Part shown: positions 1-20,849 of the stretch, piece after piece
Position numbering within the stretch: the stretch's first letter is position 1
Layout: each line of letters starts with the position of its first letter
Source of the DNA: Promethearchaeota archaeon
Lineage (GTDB): Archaea > Asgardarchaeota > Lokiarchaeia > Sigyniarchaeales > SOKP01
Direction: 5' to 3'
Length of the DNA stretch: 20,849 bases
NCBI GenBank assembly: GCA_048938005.1
Contig: JBHLMQ010000017.1
Location: 1-20,849 of the forward strand
Notes under the pieces: model-generated
What the model was told of the DNA's origin: nothing
Databases searched by the model: none
What the model saw: the letters and a program-made list of their open reading frames with translations, nothing else
Position numbers and translations under genes: made by a program

Positions 1-1332
1 AAAGTCTATGGAATATATCCAACTGCTGGTGAAATTGAGGGGATTCAATTATACGAACGTTTAGATAAATTGCCAGAAATTCCAGATCTCCTTGTAATTG
101 CAGTTGGTCCTGATGATACGCTAGATTATATTCAAGATTGTGCTGACCTAAATATCCCTGCAGCTGTAATAATTGGAGGCGGATTTGCTGAAATCGGTGG
201 AAAGGGTAAGAAGAGACAAGAAAAACTTGAAAAAATTGCGTTTAAAAACGATATTGCAGTATTAGGTCCAAATTGTTTGGGTGTCTATGCTCCACCAATC
301 GTTGATACGATTTTTCTGCCTACTGAACGTATCACACGCCCACCAAAGGGTTCTGTAGCGCTAATTAGCCAATCGGGGGGTGTACTTGTCGATCAATTCT
401 TTGTAAAGTTTAATGAGAGGAATATTGGTGTGTCTACCGCAGTTTCTATTGGTAATCGTGCTGTTGTTGATGAAACAATGTTATTAGAATATTTCAGTCA
501 AGTGGACCCTAAAACATCAAATATAGCTTTTTATTTGGAAGGTTTTAAAGAAGGCAAAGCTAAAAAGTTCTTACAGCTAGCAAAAGAATCTGAAGATACA
601 GTAATAGTATTTTTTGGTGGGAAAACGAGAGAAGGAAAAGTCGCAACACAATCGCATACAGCAAGTTTAGCGGGGGATTATAAAATTATTTATGATGCCT
701 TAAGGCAACATTATGTCATCCAACCACATTCTGAAAGAGAATTATTGACTTGTTTAAAAGTATATGATATATTATCCCATAAGAGAAATCCATTTGGTAA
801 AAATGTTATAACCATTGGCGATGTAGCAATAGTATCAGTTTCTGGAGGTCATGCTGTGTTGGCATCTGATATGTTAAAGAAATATGGATTAAACGCTGTG
901 AGATTTTCCCAACAAGAAAAAAAAGACTTAAAAAATCTTATGAATCCCTCCGCCCAAAATATCGCATCTTTTAATAATCCCATTGATTTAACAGGTTCGG
1001 TATTAGATACAGACATTGAAAATGTAATTCGTTATTTATCTGATTTGGATAAAATTGAATGCATTATAATGCTTTTACTACCATATCCCCCTAATATCTC
1101 TTTTCAAATTGGTAGAAGAATTGCCAATATTGTAGTATCCAAAAATAAACCAGTTGTGTGTTTTGTTCCATATGTTCCAAAATATTCTTTGATAATAGAA
1201 TCATTAGAACTCGCTAATATTCCTGTCTTTCATTCAATTAAAGAGACAGTTCAAGCTGTATCAGCATTAAAAGAAAGAACTAGAGTAGATAATTTAAAAA
1301 TAAAAAACTTCTTTTGGAAGGAAAAACCTTAA
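1..1332 (+). CDS. Acyl-CoA synthetase (NDP-forming) alpha-type / CoA-binding protein, 5'-truncated by the window edge
   Basis: Frame is open from base 1 (KVYGIYPTAGEIEGIQLYERLDKLPEIPDL), so the TTG at 70 is not the true start. Motifs GGGFAEIG, LGPNCLG, ISQSGG, SIGN, YLEG, SHTASLAG (phospho-His), SGGHAVLASD and NPIDLTG are typical of AcdA/acetate-CoA ligase. Confidence 0.9.
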   Translation, partial: KVYGIYPTAGEIEGIQLYERLDKLPEIPDLLVIAVGPDDTLDYIQDCADLNIPAAVIIGGGFAEIGGKGKKRQEKLEKIAFKNDIAVLGPNCLGVYAPPIVDTIFLPTERITRPPKGSVALISQSGGVLVDQFFVKFNERNIGVSTAVSIGNRAVVDETMLLEYFSQVDPKTSNIAFYLEGFKEGKAKKFLQLAKESEDTVIVFFGGKTREGKVATQSHTASLAGDYKIIYDALRQHYVIQPHSERELLTCLKVYDILSHKRNPFGKNVITIGDVAIVSVSGGHAVLASDMLKKYGLNAVRFSQQEKKDLKNLMNPSAQNIASFNNPIDLTGSVLDTDIENVIRYLSDLDKIECIIMLLLPYPPNISFQIGRRIANIVVSKNKPVVCFVPYVPKYSLIIESLELANIPVFHSIKETVQAVSALKERTRVDNLKIKNFFWKEKP

Positions 1333-1342
1333 TTCTTCAAAT

Positions 1343-2158
1343 TTAAGTCACATCTACTAACTTATCAATCTCCTCAATAGCTTTTTTCACATAATTGACA
1401 TCTTCAAATATTATTTCTATTGCTTTTTGTGGGCATATATCAACACATCGACCGCATCCTCTGCACTCATTACTGATAACGGCACGATTATTTTTTATTT
1501 CTATAGCATTAACAAAACACACTCCCATTGTACATGTTCCACATCCAATGCATTTATCAGTCACCTGAATTTTTATTCCGGGCATCTTTTTAATCTTAGA
1601 TCCTATTTTTGGGGCTATGATTGGAGATACACGCCATAAACAACAGCATGGATCACAATTACATATACTCAAAAGTTTTTCTCCAGGTTTAACACCAAGC
1701 CATTGTGCATCTAATTTATTTCTGCCAATCATGTGAACTAAACCCGCTTCTTTGCATTTTTTTAAATGTTCTAGAGCTTCTTTTTTAGAAACTAATCTTC
1801 CTAATTGAGGGTTAATATCCAATACAGCTTCTCCAAGGAAAAGACATCCCAACTCAATAGGATAATCTTTACATTTCATACTTGTTCTACAAATACAGAA
1901 ATTCATGATCCAGTGATATTTAGCTTTATTAATGAAGTATTCTAATACTTGAGATGGTAATACAATTTCATTATATTCTCCCATTGATTTATTAATCTCA
2001 ATAACTTTATCCTGAGGGAGATAAATAATATCATCGCCCTTAAAAAGGAGGTGATCAAAAAAAGTTCTTAAAATAGGTAAATTCGTCAATTTGGCAATAA
2101 ATTTGACATTGGGGAATGCCTTTTTTATTAATTTTACAAACCATAATGGACGAGCCAT
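1343..2158 (-). CDS. 4Fe-4S dicluster (ferredoxin-domain) protein with a Cys-rich N-terminal domain
   Basis: CICR..C, LGCLFLG and ICNCDPCCC motifs, plus C-terminal CIGCGTC..C and CRGCGRCVDICP ferredoxin motifs. Confidence 0.85.
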   Translation of the reverse strand: MARPLWFVKLIKKAFPNVKFIAKLTNLPILRTFFDHLLFKGDDIIYLPQDKVIEINKSMGEYNEIVLPSQVLEYFINKAKYHWIMNFCICRTSMKCKDYPIELGCLFLGEAVLDINPQLGRLVSKKEALEHLKKCKEAGLVHMIGRNKLDAQWLGVKPGEKLLSICNCDPCCCLWRVSPIIAPKIGSKIKKMPGIKIQVTDKCIGCGTCTMGVCFVNAIEIKNNRAVISNECRGCGRCVDICPQKAIEIIFEDVNYVKKAIEEIDKLVDVT

Positions 2159-2228
2159 TTATTATTCTCAACTTTAAATTTCAATAATTTAGTTTTATTT
2201 CATTTTTAATTAATAAATAATTTTGTAA

Positions 2229-5405
<3,177 letters not shown>

Positions 5406-5533
5406 CTAAATTATTTATACTTATTTATCGTTATTTCAAAAAAGAATACGAAAGGAATAAATTTTATACTTTTAAATAACATTAATGCTAGAGTAAGATT
5501 AAGAAATGATCTTATTTTCTTTTTTGAATTATT

Positions 5534-6496
5534 ATGAAAGTCTATATTGAGTTATTGAAAGAATTAGAACGTTCAATTGATACGATGCGTCCAGAAAGGG
5601 GTAAAATTCCACTCAAAATTTTGGGTTATGGAGAAATTAGCTTAGTTTTTGAATTGTTAGATGATCCTCAACATTTAGCTTATAAAAGAATCCCTATTTT
5701 TGATAATAAAAACCAGGTAAAAAGGCATATCTGGGCATATAATGAATATAATAGAATTTTAAACTCTGAAATTGGATTAAATCTTCCTCAGTTTGATACT
5801 GCATGGTTTGAAGATGATAGTGGAAAAATTCAATTTTATTGTATTCAAGAGAAAATTAATCCTGATTCAGTGGGTAATAAAGTAATTCATAAAGTTACCA
5901 ATAAAGAAATAGAATTATTGGTTCTCCTTGCCATGAGAGAAATGTATAAAGTATGGAATTATAGTAGAAAGAACAAGACCATAGATTTAGGACTTGATGG
6001 ACAAATTTCTAACTTTGCAATAATCGATTATGATTCAAATAAGCCAAAAGTTGAAGATGATTCCAAACTATTCTATTTAGATACAAGTACTCCAATGTTT
6101 CGTATAAATGGGAAAGAGGCTATGGAAGCAGAACTTTTTCTAAAGAGTGCCCCTTCATTTTTAAGATGGCTTTTGAAAGCTCTTTTTTTAGAAGAAACTG
6201 TTGGGCGTTATTACGATTGGAGAAAAGTTACAATTGATCTAGTAGCAAATTTTTTTAAAGAACAAAAACCTGAATTAATTCCTGGCTTAATTCGACTTGT
6301 TAATAAATTTTTTAAAGAAGAAGCAAGTGAATTTGAAATTAAACCAATAACCTTAGCAGAAGTTCTAAAATATTATAAAAGCGATGCAAATATGTGGGCG
6401 ATTTTCCAAAGTGTTAGAAAATTTGATAGATATATAACAACTAAATTATTCCGAAAAAAATATGATTTCTACCTTCCGGGGAAAATTGAAAGGTAA
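5534..6496 (+). CDS. DUF6206-like protein, probable protein-kinase-like fold
   Basis: LGYGEISLVF (Gly-rich loop-like), AYKR (beta3 Lys), LDGQISN (catalytic-loop-like DxxxxN) and YLDT (DFG-position Asp). Family name is from recall. Confidence 0.7.
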   Translation: MKVYIELLKELERSIDTMRPERGKIPLKILGYGEISLVFELLDDPQHLAYKRIPIFDNKNQVKRHIWAYNEYNRILNSEIGLNLPQFDTAWFEDDSGKIQFYCIQEKINPDSVGNKVIHKVTNKEIELLVLLAMREMYKVWNYSRKNKTIDLGLDGQISNFAIIDYDSNKPKVEDDSKLFYLDTSTPMFRINGKEAMEAELFLKSAPSFLRWLLKALFLEETVGRYYDWRKVTIDLVANFFKEQKPELIPGLIRLVNKFFKEEASEFEIKPITLAEVLKYYKSDANMWAIFQSVRKFDRYITTKLFRKKYDFYLPGKIER

Positions 6497-6527
6497 GTAT
6501 TAAGAATTATTGAAATATATTGAAGAT

Positions 6528-7661
6528 ATGACTTATAGACCAAAGGTCTTTTTCACTTCTAATGTTTTTTCAAGTGAGGAAATTGGCTCTAATAAGAAAA
6601 TTTCTGAAAATTTCCGTATTAAAATTAAGGAATTATGGCAACAATTAGAACAAATTTCAGAATTAAAAATTTTCAATGGAAGATTTCCATCAGAGAATCA
6701 AATTAAAAATGAAGTAAAAAACTTCAATCCAGATATTATTGGATGCCATTTGAGTCATACAATATCCTCAGAAATTTTAAAAAACTCAAAAATTTTTGCT
6801 ATCTCTACATCAACTGCAGGATACAATCATATTCGAAGAACTGAAGAAGATGATATTTTAATTACCCATACACCAGGGATTCTCCATAAAACAGTAGCTG
6901 ATTACACAATAGCATTAATAATGGCGAATTTAAGAAATTTGATCGATCTTCATAATTATGTATGGGATAATCAATGGACACCTGATGATAAATGGGATTT
7001 AGATCAATCTCTTTCCTCCGTAATTACTGATAAAATACTCGGAATTGTAGGGTTGGGTGAAATTGGGAAGGAAATAGTAAAAAAACTCTATCAGTGGGGT
7101 ATCAAAATTCTCTATTATGATATTAGACAAATGATTGAATTTGAAAAAGATTATCCTTTAATCGAATTTAAAGAAAATATTGAAGATATTTTTCAAGAGT
7201 CAGATATCGTTAGTTTACACATTCCTTTAAACGAACATACAAAAAATTTAATAAATCGAGATTTATTAAAACTAATGAAAAAAGAAGTTTTACTTATAAA
7301 TACTGCTCGGGGAGGCATCTTGGACTTAGATACTCTGATAGAAATGTTAGAACATAAAGAAGTTCAGATAAATATTGCTTTTGATGTTTTTCCTATAGAA
7401 CCAATTAAATTAAAAACTCTTAATCGCTTGAAAAATATAAAAAAAAATCAACCGAACTTGAGAATGATTCTAATTCCACATAATGCCTCCGCAGATGCAA
7501 ATACACGAGGTAAAATGACCGTTATCTTTTTACAAGATATAATTAATATAATAAAATCTTCATCTATAGAAGATTTGATAGATGTTCATATTATTCCTGA
7601 ACATAAAAAACAATTAACTGAAAAAAAATGGAGAATTTTTAATTATTGGGAAAAAAAATGA
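6528..7661 (+). CDS. D-isomer-specific 2-hydroxyacid dehydrogenase (glyoxylate reductase-like)
   Basis: TAGYNHI, THTPG, GIVGLGEIG (NAD-binding), SLHIPL, INTARGG, DVFPIEP and PHNASA. ATG 6528 preferred over TTG 6510. Confidence 0.9.
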   Translation: MTYRPKVFFTSNVFSSEEIGSNKKISENFRIKIKELWQQLEQISELKIFNGRFPSENQIKNEVKNFNPDIIGCHLSHTISSEILKNSKIFAISTSTAGYNHIRRTEEDDILITHTPGILHKTVADYTIALIMANLRNLIDLHNYVWDNQWTPDDKWDLDQSLSSVITDKILGIVGLGEIGKEIVKKLYQWGIKILYYDIRQMIEFEKDYPLIEFKENIEDIFQESDIVSLHIPLNEHTKNLINRDLLKLMKKEVLLINTARGGILDLDTLIEMLEHKEVQINIAFDVFPIEPIKLKTLNRLKNIKKNQPNLRMILIPHNASADANTRGKMTVIFLQDIINIIKSSSIEDLIDVHIIPEHKKQLTEKKWRIFNYWEKK

Positions 7662-8230
7662 TTAGATCATTTATAGCACTTGAATTAAGGGATAAAGAGA
7701 CTATTGAAAATATTACTGCTTTTGCTTCTCGCTTGAAGCAGAATCAACCAAAACTCAAATTAGTTGAACCAGAAAATTTACATATGACAGTAAAATTTTT
7801 AGGAAATATCCCTGAAACTATCGCACCAAAAATCTATAATATTTTGCAGAAAGAAATTAATGATACACATTTTGAAGGTAAGATATTTAAATATTACTTA
7901 AGAGGTGTAGGTCAGTTTAATAGATTTTCAGTTTTATGGATAAAACTTGTAGGTGATATTCAATTCTTACAGAACATTAAAGATTCTGTTGAAAATTTAT
8001 TATTTGAAAAATTAAAAATTGATCGAGATAAGCGAACACAATTTAAACCTCACTTGACAATCGGAAGACTAAGGAAAGAAAAGATTAACTATAAAACATT
8101 TGATGTTCTTAAAAAAATGATAAATGAGAATAAAACCACGGAATTTGGAGAATTTAATATTAACCAAATCAAATTTAAGAAGTCAGAACTAACCCCCAAA
8201 GGCCCTATATACACGGATTTAATTTTCTAA
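7658..8230 (+). CDS. thpR: RNA 2',3'-cyclic phosphodiesterase (2'-5' RNA ligase family, 2H phosphoesterase)
   Basis: MIRSFIAL start, two HxT motifs (LHMTVKFLG, PHLTIGR) and C-terminal SELTPKGPIY. ATG 7658 overlaps the upstream TGA (ATGA coupling). Confidence 0.92.
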   Translation: MIRSFIALELRDKETIENITAFASRLKQNQPKLKLVEPENLHMTVKFLGNIPETIAPKIYNILQKEINDTHFEGKIFKYYLRGVGQFNRFSVLWIKLVGDIQFLQNIKDSVENLLFEKLKIDRDKRTQFKPHLTIGRLRKEKINYKTFDVLKKMINENKTTEFGEFNINQIKFKKSELTPKGPIYTDLIF

Positions 8231-8236
8231 CAAAAA

Positions 8237-8929
8237 ATGACGATTAAAGCAATTGTTTGGGATTTAGATGGGACATTGATTCATTTTAAAATTGATTATT
8301 TAAGAGCTCGTAAAATTGCTATAAAAATTTTAAGAAGATACGGTGTTCCTAAGCATCTTCTCACTGTTAAAAGCTCTATTTTAGAGAATATTAATTATTC
8401 AAGAGAATTTTTTAAAGAAAGAGGTTATCCTGAAGAAAAAATAAAAACAATAATAACAGAAGTAGATAATGAGATAATTAAAATAGAACATGAAGCTGCA
8501 ATAAATGCTACAATCATTAATGGTATAGATCAAGTATTAGAGTTTGCAAAGGCTAAAAATTTAAAGCAAGCTATTTTTACATTCAATACAAAAAAAAATG
8601 CAGAGATATCACTCAAAAAAGTAAATATATCACAATATTTTAATGTTATTGTAGGAAGAGATAACATTATCAATTTAAAACCTCATCCAGATCATCTAAT
8701 TTACATTTGTAAAGAATTGAAAGTAAAACCTAACGAAATTTTAGTAATTGGCGATACTAATCGCGATATTGAAGCAGCTATCAACGTTGGAGCTCACTCA
8801 ATAGCTTTACACACAAAAATAGCTAATTTATTTAAGCAAGAGACTTTTAAAAAAGCAGAAGAAATAATCGAATTAGAGGAGATCCCTTCCAAATTAATAA
8901 ATGTAATTGAAAAAATCTTATCACATTAA
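8237..8929 (+). CDS. HAD-superfamily hydrolase (phosphoglycolate phosphatase-like)
   Basis: WDLDGTL motif I, FTFN motif II, KPHP motif III, IGDTNRDIEAA motif IV. Confidence 0.9.
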   Translation: MTIKAIVWDLDGTLIHFKIDYLRARKIAIKILRRYGVPKHLLTVKSSILENINYSREFFKERGYPEEKIKTIITEVDNEIIKIEHEAAINATIINGIDQVLEFAKAKNLKQAIFTFNTKKNAEISLKKVNISQYFNVIVGRDNIINLKPHPDHLIYICKELKVKPNEILVIGDTNRDIEAAINVGAHSIALHTKIANLFKQETFKKAEEIIELEEIPSKLINVIEKILSH

Positions 8930-8930
8930 A

Positions 8931-8946
8931 CAAAAAAGTTATAAAT
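8931..8946 (+). promoter_or_regulatory. Putative archaeal BRE/TATA promoter for the DUF211 gene
   Basis: CAAAAAAG followed by TTATAAAT about 70 nt upstream of ATG 9014. The AT-rich background lowers specificity. Confidence 0.4.
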
Positions 8947-9013
8947 CTTTATAGAACTATTAATGTTATAATAATGATCTTAATAACAATTGTGAGGGTT
9001 TAGAAATTACAAA

Positions 9014-9268
9014 ATGAAAGTCGAATTCCTTTTGGATGTTCTCAAGCCACATCAGCCTTCTAGCTACTTAATTGCTCAAGAATTAATGAAAGTTCAAGGT
9101 GTAACAAGAGTTCGAATAAAAGTTGAAGAATTAGATCAAAAGACTGCTTCTTTACAGCTTAACATCGAGGGAAATAATCTTTCTCTTGAGGAGATAACAG
9201 AACAATTAAATTCTCTTAATTGTGCTGTTCATTCACTTGATGAGGTTATCTGTGAAGAGAAGGATTGA
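9014..9268 (+). CDS. DUF211 family small archaeal protein
   Basis: LLDVLKPHQP and C-terminal AVHSLDEV match the family pattern as recalled; 84 aa. Confidence 0.8.
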   Translation: MKVEFLLDVLKPHQPSSYLIAQELMKVQGVTRVRIKVEELDQKTASLQLNIEGNNLSLEEITEQLNSLNCAVHSLDEVICEEKD

Positions 9269-9298
9269 TAAACTATTAATAGTTTCTTTACTTTATAC

Positions 9299-9307
9299 TT
9301 TTTTTTT
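9299..9307 (+). terminator. Putative oligo-T archaeal terminator
   Basis: T9 run about 30 nt after the DUF211 stop codon. Confidence 0.4.
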
Positions 9308-9382
9308 AAAATTAATATATAACAAAAAAAATAAAAACTAGTTTTACTCTTTTTAATCTAAATAAGGTATAAATTACTAGAC

Positions 9383-9736
9383 ATGCAAGATCCAAGTATA
9401 ATTAAAATCATTCAAAAGCAAGGAGAAATCAATGATGAATTAGATTTTGCTTTAATGAATTATTTACTTCAAAATCGTGGACCTGGGTTTACTGCTTGTC
9501 AACCCTCTTTAGTAGAACTTGAAGGGGGTAAGAAAGCTATTAAAATGAATATAGATCATACTTTTGTTGATAAGGATAACCAATTAATGGGCTTAGGAAT
9601 TGTGGGCAAGATCTACATCGACTTAGATTCTCTTCAAGTGATCTATTGTACCCCTGTTGAGGATTTACAAAATAATATCAAAGTATTAAAATCCGCGGGA
9701 ATTGAACCTCAACCTAGACCAAAAGGTAAATACTAA
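9383..9736 (+). CDS. Hypothetical protein
   Basis: 117-aa ATG-started ORF filling an intergenic gap, with protein-like composition. No motif recognised. Confidence 0.75.
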   Translation: MQDPSIIKIIQKQGEINDELDFALMNYLLQNRGPGFTACQPSLVELEGGKKAIKMNIDHTFVDKDNQLMGLGIVGKIYIDLDSLQVIYCTPVEDLQNNIKVLKSAGIEPQPRPKGKY

Positions 9737-9833
9737 TTTTCACTTAATTCTTATGAATTGATAAAAGGAAAGACATATATTCCCTTAGAAAAAAATATAA
9801 AACTCACTTCATTCTTAACTTTACTGAATTAAA

Positions 9834-10382
9834 ATGTCGAATAAAGAAAGTAAAATTAAACAATTAATTCAAGATTATTTGTTAGAGGAAGGATTATTGC
9901 GAGGAAAGATACCAGATCCTAAACTTGATTTTGGATTCCAATTCGTTTTTCCGCCTGGAAAAGATCCTTTTGGACGTCAAATTGGTAGGAATATGGTTGT
10001 TTTTCGACCTAATAATAAAAATTTACTTGTTGTGAGTTTAGGAATTCAAATTTCAGAACCGCATACAAACGCCTTGAATTCTCTAGAAAATGAAAGAAAA
10101 TTTAACTATTTCATGGATTTAAGAAAATCATTTCTTTTAAAAGATGTTTTTTATCGAATAGACATCAAGAATTATCGTTATGAAATAATAGATCAAACAT
10201 TTCTTAATAAGGATGGATTTATTTCCAAAAATTCGTTTTTCAAAAGTATTCGAAAAGTTTTTAATTGTGCTGCTTATAGTAATATTATTTTAGGAGAATA
10301 TTGTGCTGGTAAAATAAAACCAGAAGATTTTATGAAATCCAAAGAATTTACTTCAAGCTCTGATTTTTCTCTCTATTCTTAA
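9834..10382 (+). CDS. DUF2299-like protein
   Basis: IQDYLLEEG...DFGFQFVFPP and a C-terminal IIDQTFLNKDGFISKNSFFKSIRKV pattern resemble archaeal DUF2299 (recall). Confidence 0.65.
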   Translation: MSNKESKIKQLIQDYLLEEGLLRGKIPDPKLDFGFQFVFPPGKDPFGRQIGRNMVVFRPNNKNLLVVSLGIQISEPHTNALNSLENERKFNYFMDLRKSFLLKDVFYRIDIKNYRYEIIDQTFLNKDGFISKNSFFKSIRKVFNCAAYSNIILGEYCAGKIKPEDFMKSKEFTSSSDFSLYS

Positions 10383-10412
10383 ATTAAATTTAAACCCTAA
10401 TGGTGAGAGATA

Positions 10413-10931
10413 ATTTTTGAGAAATGGTTACAAGCATTAGGAAAACTTGATTATGTACAAGGAAAGGCAAGACCTAGGGTGGAATGTATCTTATGTGCTG
10501 TAAGAGACAATGATGAAAGGGTTAAATCCTTGAAAATTTATGAAGATGATTTATGTTTTATTGTTTTAAATATCTATCCTTATAATCCTGCCCATTTGTT
10601 GATTGTTACTCAGAGACATGTAACTAAATTTATTGAGCTTACAAAAGAAGAGCTCCTCCATATCAATAGAGCAATTCAAGGTTTACAATTGTTATTAGAT
10701 GATTTATATAGTCCCAAGGGGTATAATATTGGTATGAATCAAGGTAAAGATGCTGGAGGTAGCATTGAACATCTACATTTTCATTTAGTTCCGAGATATG
10801 GCTCTGAACTTGGATTTATCGATATTATTGGGAAAACTAGACCATTACCTGAAGGATTAGAAGCAGTCAAGAAGAAATTAATGAGTAAAATTCAAAGATA
10901 TTTAAATAGGAAATTTTTTGAAAATTATTAA
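10413..10931 (+). CDS. HIT-family nucleotide hydrolase (Ap4A phosphorylase/FHIT-like); start uncertain
   Basis: CILC, LNIYPYNPAHLLIV, GYNIGMNQGKDAGGSIEHLHFHLVPR (HxHxH). The frame is open upstream of GTG 10479 back to TGA 10404 and encodes a family-like N-terminus (FEKWLQALGKLDYVQGKARPRVECILC). No ATG/GTG/TTG lies in frame there (see findings). Confidence 0.88.
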   Translation: MFEKWLQALGKLDYVQGKARPRVECILCAVRDNDERVKSLKIYEDDLCFIVLNIYPYNPAHLLIVTQRHVTKFIELTKEELLHINRAIQGLQLLLDDLYSPKGYNIGMNQGKDAGGSIEHLHFHLVPRYGSELGFIDIIGKTRPLPEGLEAVKKKLMSKIQRYLNRKFFENY

Positions 10932-10945
10932 AACTTAGTCAAATT

Positions 10946-10961
10946 AAAAAAGAAAAAAAAA
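10946..10961 (-). terminator. Putative oligo-T terminator of the histone gene
   Basis: A-tract on + strand (T9-C-T6 on the - strand) about 30 nt downstream of the histone stop. Confidence 0.5.
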
Positions 10962-10990
10962 TTTACATTAATTATTAAAATCTAAAGGAT

Positions 10991-11227
10991 CTACCTTGTA
11001 GCTGCACGGATATCAGCAGCAGTAACTCTTTTGCGCTTGTCAGCCTTACAAACTTTTATAGCGTCTTTAGTTGCTGTAGCTGCACTCTTTTCAAGGAAAT
11101 CAATTAATTTATCGAGTGCTTCAGCTGCTACCAAATCTGCTCCTTCCTTTTTCATCAATCTTCTAATAGGTGCTTTAGCAATATATCCTTCAGATTTCTT
11201 CTTGGCTGGTGCTTTCTTTTTAGCCAT
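10991..11227 (-). CDS. Archaeal histone (HMf-like fold) with a Lys-rich N-terminal tail
   Basis: APIRRLMKKEGADLV...AIKVCKADKRKRVTAADI aligns without gaps to HMfB. Tail is MAKKKAPAKKKSEG. GGAGG Shine-Dalgarno upstream of the ATG. Confidence 0.93.
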   Translation of the reverse strand: MAKKKAPAKKKSEGYIAKAPIRRLMKKEGADLVAAEALDKLIDFLEKSAATATKDAIKVCKADKRKRVTAADIRAATR

Positions 11228-11299
11228 GATTATTCCTCCACTATTTATTTATTTTTGTTATTTTTTTAAAGTTAATTAAGTATAACTACACATTTCTAT

Positions 11300-11324
11300 T
11301 ATATAAATGTTATGATTCGAATCA
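11300..11324 (-). promoter_or_regulatory. Histone gene TATA box plus adjacent 12-bp palindrome
   Basis: TTTATATA on the - strand (11300-11307). Perfect palindrome TGATTCGAATCA at 11313-11324, at or next to the BRE position. Confidence 0.55.
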
Positions 11325-11434
11325 ATATTACTATGAAAGAGCAACAAGAGATCATATTAATTCGAAAATTAGATCGTTTTATTAATTTGATATTAATTTT
11401 TCCGACTAAATTCAAAATTTAATTTTTATTAGAT

Positions 11435-11727
11435 AAAAGCGTAGTTTCTTAATTTTTTGAATTTTTACTTTTATTAATGTTTCAATAAAAAAAAAGAAAT
11501 TTAATCAATCCATTATTAAGCATTGTTAAAATTTCAGTGATTACAGAATTAATTATTTTTGAACTGTGATTTCTTAAAACCTTAAATTCTAAATTTTTTG
11601 GATTTTTATTAATATTAATATTTCAATCAATAATTTTTATTAAAAATCTTAGTCTGTTACTTCATTCAACTATCAACAAATTCATAAAGTTTTAATAAAA
11701 AATAAATTCAAAACTGAAAACCTTAAA
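11435..11727. repeat. Degenerate direct repeat with 141-bp period in the AT-rich histone/trmB intergenic region
   Basis: 11448-11486 vs 11589-11627 are 33/39 identical. AAAACCTTAAA occurs at 11576 and 11717. Both offsets are 141 bp. Confidence 0.45.
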
Positions 11728-11842
11728 ACTTAAAATCTTGTGGTATTATGTCTTTTTTAAATATAAAAATTAAAATATTAATTATTTGATTAGTGTATTG
11801 TAAATAAAATATTAGGATTTGATCAATAGTTTTTAATTATCA

Positions 11843-12688
11843 ATGTCAAATGCGAAACAACTGAGTGAATCTGATATTGAAGAAGCACTTCAATCATTAG
11901 GATTTACGAAAAATGATTCAAAGGTGTTATTAACATTAAGTAAGTTCAGGATCCTAAGCCCTGCTGATATTGCGAAGCATTCTGGTGTTGATCGAGCAAG
12001 AGTTTACGATTCTTTAAACAGATTAATGGAGAAAGGCTTTATTCAAAAAGAACCCATTAAAAGAGGTGCTAATTATCAAATAATACCAATTGAAAGAATC
12101 TTTAAGGTAATCCGTGATGAATATAAGTCAAAAATTGAAGATACCCTATCATTAGAAAAGATCATTAGTAAATTGGAAATTAATAAAGAGGAATCGGAAC
12201 CAAGGGTTTGGTCGATAAACTCTAGAGAAAAAATTCGTAAAAAAATCAGGGAATTAATTAGTTCAGCAAAAGAAAGAATTTTTTTTATTATTACTCCTGA
12301 TTTGCTTATGCAAGAATTAGGGGGTTATGATTGGGTGCTAAAGGAACTTTGGAATAAAAAATTCTCTTCAGATATTCAAATTGTCATTGCTATAAAATAT
12401 AATGAAATTTTAAAAGAAGAAATCAAAAAATTATTAAAAATCTCAGTAACAATTCATTCAATTGAAGGAGATAGCGTTATACCTTTCGGATTATTAATAA
12501 CTGATAATCAATTTCTTCTTACAACCTTGAATAGTGTAATAGAAGCGCCAGAATACACCTCTGGACTGTGGTTAGAAAATGGTACTTCAAAACAGATTAT
12601 AGGATATGAGCATCTGTTTAAACACTTCATTACCAGTGAGTGTAAATCAATTAAATTAACTCCGAGAAAAACATCATTTCCCGATTGA
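11843..12688 (+). CDS. TrmB-family transcriptional regulator
   Basis: N-terminal wHTH (LQSLGFTKNDSKVLLTL...PADIAKHSGVDRARVYDSLNRLMEKGFI), a coiled helix, then an effector domain (VWSINSREKIRKKIRELISSAKERI). Confidence 0.88.
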   Translation: MSNAKQLSESDIEEALQSLGFTKNDSKVLLTLSKFRILSPADIAKHSGVDRARVYDSLNRLMEKGFIQKEPIKRGANYQIIPIERIFKVIRDEYKSKIEDTLSLEKIISKLEINKEESEPRVWSINSREKIRKKIRELISSAKERIFFIITPDLLMQELGGYDWVLKELWNKKFSSDIQIVIAIKYNEILKEEIKKLLKISVTIHSIEGDSVIPFGLLITDNQFLLTTLNSVIEAPEYTSGLWLENGTSKQIIGYEHLFKHFITSECKSIKLTPRKTSFPD

Positions 12689-12807
12689 ATTCTTTAATTT
12701 AATTAAAAATAAATTGGAATAAATCATTAGTAAAATATATAATCAAAGTCAAAAATTAACAAATTAATTTAAATTTCTACTTATAAATTAGGGGGTATTA
12801 TTAAGAA

Positions 12808-13371
12808 ATGTCTTACCGCGGAAAGGTAATTCTTTGCGGAGATGCCGGAGTAGGCAAAACTAGTTTATTAGCTCAATATGTAGATGGTCAATTTAGTGAT
12901 GAATACCATCAAACGATAGGTGCAAATTTTTTAATAAAGGAAATTGATTTAAGTAAAGTAATCGATAAATTAGACATAAAAAATCCAAAATTAAAGAAAG
13001 ATGTTAAGGATAAAGGGTTTAAGCTCTATTTCTGGGACCTTGGGGGTCAACATGATAAATTATTCAGTAATGAATATTATTTCGTCCAAGCTGTAGGAGC
13101 TTTTGTAATTTATGATATTTTAAATCCAAAATCATTTATTAATATAGATTTCTGGATCTCAAAAGTGAAGGAACTTAGTGGGGATATACCATTTATGATT
13201 TTGGGGAATAAAATTGACAGAAGACAAGAAAGAAAAGTATCATATGAAAAAGCTATAGAAAAGGCAGAAAAATATTATGTTAAATATATGGAGACATCTG
13301 CAAAATTGAATGAGAATGTTGATAAGGCATTCGAAGGATTAGCAATTGAAATTTTAAATACTTTTAAATAG
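12808..13371 (+). CDS. Ras-superfamily small GTPase, Rab-like (eukaryotic signature protein)
   Basis: G1 GDAGVGKT, G2 TIGANF, G3 WDLGGQ, G4 NKID, G5 ETSAK. No C-terminal Cys prenylation motif. Confidence 0.93.
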   Translation: MSYRGKVILCGDAGVGKTSLLAQYVDGQFSDEYHQTIGANFLIKEIDLSKVIDKLDIKNPKLKKDVKDKGFKLYFWDLGGQHDKLFSNEYYFVQAVGAFVIYDILNPKSFINIDFWISKVKELSGDIPFMILGNKIDRRQERKVSYEKAIEKAEKYYVKYMETSAKLNENVDKAFEGLAIEILNTFK

Positions 13372-13456
13372 ATTCCAAATAATATTAAATATTAAAATTG
13401 ATTTCTGACTTTAATATTTGCATTTTTTTTTTAAAGAGATTATTGCTGCAATTATT

Positions 13457-14188
13457 ATGAGTATTTTATTAATTCCTATTGCCCCGTTGTCTAGAACAAA
13501 ATCTCGTCTTCGAGATTGTTTTTCAACCGAACAACTGAAAGAATTAACGATTGCTATGTTTAAAGATCTTGGAAAAACATTAACAGAAGTAAATTGTTTT
13601 GATAATAAAATTGCCTATTGCAATACTCCTGAAATATTAGAACTTGCAAAAGATTATGATTTAATTGGGATTAAAGAAGAATTAACAACTCCACCTAAAT
13701 CTTTCGATGAAGTCATAGAAGATCTCAATAAAATTGCGATTGAAAAATTTAGTGCCCAACAAACAGTATTTTCTTTTTTGGATCTAATTCTAATTTCTAC
13801 TAAAAATTTTTATGATATAAATTTACTTGTAACGAAGAATCAATTGGTTGTTTGCCCCGCTATACATTCAGCTGGAATTTCTGTACTTGGGAGGAATCCT
13901 CCTGATATAATATTATCTTATTTTTCAGATCCAAATGTCCCCTCTTTAGTTGCCTTGCTTAACAATGCTTCTAAGAGAGGAATAGATAAAATAGCTATAT
14001 ATGATTCTTTTAGAGCTGGTTTTGATATAGATATTAAACAAGATCTGGTATTAGCCTATGAATATCTAAAGATTTTTAATTTAATAGATACAGAGGTATT
14101 TACGTTCTTAAAGAGTAATTTAAAATTATCTCTTAAAAAAAGAAATGCTAATAATAATCGAACATTTAAAATAACAGAAAGAGAATGA
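13457..14188 (+). CDS. cofC: CofC-like (2-phospho-L-lactate/PEP guanylyltransferase family) protein, divergent
   Basis: ILLIPIAPLSRTKSRL (cf. IPVK...KSRL), AMFKD, LDLILI, CPAIHSAGISVL and FDIDIKQDL (cf. DVDTPEDL). ATG 13457 preferred over TTG 13418. Confidence 0.7.
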   Translation: MSILLIPIAPLSRTKSRLRDCFSTEQLKELTIAMFKDLGKTLTEVNCFDNKIAYCNTPEILELAKDYDLIGIKEELTTPPKSFDEVIEDLNKIAIEKFSAQQTVFSFLDLILISTKNFYDINLLVTKNQLVVCPAIHSAGISVLGRNPPDIILSYFSDPNVPSLVALLNNASKRGIDKIAIYDSFRAGFDIDIKQDLVLAYEYLKIFNLIDTEVFTFLKSNLKLSLKKRNANNNRTFKITERE

Positions 14189-14192
14189 CTTT

Positions 14193-15425
14193 TTAAAAAG
14201 AAAACGTTATATTTATTTTTACTTTATCTTTGACGATTTCTTCTATTGAATTTTGGAATTCTTCCCTCTCTGTTTTAAGCGTGCTTAGGTATCTGGTATA
14301 GTCCTTGTTTTTTCGATTGTAATCTGCCTCAATATGCTCTAATTTTATAGTGTTCGAAGAAATTTGGTTTTTCAGCTCCTCTAATTTTTGGGCTAATCCT
14401 GCTTCTTGTATCTTTCTTTCGATTTTTTTAATACTTTCTTTAATTTTTAGATATTTTTCAATATTTGTTTGTAATTGTTTTTCATCGAAAATCGCGTTTA
14501 TATGGTCGATAGTCTTTTGTTTAGTTTCAGTTTTAAGTTGTAATTTGTTTTCTTCAAGAGCATGCCTTAATTGAACCATTAAACTTGTAAATCTTGGTAA
14601 ATCTTTACGTTCATTTATTAGCATTTTAATTGGATTTTTTAGAAAATTTCTAACATAATTTAAATCTAGATTTGGGATGTAAATTGTTTCCTTTTCCAAT
14701 TCAAATTTTAATTTCTTCAATGCCTTTTTGAAGCCAATCTCATCATTAATTTTTAATTGTAATTGAAATAGTTTATCTCTTTCGGTTTCTAAAGTCTTAA
14801 AAAGTTCGTTCTTTTCAAGATCTATCAATTTTGAATTTAATTCTGCTTGTTTTTGCTTTCGAATTTCTAATTCGGTTTCAAAATTATCCAAATCTACTTT
14901 TGCATTTTCAATATTCTCCTTAAGATGAAAGAGTTTTGGTAATTTTTTAAGTAAATATTCAGCATCTTTAAGATCGCTGTACTTTTTTCTCATGAATTCA
15001 TCTAAAACTGCTTGTTTTTTCCCAAGTTTGCGAGTAATATAATCTAATTCTTTAATTTCTGCTTGTACTTCTTTATGGAATTTAGGTAAAGATTTTCTAG
15101 CAATTTCGGGAATACTTGTAAATAACTTCTTAATTGAATTTAATAAATCCATAATGTTATCATAATTTAATTCCTCTTCAGGAATTTCAATCTCATCAAT
15201 CTCTTTTCTAATTCGATCTGAGAAAAAATTTAATGATTTATGAGCCTTTTGATCGATTTTATCTTTTCCTTTTTCTAAAAAGTGATCTAAACATATTTTT
15301 ATTTCTATTAAATTCTCTCTAATCTCGAGTATTATTTTTTTTGTTGCTCTCTTTACTTTAAAAAATAGAGAATTAAGTTTTTCTTTATATACTTCTTCAA
15401 AATGCTCTAGATCTTCTTCAATCAT
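14193..15425 (-). CDS. Hypothetical long coiled-coil protein
   Basis: 410 aa, K/E/L-rich heptad-like sequence with no Walker A motif seen. Starts 18 nt after the serS stop, so probably co-transcribed. Confidence 0.8.
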   Translation of the reverse strand: MIEEDLEHFEEVYKEKLNSLFFKVKRATKKIILEIRENLIEIKICLDHFLEKGKDKIDQKAHKSLNFFSDRIRKEIDEIEIPEEELNYDNIMDLLNSIKKLFTSIPEIARKSLPKFHKEVQAEIKELDYITRKLGKKQAVLDEFMRKKYSDLKDAEYLLKKLPKLFHLKENIENAKVDLDNFETELEIRKQKQAELNSKLIDLEKNELFKTLETERDKLFQLQLKINDEIGFKKALKKLKFELEKETIYIPNLDLNYVRNFLKNPIKMLINERKDLPRFTSLMVQLRHALEENKLQLKTETKQKTIDHINAIFDEKQLQTNIEKYLKIKESIKKIERKIQEAGLAQKLEELKNQISSNTIKLEHIEADYNRKNKDYTRYLSTLKTEREEFQNSIEEIVKDKVKINITFSF

Positions 15426-15443
15426 TTTGCATTCTATTAGGTT

Positions 15444-16733
15444 TTAATTTATTGACTTAATAATCTTTCGACCATCCATGTATTTCTGAAGAACCTTTGG
15501 AACAGTTATTGAATGATCTTCATTTTGATAATTTTCAAGGATGCAACAAATAGTACGTTCAGTTGCTATTGCTGTTGAATTTAAGGTATGTAGAATTTCT
15601 TTCTCCTGTTGTGAACCAACTATTCCCATCCGAATTTTTAATTTTCTTGCTTGATAATCTAGACAATTACTGCATGATACTAATTCACGATAGGTTTCTG
15701 AAGCTGGGAACCATGCTTCTAAATCATATTTTTTAGCCGCATTGTCATTCAATTCTCCAGAAGCGACATTTCCTATTCTATACGGAATTCCTAATTCTTT
15801 ATAAAGTTCTTCTGCATTTATGATTAATTCTTCAAAGTATTTCCACGAATCTGTGGGTTTACAAAAAATAAATTGCTCTACTTTTTCAAATCGATGAACT
15901 CTAAATATTCCTAAGGTATCTTTCCCATGAGACCCTGCTTCTCTTCTAAAACATGAAGAAATCCCTACATATTTGAGAGGTAATTTCTCAGGTTCAATTA
16001 TCTCATTATAATGGTAAGCAGCTAATGTTTGTTCAGATGTAGCAATCATATATAAATCTTCATCCTGGATCTTATATAGTTGTTCTTCAAAATCTGCTAA
16101 CTCTGCTGCTGCTTTCATCACTTCATGCTTAGTGAAGAATGGAGTCCACATTGGGATGTAATTCTTACTTATTAATTTTTCTAATGCAAAATTAATGAGA
16201 GCTAAATTAAGAAGAACTAAATCTCCTTTTAAATAATAAAACCTCGAGCCTACTATTTCTGAAGCTTTTTTTGTATCTACTCCATCAATTTTTGAGATTA
16301 AATCAACATGAGATAAGGGTTTAAAATGGAATTTTTGTAAGTTTCCTACCGTCCTTACAATTTCATTCTCCTCTTCAGTTTCACCTATAGGAACGGATTC
16401 ATGTAAGATATTACCTACCATATACCGGTATTTCTCTCGCTGTTCTAAATATTCTAGCTGTAATTTTTCTAAATTGTCAATTTTTTCTTTTACCTCTTTT
16501 GAATTCTTTATTGCTTCTTCAGCTTTCTTATCGTCTCTTAATTTTTTAAACTCTCCAATTCTAATTGAAATTTCATTTCTTTGTTTCCTTAAATCTTCTA
16601 GCTCTTGTAGAGTTGTCCTCCATTTTTTATCATATTCTAAGACTCTTTCAGCGATTGATGGATCTTTAAACCTCTTTTTCTCTGACTCTATTATTTTATC
16701 TAAGTTTTTCCTGAATAGTTCAATATCAAGCAA
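15444..16733 (-). CDS. serS: Serine--tRNA ligase (standard, non-methanogen type)
   Basis: MLDIELFR start, N-terminal coiled coil, ATSEQ, FRREAGSHGKDTLGIFRVHRFEKVEQF (motif 2), ELVSCSNC, TLNSTAIATERTICCILEN (motif 3). TTG start with AGGAG SD. Confidence 0.97.
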   Translation of the reverse strand: MLDIELFRKNLDKIIESEKKRFKDPSIAERVLEYDKKWRTTLQELEDLRKQRNEISIRIGEFKKLRDDKKAEEAIKNSKEVKEKIDNLEKLQLEYLEQREKYRYMVGNILHESVPIGETEEENEIVRTVGNLQKFHFKPLSHVDLISKIDGVDTKKASEIVGSRFYYLKGDLVLLNLALINFALEKLISKNYIPMWTPFFTKHEVMKAAAELADFEEQLYKIQDEDLYMIATSEQTLAAYHYNEIIEPEKLPLKYVGISSCFRREAGSHGKDTLGIFRVHRFEKVEQFIFCKPTDSWKYFEELIINAEELYKELGIPYRIGNVASGELNDNAAKKYDLEAWFPASETYRELVSCSNCLDYQARKLKIRMGIVGSQQEKEILHTLNSTAIATERTICCILENYQNEDHSITVPKVLQKYMDGRKIIKSIN

Positions 16734-16844
16734 AATTTAGCTCCTTTAATTATCTTGGAAATAATATTTTATTGTTAGATTTATAAAATTATCATTTTAT
16801 TAAAATGTGAAGTTGATTCAAAAATATTTTCATAAAAATTGAAA

Positions 16845-17030
16845 TTATTCATGCTGAATCCTATCAGCTATGGTGGACCGGGCCAATGCAGTTTTAATCT
16901 TCCTTTTATCATAACCCACCATATCAATAATCTTCATTATTTTAATTCTTCTGGCTTTGCCTTTTATGTTTTCCTCAAGCATAAAATGCTTTGCGAATTC
17001 CTCCTTCTTATTCTCTTCTGACTCAGACAT
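16845..17030 (-). CDS. Small hypothetical protein (61 aa)
   Basis: ATG-started, charged helical composition (MSESEENKKEEFAKHFMLEENIKGKARRIKIMKII...), co-oriented with serS and filling the gap. Confidence 0.65.
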   Translation of the reverse strand: MSESEENKKEEFAKHFMLEENIKGKARRIKIMKIIDMVGYDKRKIKTALARSTIADRIQHE

Positions 17031-17119
17031 ATTATCTATTAATTAATTTTTCAATAAAAAATTTGACTTGACATATTTATTTCTGTTACTGTGTTTTCAA
17101 ATGTAAATTCATTAACCAT

Positions 17120-17137
17120 TTGGATTATGAAATCCAA
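17120..17137. promoter_or_regulatory. Inverted repeat TTGGATT-N4-AATCCAA, putative operator in the divergent region upstream of hdrA
   Basis: Perfect 7-4-7 palindrome about 110 nt upstream of the hdrA start. Confidence 0.45.
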
Positions 17138-17244
17138 TCAGAAAAAATAAATTATTTCATTAATTTCAAAACCTAATAAGATTTAATGTTAAATTTCAAA
17201 TTAACAAAAAAATACTGGTGATATTTAACAAAAAGGTGAATTGG

Positions 17245-19248
17245 TTGTCTGAAAAACAGACCAAGGATGAACTGAGAATTGGAGTTTACGTATGTAGGTG
17301 AGGAGTGAATATAGGGGCCGCTGTTGATTGTGATGCTGTCCGAGATTATGTCGAACATTTACCTAATGTAACTATTGCGCGGGTAAATGATTTTACTTGT
17401 AGCGATCCAGGCCAAAATATTATCAAGAATGACATTTTAGAATTAGATTTAAATAGAGTAGTAGTAGCTGCTTGCACACCAAAAATACATGAACCAACCT
17501 ATAGAGCAGTTCTAGCTGAAGCAGGATTAAGTCCATATTATTTTCAAATGGTTAATCTACGTGAACATTGCTCTTTTGTTCATGCTAAAGATAGAGAAAA
17601 TGCTACAGAAAAGGCAAAAACATTAGTCTTAGCAGGAATAAATCGTGCGCGTGAATTAGAATCTATTCCTCGAAAAGAAATACCAGTAGAAAAAGCAGCT
17701 TTAGTCATAGGTGCTGGAATTGCTGGAATGAATGCTGCTTTGGATTTAGCAAATCAAGGGATTAATGTCTATCTTGTAGAAAAAGAACCGACTATAGGAG
17801 GAAAAATGGCACAATTAGATAGAATTTATCCAACAGATGATTGCGGGATATGAGTACTTGCCCCTATTATGGTAAATGCGTCGAAACATCCAAATATAAC
17901 ATTATTTACTTATAGTGATGTTATAGAATTTGGTGGTATTCCTGGTGCTTATAAAGTTAAAATTAGAAAAAATCCTCGATATGTTGATGAAAGTAAATGT
18001 ACTGGATGTGGTTTATGTACAACCAAATGTCCAATAAAAGTACCAAGCGAATTTGATAGAGGAATTGGTGAAAGAGGTGCGATTTATATTCCCTTTCCTC
18101 AAGCTGTCCCAAAATTAGCTGTAATGGATAGAACTGTATGTATAGACTGTAAGAATTGTGAGAGGATTTGTCCCGCTGAAGCTATTAATTTTGAGCAAGA
18201 AACAGAATATGTTGACCTTAAAGTAGGAGCAGTAGTAATCGCCACAGGTTGGGATGAATATCCTATTTGGGAGACAAATGAATATAATTACGGGTATTAT
18301 CCTGATGTAATCACTCAAATTGAACTAGAGAGAATGTTGAGCCCTATTGGCCCAACAAGTGGACATGTTTATAGAATATCCGATGGAAAAACACCGAAAA
18401 CGGTTGTAATGATTCAATGCGTGGGTTCAAGGGATGTAAATGCAAATCCCTATTGTTCCTTTGTTTGCTGTAATGTGGCTCTTAAAAATGCACAGCTTTT
18501 AAAACAAGAATACTCAGATATAGATGTTATTATGTTTTATATAGATATTAGAACTACAGATAAAGGAAACGAAGAATACTACAGAAAAATAAGAGAATCT
18601 GGTATCAGAATGATTAGGGGAAAAGTTGGTGAAATATTTGAAGATCCTAAAACTAATAAATTAAAAGTTAGAGCTTATTCTTCATTAACTGGTGAAATTA
18701 TTAAAATTAATGCCGATTTAGTTGTGCTTTCTACTGGAATCGTACCTTCAAAAGGAACTGAGGAAATAATTGAGATAATGGGATTAAGTAAAGGCCCCAG
18801 TGGATTTCTCACAGAAATACATGGATGCTTAAGTCCTCAAGAAACTAAAGATCTAGGAATTTATATAAGTGGGTGTGCTGCTGGTCCAAAAAATATTCCA
18901 TATTCGGTATCTTCTGCTTTAGCCGCTGCGAGTAAAGCCTCTACAATATTATCTCATGATACTATAAGGCAAGAATTAATTATAGCAGAAGTAGATGAGA
19001 ATCTCTGTATGGGATGCCATAGATGTGAAAAACTCTGTTTCTATGAAGCAATAAAAGTTAATGAAAATGAGATTGCTGAAGTGGATGATTTAAAATGTAA
19101 AGGTTGTGGAGTTTGTGTTTCATCTTGTCCAGCAAGAGCCATTGATTTAAAATATTACAGAGATAAGCAATTCACAGAAGAAATCAAAGGAATTGGTGGT
19201 ATTGAATTAGAAATACCAAAAAAAATATCTGAAGGTATAAAAGATTAA
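17245..19248 (+). CDS. hdrA: Heterodisulfide reductase subunit A (HdrA), selenoprotein with two in-frame UGA (U19, U203); 667 aa
   Basis: TTG start 5 nt after an AGGTGA SD. Reads MSEKQTKDELRIGVYVCR-UGA(17299-17301)-GVNIG (cf. RIGVYVCHCGxNI) and YPTDDCGI-UGA(17851-17853)-VLAPIM (cf. FPTxDCxxCILxP). ORFs 17305-17853 and 17869-19248 share this frame. Also GAGIAG FAD motif, QCVGSRD..YCSFVCC and four ferredoxin CxxCxxCxxxC motifs. Confidence 0.93.
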
Positions 19249-19270
19249 AAACTATAGAGGTTACCGAATC

Positions 19271-19699
19271 ATGTCCAAAAATATTCATGAAAAATCTAGA
19301 AAAATAATAGGATTTGGTTGTGATAAGTGAGGTTATTCTGTAGCTGATTTAACTGGAGTGACAAGGAGATCTTATTCTACCAATTTTCACTTAATTCGTG
19401 TAAGATGTACTGGGCGTATTGGCATTCACCTAATAATGGAGGCATTTCTAAATGGTGCTGATGGTGTAGCAATCATTTCATGAAAAGAAGGAGAATGCGA
19501 GTTTGGTAATGGAAATACAAATACTTACGAGCATGTATTAACATTAAAGAAATTTTTAAAACATGTAGGTATTTCTGAAAATCGAATTCAACAATACTTT
19601 TGTTCTGCTGCTGAAGTGGAAAAATTTATTAATTCTGTTGAGGATATTACGAGTAAAATTCAAGCACTCCCTCCTCTACCAAAATTTATTCCGAAATAG
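19271..19699 (+). CDS. mvhD: MvhD/VhuD (FlpD-family [2Fe-2S] subunit), selenoprotein with two in-frame UGA (U20, U71); 142 aa; absent from the ORF track
   Basis: MSKNIHEKSRKIIGFGCDK-UGA(19328-19330)-GYSVADLTG...IRVRCTGRI...AFLNGADGVAIIS-UGA(19481-19483)-KEGECEFGNGN...CSAAEVEKF...PK-TAG. Spacing C17-x2-U20-x25-C46-x24-U71-x4-C76 equals the MvhD Cys motif. Confidence 0.93.
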
Positions 19700-19768
19700 A
19701 ATGACCTTTTCAAAAAAATTATAGTTGAGAAGAAACTGACCCATTGCAAGGGTTCTCGGAAAAATAAT
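19700..19768 (+). promoter_or_regulatory. Candidate SECIS / structured 3'-UTR element downstream of mvhD
   Basis: Two alternative hairpins by eye: AUGAC-CUUUUCAA/loop/UUGAGAAG, and UUGAGAA-[GAAACUGA]-CCC-AUUGCAA-GGG-UUCUCGG with outer AUUAU/AUAAU. The position is where a 3' SECIS is expected, but neither fold is a clean canonical match. Confidence 0.45.
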
Positions 19769-19792
19769 ACACAAAATAAGTTTAGTATATTT

Positions 19793-20849
19793 ATGAGTTC
19801 TGAAGAAAAATTTTCATGGGAATTTTTAAAAAATGTAGCTGATGCATTAGATTCATATAGGATTCGAGCTCTAATTGATGCTAAGCAAGATATATTAGAT
19901 GCGGGAATTTATGATGAATCTCAATACGAAACTATACTTTTTAAAATGTTTGATAATGAAAGATTAAAATATTCCCTTTTCGATTTTTTAAAGAACAATT
20001 CTCATAACAATTTTGAAATAATTACTAAATTTTCTAAAAAGAACTCTATTGATGTTTATAAAACTTTGAGTTTATTAGAGTTATTAAAAAACGAGAAACT
20101 TGTTATAATTGAAGAATCATATGATAAAATTGAAGGTGATGAAAATACTCCTGATAAACTCATATTTAAAGATATGAATATAAAACCTAATGGAAATCAG
20201 ATTTCAGAATTGAAATCTATCTATGAACCAGTAAAAGTTATATTTGAATCCAAGAACTGTTCTGGCTGTGGATTGTGTGCAGCAATCTGTCCGGTAAACT
20301 GTCTTCATATCTACAATGGATTTGGGAAAATTGATGAAGATAAGTGCATTCGATGTGGATTATGTTATTATGTTTGTCCAAGGACGTACCTACCCATGAA
20401 AGTTTTAAATATGGTACAAGAAAATATTGCTGAAATTAAAGATTACACTAGAGTTGGCCCCTATTTAGAAACCTATTCAGCAAGAACAAAAATAAAGGAT
20501 ATATCAGAAGTTTGCCAAGATGGTGGGATTTCAAGTACTTGTATACACTACTTATTAGATAAAAAGAAAATCGATTTTGCTATTGGAGCTAAAATGAGTA
20601 ATACACTATGGCGACCTGAACCATTAATAATTAAAAATAAAGAAGATGTTATTTCAACTGCAGGTACAAAATATGTTAATAATCCTAACTTACAGTTATT
20701 AAACCAAAATGAACTTAAAGACAAAAAAATCGCTGTAGTTGGAGTACCTTGTCAAATGCAAGCTCTTCTGAAATCTAAAATCTATGATATTGGATTTCCC
20801 TCAATAAATAATGTAGAATACCGAATTGGTATCTTTTGTATGGAATCTT
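19793..20849 (+). CDS. Coenzyme F420 hydrogenase/dehydrogenase beta-subunit (FrhB/FdhB family) with a ~150-aa N-terminal extension and 2x[4Fe-4S] domain; 3'-truncated by the window; absent from the ORF track
   Basis: Manual translation: MSSEEKFSWEFLKNVADAL...CSGCGLCAAICP..CIRCGLCYYVCPR...CQDGGISSTCIHYLL...STAGTKY...AVVGVPCQMQAL...IGIFCMES. QDGG, AGTKY, VGxPCQ and IGxFCME are FrhB hallmarks. Open to the window end. Confidence 0.9.
   Translation, partial: MSSEEKFSWEFLKNVADALDSYRIRALIDAKQDILDAGIYDESQYETILFKMFDNERLKYSLFDFLKNNSHNNFEIITKFSKKNSIDVYKTLSLLELLKNEKLVIIEESYDKIEGDENTPDKLIFKDMNIKPNGNQISELKSIYEPVKVIFESKNCSGCGLCAAICPVNCLHIYNGFGKIDEDKCIRCGLCYYVCPRTYLPMKVLNMVQENIAEIKDYTRVGPYLETYSARTKIKDISEVCQDGGISSTCIHYLLDKKKIDFAIGAKMSNTLWRPEPLIIKNKEDVISTAGTKYVNNPNLQLLNQNELKDKKIAVVGVPCQMQALLKSKIYDIGFPSINNVEYRIGIFCMES

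Follow-up and report, generated by a model that had tools for sequence, protein, structure and literature searches.

The locus examined here, near the end of a stretch of 20,849 nucleotides analysed as a whole (the window), raises the question of how two adjacent genes resembling hdrA and mvhD/vhuD can each be interrupted by in-frame UGA codons, four in total. The initial annotation had placed all four at conserved Cys positions, with the reading frame open on both sides, and had proposed that they are selenocysteine (Sec) codons. U-translation and alignment to HdrA and MvhD bore out the placement, and conservation, Sec machinery genes and an RNA element support the proposal. It is very likely that the two genes, hdrA and mvhD/vhuD, make up a bicistronic unit of selenoprotein genes in an Asgard archaeon of the Lokiarchaeia type, in which the four UGAs specify Sec through a single lokiSECIS (Table 1).

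Table 1. Features of the hdrA-mvhD locus, in window positions.
Feature	Position	Strand	Description
hdrA, Sec-type heterodisulfide-reductase subunit A homologue	17245..19248	+	667 codons, TTG start, TAA stop
UGA, predicted Sec19 of HdrA	17299..17301	+	second Cys position of N-terminal C-x-C-G motif
UGA, predicted Sec203 of HdrA	17851..17853	+	canonical HdrA Sec site, equivalent to Cys197 of 5odc_A, motif D-C-x-x-U
mvhD/vhuD	19271..19699	+	142 codons, ATG start behind GAGGT, TAG stop, 22 nt after hdrA
UGA, predicted Sec20 of MvhD	19328..19330	+	C-x-x-U
UGA, predicted Sec71 of MvhD	19481..19483	+	51 codons after Sec20
lokiSECIS (eukaryote-like type I)	19689..19761	+	directly behind mvhD stop
lokiSECIS lower helix	19689-19694 with 19756-19761	+	5' strand in last mvhD codons
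lokiSECIS AUGA	19701-19704	+	starts 2 bases after UAG
lokiSECIS upper helix	19706-19713 with 19725-19732	+	plus C19705 opposite A19733
lokiSECIS apical loop	19714-19724	+	11 nt, AAAAAUUAUAG, AAAAA...AG
lokiSECIS AA	19734-19735	+	core is AA, not GA
lokiSECIS side hairpin	19738-19742 with 19750-19754	+	3' strand, short, G+C-rich
frhB/fdhB-like iron-sulfur flavoprotein gene	19793..20849	+	continues to contig position 20968; starts 31 nt after SECIS

When TGA is read as U, hdrA is a single frame of 667 residues that contains U19 and U203 and ends at TAA; under translation table 11 the same region breaks up into an ORF of 182 aa (17305-17853) and one of 459 aa (17869-19248). The choice of the TTG start, which lies behind AAGGTGA, is supported by comparison with orthologues, since the same place is occupied by TTG in 10/12 of them and by ATG in 2/12, and in several an in-frame TAG or TAA stands directly ahead of it. 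The U-translated protein matched HdrA structures over its full length (9sfi_A, E 1.4e-220, residues 10-650; 5odc_A, E 3.7e-212) and contains an N-terminal domain, an FAD/thioredoxin-reductase-like domain and two ferredoxin domains, with Pfam matches to Fer4 families, Pyr_redox_2 and FAD-binding families. In these alignments U19 faces Cys in both structures, and U203 faces a non-standard residue X in 9sfi_A and Cys in 5odc_A. Sec would take the place of conserved Cys at the canonical HdrA site (Sec203) and in a Cys motif of the N-terminal domain (Sec19). Sec197 of HdrA has been described (PMC13518236), and in the available passages of the HdrA literature Cys197 alone is given by number among the candidate ligands of the N-terminal cluster. 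The inter-subunit N-terminal [4Fe-4S] cluster may have both Sec19 and Sec203 among its ligands, which would make it a cluster of mixed Se/S ligation. In another HdrA paralogue of this genome (C12), positions 19, 52, 77 and 203 are all Sec.

The second frame, of 142 residues with U20, U71 and a TAG end, matched the Pfam FlpD domain (PF02662, E 4.7e-38) over profile positions 1-122 of 123, as well as 5odc_D (E 1.5e-28), in which both U residues are opposite Cys. Its FlpD domain, its position directly after hdrA and a pair of UGAs at conserved Cys, with about 50 codons between them, point to Sec20 and Sec71 as the two classical VhuD sites. Under table 11 no + strand ORF of at least 50 aa is listed between 19249 and 19792. 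The ORF list therefore holds neither an intact hdrA nor mvhD, and the initial annotation was right that gene callers would split the first gene and miss the second. Its description of the operon as hidden holds for automatic annotation and not otherwise, given that the arrangement is already in print, as the available text of PMC4989117 indicates. The standard code gives two HdrA fragments and no MvhD at this locus, and at least 4 more hdrA genes, three of which have an mvhD, are misannotated in the same way, as are vhuU, selD and others in the genome, so that correcting it has value for annotation.

Comparison within the genome showed a clean alternation of UGA and Cys. Of the HdrA paralogues, 5/9 have U at columns 19 and 203 and 4/9 have C; of the MvhD paralogues, 4/14 have U at columns 20 and 71 and 10/14 have C; no other residue occurs at any of these columns. 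A Sec-type MvhD comes after 4/5 of the Sec-type HdrA genes, the fifth (C78) having no mvhD behind it. Cys or Sec accounts for 30/667 residues in HdrA and 6/142 in MvhD, and the probability that four randomly placed codons would all fall on such columns is therefore about 3.6e-6.

The genome bin, which is 95% complete with an estimated contamination of 7.2%, encodes a Sec pathway of the archaeal/eukaryotic type. The tRNA-Sec scored 61.7 bits against a cut-off of 47 and was called SeC(tca) by ARAGORN, and SepSecS (485 bits) adjoins it. An EFSec-like ORF fell just under the NCBIfam cut-off (231.9 bits; cut-off 242.25), with archaeal SelB 4ac9 as its best PDB match (E 6.6e-92), and a PSTK-like ORF was under its own (146 bits; NCBIfam cut-off 290.5), its only PDB matches being seryl-tRNA(Sec) kinase structures (E 8e-28). 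Two Sec-type SelD genes, with one TGA each, were above the cut-off (183 and 165 bits). Sec-tRNA(Sec), with anticodon UCA, would be made through SerRS, PSTK and SepSecS with selenophosphate from SelD, and EFSec would deliver it to the four UGAs. The literature passages covered contained no experiments on Sec insertion in an Asgard archaeon.

The strict alternation with Cys means that Cys is functionally tolerated at these columns, and it is on this basis that the UGAs could be decoded, at least in part, as a standard residue, whether cysteine or some other, for example under selenium limitation. Against this explanation, the Sec pathway is complete, the tRNA-Sec has the anticodon UCA, and a dedicated SECIS is present. 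Furthermore, Cys-type paralogues already exist alongside in the genome, so a separate UGA-encoded Cys would be pointless as the main mode, and we consider this explanation improbable.

The element that would direct the recoding to Sec, which had been missed in the initial annotation, is a lokiSECIS of the kink-turn type. It has the layout AUGA / CCUUUUCAA / AAAAAUUAUAG / UUGAGAAGA / AA, with eight standard pairs and a C.A mismatch at the base of the 9-position stem, where orthologues have U-A, C-G, U-G, A.C or C.U. These features all agree with the lokiSECIS as given in section 11 of PMC4989117, in the text available (AUGA, 9-position stem, 11-nt apical loop with an A-rich first five and an AG end, GA/AA), and an AUGA_AA core is reported for hdrA/frhD in the available passages of PMC11227280. 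Since the element begins in the last mvhD codons, with its AUGA two bases past the UAG, it would be one element for all four upstream UGAs, which lie 220, 373, 1850 and 2402 nt before it, and it would probably be common to both cistrons on a transcript that hdrA and mvhD presumably share. Both genes end in TAA or TAG, as the initial annotation had noted, and such stops would not be recodable by the lokiSECIS.

A strict pattern (AUGA, 9-position stem, 11-nt AAA loop, GA/AA) has 5 occurrences in the genome, against none in the reversed decoy and 0 or 1 in any of 10 shuffles; all 5 are within 25 nt downstream of ORFs with an in-frame TGA, and the pattern is blind to the elements C49, C73 and C80. 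Across 17 SECIS elements, 96.6% of cells pair, compared with 64.4% in shuffles and at most 57.3% in slid controls, and compensatory changes on both sides were observed in 18/18 pairs, in an alignment that was fitted to the model and leans towards its structure. The counts are from the covariance-model alignment, MAFFT alignments of the short cores having been left out because of misplaced gaps (C9, C21). In a filtered whole-genome search the covariance model (R1) misses C17 and C21, and both are recovered with filters off. Scanning 16700-20849 against Rfam, with E values up to 10 allowed, returned no SECIS family and four sub-threshold snoRNA/miRNA chance matches, and is uninformative because all four weak matches are of unrelated families. 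Downstream of 12 loci from other genera (about 900 nt each), the pattern gave a candidate in 5 stretches and R1 in 3, for a union of 6; the remaining 6/12 held no candidate by either within about 900 nt, and their SECIS may lie outside this distance or be divergent.

It is very improbable that each UGA has its own local hairpin of the bacterial type, with the 3' element not being the recoding signal for hdrA. For the 70 nt that follow the fourth UGA, folding is somewhat more stable than in shuffles (z -2.14; 4/200 shuffles fold as well or better), with a modest hairpin 13 nt after that codon, but the stretches after the other three do no better than shuffles (z +1.46, -0.98 and +0.32). Moreover, the covariance model finds one element in the hdrA-mvhD locus and no second one at E <=0.1, the machinery is of the archaeal/eukaryotic type, and Mariotti et al. 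also report a single element per hdrA-vhuD pair in the available text (PMC4989117).

The single 3' lokiSECIS has a further helix on its 3' strand, and compensatory changes preserve this side hairpin across elements from different genes and genera. With a loose script for the side hairpin and lower helix, 10/12 elements pass (C78 and C12 fail), a result that is only suggestive, since 772/3000 random genome positions pass as well. The searchable literature text yielded no description of a side hairpin in the SECIS, and the text passages of PMC4989117 and PMC11227280 mention neither it nor a lower helix reaching into the coding region. We tentatively suggest, while regarding it as rather doubtful, that the lokiSECIS is no plain eukaryote-like hairpin but a three-way junction of the lower helix, the AUGA/AA core with its upper helix, and the side hairpin, and that the side hairpin could dock an archaeal SECIS-binding factor, enabling one element between mvhD and an frhB-like gene to recode four UGAs in both cistrons, as far as 2.4 kb upstream.

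The locus is also conserved across species. In 12 orthologous loci from different species, with intact frames and 79-91% protein identity, the four TGAs and the TAA/TAG stops are kept in 12/12, as is the lokiSECIS, and the hdrA-mvhD spacer is 12-33 nt. Exactly 2 TGA are found in hdrA of 19/19 full-length matches (at least 81% identity), and 3 further matches cut by contig ends have as many as their remaining sequence should contain. Apart from the stop codons themselves, nothing suggests pseudogenes with nonsense mutations or TGAs created by assembly errors, and this reading, to which we give next to no credence, is contradicted by the conservation of the same four TGAs in intact frames, by the two TGAs in every full-length hdrA and by the position of all four on Cys columns. 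A genome-wide reassignment of UGA to Trp or Gly (codes 4, 25) is just as implausible and already contradicted: some database homologues of another gene from the same lineage are called with W at TGA, so gene callers sometimes pick such a code, but the in-frame TGAs are opposite Cys only, never Trp or Gly, and five genes of the window, as the initial annotation had it, end at TGA (2229 on the - strand, 7661, 9268, 12688 and 14188), extending past it only under read-through, which leads to further stops or junk.

Regarding the redox context of the Sec-encoding pair, the start of the frhB/fdhB-like gene behind the SECIS is conserved in 12/12 orthologous loci, and this gene is not mentioned in the text passages of PMC4989117 and PMC11227280. 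HdrB/HdrC homologues are found in the genome above the cut-off (C40) and below it (C9, C63 and others), none adjoining hdrA. The arrangement suggests an HdrA-MvhD electron-bifurcating module beside an FrhB-like input subunit, and not beside hdrBC. Elsewhere in the genome, an unnamed β-grasp protein has two adjacent Sec codons.

In Methanococcales and Methanopyrus, HdrA(U) and VhuD belong to the same families and share with the present locus the Sec197-equivalent site, two VhuD Sec about 50 codons apart and the hdrA-vhuD synteny. However, methanococcal HdrA has one Sec, whereas HdrA of the window would have two, the extra one at residue 19, and neither hdrBC nor vhuAGU adjoins hdrA here. The methanogen SECIS is of the archaeal type with a GAA_A bulge and separate for each gene, unlike the eukaryote-like kink-turn of the window, which would be common to both. 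With eukaryotic type I SECIS the element shares the AUGA...(G/A)A core with presumed sheared pairs, the upper helix, the unpaired A's at the start of the loop, the position behind the coding region and a presumed distant action on several UGAs; it differs in its shorter upper helix, the extra side hairpin on the 3' strand and the two cistrons it would serve. No SBP2 is known in Asgard archaea according to the available text of PMC4989117. Selenoprotein P likewise has several UGAs recoded from distant 3' elements, but with two SECIS on a monocistronic mRNA, and here one element would act on four UGAs in two ORFs.

The closest system is that of Lokiarchaeota, for which the available passages of Mariotti et al. 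2016 (PMC4989117) describe the hdrA-vhuD configuration with a lokiSECIS (the initial annotation had named HdrA and VhuD as selenoproteins of this group and of Methanococcales); those of Huang et al. 2024 (PMC11227280) catalogue the arrangement across Asgard archaea. The selenoprotein arrangement of hdrA-mvhD is thus already known and not new. As far as these passages go, that system and the present locus agree in having hdrA ahead of vhuD, both on one strand and separated by a very short spacer (here 22 nt), a multi-Sec HdrA that includes the canonical site near residue 200 and ends in UAA/UAG, a VhuD with two Sec, and a single lokiSECIS right after vhuD with the same AUGA, 9-position stem and AAAAA...AG loop of 11 nt, its AA variant being as in 2024; they differ in nothing essential. 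To this our analysis adds a clean multi-species data set, comprising 12 orthologous loci and a set of 17 SECIS elements that show covariation, a third conserved helix in the SECIS and the location of the SECIS ahead of a co-oriented gene. The locus is a further instance of the Lokiarchaeota system, which is regarded as a link between archaeal and eukaryotic selenocysteine decoding.

Translated with TGA read as selenocysteine (Sec, U), the locus holds two genes, hdrA, coding for a homologue of heterodisulfide reductase subunit A, and mvhD, the FlpD gene also called vhuD or frhD-type, with frames open around all four UGAs and with TAA and TAG as the respective stops, as the initial annotation had it. 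It had also predicted that gene callers would split the first gene and miss the second, and under the standard code hdrA indeed breaks into two ORFs (182 aa and 459 aa) with its initial 18 codons missed, and no ORF of at least 50 aa is found for mvhD. UGA is no general sense codon in the window (29% G+C), and its use as an ordinary stop was confirmed for five other ORFs, which end at 2229 (minus strand), 7661, 9268, 12688 and 14188 and extend only under read-through. The TTG start of hdrA at 17245 is preceded by AAGGTGA. Of 12 orthologous loci (the window locus and 11 other species), ten have TTG and two ATG at this codon, and several carry an in-frame TAG or TAA immediately 5' of it. Together with the conserved start position, this excludes the GTG at 17218, further upstream.

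Features of the hdrA-mvhD locus, of its SECIS element and of related genes in the same genome (positions without a contig name refer to the window)
Feature	Position	Strand	Detail or basis
hdrA	17245-19248	+	single 667-codon frame with TGA = U; TAA stop
In-frame TGA, hdrA codon 19 (U19)	17299	+	translation with TGA = U
In-frame TGA, hdrA codon 203 (U203)	17851	+	translation with TGA = U
mvhD	19271-19699	+	142-codon open frame; TAG stop
In-frame TGA, mvhD codon 20 (U20)	19328	+	translation with TGA = U
In-frame TGA, mvhD codon 71 (U71)	19481	+	translation with TGA = U
SECIS lower helix	19689-19694 with 19756-19761	+	5' strand within final mvhD codons
AUGA in internal loop	19701-19704	+	two bases past mvhD UAG
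Ninth stem position, unpaired	C19705 opposite A19733	+	RNAalifold/single-sequence fold
SECIS upper helix	19706-19713 with 19725-19732	+	RNAalifold
Apical loop, 11 nt		+	AAAAAUUAUAG; fold
AA of core	19734-19735	+	fold
Side hairpin, small	19738-19742 with 19750-19754	+	fold
FrhB/FdhB-like gene	19793 onwards	+	391 aa, 2x[4Fe-4S] insert; gene behind SECIS
Ras-family small GTPase	12808-13371	+	PF00071, E 1.4e-41
Archaeal histone	10991-11227	-	PF00808
158-aa ORF with adjacent U119, U120	C17:134497-134970 (= L055:598-1071)	+	motif VVHAD-UU-ADVMKERL
hdrA paralogue, four Sec (columns 19, 52, 77, 203)	C12:49929-51857, downstream to ~49385	-	then two-Sec mvhD
hdrA paralogue, 76% identical, 2 Sec	C78:7075-9066	+	SECIS at 9123
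45-aa single-pass membrane ORF, one in-frame TGA	C73:12141-12275	+	ends GTGUGG; SECIS-model match C73:12338-12436
78-aa single-pass membrane ORF, one in-frame TGA	C80:583-816	-	PTUPSTC; SECIS-model match C80:489-581
vhuU-type Sec gene	C9:12997		motif DCULSCAAH; ends in UGA of its SECIS AUGA
hdrC- and hdrB-like genes	C9:13168-14501		directly after vhuU SECIS
Two adjacent selD genes	C86:1934-2749, C86:3231-4019	-	above cut-off; one in-frame TGA each

The U-containing translations match known proteins. HdrA resembles solved HdrA over its whole length (9sfi_A, E 1.4e-220, residues 10-650; 5odc_A, E 3.7e-212) and has the expected ferredoxin and flavin/NAD-binding Pfam domains, and MvhD is an FlpD/MvhD protein (PF02662, E 4.7e-38; 5odc_D, E 1.5e-28). 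The proposal that all four UGAs fall at conserved Cys positions held in these alignments: U19, within the Cys motif of the HdrA N-terminal domain, is opposite the second Cys of the N-terminal C-x-C-G motif in 9sfi_A and 5odc_A; U203 is opposite a non-standard residue X in 9sfi_A and Cys in 5odc_A (Cys197, from the ungapped offset of 6); and U20 and U71 of MvhD are opposite Cys in 5odc_D and 9sfi-type chains. With Cys/Sec at 30 of 667 positions in HdrA and 6 of 142 in MvhD, four random codons would all fall on such columns with p ~3.6e-6. Sec20 and Sec71, 51 codons apart, are the classical two VhuD sites, described 50 codons apart in other Sec-utilizing archaea (Methanococcales, Methanopyrus) (PMC4989117). 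Sec203 equals Sec197 of Methanococcus maripaludis HdrA, where a 2026 cryo-EM study reported density between the N-terminal [4Fe-4S] cluster and FAD and proposed a Cys-Sec redox relay (PMC13518236); in an earlier crystal-structure reading, Cys197 of one protomer ligates the N-terminal cluster of its partner (PMC9012536). Mariotti et al., before an HdrA structure was solved, considered the Sec sites not to be cluster ligands (PMC4989117); in later papers Cys197 figures as a ligand or redox partner, which makes the role of the extra Sec residues a question again.

UGA/Cys alternation is seen within the genome itself. Among the copies found by tblastn with at least 80% query coverage (9 HdrA, 14 MvhD), in-frame TGA is limited to columns 19, 52, 77 and 203 of HdrA and 20 and 71 of MvhD, and Cys is the only other residue there. 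Five HdrA copies have U at both 19 and 203 and four are all-Cys, and the MvhD copies divide into 4 U/U and 10 C/C; a Sec-type mvhD lies behind four of the five Sec-type hdrA genes (contigs C18, C12, C21 and C49) and none behind that of C78. Of 41 genomes (our own, 24 from its genus and 16 from its order), 40 have HdrA matches at E <=1e-50, and all 19 full-length matches of at least 81% identity hold exactly two TGAs; three further matches of that group, cut by contig ends, hold 1, 1 and 0, in keeping with how much of the gene each retains. Each of the 12 orthologous loci has all four TGAs, with hdrA ending in TAA or TAG, mvhD in TAG or TAA, never in UGA, and a spacer of 12-33 nt. This conservation of TGAs, frames and stops excludes sequencing errors as well as the random nonsense mutations considered in the initial annotation.

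The Sec machinery is likewise present in the genome, which is 95.3% complete with 7.2% contamination. Its tRNA-Sec, which scores 61.7 bits (gathering score 47) and is called SeC with anticodon tca by ARAGORN, adjoins SepSecS (485 bits), and ~4 kb away lies an EFSec-like ORF of 472 aa that scores 231.9 bits, slightly below the cut-off of the bacterial-type selB profile, with archaeal SelB 4ac9 as its best solved relative (E 6.6e-92, full length), followed by human eEFSec. The sole PDB matches of a PSTK-like ORF (272 aa; 146 bits, below cut-off) are L-seryl-tRNA(Sec) kinase structures (E 8e-28). The selD duplication is unusual but known in Loki/Thorarchaeia (PMC11227280). Judging from this parts list and the literature, Sec-tRNA(Sec) would arise through PSTK and SepSecS, with SelD supplying the selenophosphate, and EFSec would carry it to ribosomes meeting UGA on an mRNA with the kink-turn element. 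Terminal UAA/UAG would be immune to recoding, which fits the exclusive UAA/UAG ends of both genes in 12/12 loci, an argument made before for Lokiarchaeota HdrA (PMC4989117).

The 93-nt interval between mvhD and the next gene is strongly conserved in the 12 loci, and its structure was obtained from RNAalifold on these loci and a single-sequence fold (z -2.78; core 19689-19761, z -2.09). The element at 19689-19761 is, feature for feature, the published lokiSECIS, with its AUGA, 9-bp stem, 11-nt loop, five leading A's and terminal loop G after A (PMC4989117), and it has the same AUGA_AA core that Huang et al. reported for a number of Asgard hdrA/frhD genes (PMC11227280). A strict lokiSECIS pattern occurs five times on both strands of the 3.7-Mb genome, with 0 occurrences in a reversed decoy and 0-1 in each of ten local shuffles; all five lie <=25 nt from where a TGA-containing ORF ends (three hdrA-mvhD pairs, one lone hdrA, one unnamed protein), and looser inspection adds elements at the C9 vhuU and the fourth hdrA-mvhD pair (C49). 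A covariance model built from the 12 orthologous elements finds 8 places in the whole genome at E <=1 and, with filters off, 17 elements at E <=0.1 in 26 loci given (6 orthologues, 8 other elements of our genome, 3 from other genera). In the alignment of these 17, which is fitted to the model, standard pairs fill 96.6% of cells versus 64.4% in shuffles, compensatory changes occur at 18/18 pairs, and sliding the partners by 1-3 columns leaves <=57.3% of cells paired. The covariance model search found no second SECIS element within the hdrA-mvhD locus, and the sequence immediately downstream of each UGA shows no exceptional folding stability (z +1.46, -0.98, +0.32 and -2.14), which makes it most likely that one element acts on all four UGAs, from 2402, 1850, 373 and 220 nt away. 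At 19689-19699, the 5' strand of the lower helix covers the mvhD stop and the three sense codons before it, and the conserved C-terminus of orthologous MvhD, ...(I/N)PK-stop, may be under both RNA and protein constraint.

The side hairpin and the lower helix may go beyond the published description. In the same model-fitted alignment, compensatory changes occur at 4/4 pairs of the hairpin (98.5% of cells paired) and 6/6 of the lower helix (94.6%). The three-helix layout appears in single-sequence folds of five of seven own-genome elements, a sixth, that of C17, having the hairpin without the lower helix, and also in elements of other genera. No paper in the searchable literature text connects lokiSECIS with a three-way junction, and the main-text passages of the two Asgard papers mention only a core, upper and lower stems, and apical and internal loops (PMC4989117, PMC11227280).

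Outside the window, the most notable by-product is the two-adjacent-Sec protein of contig C17, whose gene has a canonical lokiSECIS at C17:134982, 11 nt past the stop. Two TGAs are kept in all 38 matches listed, in 33 of the 41 related genomes, and no Pfam match was found at E <=0.01. Of its 191 public homologues, 120 were listed; the majority of these are cut short to 118 aa by the first TGA, and all source-given names are 'hypothetical' or 'uncharacterized protein'; nine aligned near-full-length homologues have WW at the UU position. Its AF2 model (pLDDT 79.4) resembles the beta-grasp modifiers SAMP1/Urm1/MoaD (4hro_B, E 6.4e-4, TMt 0.60), with UU directly after the last strand, the place at which those modifiers carry their C-terminal Gly-Gly. 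Identity with the published PrxL (C/U-x-x-C/U box, no other Cys) was rejected, and the protein, absent from the seven listed Asgard selenoprotein families, is a candidate new selenoprotein family.

Other Sec genes of the genome vary in layout. The four Sec positions of the C12 HdrA would give a cluster ligated by selenium alone if all of them bind the same [4Fe-4S] cluster; the stop of the accompanying mvhD is the UGA of its SECIS AUGA, and relatives have hdrA copies with up to 5 TGA. The C78 hdrA has its own lokiSECIS 14 nt past the stop with no mvhD between, its product has a C-terminal tail resembling the MvhD C-terminus, and just downstream, on the opposite strand, are a Cys-type mvhD and a complete FrhB-like gene. 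The C9 vhuU SECIS has a 13-nt loop. The short membrane ORFs of C73 and C80, both with TGA near the C-terminus, are weak, possible small selenoproteins, with matches in 6 (TGA in 3) and 3 (TGA in all) of the 41 genomes, respectively.

Behind the FrhB/FdhB-like gene come genes for ribosomal proteins S13, S4 and S11, and hdrB/hdrC homologues are located elsewhere in the genome; judged by gene content, the module is probably an HdrA-MvhD electron-bifurcating core with FrhB-like input. The Ras-family GTPase and the histone are of kinds typical of Asgard archaea. They agree with that lineage, as do the source names of homologues of another gene in this genome, which are Promethearchaeota, Lokiarchaeota and other Asgard MAGs.

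The hdrA-mvhD selenoprotein gene pair is thus already known and correctly rediscovered here, since its configuration was described by Mariotti et al. in 2016 and Huang et al. in 2024. The former reported that in Lokiarchaeota HdrA and VhuD occur as tandem pairs whose spacers are short without exception, with two Sec in VhuD, HdrA stops that are always UAA/UAG, and one lokiSECIS after VhuD that is proposed to act on as many as six UGAs within ~2 kb (PMC4989117). The latter, cataloguing 1439 selenoprotein sequences in 227 Asgard genomes that use Sec, found hdrA and frhD/vhuD to be the most numerous Asgard selenoprotein families, with a common element (PMC11227280).
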